A DNA stretch of 64,000 nucleotides from Clostridia bacterium (GCA_045631485.1 JAZQUU010000038.1:89856-153855); one strand, 5' to 3'. Counted from the stretch's first letter, positions 1-64,000 are shown. Notes: generated from the sequence alone by a model not told the origin. Program-made: numbers and translations.

Positions 1-240
1 AAATCTCTGTTGGATTTCATTCCATTTTCGCTCTGACAGCCAGTACAGCAGAAAGAAAAACAAGATAAAGAGGCAGGCGGCAACTGTGACGATATTTATA
101 CCCGCTATCAATATGCTTTGTAATGACGGTTCTTGAATCTGTAGAGTAAAACGCAAAAGTCCCCAACGAATTAAAAACGTGATTCCTACACCGACGGAAT
201 CTAACATAAGATAAAATAAAACTTTTTTACCCATTCGCAT
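1..240 (-). CDS. hypothetical membrane protein, N-terminal fragment (runs off the window start)
   Basis: Reverse-strand ATG at 240..238. The frame stays open to base 1 (MRMGKKVLFYLMLDSVGVGITFLIRWGLLRF...IAGINIVTVAACLFILFFFLLYW...). Two hydrophobic spans; no family recognised. Confidence 0.3.
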   Translation of the reverse strand, partial: MRMGKKVLFYLMLDSVGVGITFLIRWGLLRFTLQIQEPSLQSILIAGINIVTVAACLFILFFFLLYWLSERKWNEIQQRF

Positions 241-404
241 CCCTTCTTTCGTTTGGTTTTACTGTTAACACAAAAATAACCGATATTTTTTATTTCACTT
301 GTATAATATCTATCACTAAAACAATCCTAACCGATATTTACTCTGCTACCAGTGTATAAATTTGCCAATATTGCTTGATATTATTGTAAGAAGTCATAAA
401 TAAA

Positions 405-441
405 ACAAAAATCCGCAGTGTTTTTACACTACGGATTTTTT
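405..441. terminator. rho-independent terminator hairpin downstream of the 719..6863 operon (bidirectional shape)
   Basis: atccgcagtg (411-420) pairs with cactacggat (427-436) at 9 of 10 positions. A-run before and T-run after. Confidence 0.5.
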
Positions 442-718
442 AACATATCCTATTTAATTTTCGTGTTTCATAAAAGCGCAGCAACGAGCCGACATTGTTT
501 GCAAGCTGAACTGCGGTTTTTATATAAGTTATATAGAGGAAATGCTGCACATACTATTTTACATGAAGATGGGAATATACTTAATCAAAAAAGAAAGGTC
601 ATAGCATCCCCGACAGATGCCTGCATTTTTGATAAATATAGGTGTTAGTCATATCGTTTATATAACAAAAGGAAATGACAGATGTGCAGCATATGCCTAC
701 TGCAAATTTTAAGAATCC

Positions 719-1783
719 TTATTCCGTTTTCCACTCATCGATATGCGCTTTAATAAATTCGTCATCGTTTAAGTGAGGATATTTCTCCTGTACCCTGTTC
801 AGTTCTTCCAGCTGACCATCGGATAAGGATTCCTCGGGATTTAAGCAATAGATATTTTTCATCAGTCCCTGACGGCGAAGAATTTCGTGAAGTCCTGCGA
901 TACAACCGCTGAAGTTATGAGCAGTATCAAAAAATGCACTGTTGGTATCGGTAACCTCTGCCGCCAATGTGAGAATTTCAGAAGAAATCGTATCTTTTTT
1001 CTTTTCTTCCTTTAATCTCTCAAACAGCTCTACTGCTTTTTTGGTCCATACAGACCAGTGACCTAAAAGTCCGCCTTCAAAGCCTTTTTCCACGGTTTTA
1101 CCGTCTTTTTGGAACCGGTATTTTGTCACTAAATCAATCACGATGTTATCATCGTTACCGGTATATAAGGTAATATCGTCGGAACGGTTGGACAATGCTG
1201 CTGCACGAACCACATCCAGGGTGGTGTAGCGGTTAAAGGAGGCACATTTGATTGCAACCACATTTTCTACCGCACAAACTCTTTCCCAGTAGTTGTAGCT
1301 AAACTGTCTGCCACCGCAAGCGGTCTGCAGATAGAATCCAATCACGGGCATCACTTTTGCAACCGCTTTGGTACGTTCTATCATATAATCTTCGCTCATA
1401 TCGTTAAGACCACCGGGACTTAACAGTACCGCATCAAAGCCGTACTGTTTGGCAAGCTCTGCTTCCTTCACCGCCTGTTCGATAGGACCGCAGACACCCG
1501 CAACCTTTACAATGACAGTATCATTTGCCTTTTCAAATTTATCAATTTCTTCTGATACGATTCTTAAAACAGGCTCAAATAAAGCAACTTCCGGTTTTCT
1601 GATTTCAAACTGTGTGGTATGTACTGCAGTTGCAATGCCTCCAACACCACAGTTTAAGTAGTAATTCATAAGTAACCGCTGCCCTTTTTCATCAAAGCAT
1701 CGGTTGTCATCCAAAGCAAGGGGGGTAGCAGGAATCACGGTTCCTTCTTTTAATTTTTGCAATGCAATTTCGTGTCTGTTCAT
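719..1783 (-). CDS. dihydrodipicolinate synthase/N-acetylneuraminate lyase-family (class I aldolase-like) protein
   Basis: 354-aa ORF. TIM-barrel DapA-like pattern (GVGGIATAVHTTQF, VAGVCG, LLSPGG). The start overlaps the stop of the upstream gene at 1783. Last gene of the operon. Confidence 0.6.
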   Translation of the reverse strand: MNRHEIALQKLKEGTVIPATPLALDDNRCFDEKGQRLLMNYYLNCGVGGIATAVHTTQFEIRKPEVALFEPVLRIVSEEIDKFEKANDTVIVKVAGVCGPIEQAVKEAELAKQYGFDAVLLSPGGLNDMSEDYMIERTKAVAKVMPVIGFYLQTACGGRQFSYNYWERVCAVENVVAIKCASFNRYTTLDVVRAAALSNRSDDITLYTGNDDNIVIDLVTKYRFQKDGKTVEKGFEGGLLGHWSVWTKKAVELFERLKEEKKKDTISSEILTLAAEVTDTNSAFFDTAHNFSGCIAGLHEILRRQGLMKNIYCLNPEESLSDGQLEELNRVQEKYPHLNDDEFIKAHIDEWKTE

Positions 1784-2799
1784 TAATAGCTCCCCTTTCT
1801 TTCTTCAAAATGAGTGGGTTTATCCAAAGTTCTGCCCCCGTCTTTAATATATTCTGCCTGCCAGCGAATTAAGGTTTTCACGGGAACAGAGGGATAACCA
1901 AAAATTTCCATTGCCAGGGAGGCATCGTTTAAGTAAGCATCGTTGCCCGCTTCGCCTTCAAAGATGGGTTCCTTGCCTAAGTATTCGCCCAGCTCCAATG
2001 CTGCTTTTTTGATGGAAACGGTTTCGGGACCGGTCACATTCATAATTTTTGCGGGAGCGGTTGCGTGCAATAAGCCACGGATGGCAATTTCGTTTGCACT
2101 TCCCTGCCAGATGAAGTTAAAGCAGGGGGTGGATAAGCTGATGGGTTCTCCTTTTAAAATTTTGTTTGCCACATCAAACAAAACGCCGTATCGCAAATCT
2201 ACCGCAAAGTTTAATCTGTAGATAAAAATATTGGTGCCAAAGGTGTTTGCCGCATATTCAAAGGCACGTTCTCTGGCGAGACAACTCATGGTATATTCCC
2301 CGATGGGGCCGATTTTATCGGTTTCTCTGCAACCACCCTCAGACAATTTCACGATAGGATAAATATTACCGGATGAAAATACCACAATATTGGATTTTTT
2401 AAACTTATCTGCCACAAATGCAGGTAAGGTTGCATTCATCGCCCAGGTCTGCCACTCATTTCCGTCGGTACCGAATTTTCTGCCTGCCATATAGATGACA
2501 TTTTCCACTTCGGGCAAAGAGTATAATTTCTCTTTATCCAAAAGATCCATAGCAACCACTTCGATATCGTTATCCAGCATCAGTTGGGTAGCGATTTTGT
2601 CGCTTCCGCGGGATACTGCAATCACTTTCTTGTCAATGCCTGCTTTTTTGATCGCATTTTTTGCCAAAACGCAAAGGGTAGGTCCCATTTTACCGCCGGC
2701 ACCCAACACCATAATGTCCCCTTTGATTTTCTTCATATCTTCAATTAAGGCATCTGAAGGAGTGGTTAATAATTCATTTAATTTTTCTTCTGTCCACAT
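1783..2799 (-). CDS. NAD(P)-dependent epimerase/dehydratase-family oxidoreductase
   Basis: Rossmann motif VLGAGGKMGPTL near the N-terminus. Start moved to the ATG at 2799 (MWTEEKL), which follows an AAAGGAAG RBS and avoids overlap with the upstream stop at 2817. Confidence 0.7.
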   Translation of the reverse strand: MWTEEKLNELLTTPSDALIEDMKKIKGDIMVLGAGGKMGPTLCVLAKNAIKKAGIDKKVIAVSRGSDKIATQLMLDNDIEVVAMDLLDKEKLYSLPEVENVIYMAGRKFGTDGNEWQTWAMNATLPAFVADKFKKSNIVVFSSGNIYPIVKLSEGGCRETDKIGPIGEYTMSCLARERAFEYAANTFGTNIFIYRLNFAVDLRYGVLFDVANKILKGEPISLSTPCFNFIWQGSANEIAIRGLLHATAPAKIMNVTGPETVSIKKAALELGEYLGKEPIFEGEAGNDAYLNDASLAMEIFGYPSVPVKTLIRWQAEYIKDGGRTLDKPTHFEERKGSY

Positions 2800-2816
2800 A
2801 CTGTTTCTTCCTTTCT

Positions 2817-4043
2817 CTAATCGCACTCGGGTTGATAGATTCTTGCAAGACCGCCCTCGGAGGTTTCACGGTATCGGCAAGATAAATCCCGTCCGGTTTC
2901 ATACATTGTTTTGATTACCATATCCAATGATATTTTTCGGCTTTCATAAAGCATCTCGGCAAGAGTTACCGCATCCACCGCCCGCATTGCCGCCACGGCA
3001 TTTCGTTCAATACAGGGAATCTGCACCAATCCTTTAATGGGGTCGCAGGTGAGTCCCAAATGATGCTCCAAGGCAATTTCTGCCGCACATTCTATTTGTT
3101 TCATCGTAAAATCTCTTAAATATGCCAACGCTGCCGCTGCCATCATACAAGCGGTTCCAACCTCTGCCTGACAACCACACTCGGCACCGCTGATGGAGGC
3201 GTTTTTCTTCACAAGATTGCCAATCAAGCCTGCCACAGCTAATGCTTCTATAATTTTCTCATCGGAAAAGCCCAATTCCCGTTGTTTGCAGATTAAAACT
3301 GCGGGAAGCACTCCCGATGCTCCGCAAGTGGGGGCTGTTACCATCTTTTCTCCCGATGCGTTTTCCTCGCTTGCTGCGTAGGCATAAGCAGATAGTAAAT
3401 AAATTTCTTTCTCGTGTCCGAACGCTTTGGAATTTCCTTTTTGAATGAGCATTTTTGCTTTTCTCTTAATATTTAGTCCGCCTGGAAGAATTTCTTCTTT
3501 CAAAAGTCCCGAACGAACTGTTGCTTTCATCTGTTCCCAGACATCGGCTAAATATTGTTTGATATCCGTATTTTCAAAAGAAAAAACATAATCTGCAGGG
3601 GAAAGGTGATGTTTTTCGCAATAAGTCTCAATTTCTGAAAAATTGGTATGGGGATAAACCAATTCCGCCTGCCTGATTTGCTCTCCCACAAAATGAATTG
3701 CTCCACCACCAACACTTAATACCGTTTTTTTGCAAAGCACGTTTCCGTCCTTTAACGCAATAATGTCCAATGTGTTGGGATGAGGAATGTTTTCGGTTTC
3801 CTCATCAAACACGATTTCACAGTTTTTATCCTTTAAAGTTTCTCTGATGGCATAATCCGTTCTGTGTCCGATACCTGTTTTTGCCAGGGAACCGTATAAC
3901 ACTACACGAAAGGTATCTGCCTGGGGATACTCTAAAAGCACCGTTTCGCAAGCACTGCTTGGTCCCATAGTGTGGGAGCTTGACGGTCCTCTGCCCAATC
4001 GGTAAATCTCTTTGATACTGTACATACCATTTGTTTTTTCCAT
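2817..4043 (-). CDS. iron-sulfur L-serine ammonia-lyase (L-serine dehydratase) family protein, single-chain form
   Basis: N-terminal signature IKEIYRLGRGPSSSHTMGP and Cys-rich alpha-domain motifs (APTCGASGVLPA, SGAECGCQAEVG). GAGG RBS 7 nt upstream of the ATG. Confidence 0.75.
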   Translation of the reverse strand: MEKTNGMYSIKEIYRLGRGPSSSHTMGPSSACETVLLEYPQADTFRVVLYGSLAKTGIGHRTDYAIRETLKDKNCEIVFDEETENIPHPNTLDIIALKDGNVLCKKTVLSVGGGAIHFVGEQIRQAELVYPHTNFSEIETYCEKHHLSPADYVFSFENTDIKQYLADVWEQMKATVRSGLLKEEILPGGLNIKRKAKMLIQKGNSKAFGHEKEIYLLSAYAYAASEENASGEKMVTAPTCGASGVLPAVLICKQRELGFSDEKIIEALAVAGLIGNLVKKNASISGAECGCQAEVGTACMMAAAALAYLRDFTMKQIECAAEIALEHHLGLTCDPIKGLVQIPCIERNAVAAMRAVDAVTLAEMLYESRKISLDMVIKTMYETGRDLSCRYRETSEGGLARIYQPECD

Positions 4044-4065
4044 AGCTAAACCTCAATTTATCAGA

Positions 4066-5160
4066 TCACAGAAAACTGCATTTTTCCACAATCGTGGAAA
4101 CTGCGTTTGCCATAGATGCAAAACCGAAATCCGTGGGATGGCACCCATCCACAGTGCCTTCATCCCCACAAATCGCCATCAACTGACTGCCGTCAAGAAA
4201 ATATACATTGCTGTCTCCTCTTGACAATGCATTACGATATGTTGTTTCAATGATATTCCGACGGATCAGCTCATCCGCTGTTAAAACTACTCTTGGACGC
4301 GACATCATAATGATAGGAATATCCGGTTTTTCCTTTCTGATGGCACAAAACATTTTTTCGTGTGTATTCCGAAGATGCTCTGTGGTTGGAGCGTTGTAAT
4401 CGTAATCATAAACAAAACCTGACATATCCAGATTTTTGATATATTCAATCATTTCATCTTCTGCTTTTGCATTTCCGGAAAATCCTAAATTAACATAATC
4501 AAGATTGAATTTTCTGGAAATGATGCTGGGATAGCTCATTCCCGGTCTGGAAGCGCATCCTCCTTGAGTAATAGAAGAACCGTAGTATATGATTGGCTTC
4601 TGATTCCGATAAGGAGCAGCCTCCGTAACAGACGAATCCTTTTCCAAACCGACATACAACTCTTTTACATCGCTATACAGCGGAAAATGAATGGTAATTA
4701 TCCGCATTTTTTTCTCTTTAAATTCAATGATGCTCTCGTAGCCACTTTCCGTATTGCATGGTGGCACAAAGGTTTTCACAAAATCATTTTCACAATATAA
4801 ATCAAATCCAACCGAACCTGTAAAAGCAAAGTGGGGCATCTTCCCAACATTTTCCATAATAGAATGAATTGCAACATACATACTATCTGTTACAAATCGT
4901 ACTCTTCCACCTGCAGTATTCCCATGCAGCCCATGTACGCCTTCACTCACATTCTTTGCCACAGCCTCCGGCATACGACGGTACTTTCCGTTTTCCATAA
5001 AAATACCGTACAACTGAAAGGGCTCTGAATTAACGTTATAAAATTGAATGTTTTCTTTGTCAATGCTGGTGTTTACTTCAAAGTTTTTATCTATTTTTGC
5101 AATATCGCTCACTGTTTGTTCCTCTTTCCCACACAAGGTGCTTTCGGATGAATTTATCAT
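4066..5160 (-). CDS. SGNH/GDSL-family hydrolase (probable carbohydrate esterase)
   Basis: GSSITQG block I with the catalytic Ser, GFSGN block, and C-terminal DGCHPTD (Asp-x-x-His). ATGA start/stop overlap with the upstream gene. Confidence 0.7.
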   Translation of the reverse strand: MINSSESTLCGKEEQTVSDIAKIDKNFEVNTSIDKENIQFYNVNSEPFQLYGIFMENGKYRRMPEAVAKNVSEGVHGLHGNTAGGRVRFVTDSMYVAIHSIMENVGKMPHFAFTGSVGFDLYCENDFVKTFVPPCNTESGYESIIEFKEKKMRIITIHFPLYSDVKELYVGLEKDSSVTEAAPYRNQKPIIYYGSSITQGGCASRPGMSYPSIISRKFNLDYVNLGFSGNAKAEDEMIEYIKNLDMSGFVYDYDYNAPTTEHLRNTHEKMFCAIRKEKPDIPIIMMSRPRVVLTADELIRRNIIETTYRNALSRGDSNVYFLDGSQLMAICGDEGTVDGCHPTDFGFASMANAVSTIVEKCSFL

Positions 5161-6104
5161 TCAAATTGTGAAAATGCTGTTTCTAATACATCAATGACAG
5201 CTTTTCCGTATTGCGGTGTTACCAAGGCATTTTCTTTTCCCTCAATCATTTTGATAAACTCCTCGAGTTGCTCAGCCATGATATCGTCGTTGGGTAAATT
5301 AACCCTCGTGAGTGGATTGATCCCTTTGGCAACCCATAATTCCAGGCAACCGTGAATATAAGCCATTCCATCTGTAAAATACAAATAGGTATCGTACTGT
5401 CCCGGAGTCCGGCATCCGCAATAGGTAAGTGTAGCACTGCTTCCATCAGACAAACGGAGCAATACCTGAGCAGTTGCTTCTACATTGTCTTCTGTTAAAA
5501 AATTATTTCCGCAAGCCATCACAGACTCCACAGACTGATCTGTCATGTATAATATTTTATCCAGTGTGTGAGCTCCGTAATTCATCAGAATTCCCCCACC
5601 CGATTGTTCTTTTCTCAAAAACCATTTCGGTCGGTTGGGAAAATAACTGATATTTCTTGTTTCGGTGATTGCACAAAGCTTACCAAGTGTATTTTCACGA
5701 ATCAACTTCCGTAGGTATTTGTGCGACTGATAATACTTCTGCACGTGTCCAACCCCAAAGGGAGTAGCATATTTTTTGGAAGCTGCAATCATAGCCTCAC
5801 ATTCTTCCACGGTATTTGCCATAGGCTTTTCGATCAGGGTTGGGATATGGTGTTCTAAAAAGAAAATTGTTACTTCCTTATGTAAAAAATGAGGTAAATT
5901 TAGAATCACGCCATCCAGCTCTTCACTTTGCTGCATGTCTTTGTAGTCAGTATACACCCTTGCCTGTGTGCCCTCTGCAAGTTCCTGTGCCTTTTCCCTG
6001 ATTACATCACAAATTGCAACAATCGTACAGTCCGGATTTTTTTCAATGGCATTTTTGTGCTCAATGCCAATTGCTCCTGCACCGACAATTCCAATACGAA
6101 TCAT
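5157..6104 (-). CDS. Gfo/Idh/MocA-family NAD(P)-dependent oxidoreductase
   Basis: MIRIGIVGAGAIGIEH Rossmann N-terminus and an EKPMA motif. The ORF track starts at 6116; the ATG at 6104 gives the typical family N-terminus. Confidence 0.75.
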   Translation of the reverse strand: MIRIGIVGAGAIGIEHKNAIEKNPDCTIVAICDVIREKAQELAEGTQARVYTDYKDMQQSEELDGVILNLPHFLHKEVTIFFLEHHIPTLIEKPMANTVEECEAMIAASKKYATPFGVGHVQKYYQSHKYLRKLIRENTLGKLCAITETRNISYFPNRPKWFLRKEQSGGGILMNYGAHTLDKILYMTDQSVESVMACGNNFLTEDNVEATAQVLLRLSDGSSATLTYCGCRTPGQYDTYLYFTDGMAYIHGCLELWVAKGINPLTRVNLPNDDIMAEQLEEFIKMIEGKENALVTPQYGKAVIDVLETAFSQFE

Positions 6105-6119
6105 AGTTATCCCCATCCT

Positions 6120-6863
6120 TTACCCAAAAATTTTTCTGACAGCAGCTACATCTTTTATCAGTGATTCCAACAAAGAATCTTTTACGAATTCTATAATAAA
6201 ATGATACCCGTCATCCTGCGTATTTTGAAAATATCCTCGCAGATCTTCCAAAATGCCGTCCAGATAATCATAACCTGTTTCTGCATGATAGTGATTTAGG
6301 TGAATATTCTTACAAAGATAAGGTTTCACCTTTTGGAAAGCTTCTTTATTCTGGTTGTAATTCAAATGTCCCTGAGGCTGCCAATATAACCCTACGTTAG
6401 CTTTCCCGATCCGCTTCACAAGCCGGACTGCTTCGTCGGCAGTATCCGTCAGGGTATACGGATGATACTCAAATCCGAGTTGAATCGAGGAACATACTGA
6501 TAAATCAGCTAACTTACGAGTATTTTCAACAATCAGCTGATATTCTGTTTCACCACAAAAATCGCTTCCTTTGTTTCCTGCCCATAAGCGTATCACCGGA
6601 GCACCGAGACTTTTAGCAGTGTCTAAAACTTTGAGAGCCACATCAAAATCTGTCATATCACAATAGGACCCCAAAGATAATATTTTGATCTGATACTCTT
6701 CGGAAAGACGCTTCACAAGGTGAATATGGCATTCATCGCCGATTCTGATATGCTTTTCACTGACTCCCCATTCAATCCCTTGTATTCCGGCTTTTTTTGC
6801 ATATTCAAATACAGTTGGGATTTCTTCATTTCGAAACGTTAAAGATGTCATCCCGATTGTCAT
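6120..6863 (-). CDS. sugar phosphate isomerase/epimerase (xylose-isomerase-like TIM barrel) protein
   Basis: Pattern typical of AP_endonuc_2/xylose-isomerase-like barrels (GIEWG, LGAPVIRLWAG, FEYHP). Start uncertain between 6863 (GAAAGG RBS) and 6890. Confidence 0.6.
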   Translation of the reverse strand: MTIGMTSLTFRNEEIPTVFEYAKKAGIQGIEWGVSEKHIRIGDECHIHLVKRLSEEYQIKILSLGSYCDMTDFDVALKVLDTAKSLGAPVIRLWAGNKGSDFCGETEYQLIVENTRKLADLSVCSSIQLGFEYHPYTLTDTADEAVRLVKRIGKANVGLYWQPQGHLNYNQNKEAFQKVKPYLCKNIHLNHYHAETGYDYLDGILEDLRGYFQNTQDDGYHFIIEFVKDSLLESLIKDVAAVRKIFG

Positions 6864-6952
6864 AATACTACAACCTTTCTTGCAACCCATAGTTTTTTAT
6901 TTTAGATAAAACGTTTCATTCCACCGGTATTTCCCGCTGAATTTCATTCTGT

Positions 6953-6995
6953 TTGATAAAAAGGAAACGCTTGCACAAAACCGTACAAGCGTTTC
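6953..6995 (-). terminator. rho-independent terminator after the secreted lyase gene
   Basis: gaaacgcttg (6964-6973) pairs with caagcgtttc (6986-6995), a perfect 10-bp stem. T-run follows on the minus strand (ctttttatc). Confidence 0.7.
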
Positions 6996-7011
6996 TCTTT
7001 GTGCAACAAGT

Positions 7012-9711
7012 TTAATGGAATAATGCTACTTCGTTAATGCTTGCCCAAGCACTTGTGCTGCTACCCTTACATATGATTTTAACATAACGTGCATTCACAT
7101 CGTGAAGTTTGAAGTTTTCGTAATCATTACTGATGCCACTGGCTTCCCCTGAAAATACTTTCGTAAATGCTTCGCCGTCATCTGATACTTCTATGTCAAA
7201 ATAGGCAATTCGTTCCATACCGGAACGGAACGCAATAGCAACAACATCAACAGTCTGTTTTTCTCCAAGATCCAATAACAGCCACTGTTCTCCTTCACAA
7301 GCCCAGCAAGTATCCAGTCTTCCGTCAACGGACAATTTTGGTTGGTCAGTGGATGCAGTTGCGTCTACCACCTTAATTTCTGATCTATGCTTTGGCTTTC
7401 CGAAGGACTTCTTCTCTTCAAACCGGAATGTATATATCATTTTCCCGATACGGGGATCTTTTGACACAGCAATAATTTTTGCAACGTCACCAATACTTTC
7501 CGCCTGCTCAATCGTAATACTGGAATTGATTCTGTCATGCTCTGCAGAAATAACCGGGACAGTTTCAGATTCTTCCAAGGCGATGGTATAGCCCAATTTG
7601 GAAGGACTGAAATCCTCCATCAGAACTCCGTTTAATTTTACGGTCTGTGCAATTCCATTGCTGATATAAAACTTACCATTTTTCCATTCACTAAGAGGAC
7701 TTACAGAAGAAAAGGTTTCCGGCATAGACTCTCCGTCTGTAAATGCCGTAAACTGCACGGTGATATTCACATCACCTGAATAAATTCCTCTGGTAACAAG
7801 ACGGCTGAAATTCGGGAAGGTTTTAGCTCCGGCAATCGGTTTCACAGATAAACTTTCGGCAGGTAATACTTCAAAGGTAGCATTGCTGGGCTCGATGATG
7901 CTGACCTGCATCCGTTTATCAAACAGGGACAAAATTGCCGTTTTTTTATCATCACTCAGCGAAATGTCCGCTTTGGTATTGATTCCCCATAAAACTTCGG
8001 AGGAATCCTTCAGTGCAATCTCATCTTTGACTAACACACTATCTCCGCAAAGAGCAATTCCCCGCATTGCAGAGTTTGCATGTTCTTGATAGGCAGTTTT
8101 CATATCAACAATGCCGTATCCATTTCCGTTTTCTGATTGAAATTCAGATATTTCAGCATGAGCATAGGGATTCTGATCTGCACTTTTGCTGGGATTGATT
8201 ACAATGGTATTATGACCTTCTGCACGCTGAGAGTAAAAATTCCATCTTCCTGCCGCATAATCCCAGTATCCCTCTAAATTGTAATCACTTTCGGATCCAA
8301 AGTCAGATACCCACCGCTGTCCCAATGCATCCAAAACGAAGCTACCGATATCCAGGTTTCCATGAGAAACCTGATTATAACCGCCCTTGAATCCTACATA
8401 AGTGGCATTCGGATCATCCCATCGGGTTCTTAATGACGCAACCGGAACCTTTCCGTGATAAACGCCACCCTCCGGTACACCTTCATAGGGACTTTTCTCG
8501 GTGGGTTGATACCACAGCATGATAAAGGAATCTGTGCTTTTGAATTCCCAACTTGAAAAATCAGTTCCTGCAGGATTGATTGCATTAGCATAATTCATAA
8601 GTCCATGGTATCCATATTTTTTCGCAAACCAATAGAAATATTGAGTTTGCGGTTTTCCTTCGCCGGAATCGGCGTAGTTAAATGCAGTGTAAGTGGGACC
8701 ATGCATATGCATGGTATAAAATGCTGTTCTTTTTAATCCCTCTAACTCCGCAAGTCCGAAATCCGTTTTCAGAGCAGATTCACAAGCGGATAAAAAGTAT
8801 GCAATATACTGTATCTGATATGCCCAATATCCTGGCCCTTCGGGGAAGCCGCCATCAGGTCCCAGCTCATCAATGGAAAGTGCAATGGCATTTGCTGCCC
8901 CTGACAATATGGAGCCGGCAAATTCAGGTTCTTCATCCAATAAAGCGATTGCTGCCAATCCGTAGGAACCGTTACATACGCCATTCCAGTTATTTATCTG
9001 CCTTGCGAAACCCTGTACTGTGGGGTAGTAATTGACAGATATTTTTCCCATTTTAGACATCAGGTAATTTTTGACATCCTCTTTCACAGAGGGCTCCAAT
9101 GCATCATAGAACCAATCATAAGCAATTGCCATTGCAGCCGTCATTTCTGCTGTCTGCAATACATCATTTACCCAATTCACACTGTCTTTCATTGCAATTT
9201 CAATCTGACTCTGTGCATATTCCACATAATCAGGGTTACCGGTTATATGGTATAACATTCCAAGTAATACCATCCGGTCAACCACTTCTCTTGCAAATCT
9301 GAGCTTATCTCCTCTATGAGAATCAAGCGTAGCCAAAGGCTGTGTCATCAGGTTAGCAGCATATTCCTTTTGTTTCAAATACAGTAAAGAAACAAACTCA
9401 TCTGATTCTATGCGTTCTTTTATAATTTCAAAGTCTTCCTTGGTTGCCAGAATTCGAGGATGAACACCTGCCATTCCCACTTCGTTGAGCAGCTGATAGC
9501 ATCCGTTTGCATCAGGCACATTTAACAGCAGAGACAGCTCCTTCAGGTATTCACTGTAATGATCTGTTATATATCCAGCGTTGTCAACAACAACGCTTTC
9601 TTTTGCTTTATTTTTTGCCGCTTCTCTTTCCACGGTCTCCTCGGCAAATACAAGGCTCGTCATTTGCAGCGCTAAAAAAAACGCAATGATTAAAGACACA
9701 ATTCTCTTCAC
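7012..9711 (-). CDS. secreted heparinase II/III-family polysaccharide lyase with C-terminal F5/8 type C (discoidin) domain
   Basis: GTG start after an AAGGTGAGGTG RBS. Signal peptide MKRIVSLIIAFFLALQMTSLVFA. Family motifs HPRILAT, NNWNGVCNGS, GGFPEGPGYW, GGYNQVSHGNLDIGSF, RAEGHNTIVINP. The C-terminal ~140 aa look discoidin-like (ARYVKIICKGSSTSAWASINEVALF). Confidence 0.8.
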   Translation of the reverse strand: MKRIVSLIIAFFLALQMTSLVFAEETVEREAAKNKAKESVVVDNAGYITDHYSEYLKELSLLLNVPDANGCYQLLNEVGMAGVHPRILATKEDFEIIKERIESDEFVSLLYLKQKEYAANLMTQPLATLDSHRGDKLRFAREVVDRMVLLGMLYHITGNPDYVEYAQSQIEIAMKDSVNWVNDVLQTAEMTAAMAIAYDWFYDALEPSVKEDVKNYLMSKMGKISVNYYPTVQGFARQINNWNGVCNGSYGLAAIALLDEEPEFAGSILSGAANAIALSIDELGPDGGFPEGPGYWAYQIQYIAYFLSACESALKTDFGLAELEGLKRTAFYTMHMHGPTYTAFNYADSGEGKPQTQYFYWFAKKYGYHGLMNYANAINPAGTDFSSWEFKSTDSFIMLWYQPTEKSPYEGVPEGGVYHGKVPVASLRTRWDDPNATYVGFKGGYNQVSHGNLDIGSFVLDALGQRWVSDFGSESDYNLEGYWDYAAGRWNFYSQRAEGHNTIVINPSKSADQNPYAHAEISEFQSENGNGYGIVDMKTAYQEHANSAMRGIALCGDSVLVKDEIALKDSSEVLWGINTKADISLSDDKKTAILSLFDKRMQVSIIEPSNATFEVLPAESLSVKPIAGAKTFPNFSRLVTRGIYSGDVNITVQFTAFTDGESMPETFSSVSPLSEWKNGKFYISNGIAQTVKLNGVLMEDFSPSKLGYTIALEESETVPVISAEHDRINSSITIEQAESIGDVAKIIAVSKDPRIGKMIYTFRFEEKKSFGKPKHRSEIKVVDATASTDQPKLSVDGRLDTCWACEGEQWLLLDLGEKQTVDVVAIAFRSGMERIAYFDIEVSDDGEAFTKVFSGEASGISNDYENFKLHDVNARYVKIICKGSSTSAWASINEVALFH

Positions 9712-9732
9712 CTTGACACCTCACCTTCTGTT

Positions 9733-11586
9733 TTAATTTTGAGGAATGATTCTTGTCACAAGATTCAGGGCTTTATCCCCTGTGGCACGCACACAAAGTT
9801 TTTTCACATTGCTAAGTGTCGTTCCTGAAGCACCGGCAATTACCAACGGCCTTGCCTCCATTACGGAAAGCTCTGCCCCCTCCGGCAAATCAAACTCAAC
9901 ACAAATGGCTGATCCGTTTTTCGTTAAGATTGCCGTGTCAGAGCCGGTAATTTCAATTGCTGCGTCGGTATGCATAAACCAGTATACGATGCTATGTTTT
10001 TTCAAATATAAAAAATCTTCTATCACAGCAACATCATCCTTGAGAGAAAAAGTTCTTTCCCCTTTTCTCAGATCAGGATATGCATTTGTTACATCAACAA
10101 CCCCGGTATTGGCGTTTATTGAATCCACAGTGGCTGTTGCATAAATATTCTGATCAGGGCCTTCATCAGGATTCACAACAAAAGTGTTGTGCCCCTCCGC
10201 TCTTTGGGTATAATAATTCCATCTGCCGGATTGAAAATCCCAAAATCCGCCTGCGGAATAATCTTCGTTACCCACTTCGGTAAACCAACGGATTCCGTTC
10301 CAGTCATAAATGAAAGAACCTAAATCCAGGTTACAGTGCGGAAGCTGATTATAACCGCCTTTGAACCCAAGAAATGCTCGGTTTTTATCCCAGGAGTTAC
10401 GAATAGTCATAACCTGCTGTCTTCCCTTGAAGCAATAGCTTGTCGGGAGTTTTTTCCATAAATCCTGTGGCGTATCTTCTCTCCACAGCATAATCATAAG
10501 ATCATAGTGAACGCCTTCCCAACTGGAATAGTTCACTCCATTGGGATTGACGGCATCGCAGTAGGAGAATGCTTCCGGAATACCATACTTTGCGCCAAAC
10601 CAAGGCATAAACGCAGTAACACTGCGATAAACAGAAGAATCGGAATAGTTGTATGCCATAAATTCATTGTTATGCTGATAAATCGGCACAAAAACGGTAC
10701 TTTCCATTCCGGGCATTTTGGAAAGATTAAAATCCGTACCTAAACAGCTATCCAGCGCTGCTATCGCATAAACAACATACTGTGCCTGATATTCCCAATA
10801 GCCGGTTCCCTCAGGAAATCCACCATTTGGCGTGAATTCTGAAAGTGGCAGCGTATAGGATCGAATCGCCTTATTCACTAAATTTGCCCACAGATCACTG
10901 TCGTCCTCCCCATACATGGTAAGACCGGCAATGATATTGGCTGAACTGAAAATAGCATTCCAGTTATTTACCTGAGTCGCATTCGCCTTCATCGGATATT
11001 GATAAAACGATAAGCTATGGGTGGCCAATCTTTTGATGGCTTCTCTGATTTCTGTCTTTTCCCCAACTGTGAGGGAATCGTAACACCAGTCATAGGCAAT
11101 CGAAAAAGCTACCGTAAGTTCTCCATACGGTAAAACATGAGTACTGTCGTTTAAGTCCAGTGTCTGATATAGCGCTAATGCTCCTTGGAGCTGTTGTCTC
11201 AACAGGTCTACATATTCTGATTCTTTTTCATTCTGATACAGAAAACTAAGTACAAAAGCACGGTCTAAAACTTCGCGGGAATATTTCAGATTATTCTGAA
11301 ATTCATCGGGATAAACAACCGGCTTGCTCCGATAAGTTTCTGCATAATTCTTTAACTTCTGGTATGTGCGGGTATTAAAGGCATTTTTGCCTTTAATACC
11401 CGTTAAAGTGTCCTCGGTAGCAATGATGCGGGGATGTACCGTGTTCATGGATTGCACCGTTTGTATCACTTCTGCATCGTCGGGAACTCCCAACAGATTG
11501 CATACCCGTTCCACATACAAATCGCACCCGTCGGTTACGGATCCAAACTCATTAATAATGATTTCATCTTTCCACTGCTCAATCAT
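9733..11586 (-). CDS. cytoplasmic heparinase II/III-family lyase (paralogue of 7012..9711, no signal peptide)
   Basis: Same motif series: HPRIIAT, NNWNAIFSS, GGFPEGTGYW, GGYNQLPHCNLDLGSF, RAEGHNTFVVNP. No N-terminal hydrophobic segment. Confidence 0.8.
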   Translation of the reverse strand: MIEQWKDEIIINEFGSVTDGCDLYVERVCNLLGVPDDAEVIQTVQSMNTVHPRIIATEDTLTGIKGKNAFNTRTYQKLKNYAETYRSKPVVYPDEFQNNLKYSREVLDRAFVLSFLYQNEKESEYVDLLRQQLQGALALYQTLDLNDSTHVLPYGELTVAFSIAYDWCYDSLTVGEKTEIREAIKRLATHSLSFYQYPMKANATQVNNWNAIFSSANIIAGLTMYGEDDSDLWANLVNKAIRSYTLPLSEFTPNGGFPEGTGYWEYQAQYVVYAIAALDSCLGTDFNLSKMPGMESTVFVPIYQHNNEFMAYNYSDSSVYRSVTAFMPWFGAKYGIPEAFSYCDAVNPNGVNYSSWEGVHYDLMIMLWREDTPQDLWKKLPTSYCFKGRQQVMTIRNSWDKNRAFLGFKGGYNQLPHCNLDLGSFIYDWNGIRWFTEVGNEDYSAGGFWDFQSGRWNYYTQRAEGHNTFVVNPDEGPDQNIYATATVDSINANTGVVDVTNAYPDLRKGERTFSLKDDVAVIEDFLYLKKHSIVYWFMHTDAAIEITGSDTAILTKNGSAICVEFDLPEGAELSVMEARPLVIAGASGTTLSNVKKLCVRATGDKALNLVTRIIPQN

Positions 11587-11604
11587 ATCAGCAGCCTCTT
11601 CCCT

Positions 11605-14600
11605 TCAATACTCAGAAAAATTTTTGGAAAGTATCGGTTTTAAAGTATTCATATCTTCAATTACAAAAACCTTTACTTCTGTATTGGTTACAGATGCATC
11701 AGAAGGTACTGTCACCTGAATCGGAATCTGAACTGAACCAACTGCCACGCTCTGATTAATCAAAGGAGTAACAGCAGTTAACTGATATGCAGAACCAATC
11801 TTTTCATACACAGCTGCAATAATGGTCGCTTGCGCTGAACTATCTGTTGCATTGTAGAAGTTAACAGCTCCGCGAATCGTTGCACCCGCAGCGATATCGT
11901 TATCGGTATACACAATATCTTTCACAAACAATCCGGATTTGGTGCTGAAAGTCACGCTTCCTGCAACAGAAGAACCGTTGACATCTGCAAGGGTGGAGTA
12001 ATCAACAACATAGTTTTTACCACCAAGAAGTCCGCCGGTAAAGGTAACTTGTACTTGAGTGGAATCACCAACCAAATCTGCTTCGTAAGCAACGGGACTG
12101 CCGTTAGCAGTTACTACAATGTTATTCAGAGATAAATGGTTAATTCTTTCACTGAAGCTCAAAACAACAGAATCGGTTGAAACAGGAGAAATTTCTGCAC
12201 CGTTAGTAATAGTAGCACCAATAAATGCAAGAGGCTCGGGCATGTCATATACTTTTACATCGTCTAAGTAAAGAATATGTTCATTACCCCAGGTTTTGGA
12301 GATACCAAAGCTGATTTTGGAAATATCGGTCAGAGGATATCCACTGCTATCGGTTTCACAATTGGTGATGCTCTGAATTAAATTATCGTTTGCATCAAAC
12401 AGCTGCATGGATTGAATCATCGTTTTTTCACCGGTTTCGTCGTATACGATTTTAATTCTGTACCAGGTGTTTCCTGCGAGAACTACGGGAGCAGTTGTAT
12501 TTTCAGGATCCATAAAGCAGGTTTTTGCAGGACCGTTTGCAAACACACTGTAGTTATAATAAGTTCCCAATGCAGAATTCACATTCTGAGGACGGGACAT
12601 ATATGCCAAACCAGTTGCTCTTGTTCTGTTCGGAACAGAATGACTATACAGTCCGAACAAGCTCTTGTTTTCAGCATAGCCGCCGGAGTTCATAAAACGT
12701 GCTTCAAATACAACCGGGTTTTCAGCCAGAGAAATAGGAGTGCTCAGTTCTGCAGAAGCAGAAATGATGTTGCCGCTTGCAGCTGAAGAAATTTTCAGAA
12801 CTTTTCCTTCACCTACCACAGCATCAGTGGTAGCATCAACAATTGCTACGGTGCCTGCGCTGCTTCCGGTCAAAGTATTGCTTACAACATTAAAGGGGTT
12901 CACTCCATCTTCAAAGGTTGCATTAATATACATACCTTCCACAGAAGCTGCTTCTGTCTGAAGAAGAACAAACACCTCATCCGGAACACTTCCGTCAAGA
13001 GCTGCCAATCCGGTCAGATTCACACGGTATGATGCAGAACCGATCACACCTTCTGCTAAGGTAATGATTAAATCAGAACCGTCAACATCTTTTGAAATGA
13101 TGGTCGGATTTGCTGCATTCACACCAACCACAGTAATATCATTCAATGTAGTATTATCTAATTCTTTGTTGAAAGGAATGGTAATGGTTGTTGCACCTGC
13201 AGATAAGCTTCCGTCGAAGGAATCATCTACAAGCAAAGCAGAGTAGTCATATACTTTTACATCATCTAAATACAGAGTATGTGTATTGCCCCAGGTTTTG
13301 GAGATACCAAAACTAATTTTGGAGATATCGGTCAGCGGGTATCCGCTGTTGTCAGTTTCGCAATTTGCGATGCTCTGAATCAAATTATCATTTGCATCAT
13401 ACAGCTGCATAGATTTCACCATGGTTTTTTCGCCGGTTTCATCATATACAATTTTGATTCTGTACCAGGTGTCTCCTGCGAGAACTACGGGAGCAGTTGT
13501 ATTTTCAGGATCCATAAAGCAGGTTTTTGCAGGACCGTTTGCAAACACACTGTAGTTATAATAAGTTCCCAATGCAGAATTCACATTCTGAGGACGGGAC
13601 ATATATGCCAAGCCGGTTGCTCTTGTTCTGTTTGAATGTGTATGGCTGTAAAGTCCGAACAGACTTTTGTTTTCAGCATAGCTGCCGGAGTTCATAAAAC
13701 GTGCTTCAAATACAACCGGGTTTTCATCCAGAGAAATAGGAGTGCTCAGTTCTGCAGAAGCAGAAATGATGTTGCCGCTTGCAGTAGAAGAAATTTTCAG
13801 AACTTTTCCGTCTCCTACTACAGCATCAGTAGTAGCATCGACAATTGCTACTGTTCCGGCGCTGGTTCCGGTCAAAGTATTGCTTACAACATTAAAGGGG
13901 TTCACTCCGGATTCAAAGGTTGCATTAATATACATACCTTCCGCAGGAGCTGCTTCTGTCTGAATAGTAACGGAGGGCGCAACGAGTTCTGAACCATCTG
14001 CCGCAGTCAGTCCGGTCAAATCAATCAGATACGATGCGCAACCAACTAATCCTTCTGCCAAAGTAATGATTAAATCAGAACCGTCAACATCTTTTGAAAT
14101 GATGGTCGGATTTGCTGCATTCACACCAACCACAGTAATATCATTCAATGTAGTATCGTCTAATTCTTTGTTGAAAGGAATGGTAATGGTTGTTGCACCT
14201 GCAGGATATGTTGTATTAAAAGAGTTTGCTACTGCCAAATCAGAATATTCGTAAATTTTCACTTCATCCAGATAAATTGTATCGGCAGCAGCCTGTGCAA
14301 ATCTGATTTTATCAATCTGTGCGGGAGGATATGCATGATTCTGAGTTGCGTATTCGGTATAATCTCCGGTTGCAATTAAATCGCCTGCATCACTATATAA
14401 CGAAATTGATTCGGTCACACCGTTGTTATACACTACCTTAATTCTGTACCAATCGGTAGTAGTTAATGTGATAATTTCTCCGTTATCATTTTTAAGAGGA
14501 TTGGTTGCATCCCATCTTGTACCGGAAGATGGGTTTACGGAATAGAAATTGTTTCCACCGCCGGGGGTGACCAATCTGGCTAATCCGTAACATTTCCCTT

Positions 14601-14991
14601 TATTGCCGCCATACATAGCAAAAAGGTATTTATAACTTCCTGTGTTGTTGGGTGCTTTAATTCTTGTTTCAAACACCAGCTTTTTATCAACAGGGATAGG
14701 ATTTTCAAAAACGATATCTGCGCCAAAATCACCAATGTTTGAGGAATCTGCCGCAGTAGAAGTAATCTGCAGAACGTTCCCGTTTCCACCAACGCCTTCA
14801 GTAGTAGAAGGAACAACACTCAGTGTTACATTGGTGTTGGTTGCTTCAAAATCACCCAGACCTATGTCGAACCCTTCATTCACATAGTATCCATTTGCAT
14901 CGGGAGTTGCGAAAGTTTCTGCGAATGCTGAGAAAGAAAATGTTCCCAACAGCATTGCAGCTGTCAGTAATAAAGATAAAATCTTTTTCAT
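11605..14991 (-). CDS. secreted multi-module surface/glycan-binding protein (three LamG/concanavalin-like plus Ig-like modules)
   Basis: Start at the ATG at 14991 (MKKILSLLLTAAMLLGTFSFSAFA signal peptide), 8 nt after a GGAGG. Modular repeats end in YLDxVKVY(E/D). No catalytic motif recognised. Confidence 0.6.
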   Translation of the reverse strand: MKKILSLLLTAAMLLGTFSFSAFAETFATPDANGYYVNEGFDIGLGDFEATNTNVTLSVVPSTTEGVGGNGNVLQITSTAADSSNIGDFGADIVFENPIPVDKKLVFETRIKAPNNTGSYKYLFAMYGGNKGKCYGLARLVTPGGGNNFYSVNPSSGTRWDATNPLKNDNGEIITLTTTDWYRIKVVYNNGVTESISLYSDAGDLIATGDYTEYATQNHAYPPAQIDKIRFAQAAADTIYLDEVKIYEYSDLAVANSFNTTYPAGATTITIPFNKELDDTTLNDITVVGVNAANPTIISKDVDGSDLIITLAEGLVGCASYLIDLTGLTAADGSELVAPSVTIQTEAAPAEGMYINATFESGVNPFNVVSNTLTGTSAGTVAIVDATTDAVVGDGKVLKISSTASGNIISASAELSTPISLDENPVVFEARFMNSGSYAENKSLFGLYSHTHSNRTRATGLAYMSRPQNVNSALGTYYNYSVFANGPAKTCFMDPENTTAPVVLAGDTWYRIKIVYDETGEKTMVKSMQLYDANDNLIQSIANCETDNSGYPLTDISKISFGISKTWGNTHTLYLDDVKVYDYSALLVDDSFDGSLSAGATTITIPFNKELDNTTLNDITVVGVNAANPTIISKDVDGSDLIITLAEGVIGSASYRVNLTGLAALDGSVPDEVFVLLQTEAASVEGMYINATFEDGVNPFNVVSNTLTGSSAGTVAIVDATTDAVVGEGKVLKISSAASGNIISASAELSTPISLAENPVVFEARFMNSGGYAENKSLFGLYSHSVPNRTRATGLAYMSRPQNVNSALGTYYNYSVFANGPAKTCFMDPENTTAPVVLAGNTWYRIKIVYDETGEKTMIQSMQLFDANDNLIQSITNCETDSSGYPLTDISKISFGISKTWGNEHILYLDDVKVYDMPEPLAFIGATITNGAEISPVSTDSVVLSFSERINHLSLNNIVVTANGSPVAYEADLVGDSTQVQVTFTGGLLGGKNYVVDYSTLADVNGSSVAGSVTFSTKSGLFVKDIVYTDNDIAAGATIRGAVNFYNATDSSAQATIIAAVYEKIGSAYQLTAVTPLINQSVAVGSVQIPIQVTVPSDASVTNTEVKVFVIEDMNTLKPILSKNFSEY
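12244..14247. repeat. direct tandem duplication, 2 x 1002 bp, in frame inside the 11605..14991 CDS
   Basis: Antisense ORFs recur at an offset of exactly 1002 (12740/13742 and 13064/14066). Both units begin gtcatatacttttacatc (12244 and 13246). The encoded 334-aa units share long identical runs, e.g. NRTRATGLAYMSRPQNVNSALGTYYNYSVFANGPAKTCFMDPENTTAPVVLAG. Confidence 0.9.
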
Positions 14992-15023
14992 ACGCTTTTC
15001 CTCCAATAAATTTTTATAAATTA

Positions 15024-16571
15024 TTAATTATATTTATTATACCAATCATTTGCTTCCTGGGTCAAAGTAGATAAACCTGCATGATTCAATTCCTCTACAT
15101 ACTGATCCCATTCGCTAAAGGGTTTTTCGCCTGTGATAAAGAGAATCTTGGCTTCTTGCACTTTAGCAGTGATAGTAGGCATATACTGTGCAGAAGAAGG
15201 AAGACTTCCCAAAATGGCATTCTGATAACCTTCAAAGTTTGCAATCTTGTCTGCAGTTTCATATCTGTCAGCATTTGTCAGTTTTGCAAATTCAAAATTG
15301 TTTCCGTTCAGGTAACCGATACCATTGGAGCTTAATCCAAGTTTAGATAATGCTAAAGAATCTGCTGTGGTATCCACAATGTTAACATATCTGTCATTCC
15401 GAATTTCGTAATGTTCCCCTTCAATGCCCTTTACAACCAAAGCATAAAGTTCTTCATCTTCCATCAGGCGATTATTGATTTCAATAATTTTTGCCATTTT
15501 TGCAGGATCATCCTTCACGTGTCTGCCTACACACAGCATCGCACCGGAAAAAACACCCCATTTGGTAGTACCGCTTTTTCCATCCTTGCCGGTAAAGGGT
15601 TTTGCAGCTACATAGCTTGCATCATCACCCTGGATTTTTTTGAAGTTGGAATAGTTTACAGAGGCTACGGAATACTCATTGGGTTCACTTACATTATAGT
15701 ACATACCGGGCACACTGAAACCGATTTTTCCGTTCCAGAAAGAAACTGCATTTGCCCAAGACTGACCTTTATTTTCGCCGGAGATGAATTCGGGATCAAT
15801 CACACCATCTTTATACCATTTGTTTAATAGCATCAGAGCTTCTTTCATCTGAGCAGTGGTGCTGGTGTAAACTACTTTTCCGTCAATTTCCTGCCAGATT
15901 TCAGGTTGAATACCAAATGCTCCGTACACTGCTTGCATACCGTTATTGGAAAGACCATAGGTGTCTTTCTGTCCGTTACCGTCGGGATCGTTATTTGCAA
16001 ACGCATAGAATGCTTTTTCAGCTTCTTCTAAAGTTTCGGGAATTTTATCGATACCAACTTCACGAAGCCAGTCATCTCTCCAGATCGGAACAAGCGGGTA
16101 CTGTCCTTGAATGCTGAGAATCGGAATTCCATAGATTTTACCGTCTTCCTTAGCATATTCCCAAATGTTGTCTCCTCCATTCTGTTTGGTAATCTCGTAC
16201 AGGGTTTTTCCTTCATTCATTAAAACTTTTTCAGGAATTTCCGCAAGAACACCCTGCTGCATATAAAGACCAAAGGTATTCACATCTGATGGTACAAACA
16301 CATCGGGAATTTCACCGGATGCAATTCGCACATTCAACAGTTCTGCTTTTTTGCTTCTGTCAATGTAAATAAATTCAAAGTTCACGCCCAACTCTTTTTC
16401 GAGCTCTTTGATTACCGGAGAATTTTCGTCAACGGGAGAATCACACTGAGGAAGCCATGTGATTGTCATCACCTCACCATCTTTTGTTCCGGTGTTGGAA
16501 CCTGCTCCACAACCCGTCAGGGCAAGCAGTGCACATAGAAAAAGTGCAACAATTCTTAATTTTTGTTTCAT
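15024..16571 (-). CDS. ABC transporter extracellular solute-binding lipoprotein (carbohydrate, LplA-like)
   Basis: Lipobox LALTGCGAGS after the signal peptide. ~515-aa size and position upstream of two sugar permeases. Confidence 0.8.
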   Translation of the reverse strand: MKQKLRIVALFLCALLALTGCGAGSNTGTKDGEVMTITWLPQCDSPVDENSPVIKELEKELGVNFEFIYIDRSKKAELLNVRIASGEIPDVFVPSDVNTFGLYMQQGVLAEIPEKVLMNEGKTLYEITKQNGGDNIWEYAKEDGKIYGIPILSIQGQYPLVPIWRDDWLREVGIDKIPETLEEAEKAFYAFANNDPDGNGQKDTYGLSNNGMQAVYGAFGIQPEIWQEIDGKVVYTSTTAQMKEALMLLNKWYKDGVIDPEFISGENKGQSWANAVSFWNGKIGFSVPGMYYNVSEPNEYSVASVNYSNFKKIQGDDASYVAAKPFTGKDGKSGTTKWGVFSGAMLCVGRHVKDDPAKMAKIIEINNRLMEDEELYALVVKGIEGEHYEIRNDRYVNIVDTTADSLALSKLGLSSNGIGYLNGNNFEFAKLTNADRYETADKIANFEGYQNAILGSLPSSAQYMPTITAKVQEAKILFITGEKPFSEWDQYVEELNHAGLSTLTQEANDWYNKYN

Positions 16572-16600
16572 GTTTTTCTCTCCTTTTTTGTTTTTTATAA

Positions 16601-17476
16601 TTAACCTTTTAATGAACCTACCATAATACCCTTCACGAAATGCTTTTGGATAAACGGATAAACAACCAGAATCGGAAGAGTGGATACAATAATAGTTGCT
16701 GATTTGACTACCTCTGCAGAGGGAACACTTCCTTCTGCACTCATCACACTCATATCACCGAACTGAGGTGCTGAATCAATGATAATTTTCCGAAGAACAG
16801 CTTGCAATACATAATTATTAGGATCACGAATATACACCAGACAATCAAACCACGCATTCCAATGTGCAACCAGACCCCATAATCCTACTGTCATTAAAAT
16901 CGGTTTCGAAATTGGAAGCACAATACTAATTAACGTTCTTAGCGGTCCTGCACCATCAATCCTTGCACTTTCCTCCAATTCCTTCGGGATTGCCATAAAG
17001 TTATTCCGAAGAATCAGCATATTAAAGGTTGGAATTGCTCCCGGAAGTACCAATGCCCATATCGTATTATCCAAACCTAACTTTCGAATATTCAAATATG
17101 ACGGAATCAAACCACCCGAAAAGAACATCGTAAAGATAATGACCAATGTGAAAAAATTTCTCATCGGGAGTTCTTTTTTGGAAAGCGGATATGCAGTCAA
17201 TATCATTAGAATAATCTGTATAGGCATTCCGATTGCAATTCTTAAAAGGGTGTTCATATACCCCTTCCATATGTATTCATTTGCCATAACCTGCTTATAA
17301 GCATCCCAAGTAGGAAGCTTTGGCCACAATGAAAATTTTTGCATTGCTGCTTCTGCCGGAGTACTAAATGATACACGGATAATATCCCAGAAGGGATAGA
17401 GCATTATCAGCGAAATCAATGTCAGCACAATAATGTTAATCACATTAAAGATTTTTTCGCCCTTCGTTCTTACCAT
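16601..17476 (-). CDS. carbohydrate ABC transporter permease (LplC-like)
   Basis: Multi-TM protein with the EAA-loop region ELEESARIDGAGPLRTLISIVLP. Start at the ATG at 17476, 7 nt after AAAGGAGG. Confidence 0.8.
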   Translation of the reverse strand: MVRTKGEKIFNVINIIVLTLISLIMLYPFWDIIRVSFSTPAEAAMQKFSLWPKLPTWDAYKQVMANEYIWKGYMNTLLRIAIGMPIQIILMILTAYPLSKKELPMRNFFTLVIIFTMFFSGGLIPSYLNIRKLGLDNTIWALVLPGAIPTFNMLILRNNFMAIPKELEESARIDGAGPLRTLISIVLPISKPILMTVGLWGLVAHWNAWFDCLVYIRDPNNYVLQAVLRKIIIDSAPQFGDMSVMSAEGSVPSAEVVKSATIIVSTLPILVVYPFIQKHFVKGIMVGSLKG

Positions 17477-17489
17477 GCCTCTACCTCCT

Positions 17490-18455
17490 TTACCATAAGC
17501 CATAGTCGCTGAATTTACCCGAGATATAGTTGGTGGTTAAAATCAGCACAAACGCTATTACATTTTTAAACAAGCCAATCGCAGTGGAGTAACTGTATTG
17601 CATACCCTCCAGACCAACACGGTAAACATAAGTGGATAAAACATCTCCCACACTGTAAACCGCCGGATTGTATAAATTGAAAATCTGGTCAAAATCATCA
17701 TTTACAATTCCGCCAACCGCAAAGATAAACATAATCACAATAACATTTGCAATAGAAGGCAATGTAATATGTAGAGTTTGCTTCAACCGACCAGCTCCAT
17801 CCAAAGTTGCAGCTTCATATAATTCAGTATCCACAGAGCTTAATGCAGCCAGATAAATAATGGAACTCCATCCCACTTCCTTCCATAGTGATAAAATCAC
17901 AAGCATCGGACGGAACCACTCTTTATCAGCAAGAAAATAAATTGGCTTTATCCCCATACTTACCAGCAAACTGTTGATAGGTCCTGTAGATGGAGACAAT
18001 AATGATTGTGCTACACCGGCTAATACAACCCAAGATAAGAAATGCGGTAAATATGATACTGTCTGCACGGTCTTTTTAAACCGCAAAATTCGTACTTCAT
18101 TTAAAAGCAATGCAAAAATAATCGGCATCGGAAAGCAAATTAACAATTTTAATCCGCTGATAATAAGTGTGTTTTTAAACACGCGCCAGAACTCCGGGTT
18201 GGAAAGCGCCATTTCGTAGTATTTAAATCCAACCCAAGGACTTGCGGCAATCCCATCTAAAATTTTAAAATCCTTAAAGCTGATAACAAGACCATACATC
18301 GGCATATAACAAAATACGATGTAATAAATCAACCCTGGTATCAGCATCAGAAGAAACGCCTTGTTCACTTTGACCGAATGAAGAAAACGTTTGAATTTAC
18401 CTTGTGAACCATATTCCAAAGGAATTGCTTCCGTTGAAGTAACATTCTTGGTCAT
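17490..18455 (-). CDS. carbohydrate ABC transporter permease (LplB-like)
   Basis: Multi-TM protein with EAA loop YEAATLDGAGRLKQTLHITLP. Confidence 0.8.
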   Translation of the reverse strand: MTKNVTSTEAIPLEYGSQGKFKRFLHSVKVNKAFLLMLIPGLIYYIVFCYMPMYGLVISFKDFKILDGIAASPWVGFKYYEMALSNPEFWRVFKNTLIISGLKLLICFPMPIIFALLLNEVRILRFKKTVQTVSYLPHFLSWVVLAGVAQSLLSPSTGPINSLLVSMGIKPIYFLADKEWFRPMLVILSLWKEVGWSSIIYLAALSSVDTELYEAATLDGAGRLKQTLHITLPSIANVIVIMFIFAVGGIVNDDFDQIFNLYNPAVYSVGDVLSTYVYRVGLEGMQYSYSTAIGLFKNVIAFVLILTTNYISGKFSDYGLW

Positions 18456-18473
18456 TTTCGCGCCTCCTTTCCT

Positions 18474-21092
18474 TTATTCATTCCAATTATTATACACGAT
18501 CACAGTAGTTGTCTGACCGGTTCCTACACTCAAAAACACCTTGGAATAATTCACAGCATCCAGTTTCCTGGGAACTATTTCATCAATGGAACCTACAGAA
18601 ATCTTATTGTTTGCTACGTTCACTGATGTTACAGACGCACCGGCCAATGAGAACAAATACTTTGTGCCGTTTACAGACACTTCTGCCAGGTTTCCACTCA
18701 TTCTCTCAACCGTGCCGAATACTTTTTCATTTGACCAGCCATGTTCACTAATCCATTCGGGACGTTCACTGATTCCAGTGTTCTTCACATAAGGTAATAC
18801 CTTACAGATTATCTCGATTTCATTTTTATAATTGGTGTCGTAATAAATAATGTCTCCCGCCTGTAATTCGGAAAAAGGAATCTCAGTTTGTGTGCGGTTG
18901 GGATAGAGAACCTTGCGTACATTGATTTTGCCGGCTTCTTTTCCCATCAGTCTTAATTCCTGCCCGTTGGTTATGAGCGTAAATACCGGAACCTGCTCTT
19001 CATCATCATTCACACCCACTGAAATCTGTTTAATGATAGCAATCGGTGTGTCATAAGCAAGAGGCATATTGCCACTAGCCCCCTCTTGCACCTTCATCAC
19101 AATGGCATCCGGTGTCATGGTGTCTCCTGCGTTATATCCTGCAACAGTATAAGCTGTTTTATCAACCAGAGACTCTGCGGTAATCAACTTACACTCATCC
19201 GCATCTCCATTCACAATGTAGAATATGGGCGCCTCTGAATCAATGAAAAATCCTTCCGTTTCATACAATCCAAAGATATTTGCCAATACCGAGAAAGATC
19301 GTTCCCCTTCTGAGTAGTCAGGCGTTAAATAGGGAGAATCTGCTTGTGGTGTATAGATTTTATTCACCAGGCCATCCAGATTTGTAGTATACAAAATCAG
19401 CGTATTCGCATCTGCTCCCTGTGGACAGATCCGGCTATATACGGTTGATGCATCTAATTTTCCTTCTTCGTTAAAAACGATTTTTTCTGTGCTTTCGAAA
19501 ATTTCTATCTCGCCGCTCTGCGTAAGCATTTTCAGTCTAATCTGACTGCTAAACCCATTCTTTGGTGCGATTTGGAATAAGTAAGCATATCCACCATTTA
19601 CAAATTCAGATTGTTCGGCAGTCACGATTCTGCCTTGACTGTCAATCCGGAATTGGTAGTTCCCACCGATTTTTTCAGAAATATTGGTCATTTTGGGATT
19701 CAGGCGATATACAGCTTCCCCAATTGTTACCGTCTGATCCTCACTGCTGTATTCCGTAATTTCGCCCTGTACCGTTTTGGAAGATGCTTCAATACGGATA
19801 TATTTCTGATCTCTGCTTTCGGTTACCAAAAGAATATCCCACTCTTTGAGTGAGCTGAACAAAGCAGATTTTCCATCTTTGAAAATTTCAACGATTCTGG
19901 GCGTTGTTCCATCACAGTTAACAGGTAACCCACCTAACTTGTCTGTAACAACGGATGTTCGGGTATTTGCGCCGGCTACCATAGCGGTTCTCCAACTAAA
20001 CACCTTCACCAGATCAATTCTATTGTCGTTGTTATCATCAATTAATACTACTTCCCCGTCCGTGGGAATCAAATCATTTTTCACAAGCTGACCGGAAAGA
20101 ACCTTCCCATTTACAAAAACAACAGCACCATCTATATTTTTGGTTTGTGTCCGGTCTTTCTCGTCGGAATAGACAAACTTTCTTGTGTTGAATGATGGGT
20201 CTGATCCCAAGATATCATCACTTACTACTGTAAGAATCTCACTGTTTTGATTCGCCAATTTGCAGTAGAGAAGTTCCGGTTTTTCTTCTGTGGTTATTTC
20301 ATAATAGTACCAGACATCGCGTCCTAAGAAGTCATTGTACTCCGTGGTAGAAGTGGTATAGATTTTATCCTCAATACTGATTTCGTTCTGACCGCAGGTT
20401 GCATTTCCCAAAAGACTGGAAATAGCATTGGATTGAATCCTTCCCCGTTCTTTGGCAACCCCCAGAGTAATTTCCATGAGCCTTTTGTTCTGACTGGAAT
20501 GGGTTGCTTCATTATTTTTCACTCCGTCAAATTCCATCGCTTCGGCCTCTAATGTGTTCAGTAGCATTTTAGCAACCTGACCGCGAGTCAATTCTGCACT
20601 ACTGCCAATGCCAGAGAGAATTTTATGTTCCGATGCAACCGCCATATATCCTGCCGGGTATCCCCCCTTGGCAATTGCTTTCTGCTCATAACCCAGCATT
20701 TGAACCATAACCTTACTTGCTTGCTGGAGCGTTACCTTACTATCCGGATTGAACAATCCTTCATATCCGACCATCAGTTTCATATTGGTTGCATGGGCAA
20801 TATACGGAGTTGCCCAATAGGTTTTCGGAACATCATGGTAAAAAACATCTTCCGGAACAACTGATTCATCAAAACCCATTGCACCAACACATAGCATCGC
20901 CAGCTCTGCTCTTGTAACAGGTTCATCGAGTAAAAATGTTCCGTTTTTATAGCCCTTGATCACACCAATTGCTTTCAGAATGGCTATTTCTTCGGAAAAA
21001 TCTGATGTATTCTCCTGTGCATAGCTATGAAAACCTACGCCCATAGAGAAGCATAGCACCATGCATAAAATCATAGCAAAAATTCTTTTCAT
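18474..21092 (-). CDS. S-layer-homology (SLH) domain surface protein, function unknown
   Basis: Signal peptide (MKRIFAMILCMVLCFSMGVGFHSYA), 8 nt after AAGGAGG. N-terminal SLH repeats (IGVIKGYKNGTFLLDEPVTRAELAML; YWATPYI...GYEGLFNPDSKVTLQQASKVMV). The remaining ~650 aa look beta-rich with no recognised domain. Confidence 0.7.
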   Translation of the reverse strand: MKRIFAMILCMVLCFSMGVGFHSYAQENTSDFSEEIAILKAIGVIKGYKNGTFLLDEPVTRAELAMLCVGAMGFDESVVPEDVFYHDVPKTYWATPYIAHATNMKLMVGYEGLFNPDSKVTLQQASKVMVQMLGYEQKAIAKGGYPAGYMAVASEHKILSGIGSSAELTRGQVAKMLLNTLEAEAMEFDGVKNNEATHSSQNKRLMEITLGVAKERGRIQSNAISSLLGNATCGQNEISIEDKIYTTSTTEYNDFLGRDVWYYYEITTEEKPELLYCKLANQNSEILTVVSDDILGSDPSFNTRKFVYSDEKDRTQTKNIDGAVVFVNGKVLSGQLVKNDLIPTDGEVVLIDDNNDNRIDLVKVFSWRTAMVAGANTRTSVVTDKLGGLPVNCDGTTPRIVEIFKDGKSALFSSLKEWDILLVTESRDQKYIRIEASSKTVQGEITEYSSEDQTVTIGEAVYRLNPKMTNISEKIGGNYQFRIDSQGRIVTAEQSEFVNGGYAYLFQIAPKNGFSSQIRLKMLTQSGEIEIFESTEKIVFNEEGKLDASTVYSRICPQGADANTLILYTTNLDGLVNKIYTPQADSPYLTPDYSEGERSFSVLANIFGLYETEGFFIDSEAPIFYIVNGDADECKLITAESLVDKTAYTVAGYNAGDTMTPDAIVMKVQEGASGNMPLAYDTPIAIIKQISVGVNDDEEQVPVFTLITNGQELRLMGKEAGKINVRKVLYPNRTQTEIPFSELQAGDIIYYDTNYKNEIEIICKVLPYVKNTGISERPEWISEHGWSNEKVFGTVERMSGNLAEVSVNGTKYLFSLAGASVTSVNVANNKISVGSIDEIVPRKLDAVNYSKVFLSVGTGQTTTVIVYNNWNE

Positions 21093-21105
21093 CCTACACA
21101 CCTCC

Positions 21106-22830
21106 TTAATTCAATTGCAAAAGCTGATATATCATTTTGGCAGACTGGGCACGGGTTGTTGACCCAAAAGGATTAAATCTGCCATTTTCATCGCCATTGA
21201 TAATCGTGCCGGATATGGTTGTTACCGCTTCTTTAGCAAATCCGGATATCATATCGTTATCTACAAATTCCATACTTCCGGAAAGGTTTTTTCCAAGTAT
21301 TTTGGTGCAACGGTATATCATCGTTGCAGCTTCTTCACGGGTAATCTGTTCTCCGCTACCAAAATAATCACCCTTGCCGTTTACAATACCGTTTTCATAA
21401 GCACTCGCTACATAAGGATAATACCAGCTGTTTTCTGTCACATCGATAAAAGCACATTGGCTGTTTTCATTATATAACCCCATCGCCAACACCAGAATTT
21501 TTACAAATTCTTCTCTGCTGACCGATTTATCCGGTTGAAAACTACCGTCTGGATATCCACTGAGAACACCTTTCCCAGTCAAATCATTAATTGCAGGAGA
21601 AGCCCAATGTGCATTTGACACATCGCTGAATTTTATCGGTTCTGTTGCTTCAGGAGTCGGTATGGGAGCCACGACGCTCACGCCTCCTCCACCTCCACCG
21701 CCAATATTCTCTTGCGGTCTGGAATACTTGGTAATCAATGTGGTAAGCTGACTTTTGACACTGGATTTATCGGTAAAATTGATTAAAACGAATTCCCGAA
21801 GCAAGTTGGTTCGTTTTGCATCTGATAATTGGTTCAACCGACTCAAATCAGTAAGATTCAGTTCTGTTTGATAAGCTGTGAGAACATCATCTACCGTTTG
21901 CCAGTCTGCTGTATTTACACTAGATAGAATGACACTGTCCCCAAAAACCGTACGCGCTTCCGTCAAGGAGGAAATTGCTCTCAATTTGGAGAGTACAAAC
22001 TGTAACGGAGCCTTATCCCCACTGTTATATAAGAATTTCAGGTAGGTATATCCGTAGGACCCGCTTAAATCAAGCGCAAGTCTCGGATCATTTGCTTCGA
22101 TAATTGCAATCAGCTCCGCCTCCGAGGCATCTTTTATGCTTTGCAGAAAACTAGCGTCCTCTCTCTCGGAAATTTCTTCCTCTGCTCTTTGTTCAATCGC
22201 CGATTTTAATGTATTAATAATTGTCGTTACATTTGGAAAGGTTTGCCCAGCAACAGAAGCATGAACCGGTGTTTTGTTATTTAGTTGATGATACAAGGTT
22301 AAATCTAAACCAAGATAATTGTTTAACGGCTTATCATTAATCAGTATTTCACCTGATAGCAATTTCCCCACTGTATCTGCAGATGCTGTTGCTATCGTTG
22401 TGATGATTGTGTTTTCTATGGTTTCTGTTGGAAATAAAAACACTTGTGACTGTTTCTGAGTGTATGCTACATACACAATATGTTCATTCTCATTCCAAGT
22501 TGTCAACGGAAGACAAGTAACAGAAAAGCTTCCTTGCTGATCTGTTGTGCTCTGAATAAAAAAGTCCACATTGGTCAAAAAATTCTCATTCGTGATGCTA
22601 CCGAGAGAAACAGAGCTATCTTTTAAAATGAGAAGAAAAAAATTCGTTTCTGCATTGACCGGCAACCGTCCGCATATTACCACGGTTCCCGCAGTTGTAT
22701 CAGGAACCACATTGATGGAAATAGTTTCCCCGCTATCTGTCAAAGCTGTGATGTCGCTTGCATATATAAGATTTGTAAATAAAAGTGTCAACGTGAGTGA
22801 CAACAAAATAATCTTCTTCCATATTTGCAT
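21106..22830 (-). CDS. SLH-domain surface protein (C-terminal SLH triplet), function unknown
   Basis: Start at the ATG at 22830 after GGAGG. Signal peptide, GGGGGG linker, then FSDVSNAHWASPAINDLTGKGVLSGYPDGSFQPDKSVSREEF and two further SLH repeats. Confidence 0.7.
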   Translation of the reverse strand: MQIWKKIILLSLTLTLLFTNLIYASDITALTDSGETISINVVPDTTAGTVVICGRLPVNAETNFFLLILKDSSVSLGSITNENFLTNVDFFIQSTTDQQGSFSVTCLPLTTWNENEHIVYVAYTQKQSQVFLFPTETIENTIITTIATASADTVGKLLSGEILINDKPLNNYLGLDLTLYHQLNNKTPVHASVAGQTFPNVTTIINTLKSAIEQRAEEEISEREDASFLQSIKDASEAELIAIIEANDPRLALDLSGSYGYTYLKFLYNSGDKAPLQFVLSKLRAISSLTEARTVFGDSVILSSVNTADWQTVDDVLTAYQTELNLTDLSRLNQLSDAKRTNLLREFVLINFTDKSSVKSQLTTLITKYSRPQENIGGGGGGGVSVVAPIPTPEATEPIKFSDVSNAHWASPAINDLTGKGVLSGYPDGSFQPDKSVSREEFVKILVLAMGLYNENSQCAFIDVTENSWYYPYVASAYENGIVNGKGDYFGSGEQITREEAATMIYRCTKILGKNLSGSMEFVDNDMISGFAKEAVTTISGTIINGDENGRFNPFGSTTRAQSAKMIYQLLQLN

Positions 22831-22939
22831 TACGGATACCTCCAAAAATATACATTTTATATATTAAGTTTAACAGAACTCCGTTTCTGTGTCCACCGGA
22901 AAAAAAATGAAATTTCCTTGAATTTATAACAGAATAAAA

Positions 22940-22970
22940 TTTTATAGGTTTCATAAATTTTTATAGGTTT
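22940..22970. promoter_or_regulatory. two direct repeats (ttttataggttt, 19-bp offset) upstream of the SLH/ABC/lyase operon; candidate AraC-type operator
   Basis: ttttataggttt occurs at 22940-22951 and 22959-22970, each preceded by aaatt. The repeats lie between the regulator's terminator and the operon start. Confidence 0.35.
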
Positions 22971-22982
22971 TTCCATAAAAAA

Positions 22983-23012
22983 TGCGCCATTCTGCAAAGA
23001 ATGGCGCATTTT
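22983..23012 (-). terminator. rho-independent terminator of the AraC-family regulator gene
   Basis: aatgcgccattc pairs with gaatggcgcatt, a perfect 12-bp stem with a 6-nt loop. T-run follows on the minus strand. Confidence 0.75.
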
Positions 23013-23018
23013 GCCTAT

Positions 23019-25181
23019 TTATCTATTCAGTTTTCTGTATTGCCCCGGCGTGGTTCCATACTTAGCCTTGAACAGTTTCGTAAAGTAGGTTTCATTGGAA
23101 TATCCAATCTGTTCAGCTATCTCCGACATTGAGAATTTTGTACTGCAAAGAAGTTCAGTTGCCTTTTCCAATTTTTTATCCGCCAGGAAAGTTGAAAAAT
23201 TCGTTCCTGTTTCATCCTTAAAAATTCTGCTGAGATATGTCGGACTGATATTCATCGCATCGGCAACGCTGTTTAAAGAAATATTTTTTCCGATATTAGA
23301 AACAACATACTCCTCCACTCTCCCTATCAAACGCCCCTGCCTATCAGACGTTTTTACAGAATCTTTTTTGAATGTTTCCAAAGCGAAACCAAAACGGATT
23401 TCATATTCATCTACAGTTTTCACCGGATCAGAATCAGCAAGCAACTCTGAAATTTCTACATTTCCACTAAGCTTTCCTTTTTCTTTGCCAATTCTATAAA
23501 TAACAGATTGTATTTGAAAAAGGAGTCCTTTTGCCGTTGCAACTGAATATTTCCCCTCGCGTATTGCAGAAATAATCTTTTCAACCTCTTCAGAAAATTC
23601 ATCAATTTGCCCCATCCGAAGCCGTTTTTCCAAGTCACTTTGCTCTTTTGCAGAAAGCATCTCAAAATCATTGCCCCATTTTTTCAGATCGTCGAATGTG
23701 AATATACAGCCATATCCAAAAATATAGCGATATTCCAACAACTGATATACAGAATCGCTCATGCTTCTGATTTTTTGAATACGATCCACATCATCGCTGA
23801 TTACAATATTAAAAGAAATTCCGATGTTTTCCTTTAATTTTCTTAGCAGAGTCTCACCCAATGCAAGAACCTCTTCTTTCGAGATGTCGGTATTATAAAT
23901 CACCGCAACTTGTGATAACGTTTCTGATGCACACATCACAGTGCCATATTCTGACAGTATCTCTTTGACATTTTCTTTGGAAACTTTGGCGATATTCTTC
24001 TTTTCTGTAAAGTAAATATCATTCAAAGCAAGATGCGAAGCCTCAAGCATTAAAACATAAAATTTCTTTTGTTCAAATTGCGCATCCAAAATCGAACGGC
24101 GAGTGGTAATATCCTCATCTTCGCTGAGATTGCCGTGCACAATATCGTGAACAAACTTCCCCTCTAAGAAGGTTGCATTTTTTAACATCGGCTTCGTTAA
24201 CCAACGGCTGATGTAGCGTGAACTAACAAACACAATCACCAACATTCCAAACATAATCAAAAGACTATAAATTTGTAAAATCTGGAGTCGGTCGGCATAT
24301 GCTTGCTTCGAAAACAAAACGGCATATCTCATATTGCTTTTTTGAGATTTCACCCACACGACGTCTTGCTTCTCTGCGTTAATCTCCATAGAAAATGTGC
24401 CGTCATCCTGTTCAAACATCCGATGATCAAATTGAAGAGTGCCTTGTTTGAGTACATTCTTATCGCTGTGAGACAATAATGTTCCATCCTCAGAAATAAC
24501 AGCTATATTACCACTTTTGGCAAATTTATTATTGACTTCCTTAACCACCTTGTCAGAATCAATATTGATAGCAACAAAGCCATCATAATTATCATAACTC
24601 ATTGCAGGAATTAACTGCACATAGGTGATAATATCATTGCGATTCTGAGCAGGGGAAATCCAAAACTGACGTTTATTGCCCTTCTTGATTATTTGATAAA
24701 TATCAGCGATATTGCCATAGCTGTCATACCGCGCTGTTTGAGTCAAACCTTCGTTGGAACTGATTACAGCATCATTCTTTAAGCTATAAATGCAAATGGA
24801 ATCCATAAATGAATTTTTGTTTTCAATATTCGCCATAAAATCAATCAAATAATAATAAGATTTCATAGAGCAGTTATCATTTTTAAAAAAATCCTGCAAC
24901 CGCTGATCATTTTCAATATCGATGAAGTTATCGTTTATGACTGTTTGAATATTTTCTAAAATATACATATCAACATATGTCGCTAACTGCGATAAAACTC
25001 CCAAATTAGCGTTATAAACTTCTTTTTTTACAATGTCATTTGCGCCCGCAAACAAACCTGCAGAAACCAATATTACGATACTCAAAGAAAACGCCATAAT
25101 AATGGCAGTAACTCTTTTTAAATATCTGTTTTCATTTGTAATTCTAAATGGAATCTTCCAGCGGAAACGATTATTTTTCAT
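23019..25181 (-). CDS. transmembrane one-component sensor/AraC-family transcriptional regulator
   Basis: Two TM segments (aa ~25-47 and ~300-320) bracket a ~250-aa extracytoplasmic domain. C-terminal AraC HTH pair (ISPTYLSRIFKDETGTNFSTFL...IAEQIGYSNETYFTKLFKAKYGTTPGQYR). Confidence 0.8.
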   Translation of the reverse strand: MKNNRFRWKIPFRITNENRYLKRVTAIIMAFSLSIVILVSAGLFAGANDIVKKEVYNANLGVLSQLATYVDMYILENIQTVINDNFIDIENDQRLQDFFKNDNCSMKSYYYLIDFMANIENKNSFMDSICIYSLKNDAVISSNEGLTQTARYDSYGNIADIYQIIKKGNKRQFWISPAQNRNDIITYVQLIPAMSYDNYDGFVAINIDSDKVVKEVNNKFAKSGNIAVISEDGTLLSHSDKNVLKQGTLQFDHRMFEQDDGTFSMEINAEKQDVVWVKSQKSNMRYAVLFSKQAYADRLQILQIYSLLIMFGMLVIVFVSSRYISRWLTKPMLKNATFLEGKFVHDIVHGNLSEDEDITTRRSILDAQFEQKKFYVLMLEASHLALNDIYFTEKKNIAKVSKENVKEILSEYGTVMCASETLSQVAVIYNTDISKEEVLALGETLLRKLKENIGISFNIVISDDVDRIQKIRSMSDSVYQLLEYRYIFGYGCIFTFDDLKKWGNDFEMLSAKEQSDLEKRLRMGQIDEFSEEVEKIISAIREGKYSVATAKGLLFQIQSVIYRIGKEKGKLSGNVEISELLADSDPVKTVDEYEIRFGFALETFKKDSVKTSDRQGRLIGRVEEYVVSNIGKNISLNSVADAMNISPTYLSRIFKDETGTNFSTFLADKKLEKATELLCSTKFSMSEIAEQIGYSNETYFTKLFKAKYGTTPGQYRKLNR

Positions 25182-25205
25182 AATAACCTGCCCTCATTTT
25201 TCACA

Positions 25206-25322
25206 TTATGATTCTCTTTTCTCCCCTTTTAATGCTTTTTCCAAAGAATCATAAGGGATATAGTATGCCCTTTGGGGTTCTCTGTTTTCACTGATTGTAC
25301 CCAATCGTTCGTATACTCTCAT
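25206..25322 (-). pseudogene. N-terminal fragment (38 codons) of a GH2 beta-galactosidase-like gene
   Basis: Minus-strand translation is MRVYERLGTISENREPQRAYYIPYDSLEKALKGEKRES*. The ENRxPxRAYxIPY pattern is the usual N-terminus of GH2 enzymes. The frame stops 25 nt before the regulator start. Confidence 0.45.
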
Positions 25323-25487
25323 AAGATATCCTCACATTATTTGATATAGCCGGTAATACCTACCGAAACTTCCTGACCAAAAGTGAAAGTCTTCTGAATA
25401 GAAGGCCCATCAGAAGCATTTGCATGAAAGCCATGACTCAATTATACCATACTCACTGTAAATTGTCAATTTCCTCAATTCCAAAAA

Positions 25488-25625
25488 ACGATGTTTTTTG
25501 ATTTTCTACCAAAATGTCCTTTGGCTTTACCGCTTTTCATCCTTCAGTTGTTCGTTCTGCCAAGACACCTCTTTCGAACTGCGACAAGCCGGATATGACA
25601 GTAAATAACAATGGATGCTGAACAT
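25488..25625 (-). pseudogene. serine recombinase (resolvase/invertase) fragment, frameshifted
   Basis: Minus strand reads ...FTVISGLSQFERGVLAERTTEG* and continues in another frame as MKSGKAKGHFGRKSKN. This matches the resolvase pattern (AxFERxxIxERTxxGLxxAKAxGxxxGRK). No catalytic N-terminal domain remains. Confidence 0.55.
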
Positions 25626-25941
25626 CTCATCGAAAACTCATTACAGACAAAACAACAGAAACAACATAAATAAGGATCAATCAGTTTCCCGATTCATGTC
25701 ATTTCAATTGTAAAAATACGGAATATCAACTAATTCAAGATAAAAAAATGCCAAAATATTCCTCAATTTTCCTTTAATAAACCCATCATAGTATAATTCA
25801 TAATATCAAAACATCTCCGCCCCCTTATTGTAACACATTCTCACAAGCCATTCCCAACTGTTTTGCATCCAAAAATCAAAAGTACAATAAAAATTACTTC
25901 TAGAGCTTCATCCCCATCACTTTCCTCACAATTCAACAGCT

Positions 25942-26250
25942 TCACTCCGAAAACTGCAGAAGTTTTTTAATTTCTTGTCTTTTATAATCCGGAAGAGCAT
26001 GGGAATAAACATTTCCGGTAAGTAAAATAGAGGAATGCCCCAAAAACTGTTGCAATGCTTTTAAGGATGCGCCGCCCTCTAAACAACGAGTTGCAAAACT
26101 GTGGCAGAGTGTATGGGGTGTCACACCTTCCAACCCGCTGTTTTTCAATACTCTTGCCAAACTTCTGTTATAATTTGTGGGGATGTACGCCTGGGCTTAC
26201 GATGAAGACGGTTGGCCCAGCGGATTCGGAAATGGTTTGGTTAACGAAAA
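25942..26250 (-). pseudogene. tyrosine recombinase/integrase C-terminal fragment, frameshifted and 5'-truncated
   Basis: Reads ...IPTNYNRSLARVLKNSGLEGVTPHTLCHSFATRCLEGGASLKALQQFLGHSSILLTGNVYSHAL, i.e. box II with the HxxR, H and catalytic Y. Upstream similarity (GPTVFIVSPG) lies in a different frame. No N-terminal domains remain. Confidence 0.7.
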
Positions 26251-26329
26251 AGGAATTAAATACTAGCAAAAATATTTAACACACGAAAAATTTAACGGCA
26301 CAAAAAAATAAAACTAAAAACCGATGCCA

Positions 26330-26377
26330 ATCGTTGCATAATGGGTCATAACGTCCCAAAATGCAACGATTTTTTTA
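26330..26377. terminator. hairpin plus T-run downstream of the GATase gene
   Basis: atcgttgcat (26330-26339) pairs with atgcaacgat (26361-26370), a perfect 10-bp stem with a 21-nt loop. ttttttt follows on the plus strand and an A-rich run lies before it. Confidence 0.4.
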
Positions 26378-26478
26378 TTGATACTAACTGCTGTTGTTGT
26401 TATTTTTATGGTTCCAGGCATCTACCAGAATTTCAATTATTGCCACCAACACCAGCTTGATATATCTCATCTTATCTT

Positions 26479-27429
26479 TTATATCTCACCTCCAAACCCA
26501 CAGTAAAGGTATTCTTCAATTTCATCCAGCTCCCAACCTGAGGCAATCACTCTGTCCACATCGTCGGGAGTATAGCCCTGGAATCTTGCGATTGATTTTA
26601 AGTCACGGATATACTCATCCTTTGTGTCATAACCAATATCGCCCCAACCCCAGGAAGAATATGATCCGTAGCTCCACCATTCTCTGCCGCTGTAAGAACT
26701 GTATCGGAAGGTATTACGCTCTAAATTACCGTCAGAGCGTATTTTCAATATTTCTCCCCTGGCAATTTCCACAGTCTGAAATTCGCCTCGTTGCAAGGCG
26801 TAAAATAAAGGCGGATAGTCTATCAATGCTTTATAGAGAATCTCATCTGTTGAGGCGTAAACATAGACCTTCAGCTTCGGAAAATGCAGGATAGATAACG
26901 GACTGTCCCCTTTCACCAGCCAGATATTATTTTTATCATCCAGCAACGAATAGGAAAAGCTGCCCTCTGTTTTCTCTGCCATATACTTAATACTGTCACA
27001 ATTAAAATATCGTTGACTCTCAATCAGTTGGACACCGATGTAGCTATCCGTTTCAATCTTCGTTTTGGGAAGCTTATGCTCCTTTCTTAACGTCTTGTCG
27101 TTATAGAGTACTCCGTTATGAGCAAAGGCAAACTTGGAGTTAATACATCTGCCGAAAAAAGGATGGTTATTCCGATTGTTTTTCTCACTTCCCTGAGTGC
27201 TGTGACGTGTGTGACCGATCAAAGCGATCAGACAATCTGTATGATTAAATTTCAGCTTAAATGCCGATTTATTTTCCTTTGCGATTGTGATACCGGTGGG
27301 GTTACAATATGCAATTCCTGTAGCATCCGTACCTCTGACGGCTGACTGCTCTGCCAGAGCGTTAGTCAGAGCTGAAAGATTATTCATTTTCTCTCCGTTG
27401 TAATTTAAAAAGCCAAATAAACCACACAT
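26479..27429 (-). CDS. class-II (Ntn) glutamine amidotransferase-fold protein
   Basis: MCGLFGF N-terminus (Cys2 nucleophile), GHTRHSTQG, NNHPF, AHNGVLYN. W/Y/S-rich segment SSYSGREWWSYGSYSSWGWGDIGY. The start lies 2 nt after the ligase stop, behind AGGGAGGG. Confidence 0.75.
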   Translation of the reverse strand: MCGLFGFLNYNGEKMNNLSALTNALAEQSAVRGTDATGIAYCNPTGITIAKENKSAFKLKFNHTDCLIALIGHTRHSTQGSEKNNRNNHPFFGRCINSKFAFAHNGVLYNDKTLRKEHKLPKTKIETDSYIGVQLIESQRYFNCDSIKYMAEKTEGSFSYSLLDDKNNIWLVKGDSPLSILHFPKLKVYVYASTDEILYKALIDYPPLFYALQRGEFQTVEIARGEILKIRSDGNLERNTFRYSSYSGREWWSYGSYSSWGWGDIGYDTKDEYIRDLKSIARFQGYTPDDVDRVIASGWELDEIEEYLYCGFGGEI

Positions 27430-27431
27430 AA

Positions 27432-28547
27432 TTATTCACCCTCCCTTACTACGGTCACTTCTTCATTTACATACAACATTTTTTCTTTCAGATATTCAAT
27501 CAGTTCTTTCTTTTCCTTGGGAATCTTCCGAACAAAATCCAACCAACTCATTTCTTCCATTTCCTTGTCTGTCATATCTATAGCACAACGACAGATTTCA
27601 TCTACCAACTGCAAGGTCGCAAGGAAGGTTTTATACTTCAGAGTTCCACGGAATAAACGAAACTCTACCGTATCATAATTTTGGATATTGACGGCACAAT
27701 ATCTGCCCATCCGTTTGCCCTTTGCTTTGTTGTAGGTTTCGGTAGTAGTCTCGGAGATAGTGGCATATTTAGCTGCCCAACGATTCAGATTTTCAACCGT
27801 TCTGCGACTGAATCGAACCAACTCGTTCCAATGCTTTTCCACAAAGAACACGATTCTGCCGATGCCCTTTTCCTGCTCTTCATAATTTTTCCCGAATGCG
27901 CTTCGTGAGCAATGGATATGTAACCCGCAAGTGTTTGTGTTATGGGAACGATAGCTTAATTCAATTGCCCGATACAAAAGGTCCTCCCAATTCATATGAG
28001 TGGTATGAAATTCCAAGGTCATCGGATGCGACACGATTTCAAAACCATCGGGAATAGAACCGTCATACTTGCAATAAATCCGTTCTCCCTCAGAATTTGC
28101 GATACTCATCAATTCTTCTGCATTGTCTCCGTAGGCACCGCCCTTGTCGATTTCCAATTCTACCCCATAAAAAAGATTGCCCAAACCGTAGAAAATCGGG
28201 TCGGGCTTATAGCTGTAATTCTTAATGGCACGGTTATTCATACGGTTCCAGCAATCCTGGCAATAGGGATAATCGCTATCGTCATTTTCATAGTAAGCAT
28301 AGTCTTTATGAACCAGTTTACCGCAATCTTCACAGTTAACATATTCATATTCATAACAATGATGGCAAATGGTCAGGTGGGTATCTCCTTCTGCCGAATC
28401 TCTCCAGATTCTGTCCCCGCAGTTATCGCAGGTGGTTGTCTGCTCCGAAAAGCAGGTTGCGCATAGGATTTGTCCGTCAAAGCTATGTGCTTCCTCTTCT
28501 GATAAAATTCTTGCGCCACAGTGAGCACAGGTTGTTTTTTCGTTCAT
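27432..28547 (-). CDS. amidoligase (glutamine-synthetase-fold, Amidoligase_2-like) with three N-terminal zinc ribbons
   Basis: Three CxxC...CxxC ribbons: CAHC..CATC, CDNC..CHHC, CEDC..CQDC. Then YGVELEID, KYDGSIPDGFEIVSHPMT, CGLHIHCS. Confidence 0.7.
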   Translation of the reverse strand: MNEKTTCAHCGARILSEEEAHSFDGQILCATCFSEQTTTCDNCGDRIWRDSAEGDTHLTICHHCYEYEYVNCEDCGKLVHKDYAYYENDDSDYPYCQDCWNRMNNRAIKNYSYKPDPIFYGLGNLFYGVELEIDKGGAYGDNAEELMSIANSEGERIYCKYDGSIPDGFEIVSHPMTLEFHTTHMNWEDLLYRAIELSYRSHNTNTCGLHIHCSRSAFGKNYEEQEKGIGRIVFFVEKHWNELVRFSRRTVENLNRWAAKYATISETTTETYNKAKGKRMGRYCAVNIQNYDTVEFRLFRGTLKYKTFLATLQLVDEICRCAIDMTDKEMEEMSWLDFVRKIPKEKKELIEYLKEKMLYVNEEVTVVREGE

Positions 28548-28566
28548 ATTTTTTAATTCCTTTCTT

Positions 28567-28881
28567 TTAATATTCGTTCGCTAATAGCATTGTGGAATGG
28601 GTTTCATCATCGATTACGAAAATCTTAGCGGTAACAGGTTCTTCCCAATCCAACTCATATTCTTTTTCATACGCAGGTTCTTCCTGAATGTGTTTGATTC
28701 TCTGTTTGCCGGATGCTTCTGCAGATAATAAAAAAACCTGCAGATAGTCTTTATCTACAGGTAGTTTCTCAATCAGCTCCCACATCAGAGCTTGTAAAAT
28801 CAGCGGAATCTTATCTCGGACACCGCAGGTTATAAATTTTTGATTTTGGAAAATAAATATCACTCCTTTTATTGATTTCAT
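28567..28881 (-). CDS. DUF960-like small acidic protein (common on Firmicute conjugative elements)
   Basis: Pattern KFITCGV..IPLILQALMWELIEKL..DKDYLQVFLL...GKQRIKHIQEEP.Y...KIFVIDDETHSTMLLANEY matches my recollection of DUF960. Start uncertain: the ATG at 28881 is used, while the ORF track extends to 28935. Confidence 0.5.
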   Translation of the reverse strand: MKSIKGVIFIFQNQKFITCGVRDKIPLILQALMWELIEKLPVDKDYLQVFLLSAEASGKQRIKHIQEEPAYEKEYELDWEEPVTAKIFVIDDETHSTMLLANEY

Positions 28882-28973
28882 TAGTATAATATCTGTTTCA
28901 TCATGGTCAGAAACCGAATTATAACGAAATAACATAACATTAAATTATACTAGTGGAAAGGAGATGAGTCATA

Positions 28974-29168
28974 ATGTTCCATAGTGATTATGACATCTTA
29001 ACTGCCTACGAAGCCATGGACTATCTTGGCGTAGGCGAAAACACCCTATACCGCCTTTTAAAAAGTGGCGAGCTTGGAGCTTTTCGTATCGGGAAGATAT
29101 GGAAGATTCCAAGAAAAGAATTAGACAAATATATTGATAAAAGTGTAGAAAGGAACCTAACAAAATGA
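28974..29168 (+). CDS. excisionase-family helix-turn-helix DNA-binding protein
   Basis: The 64-aa sequence LTAYEAMDYLGVGENTLYRLLKSGELGAFRIGKIWKIPRKELDKYI is the HTH_17/Xis-type pattern. Divergent from the ligase cassette. Confidence 0.75.
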   Translation: MFHSDYDILTAYEAMDYLGVGENTLYRLLKSGELGAFRIGKIWKIPRKELDKYIDKSVERNLTK

Positions 29169-29848
29169 ATGGACATGATTTTTTAAAATACTTAACCGTA
29201 AACCTAACCACAACTCAAGAAATTGGCAATGTAGAGCGTACCAGCACAGCAACAGGATTCTATGCGATACTAAACAACAAGCCTGTTCTGATTACTGCAA
29301 AGCATTTTGCCTAGGAAGCAATGTCCAACCTGACATTGCCCGTACATTACCAAATCAATAATACCGTAGTGACAATGCCCATAACTGTAAGAGTAGACTG
29401 GATAGATTCCGAAGATTACGATATCTCATACTGTGAAATCAATCCTATTTCAGATAAATTAAAAGAAATCAACGGAAAAACCATGTTTTATACTGCACTC
29501 ACTGAAAAAGATATCATGACAAAAGAAGAGTTCTCCGAACTGAATGTACTGACTCAGATATTAACAATGGGTTACCCCTACGGTGTCAGCAGTACCCACC
29601 ACAAATTCCCACTCTTTAAAATGGGGTATCTCTCCAGCCTGCCAAAAGATTTTACGGAAAACGGTCAAGGCTACCTTGACCTGTTTGGCGAAGAAGGTTG
29701 CTCCGGCGCTCCCCTGTTCTTAAATAACTCTCAGCTAAAACTGGTTGGTGTTCTCACGGAATACGTGTCCGATAAGAAACAGTCACCCAAAAGCACCTCT
29801 GTATATGTATCCGCAGATAAAATATTGGAATTGGTAAATCAAGAATAG
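29165..29848 (+). pseudogene. trypsin-like (chymotrypsin-fold) serine protease interrupted by an in-frame TAG at 29312..29314
   Basis: The ATG at 29165 overlaps the Xis stop (ATGA). The N-terminal fragment MNGHDFL...GFYAILNNKPVLITAKHFA* carries the His motif. The same frame resumes as EAMSNL...DYDISYCEI (Asp)...GEEGCSGAPLF (Ser). Confidence 0.6.
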
Positions 29849-29854
29849 TTCGAA

Positions 29855-29894
29855 ATAAAAAACATCCGAGTAACCTCTTGGTTACTCGGATGTT
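29855..29894. terminator. bidirectional rho-independent terminator between the protease and SASP genes
   Basis: aacatccgagtaacc (29861-29875) pairs with ggttactcggatgtt (29880-29894), a perfect 15-bp stem with a tctt loop. An A-run precedes it. Confidence 0.8.
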
Positions 29895-29913
29895 ACAAAT
29901 TTTCACAATACTC

Positions 29914-30168
29914 TTATACTATGATTCTATACTCATATTCCACATTCATCGTATGACCATACGCATTACGATTGTTACGCATAAAATTCATAGTTCGTTC
30001 GGGACAAATCTTCTTTACCATCTGACCGCCTACGGAACCTGCTTCTTTAGAGGTTAAGTCACCGTTGTAACCCTGTTTTAAGTTTACGCCGACATCCTGC
30101 GCAGCTTCCATTTTGAATCTGTTTAACGCTTCTTTTGCTTCGGGTACTAAGTTCTTTTTGCTTGCCAT
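29914..30168 (-). CDS. alpha/beta-type small acid-soluble spore protein with an atypical extended C-terminus
   Basis: MASKKNLVPEAKEALNRFKMEAAQDVGVNLKQGYNGDLTSKEAGSVGGQMVKK is the SASP alpha/beta signature. AGGAG RBS upstream of the ATG at 30168. The tail ICPERTMNFMRNNRNAYGHTMNVEYEYRIIV is not SASP-like. Confidence 0.75.
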   Translation of the reverse strand: MASKKNLVPEAKEALNRFKMEAAQDVGVNLKQGYNGDLTSKEAGSVGGQMVKKICPERTMNFMRNNRNAYGHTMNVEYEYRIIV

Positions 30169-30336
30169 GATAATAAAAATCTCCTTTTTATAATTTATCA
30201 TCCTCAAAAAAATTGTATTGGAAAATGCTCGTTTCCAAAAACTTTTTTTCGTGGAAGACAGTCATAGTTTGTGCTTTGATACAAAATCTATTCTGGAAAT
30301 TTTTATCGTTTTTTGAAATGTTTTGTAATACAAAGA

Positions 30337-30372
30337 AAAGGTGAGCAAATGCTCACCTTTCTTTTGTTTTTA
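30337..30372. terminator. strong hairpin with flanking T-rich runs (orphan terminator-like element)
   Basis: aaaggtgagc (30337-30346) pairs with gctcaccttt (30351-30360), a perfect 10-bp stem with an aaat loop. cttttgttttt follows on the plus strand. Confidence 0.5.
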
Positions 30373-30406
30373 ATTTTGATTTTTTTTCTACCTAACCTAA
30401 GGTGCA

Positions 30407-30636
30407 GAGAAAAGGATGCAAAACGGAACAACCGAACCCGCAGGGGTTATCCGAAGCCGTAGTACTGCGTATAGCATATTTGTGTACGGCGAGTGATGAG
30501 GTTGGTTCGTTTGGTGCGTTTTATCAAGCCGCCATCATAAGGCGATGAGAAAAGGACTCAGAACAAACAAACCGAGCCCGAAGGGATTACCCGAAGGCGT
30601 ACATAGGTACGCCGAGAGGCGAGGTTTGCTTGTAAC
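30407..30636. ncRNA. candidate structured RNA: two tandem homologous ~100-nt modules (30407..30512 and 30547..30636); strand undetermined
   Basis: By my count the first 55 nt of the modules align at 43 of 55 positions (gagaaaagga...ccgaacccgcaggggttatccgaagccgta versus gagaaaagga...ccgagcccgaagggattacccgaaggcgta). Each has an internal hairpin with a compensatory change (gccgta/tacggc versus ggcgtac/gtacgcc). No credible ORF. Confidence 0.35.
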
Positions 30637-30710
30637 AAAAAAGCAATATAAATCAAAATTTGTGACAACAAATTTTCACCTGAAACAAAAAAGGAGTTCC
30701 AAAATTCTAA

Positions 30711-30732
30711 GGGAGAGGACAAAGCCTCTCCC
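30711..30732 (-). terminator. hairpin downstream of hpf
   Basis: gggagagg pairs with cctctccc, a perfect 8-bp stem with a 6-nt loop, 47 nt after the hpf stop. The T-tract on the minus strand is imperfect. Confidence 0.45.
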
Positions 30733-30778
30733 TTATTTGCTTCATTGCTTTTTTGTGGTCTGTGTTCTTTTATCGAGC

Positions 30779-31333
30779 CTATTCAACGTCTAAGATGCCA
30801 TATTTATCATCTTTTCGTTTGTAAACAATACTGATGCCGTCATGCTCCGCATTGCGGAAGGCAAAGAAGGTATGTCCCAGAAGATTCATCTGAAGAATTG
30901 CTTCGTCCACAAACATGGGTTTCACGGTGATTACCTTGGAACGAGCCACGGTGAACTCGGTTTCTTCGGGCAAATACAGGGTGTCTTTTTCTTCTTCATC
31001 GGTTTCAAAGGCATCAAAAGTTTCTTGGATTGCAGATTCTTTTTTAATTTTGTTTTCGATTTTGGTTTTATACTTTCTGATTTGCTTCTTTAAATTTTCC
31101 ATCAGTTCATCCATAGCGGTCCAGATATCTGCATCCGCTTCTTCCACACGGAAGATGGTGTCTTTATAGAAAATGGTTAATTCCACAATGTAGGTATCTT
31201 TGATGAGAGACAGGGTTACAGTTGCTTCCGCATTATCGTCAAAAATTTTGTCGAACTTAGAAAGCTTTGCTGCAAATTTTTCTTTAAAACTGTCTTTCGC
31301 CTGGAATTTTCTTTCGTTAAAAATTACTCTCAT
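30779..31333 (-). CDS. hpf: ribosome hibernation-promoting factor (long HPF / RaiA family)
   Basis: MRVIFNERKFQAKDSFKEKF...TVTLS...ELTI (S30AE domain) plus the C-terminal dimerisation domain KPMFVDEAILQMNLLGHTFFAFRNAEHDGISIVYKRKDDKYGIL. AAAGGAG RBS before the ATG at 31333. Confidence 0.9.
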   Translation of the reverse strand: MRVIFNERKFQAKDSFKEKFAAKLSKFDKIFDDNAEATVTLSLIKDTYIVELTIFYKDTIFRVEEADADIWTAMDELMENLKKQIRKYKTKIENKIKKESAIQETFDAFETDEEEKDTLYLPEETEFTVARSKVITVKPMFVDEAILQMNLLGHTFFAFRNAEHDGISIVYKRKDDKYGILDVE

Positions 31334-31453
31334 ACTGATTCTCCTTTGTCTTAGCCGATTCGAATGGAAAATCCGTAATTTCACGGTTCCGATCGAACCG
31401 AGCTGATATTTTTTTATGGAAAGCGGAATCAGAAAATCCGCTCCAAAAACGAA

Positions 31454-32293
31454 TTAAAGAACCTTAGTGATATGACGGGAAACGTGGCAACAGATATTCA
31501 CCGCTACGGGCATACCTGCGATATGAGTGGGATGGTCAATAATATTTACCCACAAAGCGGTGTTTTTGCCGCCAAGACCTGCAGGACCGATATCGGTGCT
31601 GTTGATTTTTTCCATCAGTTCTTTCTGCATTTTCTGATACAGGGGTTTTTCGGGTACGGTACCGATAGGCTGAGTTAAAGCCACTTTAGACAGTTTTGCC
31701 GCCTGCTCAAAGTCACCGCCAACACAAACACCAACCACGATGGGTGGGCAAGGATTGGGACCTGCAGAACGAACTGCATCCAGTACCACATTTACCACTC
31801 CGTCATAACCTGCGGAGGGAGGCAGCATTGCGATTTTACTCATATTTTCGCTACCGAAGCCTTTGGGTGCAAAGGTGATTTTCATCTGATCACCAGGAAC
31901 GATATCATAGTGAATGATTGCAGGAGTGTTATCACCGGTATTCACACGGTCAATGGGGTCTGCCACAACAGATTTTCTTAAGTAGCCGTCCACATAACCC
32001 TGGCGAACACCTTCATTAATTGCTTCGGTTAAGTTGCCGTCAACATAAACTTCCTGACCCACTTCGATAAAGAATACTGCGTATCCGGTATCCTGGCAGA
32101 TGGGAATTCTTTCTTCTTTTGCAATATCTGCATTCACAACCAGTTTTTCTAAAATATTTTTGCCAACGGCGCTGGTTTCGGTTTTGCAAGCACTGCAGAT
32201 GGACTGATATGCATCATCAGGCAGAATGGTATTGGCATCAATACACATCTGTCTTACGGTTTTGGTAATGTCAGTTGCTAAAATAGTTTTCAA
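31454..32293 (-). CDS. Fe-S type hydro-lyase, tartrate/fumarate subfamily, alpha subunit
   Basis: 279 aa. Motifs PICQDTGYAVFFIEVG and PCPPIVVGVCVGGDFEQAA are typical of the class I fumarate hydratase N-terminal (alpha) domain. Confidence 0.8.
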   Translation of the reverse strand: MKTILATDITKTVRQMCIDANTILPDDAYQSICSACKTETSAVGKNILEKLVVNADIAKEERIPICQDTGYAVFFIEVGQEVYVDGNLTEAINEGVRQGYVDGYLRKSVVADPIDRVNTGDNTPAIIHYDIVPGDQMKITFAPKGFGSENMSKIAMLPPSAGYDGVVNVVLDAVRSAGPNPCPPIVVGVCVGGDFEQAAKLSKVALTQPIGTVPEKPLYQKMQKELMEKINSTDIGPAGLGGKNTALWVNIIDHPTHIAGMPVAVNICCHVSRHITKVL

Positions 32294-32376
32294 TGTTCAT
32301 CTCTCCTCTTATTTGTTATATTCGACATTTCTGTCGTAAAATCCTTTTTTTATTTTAAAAAATTTTTTCTTAACTG

Positions 32377-35300
32377 TTAAAATGTCCAGTTGGGCATTAT
32401 TTTTAATTGATTGATATATTCGGGAGTTGCAACCACACCGGTGAGCACCGGGTAGAATACAACAAAGAGTGCAATTGTCGCCACACAGACGCCAAGGGGA
32501 ATCCAAAGGGATTTTCCTTTTTTTGCCACTTGCTTCCAATAGTATCCCAACCCCAATGCCAAGAAGCAAACCATGGGGAAATAGTGATACATAAAGGTGC
32601 AACGGGTTACAAACATCCAGGGAAGCATCTGAGAAAGATAGCCTGCCAAAATGACAAATGCAGACAAGGAAACTTTCTTGTTCTTCACAGAATGAACCAA
32701 CAGATAAATCATTCCCGCAAGGCCGCCCCATAACAGAATGGGATTGCCGAAGGTGGCAATGGTTTCACGGGAACCGTTTTCCAACAGAACACCCTGATGC
32801 ATCCAGAGGGGTTTGGCGTTAATCATCCATTCATACCAGGATGCACTGTAAGGATGAGTTGCAGTCAGTTGACTGTGATAATTGAACATGTGTTGCTGTG
32901 TCGACACAAAGTTCTGCCAGGTGAGTGTCTGGTCAAAGCATTCAAAATACGGAATGTAGCTCAGATAATAAATCATAAACGGAATCAAGGCATAAAGTCC
33001 CAAAGACCACGCAATCAGTTTGCCTGCCTGTGTATTTTTGGGAGCTCTTTGATACCGCATCCAGATGGCGAACAGATAGATGGAACCAAGGCCGATACCC
33101 GGGTAAATCGCCGCCCATTTTACCGCAGCTCCGCATCCGAACATCACGCCCGAAATTCCAAGGAATGTAAGGGATTTCCAATTGACTCCCCCTTGCACAT
33201 ATTCGTGCACAAATTCCAGAAGAAACGCAAATGCCGCAACGATAAAGAATACCATAAAGGAATCGATGGAAGCGATTCTTGTGTGGGATAAATGCATAAA
33301 GCCAAAGGTAAACAATACGGTTGTTAAAAAGGCTACTTTATTATATCGGAGCAACCGTTTTGCCAACAGATAAAACACGGGAATCATCGCAATGGCAATG
33401 GCAACACCCATAAAACGAACACCTAGCATATTCCATCCGAACAAGCTGATACCGATGGTCATTAAAAGTTTGCCAAGGGGCGGATGAGTGGTTTCATACA
33501 TGGAAAGGTCGTTTTTGTATTCATACGCGGCTCTGCCGTGATAAATTTCGTCAAAATAGAAACTGTTTTCGTAAGAGGGCACATCGGGAACGGTGTGGGG
33601 TTCATCCGAAAATGCCGCAACATCGGTTCCGTTGGGTGCAGAAACGGTGTATGCGATAACCTCGCCCTGCGCATCCAGGAACATAAATTCGCCCCATTCG
33701 GTGATGGCATCGGAACCGTTGTCCAACACTTCAAGCACCACTGCATCGGTGGGATAAACAGGCAATTTTTCCTGCTGCCAGCTAAACACATAGGTGGATT
33801 TTTCCTGCTTGCCGGAAAAATTTATATACTGATTGATGTCGGCACTTACCTGACGAAGTTTAAAGTTTCTTAACCCATAGCCTGCAAAATAGCGAATTTC
33901 CGCAAGGTTTTCGGTTTCGGAAAATTGGAAGGTCACACTCTGCCCTTTTGCCACCTTGGCATAGGTTTTAGGGGTGTTATCGGTGCTTCCCAAACGGTAG
34001 AATGCACAACCGCCGAATACCACCATCACACAAAGAAGTGCAACCGCACTTTTCCAATTGAATTGTTCGGAATATTCACGGATTTTCTTTTCTTTTTGGG
34101 GATAATCTGCACGGATGGTCATATAAATATCCCGCACCAGATACCAAAGGATTGCTAAATTCACAATGGAGCCTACCACAAAAATCATATTGTAGTAAGG
34201 GTCGGAAACGCCGCTTAAATATTTTAAGGCAAAATCCAAATTGAGGAAATAGGTTAATTCCAAGGTGCAGAAAATGCCGAAATATTTTTTCTTGCCGGTA
34301 AACACAAATGCAAGAAGGAGAAGAAGAGGCACAAAATACCAGTAACGCTCGTGCATTTTGGAGCCAAGCATCACGATGGCAAATAAATAGGTGCCAAAAA
34401 TCAGGAACAGATTTTTCTTATCCCGATTGAAAATAACCGCCAGAATGCCACCCATCACGCAAACCGCCATCAGGATGGTACCCCATTTTTCAAAGGTCAA
34501 AAACAGGAAATTATCGGTTAAATTTCTCATATTTCCGTTTAACAAACCAAACAGATTAAAGGTATTTAAAGAGGCATAAGGATAAGAAGAAAAGGTCTCG
34601 GTGTATTTTTTCACCAAGAACATTAAGTCGGGAACACCGTTTCTGAAGGGAATCATGGAGATACTCATAATCGCCAGAGCGAAAATGAAGGTTACCGCTA
34701 AATTCCAAATGATTTTTACGGCTTTTGGGAACTTGTCTTTCCAAACGGGAACAAGCACCAGAGAATCACTTTTTGCAAATAAAATGGCAACAAGGGGTGC
34801 AAATAAGAAGCTCTGAGGTTTGGTTAATGCAGACAAGGTAAACAACAATGCCGAGCGGGTCAGCTTTTCTTCCAAAAGGAATCGGAAGGTTAAAAGCATT
34901 AAGTAGCAAAAGATACCATCAGTCTGTCCCCAATAGGTGCCCGTAATCAAAAAGGAGGGCAACAGTGCAAGCATCACAGTAAAGGGTAACTGTTTATTTT
35001 GGGGATAGCGTTTACTGTATGCCGAAAGAAGCTCGTAACCGATGAGCCCTTCGGCTATCATACCGGGCATTTTTACAAACAGTTTGGTGAGATATTCTCC
35101 GCCGCCAAGCAGGTTTTTCACCCAACCGAACAGGCCCGTCATCATAATATAAAGGGGCGGATAATCGCAAAAATATCCGTCGGCATAAAAACCGTTTAAG
35201 CCGCCTGCGGCTCGTTCCATCCAGGCGGTGTAGGTATTCATATCTACCTCATATCCTTTAAAATAGGGGGAGATAAGAATTTTTATCAATGTAATCACGC

Positions 35301-35430
35301 CAAGGGTCACCAGGCATCCTGCCGTGGGTTTTCTCTGAGCGTTCACTTTTTGCAGACGGTTGTTCTGGTCCTGATACAAGAACCACATAAATGCCGCAAA
35401 AATCAGTATGATAATGGTGGAAGTGTGCAT
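32377..35430 (-). CDS. fused double GT-C membrane glycosyltransferase (Gpi18/ArnT-like N-module plus PMT/GT39-like C-module)
   Basis: 1017 aa with more than 20 predicted TM spans. N-module: YEVDMNTYTAWMERAAGG...YFCDYPPLY. After a ~140-aa soluble linker, C-module: FYFDEIYHGRAAYEY...THPPLGKLLMTIGISLFG. Confidence 0.65.
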   Translation of the reverse strand: MHTSTIIILIFAAFMWFLYQDQNNRLQKVNAQRKPTAGCLVTLGVITLIKILISPYFKGYEVDMNTYTAWMERAAGGLNGFYADGYFCDYPPLYIMMTGLFGWVKNLLGGGEYLTKLFVKMPGMIAEGLIGYELLSAYSKRYPQNKQLPFTVMLALLPSFLITGTYWGQTDGIFCYLMLLTFRFLLEEKLTRSALLFTLSALTKPQSFLFAPLVAILFAKSDSLVLVPVWKDKFPKAVKIIWNLAVTFIFALAIMSISMIPFRNGVPDLMFLVKKYTETFSSYPYASLNTFNLFGLLNGNMRNLTDNFLFLTFEKWGTILMAVCVMGGILAVIFNRDKKNLFLIFGTYLFAIVMLGSKMHERYWYFVPLLLLLAFVFTGKKKYFGIFCTLELTYFLNLDFALKYLSGVSDPYYNMIFVVGSIVNLAILWYLVRDIYMTIRADYPQKEKKIREYSEQFNWKSAVALLCVMVVFGGCAFYRLGSTDNTPKTYAKVAKGQSVTFQFSETENLAEIRYFAGYGLRNFKLRQVSADINQYINFSGKQEKSTYVFSWQQEKLPVYPTDAVVLEVLDNGSDAITEWGEFMFLDAQGEVIAYTVSAPNGTDVAAFSDEPHTVPDVPSYENSFYFDEIYHGRAAYEYKNDLSMYETTHPPLGKLLMTIGISLFGWNMLGVRFMGVAIAIAMIPVFYLLAKRLLRYNKVAFLTTVLFTFGFMHLSHTRIASIDSFMVFFIVAAFAFLLEFVHEYVQGGVNWKSLTFLGISGVMFGCGAAVKWAAIYPGIGLGSIYLFAIWMRYQRAPKNTQAGKLIAWSLGLYALIPFMIYYLSYIPYFECFDQTLTWQNFVSTQQHMFNYHSQLTATHPYSASWYEWMINAKPLWMHQGVLLENGSRETIATFGNPILLWGGLAGMIYLLVHSVKNKKVSLSAFVILAGYLSQMLPWMFVTRCTFMYHYFPMVCFLALGLGYYWKQVAKKGKSLWIPLGVCVATIALFVVFYPVLTGVVATPEYINQLKIMPNWTF

Positions 35431-35463
35431 AGATTCACGTTCCTTTCTTGTGATTTATCAAAC

Positions 35464-36714
35464 TTATCGGTTGGAAGAATCTTCCTGCCATTTGCATTTT
35501 CTGCGAAGCATGGAATTTTTGGGGAACGGCGTATCGCAGGCAATACTCACAATCTGTTGCGCGTGGGGTGCCGATTCCATTTCTCCCCCATCGGGATTAC
35601 GAAGGTCGGAAGCCGCCAAAAGAACGCTTTCGCCTTTGGTGGTCAACACATCTAAAATATCATCCCGATAGAATTTATTTCGTTGCTCAATGTAGAGCCG
35701 TTTATTTTCACTATCGTAGTCTGTCACCACGCCGACTAAGGTGTAATCCCTCACATAATCGGAAGTATGCACCAGTTGTCCGTCTGCATAGGGATTGCCG
35801 AAATAAAAGCCCTTGCAATACTCACGGTGACTTACTTTGTTCACTTCCTCCAACACTTCGGGAGGGAGATTATAGTTGTCGGGGTCTTTTTTCAAAATAT
35901 CCAACGCTTTGCGATATGCATTGGTGGTAACTGCCACATAGTAAGGCGTTTTCATTCTGCCCTCAATTTTAAAGGAGGTAATCCCCGCCTTTGCCATTTG
36001 GTCCAGATGCTCAATCATACACATATCCTTGGCATTCATAATGTAGGTTCCGTGTTCGGAGCCGCCGATAGTGAAAGGATAATTGGGGCGTTTTTCTTCA
36101 TATAATTTATATTTCCAACGGCAAGGCTGCGCACATTCGCCGCGGTTGGAATCTCTGCCCGTCATATAGGCGGAAAGCAAGCATCTGCCCGAATAGGAAA
36201 TACACATCGCACCGTGACAAAAAGCTTCCAAATCCAAATCGGGATTGGTGTTTGCACGAACGGTGGCAATTTCATCTAAGGTCAGTTCTCTTGCTAATAC
36301 CACCCGTTTTGCGCCCATATCATAGTAGGTGTTGCAGGCAACGGAATTTAGGATGTTTGCCTGGGTGCTCATATGAACCTCTAAGTCGGGACACCATTTT
36401 TTGATAAGGCATAATGCTCCCAAATCGGAAGCGATCACTGCATCAACACCCATTTCGTAGGCTTCCTTGATGGCACGCTCCAACGTGGAAAAATCTCCGT
36501 CTCGCATCACCATATTGCAGGCACCGTACAGTTTCATATTGTATTTTTTCTTGATTTCGATTGCTTTTTGTAAGTAATCTCCCGAGAATAGCTGCTGGGG
36601 TGCTCTTAGCGACAGTCCGTTTAAGCCGATGTAGGCGGCATCCGCGCCGTAAACCCCTGCGGTTTCCAACTTTTCCAAGTCCCCTGCAGGAGATAAAAGC
36701 TCTAATTTATCCAT
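35464..36714 (-). CDS. peptidase U32-family protein (TrhP/YrrO-like, probable tRNA U34 hydroxylation factor)
   Basis: LELLSPAGDLEKLETAGVYGADAAYIG N-terminus, plus E.FCHGAMCISYSGRCLLS and GRDSNRGECAQPCRW Cys motifs characteristic of U32. Confidence 0.8.
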   Translation of the reverse strand: MDKLELLSPAGDLEKLETAGVYGADAAYIGLNGLSLRAPQQLFSGDYLQKAIEIKKKYNMKLYGACNMVMRDGDFSTLERAIKEAYEMGVDAVIASDLGALCLIKKWCPDLEVHMSTQANILNSVACNTYYDMGAKRVVLARELTLDEIATVRANTNPDLDLEAFCHGAMCISYSGRCLLSAYMTGRDSNRGECAQPCRWKYKLYEEKRPNYPFTIGGSEHGTYIMNAKDMCMIEHLDQMAKAGITSFKIEGRMKTPYYVAVTTNAYRKALDILKKDPDNYNLPPEVLEEVNKVSHREYCKGFYFGNPYADGQLVHTSDYVRDYTLVGVVTDYDSENKRLYIEQRNKFYRDDILDVLTTKGESVLLAASDLRNPDGGEMESAPHAQQIVSIACDTPFPKNSMLRRKCKWQEDSSNR

Positions 36715-36740
36715 ATTATTTTCCTCAAATTTATTCTAAA

Positions 36741-37394
36741 TTATCGTTTGATGGTCAAAGAAACGCCGTCGCCGATGGGAATGACCACGGTTTCCAATTC
36801 TTCGTCGTGGCTGATGGCATCTAAGTACATCCGAAGCCGTTTTACAATGGTTTTTTTGCGGAGAATCAACAGGTCGTCGTTTGCTACCATTCCTTTGTAA
36901 AGCACATTATCGGTGACCAACACCCCACCCTTGGGAAGCAGTTTCTTTAAATAGGGAATGTAGTCATAATACTGGCCTTTGGCACTGTCCAAAAAGATAA
37001 AATCAAAGGTTTCGCCTTCTTGCACCAATTCTTCCAAAACATCCATTCCGTCACCGTTTTTGGGGAAAATCCGTTTTTTTAATCCTCGTTCTTCAAACAA
37101 TTTGCATGCCTCTGCAAAATTTTCGGGATTTTTTTCCACGGTAATGATGGTAGCATCGTTCCCGATAGCTTTTGATAAAATCACAGCGGAACAACCGATA
37201 CCCGTGCCTAATTCCAACACCTTTTTGGGTTGCTTTAACATCGCTAATAAATAAAGCAACTTGGTGGTTTCGGGTTTTGCAACGGGGATATCTTTATCCA
37301 TGGCAAAATCGTATAACTTAGTCACATCTTCCGTCACCAGGGAACGGATATAGCGCAAAATAAATTCAAAATTGATATACTGTTCTTCAATCAT
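36741..37394 (-). CDS. trmR: class I SAM-dependent O-methyltransferase, TrmR/YrrM family
   Basis: By eye it aligns along its full length to B. subtilis YrrM (KQPKKVLELGTGIGCSA, FDFIFLDSAKGQY, VTDNVLYKGMVA, IPIGDGVSL). Adjacent to a U32 gene, as in yrrMNO. Confidence 0.7.
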   Translation of the reverse strand: MIEEQYINFEFILRYIRSLVTEDVTKLYDFAMDKDIPVAKPETTKLLYLLAMLKQPKKVLELGTGIGCSAVILSKAIGNDATIITVEKNPENFAEACKLFEERGLKKRIFPKNGDGMDVLEELVQEGETFDFIFLDSAKGQYYDYIPYLKKLLPKGGVLVTDNVLYKGMVANDDLLILRKKTIVKRLRMYLDAISHDEELETVVIPIGDGVSLTIKR

Positions 37395-37425
37395 AATATT
37401 TTTCCTTTTTTGATAGGGGGATAGA

Positions 37426-37491
37426 AAAGCTTTGTACCCCTTCTGCTGTTGTGAAGCCTTCTGCAGACTTCCCTGTGTAAGGGGAGGCTTT
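37426..37491 (-). terminator. long imperfect hairpin plus T-run after the 37596..38141 gene
   Basis: aaagc..cccctt (37426-37442) pairs with aagggg..gcttt (37479-37491). ttttct follows on the minus strand. Confidence 0.4.
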
Positions 37492-37595
37492 GTTCTGCAT
37501 TCTACAACACTGTTACGACAAAGACTGTATCATCTGGATGCCAGTCGTTTTCATCAGTAGTTCGTGTTGATTTAGGATAAAAAACATAAGCTTTT

Positions 37596-38141
37596 TCAAC
37601 CCACTCGTTTCTTCTGTAGTACATTTAAAATAACATTTACAATTACCGCAATCAATGTTCCTAAAAAACAACCAATCGGAAAATATCTTAAAGCGAAAAA
37701 AAGTGAATCATAAGTATTCAACGGAAATATGATATCTGCACTTATATAAAATACAATCAATATACTAATATACTCAAGTGCATATACCATGCCAAAAAAC
37801 AAAGATGATGAAATTATGTACTTCAAATATCCTTTAAAGTCTTTAAATCTGCATAATATGATAGGTACAAGTGATGCCAAACACACACCCACAGTTTTAA
37901 CAGTATTAAACGAGATTCCATTTATAACCTCATGCGTTTCCTGATATGTAATAAACCCGCTTCCTTCACACAATGCACAAACCACACAAGAAAAAACAAT
38001 GTGAATTATTCCAGTTATTAGTCCACTCAACACTCCTCTTTTCACATTGACATCATGTGATTTTTTGTGCAAAATTTTAAAAACAGTAAAGCTTAATGTT
38101 ATAACAATAATGATCGCTGCTAAAGATGTAAAAATACTCAT
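37596..38141 (-). CDS. hypothetical polytopic membrane protein (AT-rich gene)
   Basis: 181 aa with ~5 hydrophobic spans and no recognised motif. Visibly more AT-rich than the flanking prmA and trmR genes. Confidence 0.5.
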   Translation of the reverse strand: MSIFTSLAAIIIVITLSFTVFKILHKKSHDVNVKRGVLSGLITGIIHIVFSCVVCALCEGSGFITYQETHEVINGISFNTVKTVGVCLASLVPIILCRFKDFKGYLKYIISSSLFFGMVYALEYISILIVFYISADIIFPLNTYDSLFFALRYFPIGCFLGTLIAVIVNVILNVLQKKRVG

Positions 38142-38226
38142 ATCATAAATTACTCCTTTCTACAATATTCAGCATATTTTACTATAAAGGATGTAAGGTT
38201 TAGCTTTGCAAGAAAGTTATATAGCC

Positions 38227-39117
38227 TTACGCCAATCGTAATGCCAAACCGCACCAATCGTGGTCCACGATTTTTTCAACCAATTGGAAGCCGTTTGCTT
38301 CTGCAGAGGCTAAAATTTCGTGGCATCTTTCTTCCAAAATGCCCGATAAAATCAGAACACCGTCAGGATTTAAGCACTGCTTCACATCTTTTAATAAAAT
38401 GAGCAATACATCCACAATAATATTGGCGGTAATAATATCAAAAGTTTCTTCTCCGACACATTCCAAAAGGTCGCCGCAACGAACATCGCAGATATCAGAA
38501 AAACCGTTCTTTTCGATGTTGATTTTTGCGGTGTCCACCGCCACGGGGTCAATATCGGTTGCCACCAGTTCGGTAACGCCCAGCATACCGCCGATGATGG
38601 CTAAAATTCCGCTACCTGTGCCGATATCAAGCATTTTGGTTTGGTCTTTTTGGTATTTGCAAATGAGTCTTGCACAAGCCTGAGTGGTTTCGTGGGTACC
38701 GGTACCGAATGCGGCACCGCTATCCAGTTCCAGCACTTTTTCATTGGGTAACGGTTCATAGTCTAGCCAAGCGGGTTTTACCACCAAAGTGTCGGTAATC
38801 TTTACGATTTTGGCAAACTGTTTCCAGTTATCCTTCCATTCGGAATCATTGGCACCCCGAACAGACACCGAAAAGCCGTTTTCGGTGAGCAAATTATATA
38901 AATCTTCCGCTTCTTTGGCAGTTTCCAAACACACGGTGATATAGGCATCTCCCGTGTCTCTTTCGTCTTTTAAAAGCCAGGGCATTTCTGCCATAATGTC
39001 GGCTTCCAATTTTGGGTCGGTAACAAAATAATTATAAATATCGTGAATCACAAGGAAGTTTTCCGCATCTTCGGTCATCCCTGCATCACAAGTGATTTTT
39101 AACTCAAAATAATCCAT
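38227..39117 (-). CDS. prmA: ribosomal protein L11 methyltransferase
   Basis: PWLDYEP-type motif (KPAWLDYEPL), GAAFGTGTHETT, MLDIGTGSGILAI. Confidence 0.85.
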   Translation of the reverse strand: MDYFELKITCDAGMTEDAENFLVIHDIYNYFVTDPKLEADIMAEMPWLLKDERDTGDAYITVCLETAKEAEDLYNLLTENGFSVSVRGANDSEWKDNWKQFAKIVKITDTLVVKPAWLDYEPLPNEKVLELDSGAAFGTGTHETTQACARLICKYQKDQTKMLDIGTGSGILAIIGGMLGVTELVATDIDPVAVDTAKINIEKNGFSDICDVRCGDLLECVGEETFDIITANIIVDVLLILLKDVKQCLNPDGVLILSGILEERCHEILASAEANGFQLVEKIVDHDWCGLALRLA

Positions 39118-39181
39118 TTTTTATCCTTTTTTTCTTGTTTCCAAACGTGCAAAAAAGGGGTCGGAGAACCCCTTTTTCACC

Positions 39182-41692
39182 TTATTCTTCTGTATTTTCA
39201 GTATTTTCAGTAATTTCGGCATTTTCTGCACCTTCCGTTGCTTCCTCGGTATCGGAAGATTCCTCTTCTTCACGGGGTGCTCTTGCCACAGATACCACCT
39301 TCACATCCGCATCGGGACGCATTAAGATAACGCCCTGGGTGTTTCTGCCAACGGTGTTGATATCTTCCGCTTTCAAACGAATCACAACACCTGCAGAGGT
39401 GATAATCATAACGTCATCGCCGTCTTTAATGGAACGAACACCTGCAATATTACCTGTTTTTTCGGTAATTTTGTAGGTTTTAACGCCCATACCACCACGG
39501 TTTTGCACCTTATATTCACTGTAAGGAGTACGTTTTCCTAAGCCGTTTTCGGAAACAATCAGAAGCTCGGTATCATCGTGAACCACGCTCATACCAACCA
39601 GACGGTCATTTTCTTTCAGCTTGATACCGCGAACACCACGGGTAACACGTCCCTGACTTCTGATATCGCTGATTTTAAAGCGGATAGACATACCTAAGTA
39701 GGTGGTCAGAACCACTTCTTCGTCGTCGGTTACAATCTTAACCTGCATCAGCTCGTCATCCTCGTCCATCGCAATGGCACGAAGACCGCCGGAACGGTTG
39801 GTGTCGTATTCCATCAGTTCGGTTTTCTTGATAACACCGTTTTTGGTGGTCATAACCAAGTATTTATCTTCTTCGAAATCTCTCATGGGAATGGTTGCCG
39901 AAATGGTTTCACCCGGCTCTAAATTTAAGAGGTTTACGATTGCGGTACCTTTCGCCGTACGGGAGGCTTCGGGAATCTGATATGCTTTTAATTTGAACAC
40001 TCTGCCCGTGTTGGTAAAGAACAGAATATAGTTATGGGTGGAAGTAACAAACAGTTCTTCCACAAAGTCTTCTTCACGGGTGGAAAGACCTGCGATCCCC
40101 CGTCCGCCTCTGTGCTGACTCTTAAAGGTGTCGGTAGGCTGACGTTTCACATAACCCAAGTGGGTTAAGGAGATAACCATATCTTCTTCTTCGATTAAGT
40201 CTTCATCATCTATCTGAGAATAATCAAAGGTGATTTTGGTGCGTCTTGCATCGCCGTATTTATCCTTGATTTCGGTGAGTTCCGTTTTGATGATGTCTAA
40301 TACCATCTGTTCGGAGGATAAAATTTCGGTGTAATAAGCAATTTGCTTAATGATTTCTGCTAATTCGTTTTCAATCTTTTCTTTTTCCAGGCCTTGCAAT
40401 TTCTGGAGTCTCATATCCAAAATTGCCTGTGCCTGAATTTCGGTGAAGCCGAATTTTTCCACCAGGTTTTCTTTTGCATTGTTATAAGATGCACGGATGG
40501 TGGCGATGACTTCATCAATATGGTCTAACGCTTTCTTTAAGCCTTCTAAAATATGAGCTCTTGCTTCGGCTTTTCTCTTATCGTAAATGGTTCTTCTTAC
40601 GATAATGTCTTTTTGGTGATTGATGTAGCAATCCAGCACTTCACGGATGTTTAACACCTTGGGCTGACCATCAACCAAAGCCAACATAATTACCCCGAAG
40701 GTATCCTGCATCTGAGTGTATTTATAGAGGTTATTTAACACGATATTGGCTGCCGCATCTTTTTTCACTTCAATCACGATACGAACGCCAACATCCTTAT
40801 CGGATTCGTCACGAAGGTCTGCGATGCCTTCCAAACGTTTTTCGTGTACCAATTCTGCGATTTTTTCAATCAGACGAGCTTTGTTTACCTGATAGGGCAG
40901 TTCGGTTACAATAATTCTCTGACGGTTGCCGTCATCCTCGATTTCCGCTTGGGCACGAACGATCACCTTACCACGGCCTGTCTGGAAATAGGAACGGATA
41001 CCGCTTTTTCCCATAATGTTACCTGCGGTGGGAAAATCGGGACCCTTGATATATTCCATAATTTCTTCGATGGTGATTTCGGGATTATCAATGGTGGCAC
41101 AAATGGCATCAATACATTCGGTTAAGTTATGAGGCGGAATGTTGGTTGCCATACCAACCGCAATCCCAGCAGAACCGTTTACCAACAGATTGGGGAAACG
41201 GGAGGGCAACACGGTGGGTTCTTTTAATCGTTCATCAAAGTTGGGTGCAAAATCAACGGTTTCTTTGTCGATTTCTTTAAGCATCAACTGCGCTAAGCGT
41301 GCCATTCTTGCTTCGGTGTAACGATAAGCAGCGGCAGGGTCACCGTCGATAGAACCGAAGTTCCCCTGACCGTCTACCAAAGGATAACGAAGGGAAAAGT
41401 CCTGGGCTAAACGAACCAATGCATCATAAACGGATGCGTCACCGTGAGGATGGTAACGACCCAACACGTCACCAACGGTGGTTGCACATTTTCTGTATGC
41501 CTTTTCGGGAGTTAACCCGTCTTCGTGCATGGTGTATAAAATTCTTCTGTGTACCGGTTTTAAACCATCCCGCACATCAGGCAAGGCTCTTGCCACGATA
41601 ACCGACATGGAATATGCCAGATAGGCAGATTTCATCTCATGGACCAAATCCACCGGAACAATATGCTCATTTTCAAACATTTGAGTATCCAT
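39182..41692 (-). CDS. gyrA: DNA gyrase subunit A
   Basis: [50 protein letters not shown] (QRDR), catalytic Y in [12 protein letters not shown]-terminal beta-pinwheel repeats and an acidic tail. Confidence 0.97.
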
Positions 41693-41716
41693 AAACTGTT
41701 CTTCCTTTCTGACAAA

Positions 41717-43645
<1,929 letters not shown>

Positions 43646-43684
43646 TCATCCTTTCTTATGGGATTTTCTCGTTTGTATCAATTG

Positions 43685-43939
43685 CTAAAACACAAGTCCT
43701 TTTCTATGCTGTATGGTACGGGAAGCGAGGGGGGACAAATACCCCACCTCCACTCCGTCCTTCACGGCGAGGACAAAAGATTTGGGAAGCTCATCCGACA
43801 CGGCAATCAACCGATCGTCCTCTTCCAGCGTCTTTAAGTATTCCATGGTAGAGGGGGACTCCGAAATGTGATCAAAATCGAACACACCGATAATATCCTG
43901 CTCGTTTAACACGAAATCGTTACCGATATGAAGATACAT
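43685..43939 (-). CDS. remB: DUF370 protein, RemB/YaaB-like
   Basis: MYLHIGNDFVLNEQDIIGVFDFD... closely parallels B. subtilis YaaB. Lies immediately upstream of gyrB, as in Bacillus. Confidence 0.75.
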   Translation of the reverse strand: MYLHIGNDFVLNEQDIIGVFDFDHISESPSTMEYLKTLEEDDRLIAVSDELPKSFVLAVKDGVEVGYLSPLASRTIQHRKGLVF

Positions 43940-44111
43940 TCTGTCCCCTCCTCTCTTTTTTATCGGGAAAGCAGTTTCATTTTTCCCTACGGGAAAAATG
44001 AAAAAATATAAATATAATATACCTATATTATTCTAACACAAAACCTATCGGTTGTAAAGAGTTTTTATGAAAAAAATCCCGAAAATTTCCGAAAAAATGC
44101 GCAAAAAACCG

Positions 44112-44459
44112 TTATTTTTTCATCTGTTTTATAAGTTCCTCTTCCCCGCACACCAAAACATCGGTTTCCCCGCCGAAAAACTTTGCGATTCTTCGGGCAA
44201 CACACCCCTCTTTATCCCTTGTTACCGCAATGATTTTACGCTCGCAGATACCCGTGTCGTTCTTATAATTTTCAAAGAGCAACGAGCGCACCATTTCCTC
44301 GGCATACAGGTCTTCCTCCTCCACACATAAAAGAGTGCAGATACATTTTCCCCGCAGATATTTTCTCTCCAGGAAAAAAGAGCGCAGAAAAAATATCAAC
44401 GAAAAAATCCCGTATGCCGAAAAAAACAGCATACACCCGTAAAACAATCCGTCACACAT
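44112..44459 (-). CDS. hypothetical protein with an N-terminal membrane anchor
   Basis: 115-aa ORF with one hydrophobic N-terminal span. No motif recognised. Confidence 0.35.
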   Translation of the reverse strand: MCDGLFYGCMLFFSAYGIFSLIFFLRSFFLERKYLRGKCICTLLCVEEEDLYAEEMVRSLLFENYKNDTGICERKIIAVTRDKEGCVARRIAKFFGGETDVLVCGEEELIKQMKK

Positions 44460-44571
44460 TTTTTACCTCCCGGTTTCTCACCTTTTACAATTACCCGTTC
44501 TCTTCGCTAATTCATTTTATGCCAACTGTTTTTTCGAGGTGAAAGAAAAACACACAAAAACAAAAAATCTA

Positions 44572-44600
44572 TTGACAAAATCCCTTTTCTGTAGCATACT
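44572..44600 (+). promoter_or_regulatory. sigma-A-type promoter for the deacetylase/mutS2 unit
   Basis: TTGACA (44572-44577), 17-nt spacer, CATACT (44595-44600). Confidence 0.45.
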
Positions 44601-44657
44601 GTTAATACCATTTGAAACGATATGCCCTAAAGGGCATTTTGATAGAAGGAGTCCGTT

Positions 44658-45569
44658 ATGCCACAAAATTCATCCAACCGCAATCAAAACTTGATAATCT
44701 GCGTGGTTCTGCTGCTTTTGGTATGTTTTCTTTCGGGAGCGGAAATATTTTGGAATTCCCCCGAAAAAACAACCGAAACCGTTACTGTTTCGGCAGAACC
44801 TGCACCGTCAGCCGCACCGTCAGGAACCCCCTCCGCAACACCGTCCCCCACGCCATTTCCCACTAATGAACCCGAGAAATTGAGCGTGTCCCAAGACCCG
44901 TCGGACCCCTATCCCGATTTGTACGGGGATAATCCCGACCAACAGTTTGTAACCGGCGAAGAAGGGGTTGTTTATCTGACCTTTGATGACGGGCCATCCG
45001 ATTCTACTCCCGCACTCCTCAACGTGTTAAAAGAAGAAGGGGTACCCGCTACCTTTTTTATCGCATCAGACAAACGCCCCGATTTGTTAAAGCAAATTTA
45101 TGATGACGGGCATTCCATCGGGGTACATACCTATTCCCACGATTATCACTATGTTTATTGGACCAAAAGTGCTTACTTAGCAGACTTTTCCCGTTGCTAC
45201 TATGCCATCTGGGATGCCACGGGATACCGTACCCGTATTTTTCGGTTCCCCGGAGGAAGTGTGAATTCCTATAACCGCCATCTGGTTTGGGATTTAGTTA
45301 CGGAAATGAACAATCGAGGCTTCGTTTACTACGACTGGAATGTTACCTCCGAGGACGCTTCCACCGCAAAAACCTATGAAGAACAACTTGACAATCTCAT
45401 CACCCAGTCCGAAAACAAAAAACGCGTCATCGCCTTGATGCACGATACCAAAAAGAACAGCGATATCTCCTTGGTGGTAAAAGATTATATCACCCACATG
45501 AAAGAAAAAGGTTACCGTTTTGCGGCGCTGAATTCTTCGGTAGAACCCATCCATTTCCCAATGCCTTAA
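44658..45569 (+). CDS. polysaccharide deacetylase (NodB homology) family protein, membrane-anchored
   Basis: GAAGGAG RBS. N-terminal TM span and a Pro/Ser/Thr linker. Motifs VYLTFDDGPSD, HTYSHD, FRFPGGS. Confidence 0.85.
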   Translation: MPQNSSNRNQNLIICVVLLLLVCFLSGAEIFWNSPEKTTETVTVSAEPAPSAAPSGTPSATPSPTPFPTNEPEKLSVSQDPSDPYPDLYGDNPDQQFVTGEEGVVYLTFDDGPSDSTPALLNVLKEEGVPATFFIASDKRPDLLKQIYDDGHSIGVHTYSHDYHYVYWTKSAYLADFSRCYYAIWDATGYRTRIFRFPGGSVNSYNRHLVWDLVTEMNNRGFVYYDWNVTSEDASTAKTYEEQLDNLITQSENKKRVIALMHDTKKNSDISLVVKDYITHMKEKGYRFAALNSSVEPIHFPMP

Positions 45570-45585
45570 GAAAGGATTATGAAAA

Positions 45586-47943
45586 TTGGAAACAAAAACC
45601 GTATCTCAGACTTTAGAATTTGATAAAATTTTAGCCCGTGCCAAAGAATATGCCGTGTTGGAGGAAACCAAAGAAAACATTCTTTCCCTGGAGCCGGAAA
45701 CCTCTTTGGGCGCCGTTTCCCGTTTGCTTAGTCAAACCGAAGCGGCAATGTCTCTTTTGGTGAAAGCAGGCAGTCCTCCCATTGATGCATTCGGCGAAAT
45801 GAGAGGAATTATCAAGCGTTTATCCATCGGCGGCTCTTTGTCTCAGAAAGAGCTTTTATCCACCGCAAGTCTTTTAAAATCCTCCCGTTCGTTAAAGGAA
45901 TATTTTGCCGATAATAAAACCGAAATTTTCTCCGATTACGAATATCGTCTCACCGCTCAGAAGCGGTTGGAAGAGGAAATTTTTATGAAAATTATTTCCG
46001 AGGACGAAGTGTCGGACAATGCCAGCGACGAGCTTTATAAAATCCGTCGGCAGAAGATCTCCGCCAACAACAAAATCAAGGAAACTCTGCAGAAATTCAC
46101 CAATTCCCAAAACTATAAAAAATTCCTGCAAAATGCGGCAGTTACTTTGCGAAATGACCGTTATGTGCTCCCCGTAAAGCAGGAATACCGCAACGAAATT
46201 CCCGGTCTTGTCCACGATTCCTCCGACTCGGGTGCCACCGTGTTTATCGAGCCTATGGCGATTGTTTCTTTAAACAACGACCTGCGGGAATTAGAATCCA
46301 AAGAAAAAGAAGAAATCGCAAAAATCCTCATTTATTTAAGCGGTCAGCTTTCGGGCATCTGGGAAGAAATTGAAGTGGCTTACGGACTGATTCTGGATTT
46401 GGATTTTATCTTCTGCAAAGCCAAATACAGCCGCAGCGTAAAAGGGGAAATCCCTCTTTTAAACGACCAAGGAAAAATCAACTTAAAAAAAGCAAGACAC
46501 CCTTTATTAAATCCCGAAACCGCCGTTCCCATCGATATTGAAATCGGTGACGGGTGTGACACTTTGGTAATTACCGGTCCCAACACGGGCGGTAAAACCG
46601 TTTCCTTAAAAACCTTGGGTCTTCTCACCTTAATGGCACAAAGCGGCTTCGCCATCCCCACCTTTATGGGAAGCGAAATTGCCGTTTACGAACACATTTT
46701 TGCCGACATCGGAGACGAGCAGAGCATTGAGCAATCTCTGTCCACGTTCTCCTCTCACATGACGAGAATTGTGTCGATTTTAAAAAATGCCACCTTCGGA
46801 AGTCTTGCTCTCTTTGATGAATTGGGTGCAGGCACCGACCCCACCGAGGGTGCGGCACTTGCCATTGAAATTATTGAATATTTAAGAAAACGGGGTGTCA
46901 CCGTGGCGGCAACCACCCACTACCCCGAACTGAAATTGTATGCCCTTTCCCAAAACGGCGTACAGAACGCCTCGCTGGAATTCTCTGTGGAAACGCTGAT
47001 GCCCACATATCGCCTCATAATGGGGATGCCTGGGAAAAGTAACGCCTTTGCCATTTCCAAGCGTTTAGGCCTATCAGACGAAGTTTTAGAGGCAGCCGAA
47101 AAACGACTCTCTGCCGATGCCATCCGTTTTGAAGATGTGTTAACCGTGATTGATGAGCAAAGAATCAAAGCAGAACGGGATCAGCAGGAAGCCGAACTTT
47201 TAAAAGAAAAAATCCGTTCTTTGGAAGAGGAATTATCCTCCAAAAAAGATGATGCGCTTGCAAAAAACCGAGAAATCATCGAAAAAGCACGGCAGCAAGC
47301 TATGGAAATCATCGAGGAAGCTCAGGAAAAAGCAGAGGGTATCATTCAGAAATTAAATCAGGAAGCAAAAAATCAACGGGAACGCGCCAAAGCCGTTGGC
47401 GAAGCAAGAAAACAACTGGCAGAAGAACGGCAGAAGCAGGCACAAAAACTTGCCAACGAAGAAAAGAAAAAGCAGAACCCCTTAACCCCCAAAGAATTAA
47501 AAGTGGGTATGACGGTGATGATGGACGATTTCGATACCCCCGTTACCGTGGATATTCTGCCCGACGATAAGGGAAATCTGACTGTTTTGGCAGGAATTAT
47601 GCGCATTAAAACCAACATCGCAAATCTGTCCCGTTGCGAAGCGAAAAAGCAAAAACCTCAGCACAGTCCCTATCGGAATGCAAGTGCAAGAGGCAAAGAA
47701 ATCCGTCCCGAATTAGACCTTCGGGGAATGAATTTGGAGGAAGCGGAATATGTGACCGAAAAATTCATTGACGATGCGGTGTTAGCCAACATTCCCTCCG
47801 TGGTGATTATTCACGGAAAAGGCACCGGCGTGCTTCGTGCAGGTATCCATCAGTTACTTAAGAAAAACAAATCGGTAAAATCCTTCCGTTTAGGAAACTT
47901 CGGCGAGGGCGAAGCAGGAGTTACCATTTGCGAAATGAAATAA
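45586..47943 (+). CDS. mutS2: endonuclease MutS2 (MutS family with C-terminal Smr domain)
   Basis: TTG start. Walker A ITGPNTGGKTVSLK, DELGAGTDP, a coiled-coil region, and Smr LDLRGMNLEEAEY...VIIHGKGTGVLR. Confidence 0.93.
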   Translation: METKTVSQTLEFDKILARAKEYAVLEETKENILSLEPETSLGAVSRLLSQTEAAMSLLVKAGSPPIDAFGEMRGIIKRLSIGGSLSQKELLSTASLLKSSRSLKEYFADNKTEIFSDYEYRLTAQKRLEEEIFMKIISEDEVSDNASDELYKIRRQKISANNKIKETLQKFTNSQNYKKFLQNAAVTLRNDRYVLPVKQEYRNEIPGLVHDSSDSGATVFIEPMAIVSLNNDLRELESKEKEEIAKILIYLSGQLSGIWEEIEVAYGLILDLDFIFCKAKYSRSVKGEIPLLNDQGKINLKKARHPLLNPETAVPIDIEIGDGCDTLVITGPNTGGKTVSLKTLGLLTLMAQSGFAIPTFMGSEIAVYEHIFADIGDEQSIEQSLSTFSSHMTRIVSILKNATFGSLALFDELGAGTDPTEGAALAIEIIEYLRKRGVTVAATTHYPELKLYALSQNGVQNASLEFSVETLMPTYRLIMGMPGKSNAFAISKRLGLSDEVLEAAEKRLSADAIRFEDVLTVIDEQRIKAERDQQEAELLKEKIRSLEEELSSKKDDALAKNREIIEKARQQAMEIIEEAQEKAEGIIQKLNQEAKNQRERAKAVGEARKQLAEERQKQAQKLANEEKKKQNPLTPKELKVGMTVMMDDFDTPVTVDILPDDKGNLTVLAGIMRIKTNIANLSRCEAKKQKPQHSPYRNASARGKEIRPELDLRGMNLEEAEYVTEKFIDDAVLANIPSVVIIHGKGTGVLRAGIHQLLKKNKSVKSFRLGNFGEGEAGVTICEMK

Positions 47944-47956
47944 GGAGTTTTTTAAT

Positions 47957-48352
47957 ATGAATGCAATCGGCGTAACCAATAAACATCAGTTCACCGTCAC
48001 CGAAAATCACACTGCTATCGCATTGGAAAGCGGAAACGCACGGGTGTTATCCACCCCCTACTTAGTGGCGATGCTGGAAAAAGCGGCACACGAATTATGT
48101 TTCCCCTATTTAGAAGACGGCACCGCTACGGTAGGCACCGAAATGAATATGAAGCACATGGCAGCCACCCCCGTTGGCATGAATGTGACCGTGTCTGCCA
48201 CCGTGACCGAATGGGAAGGCAGAAAAATTGTCTTCTCGGTGGAAGCTTATGACGAGGTGGAAAAAATCGCAGAAGGAACCCACACCAGATTTGTGGTTTT
48301 TAAGGAAAAGTTTCAAACAAGATGCGATGCAAAGAACGGGCTCGAAAAATAA
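47957..48352 (+). CDS. hotdog-fold thioesterase family protein
   Basis: 131 aa. The pattern LSTPYLVAMLEKAA...GTEMNMKHMAATPVG...V.A.V.E..GRKI.F.VEA is typical of small FlK/PaaI-like thioesterases. Confidence 0.6.
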   Translation: MNAIGVTNKHQFTVTENHTAIALESGNARVLSTPYLVAMLEKAAHELCFPYLEDGTATVGTEMNMKHMAATPVGMNVTVSATVTEWEGRKIVFSVEAYDEVEKIAEGTHTRFVVFKEKFQTRCDAKNGLEK

Positions 48353-48365
48353 AAAATGAAAACGC

Positions 48366-48402
48366 AACAAAAAAATCGCAGTGAAATCCACTGCGATTTT
48401 TA
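48366..48402. terminator. bidirectional rho-independent terminator (thioesterase on the plus strand, RAYT/pepQ unit on the minus strand)
   Basis: aatcgcagtg (48374-48383) pairs with cactgcgatt (48389-48398), a perfect 10-bp stem. A-run before and T-run after. Confidence 0.75.
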
Positions 48403-48909
48403 TTATTTTTCGGCATTATAGAAACAATCCGATTCCCATTTTAATGGGTTAGTTTCGATATATTCCGCTATTTTTAAATAATCTTGTTCGTTACGGATAA
48501 TATGGTCATGGAATGACCGTTGCCACACATTTTCGCCACATTCTTTATTACAAAATCGCTTGAAAGTGCTGACAAAATTTGAAAGCAAAGATTTTGTAGG
48601 GACCGACGTCCTCGGCGGTCCGTTGTCGCTATCTTCGATTTGTATCAGCAGGTGAATATGATTTGGCATAATCACATATTTTGTAATTGATATATTATCA
48701 TAAAAATTGCACATAGACAAAAGATGTTTATTTGCTATTTCCCCGCGTGGATACAGTATGTTTTGCGGGGCGTCGAGGACGTCGCCCCCTACAATAATTT
48801 CAGACAAAATTTTACGTCTGTCCTTGGTGCAGATTGTCACAAAATATGCACCCGGGCGGGAATAATCATAATCTTTCAATCGGGTGGGTTTTCGGTTTGG
48901 AAATTCCAT
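48403..48909 (-). CDS. REP-associated tyrosine transposase-like (RAYT / IS200-like Y1 HUH) protein
   Basis: RLKDYDYSRPGAYFVTICTKDR, HUH motif VIMPNHIHLLIQ, C-terminal WQRSFHDHIIRNEQDYLKIAEYIETNPLKWE. The start lies 3 nt after the upstream stop. Confidence 0.75.
   Translation of the reverse strand: MEFPNRKPTRLKDYDYSRPGAYFVTICTKDRRKILSEIIVGGDVLDAPQNILYPRGEIANKHLLSMCNFYDNISITKYVIMPNHIHLLIQIEDSDNGPPRTSVPTKSLLSNFVSTFKRFCNKECGENVWQRSFHDHIIRNEQDYLKIAEYIETNPLKWESDCFYNAEK
48595..48621. repeat. REP-like hairpin embedded in the RAYT ORF (copy a)
   Basis: tgtagggaccgacgtcctcggcggtcc: stem ggaccg/cggtcc plus inner cg/cg. Encodes GPPRTSVPT on the coding strand. Confidence 0.7.
48767..48793. repeat. REP-like hairpin embedded in the RAYT ORF (copy b, inverted relative to copy a)
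   Basis: ggggcgtcgaggacgtcgccccctaca; its reverse complement tgtagggggcgacgtcctcgacgcccc aligns to copy a with compensatory stem changes. Encodes VGGDVLDAP. Confidence 0.7.
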
Positions 48910-48912
48910 TTC

Positions 48913-49974
48913 TTACAGCACCGTTAATTCTTTTTCCAATTTGGTGGTGGAATATAATTTCCCGTCTTCCAAATAGCAGGTATCTTCAATACGGATACCG
49001 AATTCGCCGGGCAGATAAATTCCCGGTTCGTTGGAGAACACCATTCCGTTCTCAAATACTTCGCTGCTGGAATGTCCCAGGGTGGGATGTTCGTGAATTT
49101 TCACACCTACACCGTGTCCCAGACTATGCCCGAACACACCTTTGTATCCTTTGCTTTCAATATAATCACGGGCAACTTTATCCGCATCGGCACAAGCTTT
49201 TCCAACACCGATAAAATCCCACGCCATTTTATGGGCGGTTAACACCGTTTCATAAGCGTGCTTCGCTTTGTCGGACACCTTACCGAAAAACACGGTTCGG
49301 GTAACATCGGAGCAATACCCCTCATACACACAACCGAAATCACAAAGCAAGGCGTCTCCCGAGGCAAGCTTTCTCTGGGACGGCTCCCCGTGAGGCATTG
49401 CGGCACGCTCGCCAAACAAAACAATGGTATCAAAAGAAGTTTTTTGGGCACCGTGGCGCGTCATCTGATATTCTAGCTCCGCCTTTAATTCCAACTCGGT
49501 TACCCCCTCTTTCACCAAGGGCAGCATTTTCAGATACGCGGTATCCGCAATCCGTTGTGCCTGCTGCAGTTTGAACAACTCGGAGGCATCTTTAATAAGT
49601 CGCAAATCCATAATCATACTTTTCACATTGGGGAAGTTGGTATTGGGAAAATGGTCTAAGAGCATCTTATAAAAATGAACGGTTAAAAACTGCTGCTCAA
49701 TATACACGGTGGATTCACTCATCAGTTCTTTTAATTTGGAGACCAAAGAACCCTCGGTTACCACCGTAAACCCTGCTTCGTTTTCCTTTGCCGCCGTTTC
49801 ATAACGAAAATCGGTTAACAAATAGGCTTTGTGGCGGGTGATATATAAATGAATATTGGAGGAATTGATGCCCGAAAAATAGAAGGCATTTTTTGGGTCG
49901 CTGACTAAAATTCCCTCTTGTTCGGCTAACTGATTCCGCAATTTCAAAAGACGCGATTCGTAAAACTGTTTCAT
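48913..49974 (-). CDS. M24-family Xaa-Pro peptidase
   Basis: Creatinase/prolidase N-domain plus the pita-bread metal ligands (DFGCVYEGYCSDVTRT, GHSLGHGVG..HE, EPGIY, IRIEDT). Start at the ATG at 49974 (MKQFYESRL). Confidence 0.85.
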   Translation of the reverse strand: MKQFYESRLLKLRNQLAEQEGILVSDPKNAFYFSGINSSNIHLYITRHKAYLLTDFRYETAAKENEAGFTVVTEGSLVSKLKELMSESTVYIEQQFLTVHFYKMLLDHFPNTNFPNVKSMIMDLRLIKDASELFKLQQAQRIADTAYLKMLPLVKEGVTELELKAELEYQMTRHGAQKTSFDTIVLFGERAAMPHGEPSQRKLASGDALLCDFGCVYEGYCSDVTRTVFFGKVSDKAKHAYETVLTAHKMAWDFIGVGKACADADKVARDYIESKGYKGVFGHSLGHGVGVKIHEHPTLGHSSSEVFENGMVFSNEPGIYLPGEFGIRIEDTCYLEDGKLYSTTKLEKELTVL

Positions 49975-49987
49975 AATTGATTCCTTA

Positions 49988-50836
49988 TTAAAGCTGATTA
50001 AAATAATTCGCCATAGAAAGGGCATCCTTATCTTGCGTACCTGCCGATTCGCAGATAATCATGGGAGTGAAGCCTTTTTCGTGCACCGCCTCCAGAAAGG
50101 GCTCAAAATCGGGACCAAACTCGGTATCTTCAAAGGTTAAATGCCGTTTTTCGCCCTGATTGGTGTACTCGATTTTGGAGAAATGACAATGGAATTTTTT
50201 TGCCTTTTCAATACCTAACTTTTTCTCCATTTTATTAAGGAGCACAAGATAATCTTCTTTGGTTTTTAAGCTTCCCAAAGTTCTGCAGTTTAAATGCCCG
50301 AAATCAATGGCAGGTAATAACATTTCGTGAGTGGTGCAAAGCTTGATTACCTCATCAAAATCACCGAGCTGATTGATTTTACCCATCACCTCGGGACAAA
50401 GATAAATGCCGTCATACCCCTCTTCTCTGGCACGCTCAAGGGTTTTATGCAGAGTATCCAACGAAAGCTCATAAGCTTTTGCTCTGGTCATTTTGGCACA
50501 GGAGCCGGAATGAACCACAATGCGGTCGGCACCCATCTCTTTTGCCACCCGAAAACACGCCAGCAAATATTCCACACTATTCTCACGTTTTTTGGGGTCT
50601 GTGGAGGAAAGACTCACATAATACTGACTGTGAATGGATAAATGCACCCCGTGTTTTTTCGCTTCTTCTCCTAAAATACGAGCACTGTCCATCGAAATAT
50701 GAACACCCTTGTTGCATTGGTATTCATACCCGTTTAAGCCGATTTTAGCAAGATATTCGGGTCTGTCTAAGGAAGATTTATGCCCGTCGTCATAATATTG
50801 TTCACTATTGCCGCCGGGGCCAAAAATAATATTCAT
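49988..50836 (-). CDS. endonuclease IV-like / AP-endonuclease-2 TIM-barrel protein
   Basis: 282 aa. Motifs LSIHSQYYVSL, IVVHSG, AIDFGHLN are consistent with the Nfo-like metal-binding barrel. Confidence 0.55.
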   Translation of the reverse strand: MNIIFGPGGNSEQYYDDGHKSSLDRPEYLAKIGLNGYEYQCNKGVHISMDSARILGEEAKKHGVHLSIHSQYYVSLSSTDPKKRENSVEYLLACFRVAKEMGADRIVVHSGSCAKMTRAKAYELSLDTLHKTLERAREEGYDGIYLCPEVMGKINQLGDFDEVIKLCTTHEMLLPAIDFGHLNCRTLGSLKTKEDYLVLLNKMEKKLGIEKAKKFHCHFSKIEYTNQGEKRHLTFEDTEFGPDFEPFLEAVHEKGFTPMIICESAGTQDKDALSMANYFNQL

Positions 50837-50843
50837 AACAAAT

Positions 50844-51317
50844 TTATTTCCTTTTTATAATTTTCTTTTCCAAAAAGCGGCGAAGTGCCATTCCACGACC
50901 TTTGTCGGGACCGAAAGGCTCCACCATCGCACATTGGATGCCGAGCAGTTTTGCACATAAAATGTCGGTAAAAAACTGGTCGCCAACCAAGAGCACTTCC
51001 CTTTTAGCATACCCCTTAACAAGCTTTGCCAAACGGAAGGGCAAGGGCTTTAAGGAATACCCATGTGCCTCAATTTTGTGTTCGCCGAACGCCTTTTCGA
51101 TACGGTGGGTTTTTCCGTTGGATGCAACCATCACCCGAATGCCGGAATTTCTGATTTCTTCCACCAAAGCCACACGCTCGGGTAAAATAGAATCTGTCTG
51201 TGCCAAAATCAAAGTGGCATCTGCATCGAAAATCAGAAGACGAATCTTATTCTGTTGTAAAAACGAAGGCGTCACCGCCTCCACATTCGGTAATAAGAAA
51301 TCAGGTTGTAAACTCAT
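50844..51317 (-). CDS. YqeG-family HAD-IIIA phosphatase
   Basis: IRLLIFDADATL (DxDxT-type motif), VASNG, LLVGDQFFTDI. Start at the ATG at 51317 after GAGG. Confidence 0.75.
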   Translation of the reverse strand: MSLQPDFLLPNVEAVTPSFLQQNKIRLLIFDADATLILAQTDSILPERVALVEEIRNSGIRVMVASNGKTHRIEKAFGEHKIEAHGYSLKPLPFRLAKLVKGYAKREVLLVGDQFFTDILCAKLLGIQCAMVEPFGPDKGRGMALRRFLEKKIIKRK

Positions 51318-51437
51318 AAAAACCTCTGCATTTGTCGGGGAATCAAAATTTTGTGATATTACGGGAGAAATTTTGCTCTCCACTCCCTAAGTTTAGCATA
51401 TTTTCCAAAAAAATTCAATAGAAATCATAAAAAAACA

Positions 51438-51466
51438 TTGACAAACCAACTTTCTTTTGATATAAT
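51438..51466 (+). promoter_or_regulatory. consensus sigma-A promoter of tRNA-Arg
   Basis: TTGACA (51438-51443), exactly 17 nt, TATAAT (51461-51466). The tRNA starts 30 nt downstream. Confidence 0.8.
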
Positions 51467-51495
51467 ACCACTGTTGCAAACATAAAAGTTTGTAT

Positions 51496-51572
51496 GCGCC
51501 TTTACCTCAGCTGGATAGAGGGTTCGGCTACGAACCGAAATGTCGGGGGTTCGAGTCCCTCAAGGCGCGCCA
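51496..51572 (+). tRNA. tRNA-Arg (anticodon ACG), CCA encoded
   Basis: Manual cloverleaf: acceptor GCGCCTT/AAGGCGC, D arm CCTC-AGCTGGATA-GAGG, anticodon arm TTCGG-CTACGAA-CCGAA, variable ATGTC, T arm GGGGG-TTCGAGT-CCCTC, discriminator G, CCA. Confidence 0.9.
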
Positions 51573-51576
51573 AGAA

Positions 51577-51610
51577 AAGAGCAGATGCCGTTTACGGTGT
51601 CTGCTTTTTT
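51577..51610 (+). terminator. rho-independent terminator after tRNA-Arg
   Basis: gcagatgccg pairs with cggtgtctgc, a 10-bp stem including 2 G-U pairs, with a ttta loop. tttttt follows. Confidence 0.7.
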
Positions 51611-51685
51611 ATTTCTTATAGCAACTTACAACCACACATTTCACAAATAAAAAAAGACTGTTTCTAAAACGAATGGAACAGTCTT

Positions 51686-51892
51686 TTATTCTTTTTCAAA
51701 TCTGATAATATCTTCCACTTGGCAATCTAACACATAGCAAAGAGCATCCAGTGTTTTCGTGCTGATTGCCTCACCTTTTTTAATGCGGTGCAACGTATTA
51801 GCAGAAAAACCCTGTTTAAAAATCAAATAGTATTCTGTTAATCCTTTTTTATAGAGAGTTTCATAGAATGGTTTATAACTTATCACTTTCAT
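51686..51892 (-). CDS. XRE-family helix-turn-helix transcriptional regulator (short, ~67 aa)
   Basis: (M)KVISYKPFYETLYKKGLTEYYLIFKQGFSANTLHRIKKGEAISTKTLDALCYVLDCQVEDIIRF is the standard small HTH pattern. Start is either the ATG at 51892 or the GTG at 51886, which has better RBS spacing. Confidence 0.7.
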   Translation of the reverse strand: MKVISYKPFYETLYKKGLTEYYLIFKQGFSANTLHRIKKGEAISTKTLDALCYVLDCQVEDIIRFEKE

Positions 51893-51992
51893 CACCTTTT
51901 TTATTATATCATACTCAACCTCTTGACAATACTTAATATATTGAGTATAATGTATTAAAAACAAAAACCTAACACAAGGAGAATGTTAGACT

Positions 51993-53249
51993 ATGAAAAA
52001 ACTCAAAATTATTATGGTAATGGTCTTCGTATTAGGGATTTTCTTATCGTTTAGAATCTCCACTAATGCGGAAACAGACAATGTCTACCAATATTCCATC
52101 AACAACGAAGAAGTAACCATTACCGGTGTTACATCAAAAGAAGAATTCTCAGGCAAACAAGTAATACCTGATAAAATAGAAGGCTATCCTGTTACCAAAA
52201 TTAGATTTGGTGCATTTTCAAATTGTATGTCTCTCACATCAATTACAATCCCAGATACCGTAGTGGACATTGGCTTTTCAGCTTTTGACGAATGTACTTC
52301 CTTAGAAGAAATCACAATGCCAAAAGATGTTTACGGAACAGAAGAAGCTTCAAGATTCGGATATATATTTGGATACCAAACTCTAGCAGATGGGCCAATA
52401 TTACATTATCAACCATCTTATCCCGCATTAAACCCTGAATATACAATAGGAACCTATGCACCTGAAGGTAAAACATATCAAAATTATACATATCCCTATA
52501 AAGAATGGCATACAGGCATTGCCTATAATCATTACCGTCGATACTACTATTATAACATTCCAACCTCTCTGAAAAAGGTAAAAATTACAAACGATACTGT
52601 TATTGATGCAAATGCTTTTTATAACTGCAATAATCTAAAAGAAATCGTGCTTTGCAATCAAATTTCAACAATTGAGCAAAATGCATTCTACAACTGTTCA
52701 GGCATAGAAACAATCTATTTTAACGGCGGTGCAACTCAATGGAATGAAATTAATATAGATACAACCAACACCGCAATCGAAAACGCAACTAAAAGATTTA
52801 TTTTTTATGTAACAATTTATGGAGAAAATGGAAAAACCTTGATTAATAAAACGTATGAAGAAAATTCCATTTTGAACATCCCAAAAAAAGACGGCTACAT
52901 ACCTAAACTGTTTACGGACACGGACTGCACCAACGAATTTGAACCAACGACCCCCATTACCAAAAATCTTATTTTGCATTTACGCTACCAATTAATCCAA
53001 ACTACCACGTCTATTTATAAATATGATAAATTCAATCTGCTTACAATAACACCTCATAACGTAGAAATCGGAAACAGTATTATTCTTGCTCTTTACACAG
53101 GTGACACACTGACAGATGTCCACGCAGATACATTCAAAGGTAATGATATTCAATTTATAACTGATACCCCATACACCGCAGCGAAGATATTCGTTTGGAA
53201 TAGTTTACAAGATTCAATCCCTCTATGCGCTCCGGAAATTCTTGAGTAA
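51993..53249 (+). CDS. secreted BspA-type leucine-rich-repeat protein
   Basis: Signal peptide. Repeated AF..C..L..I.IP..V..I motifs (FGAFSNCMSLTSITIPDTVVDIGFSAFDECTSLEEITMP; ANAFYNCNNLKEIVL; QNAFYNCSGIETIYF). Confidence 0.75.
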   Translation: MKKLKIIMVMVFVLGIFLSFRISTNAETDNVYQYSINNEEVTITGVTSKEEFSGKQVIPDKIEGYPVTKIRFGAFSNCMSLTSITIPDTVVDIGFSAFDECTSLEEITMPKDVYGTEEASRFGYIFGYQTLADGPILHYQPSYPALNPEYTIGTYAPEGKTYQNYTYPYKEWHTGIAYNHYRRYYYYNIPTSLKKVKITNDTVIDANAFYNCNNLKEIVLCNQISTIEQNAFYNCSGIETIYFNGGATQWNEINIDTTNTAIENATKRFIFYVTIYGENGKTLINKTYEENSILNIPKKDGYIPKLFTDTDCTNEFEPTTPITKNLILHLRYQLIQTTTSIYKYDKFNLLTITPHNVEIGNSIILALYTGDTLTDVHADTFKGNDIQFITDTPYTAAKIFVWNSLQDSIPLCAPEILE

Positions 53250-53270
53250 TAGCAGTTATAATCAACAAAA

Positions 53271-53304
53271 AAGTTCAGACACCAGAGGTGTCTGAACTTT
53301 TTTG
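53271..53304 (+). terminator. rho-independent terminator after the LRR gene
   Basis: agttcagacacc pairs with ggtgtctgaact, a perfect 12-bp stem with a 3-nt loop. tttttt follows. Confidence 0.85.
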
Positions 53305-53413
53305 TTAAGAGAACTTTACACAAAATGCGAACAAACATTCGTATTGCGTATTGACAAATGGGCAAAAAAGGTGTATGATAACAAATAAGCAACAAGAAAG
53401 GAGGAAACCAAAG

Positions 53414-55612
53414 ATGGACGCTATGGAACGCATCACGGGACTTGTGGAAGAAGTAATATACTATAATGATGAAAACGGCTATGGTGTGGTGGCTTTGGAA
53501 ACCTCCGAGGATTATGTAAATGTGGCGGGCAATTTGCCCATGATTGCCGAGGGCGAAAGCATTATTGCTTACGGAAAATGGGTAGAGCATCCCAAGTTCG
53601 GCACTCAGTTTCAATGTGAATATTACGAACCACACTTAGAGCAAGATACCGCCTCCATTTATAAATTTTTATCCAGCGGATTTATCCGTGGTGTGGGTCC
53701 TGCCACCGCTAAAAAGATTGTGGATAAATTCGGAGAAGAAACCTTGCAAATCATAGAGCTTTATCCCGAACGGATTTCTGAAATTTCGGGGGTTTCTCTG
53801 CCGAAAGCGATCCTGATTCACAAGGATTATATGAAAAAAATCGAAGTGCAGAATGTGGTATCCTATTTTATGAAATTCGGTCTCTCCCCCACCATTGCGG
53901 TGAAGGTGTATAACACCCTGGGGAGCGGCGCCATCAAGCTTTGTAATCAAAATCCCTATATCATCTGCGAAAAGGTGGAAAAAATCGGATTTTTAACCGT
54001 GGATAAAATCGCCGAAGAAATGGGCATCCCAAAAAATTCCATGGAACGGCTCAAATCGGGAGTAACTTATCTCCTATATCAGGCGGCATACAACGGGCAT
54101 ACCTGCTTCCCGAAGGAAGAACTTGTCACCGAAGCAAAAGCACTTTTAAATGTGGGTGAAACGGAAGTGGAAAATGCGTTGTCCCTGCTTCTGATGGAGG
54201 GCAGAATCATCAATGTGAAAAAAGCGGGAATCGTATTTTATTCTCTCCCCCATTTTTACTTAGCCGAAACCTATATTGCCGCAAGACTTTCCGCTCTGCA
54301 ACAAACAAAATGTGAAGATTTATCCAAAAAGCTGGATATCGACGACCTTTGTGATGTGTCATTATCTTCGGAACAAAAAGAAGCGATCACCGAAGCCTTA
54401 AAGCAGAAAGTATTCATCATAACGGGCGGTCCCGGAACGGGAAAAACCACCGTAATCAAAAGCCTGCTTACCGCCTTTGATGCCTTAAACAAAAAGGTAA
54501 TTTTGGCAGCTCCCACAGGCCGTGCCGCCAAACGAATTTCGGAAGTGACGGGCAAAAATGCAAAAACCATTCACCGTTTGCTGGAAGTAAAACAAGCAGG
54601 CGGTGACCGCCCACAGTTTGAGAGAAACGAGCAAAATCCCGTGCGGTGCGATGTGGTGATTGTGGACGAAATGTCTATGACGGATTCCCTGCTTTTTGAA
54701 TCTTTTTTACGGGCATTTTCCGAGAAAACCCGCATCATTATGGTGGGTGACTGCGACCAGCTTCCTCCCGTGGGAGCAGGAAATGTGCTCAAGGATATGA
54801 TTGCCTCCGATGCGGTAGCAAAAATCAGTTTCCATCAGATTTTCCGGCAGGAAAACGCTTCTCAGATAGTGGAAAATGCGCACCGCATTTTAAACTTTGA
54901 AGAACCGGTATATAACGGAGACGGAAGTGACTTTTTCTTTGTGGGAAGCCCCAATGGTGAGGACACGGTGGCAACCGTGTGTGATTTGGTGGAAAACCGT
55001 TTGCCCAATTTTTTAAATATTTCTCCCGATAAAATTCAGGTGCTCACCCCTATGCGAAAAAGTGTGTTGGGGTCGGTTGCTTTAAATAATGCCTTAAAAC
55101 AGACCTTAAATCCCGTTCGCAAAAACCAACCCCAAAAATCGGCAAACGGATATGTATTTTCCAAATTTGACCGTGTGATGCAGACCAAAAACGATTACGA
55201 TATCGAATGGGAAACCGAGGACGGTTACCGTGGACAAGGCATCTATAACGGGGATATGGGCGTAATCACCGAAATTGATTTGGAAAATAAGGAAATGACC
55301 ATCCTCTTTGATGAAGATAAAACCGTCTGCTACGATTTTATGAAGTTGGAAAACTTAGAGCTTGCCTATGCGGTGACGGTGCATAAAAGCCAGGGCAGTG
55401 AATTTGATGCGGTGGTGATACCCTTGGTGTACGGTTATCCTCAACTGATGACCCAGAATTTGTTATACACCGCTGTAACCCGTGCCAAAACCTTTGTGTG
55501 CATTGTGGGACGAAAATCCTGCGTCACGGGAATGATTCATAACAATACCGAGCAAAAACGATATACCAATTTGGCAGATTTTCTGGCAGAGGCGGAGGAA
55601 GTCCCGTTTTAA
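53414..55612 (+). CDS. recD2: ATP-dependent RecD-like DNA helicase (RecD2, SF1B)
   Basis: Start at the ATG at 53414 after AAGGAGGA. MERITGLVEEVIYYNDENGYGV N-terminus, HhH region, Walker A GGPGTGKTT, DEMSM, GDCDQLPPVGAG, YAVTVHKSQGSEF. Confidence 0.9.
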   Translation: MDAMERITGLVEEVIYYNDENGYGVVALETSEDYVNVAGNLPMIAEGESIIAYGKWVEHPKFGTQFQCEYYEPHLEQDTASIYKFLSSGFIRGVGPATAKKIVDKFGEETLQIIELYPERISEISGVSLPKAILIHKDYMKKIEVQNVVSYFMKFGLSPTIAVKVYNTLGSGAIKLCNQNPYIICEKVEKIGFLTVDKIAEEMGIPKNSMERLKSGVTYLLYQAAYNGHTCFPKEELVTEAKALLNVGETEVENALSLLLMEGRIINVKKAGIVFYSLPHFYLAETYIAARLSALQQTKCEDLSKKLDIDDLCDVSLSSEQKEAITEALKQKVFIITGGPGTGKTTVIKSLLTAFDALNKKVILAAPTGRAAKRISEVTGKNAKTIHRLLEVKQAGGDRPQFERNEQNPVRCDVVIVDEMSMTDSLLFESFLRAFSEKTRIIMVGDCDQLPPVGAGNVLKDMIASDAVAKISFHQIFRQENASQIVENAHRILNFEEPVYNGDGSDFFFVGSPNGEDTVATVCDLVENRLPNFLNISPDKIQVLTPMRKSVLGSVALNNALKQTLNPVRKNQPQKSANGYVFSKFDRVMQTKNDYDIEWETEDGYRGQGIYNGDMGVITEIDLENKEMTILFDEDKTVCYDFMKLENLELAYAVTVHKSQGSEFDAVVIPLVYGYPQLMTQNLLYTAVTRAKTFVCIVGRKSCVTGMIHNNTEQKRYTNLADFLAEAEEVPF

Positions 55613-55627
55613 GAAAGACCATCTTCT

Positions 55628-55709
55628 TGTAGGGACAGATGCCCACATCTGTCCGCTCCATTCATTGTACAATTCAAAACACGGGACGGTGTGGGCACCG
55701 TCCCCTACA
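55628..55709. repeat. inverted pair of REP-like hairpins (BIME-like) between recD2 and groEL
   Basis: tgtagggacagatgcccacatctgtcc (55628-55654) and gggacggtgtgggcaccgtcccctaca (55683-55709). The reverse complement of the second aligns to the first with compensatory stem changes. Same tgtaggg head as the RAYT-embedded copies. Confidence 0.75.
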
Positions 55710-55723
55710 AATAACACAAATAC

Positions 55724-55766
55724 AAAAAAAGGATTGGAATCTATTAAAAGATTCCAATCCTTTTTT
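55724..55766. terminator. bidirectional rho-independent terminator (recD2 / groEL)
   Basis: ggattggaatc (55731-55741) pairs with gattccaatcc (55750-55760), a perfect 11-bp stem. Flanked by A7 and T6. Confidence 0.85.
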
Positions 55767-55803
55767 ATTTGTAATGTTGTAGTCTCGACGGATACCAAAA
55801 AAA

Positions 55804-57468
<1,665 letters not shown>

Positions 57469-57514
57469 CTATTGCAAAAGAGAACTCACTGTTTGAGTCC
57501 GAAGATTAAAAAGA

Positions 57515-57829
<315 letters not shown>

Positions 57830-57849
57830 TCATAGGATTTTCGACAATT

Positions 57850-57876
57850 TTAGCACTCTTAACTTTAGAGTGCTAA
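57850..57876. promoter_or_regulatory. CIRCE operator (HrcA binding site)
   Basis: TTAGCACTC-ttaacttta-GAGTGCTAA, a perfect match to the CIRCE consensus TTAGCACTC-N9-GAGTGCTAA, in the groES leader. Confidence 0.95.
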
Positions 57877-57879
57877 TTC

Positions 57880-57908
57880 ATTATAATAGAGGTCACCGAT
57901 AATCGCAA
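57880..57908 (-). promoter_or_regulatory. sigma-A promoter of groES-groEL
   Basis: Minus strand: TTGCGA (57908-57903), 17 nt, TATAAT (57885-57880), directly upstream of CIRCE. Confidence 0.7.
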
Positions 57909-58090
57909 TCATAGATAAATCCGATTATCGCAAATTAAACTTGTTTTTCTTTTCATTTCTTTTATTTTCTCTTGTTTTTAAAGGTTTTCCGATTTTTAGC
58001 AAAAACCCCGTATTTTTCCGTATTTTGATAAGAATGTGATCGTTTTGCTCCTTGTTTTCAAAAAAACTTTGCACATCCGGTTTGTTCCAC

Positions 58091-58121
58091 AAAAAATGCC
58101 GCACCCCTTCGGATGCGGCAT
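58091..58121 (-). terminator. rho-independent terminator of pckG
   Basis: atgccgca pairs with tgcggcat with an inner cc/gg. T6 follows on the minus strand. Confidence 0.75.
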
Positions 58122-58138
58122 CATATTGTTTGGTAAGA

Positions 58139-59890
58139 TTATTTAGATAATCTTGCTTTTAAGTTTTCCAGTTCAGCTGCTAATTCTTTGGGCAGTCTGT
58201 CGCCGAATTTTGCGAAGAATTCGCCGATACCTTTGGTTTCTTCTAACCAAACTTCTTTATCAACGCTTAACAGTTCGGTTAATACTTCGTCAGAAATATC
58301 CAGACCGGTTAAGTCTAAATCTTCTTTCTTGGGCAGGTAACCGATTTCGGTTTCTACTGCATCAACTTCGCCTGCGCATCTAGCTAAAATCCAGTTTAAC
58401 ACACGAACGTTGTCACCAAATCCGGGCCAGATGAATTTGCCGTCTGCATTGGTTCTGAACCAGTTAACGTGGAAGATTAAGGGCAGTTTGTCGGTTTTGG
58501 TGCCCATATCTAACCAGTGCTGGAAGTAGTCACCCATATTGTATCCGCAGAAGGGAATCATAGCCATGGGGTCACGACGAACCACGCCAACTGCACCTGC
58601 AGCTGCTGCGGTGGTTTCAGAAGCCATGGTAGCACCCATGAATACACCGTGATTCCAGTTGAAGGACTGATATACCAGGGGAGCGGTTTTTGCACGTCTT
58701 CCGCCGAATACGATTGCAGAAAGCGGTACACCTGCGGTGGATTCAAATTCGGAAGAGATGCAGGGGCACTGAGCTGCAGGAGCGGTGAATCTGGAGTTGG
58801 GATGTGCACCTTTTACGCCGGATTCGGGAGTCCAGGGGTTACCTAACCAGTCGGTACCGGTTGCAGGAGCGTCACCGTCCATACCTTCCCACCATACAGT
58901 GTTGTCATCTTTCAAGAATACGTTGGTGAAGATGGTGTTTTTCATGGTGGTAGCTAATGCGTTGGGGTTGGTTTTGTTGGAGGTACCGGGAGCAACGCCG
59001 AAGAAACCTGCTTCGGGGTTCATAGCCCACAGTCTTCCGTCTTCGCCAACACGGATCCAAGCGATATCATCACCTACGGTATATACTTTGTAACCTTTTA
59101 AGATAGAGGGAGGAATTAACATTGCCAGGTTGGTTTTACCGCAAGCAGAGGGGAACGCTGCAGCAATGTATTTCACTTCGCCTTTGGGATTTTCTAAGCC
59201 TAAGATGAGCATGTGTTCTGCCATCCAGCCTTCTTTTTTACCCAGGTAGCTTGCAATTCTTAATGCCAGACATTTTTTACCTAAGAGAACGTTTCCGCCG
59301 TATGCGGAGTTGATGCTCCAGATGGTGTTGTCCTGGGGGAAATGCATAATATATCTTTCATCGGGGTTTACATCTTTACAAGCGTGTAAACATTTGGTGA
59401 AATCAGCGCTGTCACCCAGCTGTTTTTCAGCCTGGATACCAACACGGGTCATAATAGCCATGTTTAATACAACATAGATGCTGTCGGTGATTTCGATACC
59501 AACTTTAGAGAAGGGAGAGCCTAACACACCCATGATGAAAGGAATAACATACATGGTTTTGCCTGCCATGGAACCATCAAATAATTTGCCTAATTTTTCG
59601 TAAGCAGCTTTGGGATCCATCCAGTTGTTGGTGGGGCCTGCTTCTTCTTCGCTGGTTGCACAGATAAAGGTTCTGTCTTCTACACGAGCAACGTCGTTCT
59701 GAGCGGTTCTGTGATAGAAGCAACCGGGTAATTTTTCCTGGTCTAAACGGATGATTTCACCGGATTTGCAAGACTGTTCTCTTAACGCATCCAGCTGTTC
59801 TTCGCTTCCGTCAATCCATACTACGTTAGCGGGTTTTACCAGGTTTTTCATTTCTTCAACCCAGCTTAACACAAATTTGTTGTCAGTCAT
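58139..59890 (-). CDS. pckG: phosphoenolpyruvate carboxykinase (GTP)
   Basis: 583 aa, GTP-type length. Kinase-1a loop AAAFPSACGKTNLAML, FGGRR, NWFR. Confidence 0.92.
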   Translation of the reverse strand: MTDNKFVLSWVEEMKNLVKPANVVWIDGSEEQLDALREQSCKSGEIIRLDQEKLPGCFYHRTAQNDVARVEDRTFICATSEEEAGPTNNWMDPKAAYEKLGKLFDGSMAGKTMYVIPFIMGVLGSPFSKVGIEITDSIYVVLNMAIMTRVGIQAEKQLGDSADFTKCLHACKDVNPDERYIMHFPQDNTIWSINSAYGGNVLLGKKCLALRIASYLGKKEGWMAEHMLILGLENPKGEVKYIAAAFPSACGKTNLAMLIPPSILKGYKVYTVGDDIAWIRVGEDGRLWAMNPEAGFFGVAPGTSNKTNPNALATTMKNTIFTNVFLKDDNTVWWEGMDGDAPATGTDWLGNPWTPESGVKGAHPNSRFTAPAAQCPCISSEFESTAGVPLSAIVFGGRRAKTAPLVYQSFNWNHGVFMGATMASETTAAAAGAVGVVRRDPMAMIPFCGYNMGDYFQHWLDMGTKTDKLPLIFHVNWFRTNADGKFIWPGFGDNVRVLNWILARCAGEVDAVETEIGYLPKKEDLDLTGLDISDEVLTELLSVDKEVWLEETKGIGEFFAKFGDRLPKELAAELENLKARLSK

Positions 59891-60077
59891 AGTGATAACT
59901 CCTTTTTCATTCTATAATAAACTATATTTTTAATCATTTTCGGGGGCGGTATTTTTGGAAAAATCCTATTCCCACCCATTATACCACCAATATACCACAC
60001 TTTTTTTCTTTTTGCAAGTGTTTTTTTTTATTTTTTTGAAATTTTTTTGCTTCGTTTTGATTTTGTTTATTTGGGAT

Positions 60078-60881
60078 TTATTTTCCCTGCTCCCCCATCA
60101 GGTCGCTTAATTTGCAAAAATCAGAAAGAGAAAGCTTTTCTCCCCGAATGGTTTCGGATAAGCCACAGGCAGTGATATAGCCGATTGCTTCCTCACGGGA
60201 TAAGCCGAAGCTTTGCATCAAGCAGTTGGACAAGGTCTTTCTTCTGTTGGAAAATGCTGCTTTCACCACCGAGAAGAAATGTTTTTCGTTTTTGGGAGAA
60301 ACCGCTTTTTCCTCCCGGAAAGATAATTTCATCACGGCGGAGGTTACTTTCGGGATGGGGTCAAAGGCTTCGGGAGGAACCGTAAAGAGAAGCTCGGTAT
60401 CGCAATGGTAATTGCAAAACACCGAAATGGCACCGTAATCTTTTTCGGTCTGGTCGGCGCAGATTCTCTTTGCCACCTCTAATTGCACCATCACGGTCAA
60501 GCTTTTCAGACCGCATGGATTTTCCACCAATTTGGTAATAATGGGAGTGGTGATATAATAAGGCAAATTTGCCACCACAATCATATTGTCAGTGACAATT
60601 TTGGATAAATCGGTTTCTAAAATATCTGCATTGATGATGGTGAAATTATCACGAGCCCCGTGTTTTTTCACCAGATTGTGATACAAACGGTCGTCAATTT
60701 CCACGGCAACCACATTTCTTGCACGCTCCACCAACAAATCGGTAACAGCACCTAATCCGGGGCCGATTTCCAACACATCGGTATCTTTGTTCACACCCGA
60801 TCGGGTCACAATATTATCAATCACCGAGTCGTCCTGCAAGAAATTTTGCCCCAATGATTTTTTTGCCACAATTTTTGCCAT
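60078..60881 (-). CDS. rsmA: 16S rRNA (adenine1518/1519-N6)-dimethyltransferase
   Basis: MAKIVAKKSLGQNFLQD, VLEIGPGLGAVT, VANLPYYITTPI. Start at the ATG at 60881. Confidence 0.92.
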   Translation of the reverse strand: MAKIVAKKSLGQNFLQDDSVIDNIVTRSGVNKDTDVLEIGPGLGAVTDLLVERARNVVAVEIDDRLYHNLVKKHGARDNFTIINADILETDLSKIVTDNMIVVANLPYYITTPIITKLVENPCGLKSLTVMVQLEVAKRICADQTEKDYGAISVFCNYHCDTELLFTVPPEAFDPIPKVTSAVMKLSFREEKAVSPKNEKHFFSVVKAAFSNRRKTLSNCLMQSFGLSREEAIGYITACGLSETIRGEKLSLSDFCKLSDLMGEQGK

Positions 60882-60982
60882 ATCATTTCGTTCCCTTTCC
60901 CGTCGAAATTTCCTCATATATATCATAGCATAAAAACAGTCGTCTGTCAAACATTCGGCATATCTTTTTCGCAATTTTTCAA

Positions 60983-61018
60983 CAAAAAAACTCTCAGGAA
61001 AGGTTTTCCTGAGAGTTT
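60983..61018 (-). terminator. rho-independent terminator after nfnB
   Basis: ctctcagg (60990-60997) pairs with cctgagag (61007-61014), extended by A:T pairs. A7 on the plus strand gives a T-run on the minus strand. Confidence 0.75.
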
Positions 61019-61028
61019 TATGGGATTT

Positions 61029-62414
61029 TTATTTGTTTTCCAGATATTCTTTGATGGATTTTGCAGCGGTTTTGCCTGCACCCATGGCAAGAATAACGGT
61101 TGCGGCACCGGTTACGGCGTCACCGCCGGCATACACACCTTCTCGGGAGGTTTTGCCGTTTTCGTCGGTTACGATGCAACCGTGAGAGTTTGTTTCCAAG
61201 CCCTCGGTGGTGCTCTTAATCAACGCATTGGGAGAGGTACCGATAGACATAATCACCGCATCCACGGGCAACACAAATTCACTGTCTGCCTTTTCGATGG
61301 GGCGTCTTCTGCCGGAATCGTCGGGTTCGCCCAGTTCCATTTCCACGCAACGGATACCGGAAACGAATTTATTTTCGTCTCCCACAATTTCTTTGGGATT
61401 GCAAAGTACCTTAAAGTGAATGCCTTCTTCCATGGCGTGTTCCACTTCTTCTTTTCTGGCAGGCATTTCATCCAGGGAACGACGATACACAATGTACACA
61501 TTTTCCGCACCCAGACGTTTTGCGCAACGGGCAGCATCCATCGCCACGTTACCGCCGCCTACTACTGCCACATTTTTGGCGTGCAGAACGGGAGTTCTGG
61601 AATCTTCCCGATATGCTTTCATTAAGTTCACACGGGTCAGAAATTCGTTGGCGGAATACACACCGTTTAAGTTTTCGCCCGGGATTTTCATAAATCTGGG
61701 AAGACCGGCACCGGAGCCGATAAACACAGCATCAAAACCTTCGTCAAACAGTTCGTCAACCGCTAAGGTTTTGCCCACAACCACGTTGGTTTCCACTTTT
61801 ACGCCAATCTGTTTTAATTTTTCAATTTCTGCCTGCACAATAGCTTTGGGCAAACGGAATTCGGGAATACCGTACACCAACACACCACCTGCAATATGGA
61901 GTGCTTCAAACACGGTTACTTCGTAGCCTTCTTTTGCCAGGTCCCCTGCACAGGTTAAGCCTGCGGGACCGGAACCGATTACCGCTACTTTTTTGCCGTT
62001 TTGCTTGGTTTCAACCTGTTCTTCTTTGCAATGTTCACGATGCCAGTCTGCCACAAAACGTTCTAATCTGCCGATAGCAACGGGTTCCCCTTTGATACCG
62101 CGGACACATTTTGCTTCGCACTGCACTTCCTGAGGACAAACACGTCCGCACACTGCAGGTAAGGAGGTGGACTGATTTAAAATCTGATACGCACCCTCGA
62201 TATCCCCCTCTTTAATCTTGCCGATAAAAGCAGGAATATCAATAGCAACGGGGCATCCGCCTACGCAGGGCTTATGCTTACAGCCTAAGCATCGTTCTGC
62301 CTCGTCTTTTGCCTGCTCCAAAGTGTAACCCAAAGCTACCTCGGAGAAGTTTTTATTACGAACATCTGCCTCCTGATGAGGCATGGGATTTTTTTGTAAA
62401 GACATATTCGGCAT
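61029..62414 (-). CDS. nfnB: NADPH-dependent glutamate-synthase-small-subunit-like flavoprotein (NfnB / GltA homotetrameric type)
   Basis: Two N-terminal Cys clusters (CLGCKHKPCVGGCP; CGRVCPQEVQCEAKC). Dinucleotide folds VAVIGSGPAGL and VAVVGGGNVAMD, plus GVYAGGD. Confidence 0.85.
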   Translation of the reverse strand: MPNMSLQKNPMPHQEADVRNKNFSEVALGYTLEQAKDEAERCLGCKHKPCVGGCPVAIDIPAFIGKIKEGDIEGAYQILNQSTSLPAVCGRVCPQEVQCEAKCVRGIKGEPVAIGRLERFVADWHREHCKEEQVETKQNGKKVAVIGSGPAGLTCAGDLAKEGYEVTVFEALHIAGGVLVYGIPEFRLPKAIVQAEIEKLKQIGVKVETNVVVGKTLAVDELFDEGFDAVFIGSGAGLPRFMKIPGENLNGVYSANEFLTRVNLMKAYREDSRTPVLHAKNVAVVGGGNVAMDAARCAKRLGAENVYIVYRRSLDEMPARKEEVEHAMEEGIHFKVLCNPKEIVGDENKFVSGIRCVEMELGEPDDSGRRRPIEKADSEFVLPVDAVIMSIGTSPNALIKSTTEGLETNSHGCIVTDENGKTSREGVYAGGDAVTGAATVILAMGAGKTAAKSIKEYLENK

Positions 62415-62415
62415 C

Positions 62416-63255
62416 TTATTTTACCCCCTTAAAGAGATTGCAGGCATCTTCGTGACGGTGACGCTCAAACCCGTGATACATACGGGAACGCTGAATCGCT
62501 TCGTCAAAATCTACCAGATGACCGTCAAAATCGGGGCCGTCCACACAAGCAAACTTGGTTTCACCGCCCACAGTCAGTCGGCAACCGCCGCACATACCCG
62601 TTCCGTCAATCATCACGGGATTCATGCTTACGGTGGTTTTTACGCCGTATTCTTTGGTTAATTTACAAACAAACTTCATCATAATGAGCGGACCGATTAC
62701 GATCACTTCGTCGTACTGTTCGCCGCTTTCGATAAGGGCTTTTAATGCATCGGTTACCAGACCTTTTTCTCCGTAGGAGCCGTCATCGGTCATCATGCAA
62801 AGACGGTTGCTTACCGCTTTAAATTCATCTTCCAGAATTACTAAGTCTTTATTTCTGAAGCCAACCACGGAATGCACTTCGGTGCCCTGTTTATGAAGTG
62901 CTTTGGCAATGGGATATGCAATGGCACAACCAACGCCGCCGCCCACAACTGCCACTTTCTTTAAGCCTTCAATGTGGGTAGGAACGCCCAACGGACCCAC
63001 AAAATCGTGGATAAATCCGCCTTCGGGAATGTGATTTAAAAGTTCGGTGGATTCTCCCACTACCTGGAAAATCACGGTTACGGTGCCTGCATCAATATCG
63101 GTATCCGCAACGGTTAAGGGAATACGTTCTCCGTTTTCATCCACTCTTAAAATAATGAACTGACCGGGCAACGCTTTTTTGGCAACACGGGGAGCTTTCA
63201 CCGCAATTCTGGTCACGGTGGGATTTAATTCTTCCCGCTTGGTAATCTGAAACAT
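62416..63255 (-). CDS. nfnA: ferredoxin-NADP+ reductase-like FAD/[2Fe-2S] subunit (NfnA)
   Basis: PGQFIILRV..GERIPLT (FAD), VVGGGVGCA (NAD), C-terminal CGGCRLTVGGETKFACVDGPDF 2Fe-2S motif. The stop lies 1 nt before the nfnB start. Confidence 0.85.
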   Translation of the reverse strand: MFQITKREELNPTVTRIAVKAPRVAKKALPGQFIILRVDENGERIPLTVADTDIDAGTVTVIFQVVGESTELLNHIPEGGFIHDFVGPLGVPTHIEGLKKVAVVGGGVGCAIAYPIAKALHKQGTEVHSVVGFRNKDLVILEDEFKAVSNRLCMMTDDGSYGEKGLVTDALKALIESGEQYDEVIVIGPLIMMKFVCKLTKEYGVKTTVSMNPVMIDGTGMCGGCRLTVGGETKFACVDGPDFDGHLVDFDEAIQRSRMYHGFERHRHEDACNLFKGVK

Positions 63256-63467
63256 ATAAAAACCTCACTTTCGTATTCATAAGAATACCAAACTGTTTCG
63301 TTTATAAGAAAAAATGTTGCATTTTGTTTTTCTTTATCATCCTGATCTTCTATCATTATCAGTATATCACAAAACCTACGCATTTGTAAAGATATTTTTA
63401 AAAAATGGAAACTTTTTTCTCTCATTTGATTATTTCCAAAAAGGGATAGAAATAATACGGGATATAA

Positions 63468-63496
63468 TTGACAGAACAAAAATACTATGTTATACT
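63468..63496 (+). promoter_or_regulatory. sigma-A promoter upstream of rnj
   Basis: TTGACA (63468-63473), 17 nt, TATACT (63491-63496). Confidence 0.55.
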
Positions 63497-63545
63497 ATGA
63501 TAACTATTATTATGTTCGGAAAAATTTCAACATTGGAGGACTATT

Positions 63546-64000
63546 GTGGCAAAAAAGAAAATATTAAAGGTAATTCCCCTGGGCGGTCTGCACGAAATCG
63601 GAAAAAACATGACCGCTATTGAGTACGGAGATATCGGCATTTTAATCGACTGCGGAGTTGCCTTTCCCGACGAGAATATGCTGGGGGTTGACCTGGTAAT
63701 TCCCGACTTTTCGTACATTGTGAAGAATCAGCATAAATATAAGGCATTGGTGTTAACCCACGGTCACGAAGACCATATCGGCGCCATTCCCTATCTGATG
63801 AAGGATTGCACCATCCCCGTGTTCGGCACCAAGCTGACCAACGGTCTGGTCAAATTCAAATTAAAGGAACATAACCTGCTTTCCAAGGTTTCCTTAAATC
63901 AGGTTTCGGCAGGCGACAAATTAAAATTTGGCGACATCACCGTGGAATTTATTCACACCAACCACTCCATTGCGGATTCGGTTGCCATTGCAATTCACAC
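63546..64000 (+). CDS. rnj: ribonuclease J, N-terminal part (runs off the window end)
   Basis: GTG start 6 nt after GGAGG. (M)AKKKILKVIPLGGLHEIGKNMTAIEYGD...LVLTHGHEDHIGAIPYL is the metallo-beta-lactamase HxHxDH motif. Not in the ORF track because it is open-ended. Confidence 0.88.
   Translation, partial: MAKKKILKVIPLGGLHEIGKNMTAIEYGDIGILIDCGVAFPDENMLGVDLVIPDFSYIVKNQHKYKALVLTHGHEDHIGAIPYLMKDCTIPVFGTKLTNGLVKFKLKEHNLLSKVSLNQVSAGDKLKFGDITVEFIHTNHSIADSVAIAIH

Follow-up and report, generated by a model that had tools for sequence, protein, structure and literature searches.

In-frame REP hairpins at two fixed sites inside a RAYT-type transposase gene of Clostridia

REPs recognised by RAYTs are defined by a GTAG foot on a GC-rich hairpin (PMC3733652, PMC8266576). 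The enzymes of REPtrons cut at CT or CA beside the hairpin and act on the REP strand only (Ton-Hoang 2012; Messing 2012; Corneloup 2021, PMC8266576). The REP/RAYT field has yet to explain how REPs and their domesticated transposases remain matched over the long term and by what route the pair spreads. Genes of TnpA-REP subclass 2.4 carry REPs in frame (Quentin, Siguier, Chandler and Fichant 2018, BMC Genomics 19:475, PMC6006769). This subclass, which corresponds to Bertels group 4, is found mainly in Cyanobacteria and Bacteroidetes and is marked by the motifs NH[IFV]H, WQ, and YIxNNP, the Y-x-x-x-N-P motif being a signature of class 2 TnpA-REP. Quentin et al. describe the insertions as peripheral and probably neutral (PMC6006769).

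Here, we analyze a RAYT-type gene from a gut Clostridia bacterium that contains two REP hairpins within its own reading frame. The gene lies in a stretch of 64,000 nucleotides (GCA_045631485.1, JAZQUU010000038.1:89856-153855), referred to below as the window; the genome that holds it comprises 1.85 Mb in 42 contigs and is 95% complete. The initial annotation of the window implied that such an arrangement was novel, a claim that is not supported in that form, since in-frame REPs in tnpA-REP genes had already been described for subclass 2.4.

The gene, its product, and its two hairpins

The ORF occupies positions 48403..48909 on the minus strand and encodes an intact protein of 168 aa, identified as a RAYT/TnpA-REP-type Y1 HUH transposase from the ORF listing, profile matches, and a structural model. 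Its limits, its 168 codons, and the peptides first quoted for it were confirmed exactly. The protein matches Pfam PF01797 (Y1_Tnp) at 29.9 bits (cut-off, 23) and NCBIfam REP_Tyr_transpos at 78.9 bits, just under the cut-off of 80. An AlphaFold2 model built on 32 homologues has a mean pLDDT of 76.6. Its best fold match in the PDB is 4ER8_A (E of 1.9e-7, TM of 0.58-0.59, 23% identity), which is the E. coli RAYT (TnpA-REP, YafM) with a bound REP hairpin.

Residues N83, H84, and H86 are invariant in the 32-sequence alignment, as are Y150 and N154 of the motif Y150-I-E-T-N154-P. The HUH motif, assigned by translation and alignment as H84-I85-H86 of MPNHIHLL (codons at 48652..48660, minus strand), sits on strand 84-91 of the model, and the tyrosine motif sits on helix 141-153. 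The codon of Y150, the presumed catalytic tyrosine in YIETNP, is at 48460..48462 (minus strand), and a WQ motif is present as W129-Q130. The ORF reads normally, with its CGG coding for the R of the WQR motif typical of the family. The Y1_Tnp match, the fold match to 4ER8, and the HUH and Y-x-x-x-N-P motifs all support the RAYT-like label of the initial annotation, and the motifs NHIH, WQ, and YIETNP place the protein close to subclass 2.4. The predicted product is thus a single-strand DNA endonuclease of the RAYT/TnpA-REP type that belongs to a large Clostridial subfamily, with motifs nearest those of subclass 2.4. We also considered an IS200/IS605 identity and rejected it: both hairpins are internal, one on each strand, the two RAYT copies in the genome share only 57% identity (tblastn; one fragment is present in addition), and NCBIfam transpos_IS200 reaches 20.1 bits, below its cut-off of 55. 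A terminator-like hairpin at 48360..48399 separates the RAYT gene from the convergent upstream gene and is also present in L081, a related locus described below.

Within the ORF lie two units of 28 nt, both of the form YGTAGGG-hairpin-CCG. The upstream hairpin in gene orientation is copy b (TGTAGGGGGCGACGTCCTCGACGCCCCG; 48766..48793, minus strand), which has its GTAG head on the coding strand and encodes V40-P48 (VGGDVLDAP). The downstream hairpin is copy a (TGTAGGGACCGACGTCCTCGGCGGTCCG; 48595..48622, plus strand), which has its GTAG head on the template strand and encodes G97-T105 (GPPRTSVPT). Both were placed correctly at the outset (copy a at 48595-48621, plus strand; copy b at 48767-48793, minus strand), and each has one further conserved base, a tail G at 48622 and at 48766, respectively. 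The two copies form an inverted pair with heads outward, flanking H84-I-H86. A degenerate pattern for the pair finds these two sites alone in the window, with 0 expected from 100 shuffles, and TGTAGGG occurs four times in the window, each time as the head of a hairpin. As single-stranded DNA, both copies adopt a common fold, in which a stem of 6 bp is followed by an A/G mismatch (1x1), 2 bp, and a loop of 4 nt, with energies of -9.9 kcal/mol for copy a and -10.1 kcal/mol for copy b (z of about -3). The hairpins are 71-75% G+C, compared with 34% in the remainder of the ORF.

In the model, strands 36-39 and 49-52 make up a beta-hairpin between beta1 and helix A, and the copy b peptide is its turn. 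The copy a peptide lies in the loop that leads from the HUH strand (84-91) to the next helix (108-124), with pLDDT below 50 at residues 99-104. Judged from the model, both peptide sites are places where insertions are likely to be tolerated.

Genomic repeats and conservation of the in-gene hairpins

Both GC-rich segments, as palindromes in the 20-40 nt range with a 5' GTAG foot, are genuine members of the GTAG-type REP family native to this genome. A strict search, which required GTAGGG and then 7 or more Watson-Crick pairs with no more than 1 mismatch, recovers 69 GTAGGG-hairpin elements in the genome versus 2 in a reversed-sequence control, and what had been called REP-like can now be called REPs. 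In this strict census, the 69 elements fall into nine multi-copy sequence classes, as against two RAYT genes in the genome. Sixty-five of the 69 are extragenic, where they occur in both orientations, and the remaining 4 are inside coding sequence, 2 in the studied gene and 2 in its paralogue. The paralogue, at C27:17605-18108 (57% amino acid identity, tblastn match), carries another hairpin class, GGTGCGGCGATTTCGACGCACC, at the same two codon positions. Five candidates for in-frame REPs in other genes, found in long stop-to-stop frames, were rejected because each lies upstream of the true start codon. Since all other real genes of this genome are free of REPs, the two RAYT genes are the sole hosts of intragenic REPs here.

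Eighteen pairs of REPs are arranged as head-out doublets, 16 of them extragenic and spanning 50-99 nt and 2 in-gene and spanning 197-198 nt. One of the 16 is in the window at 55628..55709; it belongs to a different class, and its units, TGTAGGGACAGATGCCCACATCTGTCCG and TGTAGGGGACGGTGCCCACACCGTCCCG, fold at -9.5 and -11.7 kcal/mol. We considered whether the in-gene pair might itself be a REPIN and rejected this identity: its spacer is ~142 nt of coding sequence, and as the unit has no second copy in the genome, the pair is not a replicating REPIN. The in-gene copies are one compensated stem pair apart from the nearest extragenic copies, of class B and class F, and are identical to no extragenic copy in the window's genome. 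Since they differ from the nearest extragenic ones, recent copying or rewriting is not evident in this genome.

The protein family exceeds 7,900 clusters at E below 1e-5. A homologue is found in 61 of 300 evenly sampled Clostridia genomes (~20%), representing 39 of 177 genera, and the distribution is patchy even inside a genus. We gathered 80 loci by peptide patterns outside the hairpins, which together with the two genes of this genome yielded 79 genes, with 43-69% protein identity to the window's. GTAGGG hairpins are present at both sites in 74 of these 79 genes, always head-out, confirming the reverse-complement peptide pairs that the initial annotation had mentioned for homologues. Taken singly, the upstream (copy b) site is occupied in 76/79 homologues and the downstream (copy a) site likewise in 76/79.

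Covariation was assessed on a gap-free alignment of 89 distinct 28-mers, in which the GTAGGG head is invariant. Stem cells are paired in 90.6% of cases versus 71.9% in shuffles, in an alignment for pair counts that was restricted to elements with five or more of the six outer pairs (145 of 159 retained). Seven of the nine pairs have changed on both sides, in 153 cells compared with 42 expected, a count reached in 0 of 500 shuffles; shared ancestry inflates these covariation statistics, and the shuffling controls overstate their significance. Sliding the partner by 1-3 columns leaves only 29-53% of cells paired, and all four Watson-Crick pair types are seen at three stem positions. The compensatory stem changes proposed from the two copies in the window thus hold across the 89 distinct homologous elements.

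The encoded peptides, by comparison, vary widely. Among the 74 genes there are 42 distinct peptides at each site, and these switch as matched pairs, for example, VGDGVLDVP/GTSRTPSPT, VGDDAHIVP/GTMKASSPT, and VGEGLCALP/GGHGNPP. Depending on the clade, translation of the downstream head uses at least two frames, giving P-T in some clades and P-L-Q in others. L081, a DNA copy 82% identical to the window's, has a downstream hairpin identical to that of the window and an upstream hairpin that differs by a GC-to-CG swap changing two residues. These two copies are homologous from the ATG through ~44 nt beyond the stop, with compensatory changes in the terminator stem. Homologues therefore neither lack palindromes at these positions nor preserve them as amino acid sequence without stem covariation; the positions are kept while the peptides change. 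Constraint acts on the DNA hairpins, and the peptide is not what is conserved, as indicated by the retained sites, stem covariation, class-switching peptides, frame switching, the match to REPs of the same genome, and the truncation hotspots described below.

Only two hairpin-less homologues were seen. L071 has no in-gene hairpins and carries REP arrays on both sides, as in a classical REPtron. L063, which also lacks in-gene hairpins, has a REP doublet just upstream in a genome without REP excess; its loops retain their length and have lost the head and the pairing.

The sequence class of the in-gene hairpins matches that of REPs elsewhere in their own genome. The two copies of one gene differ at a mean of 2.5 positions versus 8.4 between genes, a concerted-evolution statistic that is also inflated by shared ancestry, and the two are identical in 21 of 74 genes. 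In the genomes behind L062 and L014 (G001 and G010), many extragenic copies are identical to the in-gene REP, loop included. The 1.5-kb flanks of genes with in-gene REPs hold 31 REPs, 12 of which match an in-gene REP of their own locus (at most 1 mismatch), compared with 4.2% for other loci. REP density inside the genes is ~19 times that of the flanks, and 62 of 77 genes have no REP within 300 nt. For perfect palindromes, structural selection alone, without copying, could suffice to keep them.

Rearrangement at the hairpin sites and its explanations

The in-gene REPs are rearrangement hotspots of the gene. In the sample of 300 Clostridia genomes, with ~125 matches, the partial matches have 51 internal ends, and 29 of these fall no more than 4 residues from the two REP peptides versus 24% expected (binomial, 8e-7), although part of this clustering may come from local alignments stopping at variable peptides. 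Fetched DNA shows N-terminal remnants ending at the upstream REP in four other genomes, as well as other gene copies that start at the upstream REP. In the window's genome, C11:21609-21725 is a 96%-identical copy of the first 117 nt of the paralogue and stops between the TGT and the AGGG of the head. Tandem or extra REPs are found at the in-gene sites of L013, L039, L050, L052, L064, L070, and L073. In L082 (G228:C58:54471-54806), the exact stretch between the hairpins is gone, HUH included; the frame is still open, and a single double-foot hairpin, GTAGGGCAGGAGCAAGCCCTTGCTAC, is kept. In the syntenic pair L034/L070, a central block is replaced, with its left edge at the upstream REP head and its right edge ~50 nt beyond the downstream REP.

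We also considered the in-gene REPs as general allele-exchange breakpoints and rejected this: only L034/L070 among the syntenic pairs breaks exactly at a REP head, whereas L003/L027 and L001/L047 break elsewhere than at a REP and L021/L072 breaks at the ORF ends. A single change-point scan of all gene pairs gave just 16 events, for which stronger N- and C-terminal conservation could be an alternative cause, and the case for REP sites as allele-exchange breakpoints is suggestive only. Assembled contigs from four public metagenome runs provide no evidence either way for deletion or inversion junctions between the hairpins. Contigs from these runs break at the hairpins, where summed depth is in the thousands, reflecting repeats common to many organisms. 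The contig joints obtained are all short (sides of 26-32 letters) and resemble REP doublets from other organisms; the few that skip 142-143 letters have sides of 26-28 letters.

We favor, with a probability of roughly 0.7, the explanation that REPs of the genome's own family are kept as DNA hairpins in loops of the protein, where they serve as substrates and are rewritten together with the extragenic pool. In-frame colonisation of the gene by its own REPs, as raised in the initial annotation, fits the data. The in-gene copies would be substrates of the encoded enzyme or of hairpin-directed recombination or conversion, and they would be overwritten time and again, either from the extragenic REP pool or along with it. 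We would give about even odds to this part of the explanation, namely, use as a substrate and rewriting in step with the extragenic pool. The protein may tolerate such rewriting since each site is a disordered loop at a distance from the catalytic core. Further, what copies in different contexts have in common is the ORF with its terminator, so that only internal REPs travel with the gene. An ORF moving with cognate REPs inside would take these REPs along, and this may be why the internal arrangement persists despite often breaking the gene.

A tentative alternative is that the in-gene hairpins are a selected cis-acting device under purifying selection on function rather than passively rewritten, either a protected master or seed copy of the cognate REP or a self-recognition site that the enzyme would use to limit its own expression or to mark its own gene. 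Such a device could account for hairpins at two fixed sites in 74/79 genes despite protein identities of 43-69%, for the invariant GTAGGG head, and for REPs that are otherwise strictly extragenic in the window's genome. It would also fit the REPs adjoining the hairpin-less L071 and L063, as if the two arrangements substituted for each other, although these are just two REP-less homologues, and the homologous unit of ORF plus terminator, with which solely internal REPs travel. However, the sites often destroy the gene, which is a cost, and the loop bases are identical in in-gene and extragenic copies, pointing to copying rather than independent selection. A selected role of this kind, whether autoregulatory or as a seed copy, is less likely than the favored explanation.

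The favored explanation, rewriting of in-gene substrates along with the extragenic pool, can be taken further, to a proposal that we regard as doubtful and slightly less probable than a cis-acting device. These genes might be self-contained REPtrons, in which cleavage and strand transfer by the enzyme, or conversion, would overwrite the in-gene copies and the HUH core would be a removable module. If this is true, cognate hairpins at two fixed in-frame sites would mean that gene and repeat are never unlinked when the ORF moves, and the lineage would have a built-in way to inactivate or swap the catalytic and specificity part of its enzyme.

The initial annotation also proposed that the hairpin pair defines an excisable segment. 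One deletion product of this kind does exist in a relative: L082 is without exactly the inter-hairpin stretch and has an open frame and a leftover double-foot hairpin, and the replaced block of L034/L070 has its left edge at the upstream REP head. The deletion, however, is one example in ~125 matches, the right edge of the L034/L070 block falls ~50 nt past the downstream REP, the 199-nt unit has no other copy in the genome, and contigs of the four metagenome runs gave short joints alone, resembling foreign REP doublets. A deliberately excisable or invertible HUH cassette, acting as a genetic off-switch for the transposase, is therefore improbable.

We consider it more improbable still that the hairpins act in mRNA, by ribosome pausing or transcript stabilising, in a role unrelated to REP biology. 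Both hairpins would also fold as RNA, and REPs affect mRNA fate in other bacteria. Against this, the conserved elements outside the stem, the GTAG head and the CCG tail, belong to DNA recognition by RAYTs, the mRNA carries opposite strands of the two copies yet both are equally conserved, and the same sequences occur extragenically in both orientations. An Rfam search for known structured RNAs found no family above threshold and nothing near a gathering score (best match, RAGATH-30, 27 bits versus 59.5).

The least probable explanation, that two ancient REP insertions persist as tolerated peptide loops without ongoing DNA-level constraint, agrees with the position of both in surface loops of the model, with in-frame REPs of unrelated genes that are thought neutral (Di Nocera et al. 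2013, PMC3733652), and with the reading of subclass 2.4 insertions by Quentin et al. (PMC6006769), but it is contradicted by covariation (90.6% pairing and four pair types at three positions in proteins just 43-69% identical), by class switching of the peptides and another class at the same sites of the paralogue, by the different frames of the downstream copy, and by L063, which shows what decay looks like, with loop length retained and head and hairpin lost.

Comparison with known systems

Among REPtrons, the closest points of comparison are the E. coli TnpA-REP YafM (4ER8) and the group 3 enzymes of Stenotrophomonas and Marinomonas. The locus described here resembles them in its best fold match, the GTAG foot, a low gene copy number alongside many genomic REPs, and a putative cognate relation between gene and REP class. 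REPtrons differ in that their REPs or BIMEs are flanking and extragenic, whereas those described here are in-gene. REPINs (Bertels and Rainey 2011, PMC3116915) likewise consist of two inverted head-out REPs as a unit, and the 16 extragenic doublets of this genome are of that form; the in-gene pair differs in its spacer, ~142 nt of coding sequence versus a few tens of nucleotides, and in having arms with different stems. Intragenic REP and RPE-like elements (Di Nocera et al. 2013, PMC3733652) are also palindromes translated in frame as short loop peptides. Those elements are sporadic, lineage-specific, and spread over many genes, whereas here they are found in RAYT genes only, at fixed sites, in a family of more than 7,900 clusters.

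The likeness to subclass 2.4 goes further. It extends to the type of enzyme, Y1 HUH with the motifs NH[IFV]H and WQ and the tyrosine motif YIxxNP, to in-frame GTAG-type REPs with G-C pairs at the stem base, to the location of one site in the loop that joins the HUH strand (beta3) to helix C, and to a double-foot hairpin as a deletion product in a relative. The differences are that the insertion region of subclass 2.4 is variable in length and sequence and that its REPs also flank the gene, whereas the genes described here have two fixed sites and 62/77 of them are without a REP within 300 nt. The host is a member of the Clostridia, the site between beta1 and helix A is unreported for subclass 2.4, and the tyrosine motif is YIETNP, with T where the consensus YIxNNP has N. 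The supplements of PMC6006769 that were searched contain no mention of Clostridia or Firmicutes, and a search of control genomes with the NCBIfam model returned no loci from other phyla.

In the literature searched, we did not find a description of a second fixed site upstream of the HUH motif or of a near-universal two-site arrangement in Clostridia, nor of quantified covariation, class switching, a match between in-gene and same-genome REPs, or rearrangement products. The second fixed site, the near-universal retention in Clostridia, and the evidence for exchange with the extragenic pool thus appear to be new. For annotation, the unusual peptides rich in Gly, Pro, and Arg that appear in thousands of gut "transposase" entries are translated hairpin repeats. 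Because the gene contains its putative substrate at conserved, recombinogenic sites, the family offers an abundant system for tests of co-evolution, self-targeting, and modular exchange. Set beside the systems above, the arrangement is a conserved and widespread local variant of a phenomenon reported in 2018 from other phyla, rather than a new kind of element.

Mobility and boundaries of the RAYT ORF

The RAYT ORF behaves like a cassette in two pairwise comparisons: the window copy (48360-48909) against a homologous locus from another Clostridial genome (L081:1501-2053), and L021 against L072. The L081 copy is 82% identical to the window RAYT and has different neighbors, a gene for an MgsA-like ATPase and an HTH gene. 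The two are homologous precisely from the ATG onward, to a point about 44 nt past the stop codon; this takes in a terminator-like hairpin in which the window copy and L081 differ by compensatory changes. L021 and L072 are syntenic loci with flanks that are 90 to 96% identical, and their RAYT alleles are unrelated from the ATG to about 40 nt past the stop codon. The 3' end of the window ORF also contains a weak match to the Rfam family RAGATH-30 (48416-48477, minus strand; 27.1 bits against a gathering score of 59.5; E = 0.0075), which is probably due to chance.

Truncations, deletions, and additions at the in-gene REPs

Outside the window, contig C11 of the same genome carries a 117-nt copy of the 5' end of the paralogue (21609-21725, minus strand; 96% identity). 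It extends from one base before the ATG into the head of the upstream REP, breaking at TGT/AGGG, with unrelated sequence beyond. Comparable N-terminal remnants, each stopping at the upstream REP, are found in four other genomes (G196, G068, G131, and G037). In L082 (172-504; G228:C58:54471-54806), the RAYT copy lacks residues ~47 to 105, including the HUH motif, and the junction is a single double-foot hairpin, GTAGGGCAGGAGCAAGCCCTTGCTAC. The reading frame remains open and would encode about 110 aa, with no HUH motif.

Additional in-gene REPs were observed in L039 (1501-2112), L013, L052, L050, L073, L064, and L031. The downstream REP is present three times in tandem in L039, with a 42-nt period, and the upstream REP is duplicated in L013 and L052. 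In L064, the resident REP is accompanied by an additional one from another class. The upstream loop of L031 encodes one more REP-like peptide, GHPGTGVPT, which is inverted.

Head-out REPs also occupy both sites in a Clostridial subfamily that is more distant (L083:104-603 and L090:126-503; ~45% identity) and carries the insertion NEYIRNVKNGILKPFDKR. These REPs, GTAGGGAACGACCTATGTGTCGTTCCG, translate as VGNDLCVVP and ERHAGRSLQ. The L083 copy contains a frameshift, and the N-terminal part is missing from L090.

REP classes and their carrier genes

A strict census of the window's own genome identified nine multicopy REP classes versus only two RAYT genes and one RAYT fragment. The commonest classes are represented by GGGACGATGCCCACATCGTCCC and its relatives (21 copies) and by GGAACGGATTGATCCGTTCC and GGAATGCATTTATGCATTCC. 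No carrier gene for these classes was found in the assembly, which is 95% complete; they occur inside RAYT homologues of other genomes (e.g., L033, L055, and L078). Extragenic doublets in the window's genome often mix two REP classes. A weak match to a REP-associated transposase model on contig C28 (31482-31751, plus strand; 37 bits), interrupted by one in-frame TGA, could be a Y1 gene that is either degraded or unrelated.

Homologues with adjoining REPs

Two homologues, L063 (1302-1445) and L071 (1213-2170), have no in-gene hairpins, and REPs adjoin the gene instead. In L063, a REP doublet lies 50 to 190 nt upstream of the gene; no excess of REPs was found in that genome (18 pattern matches versus 90 in the control). 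L071 is flanked by four REPs upstream and three downstream.
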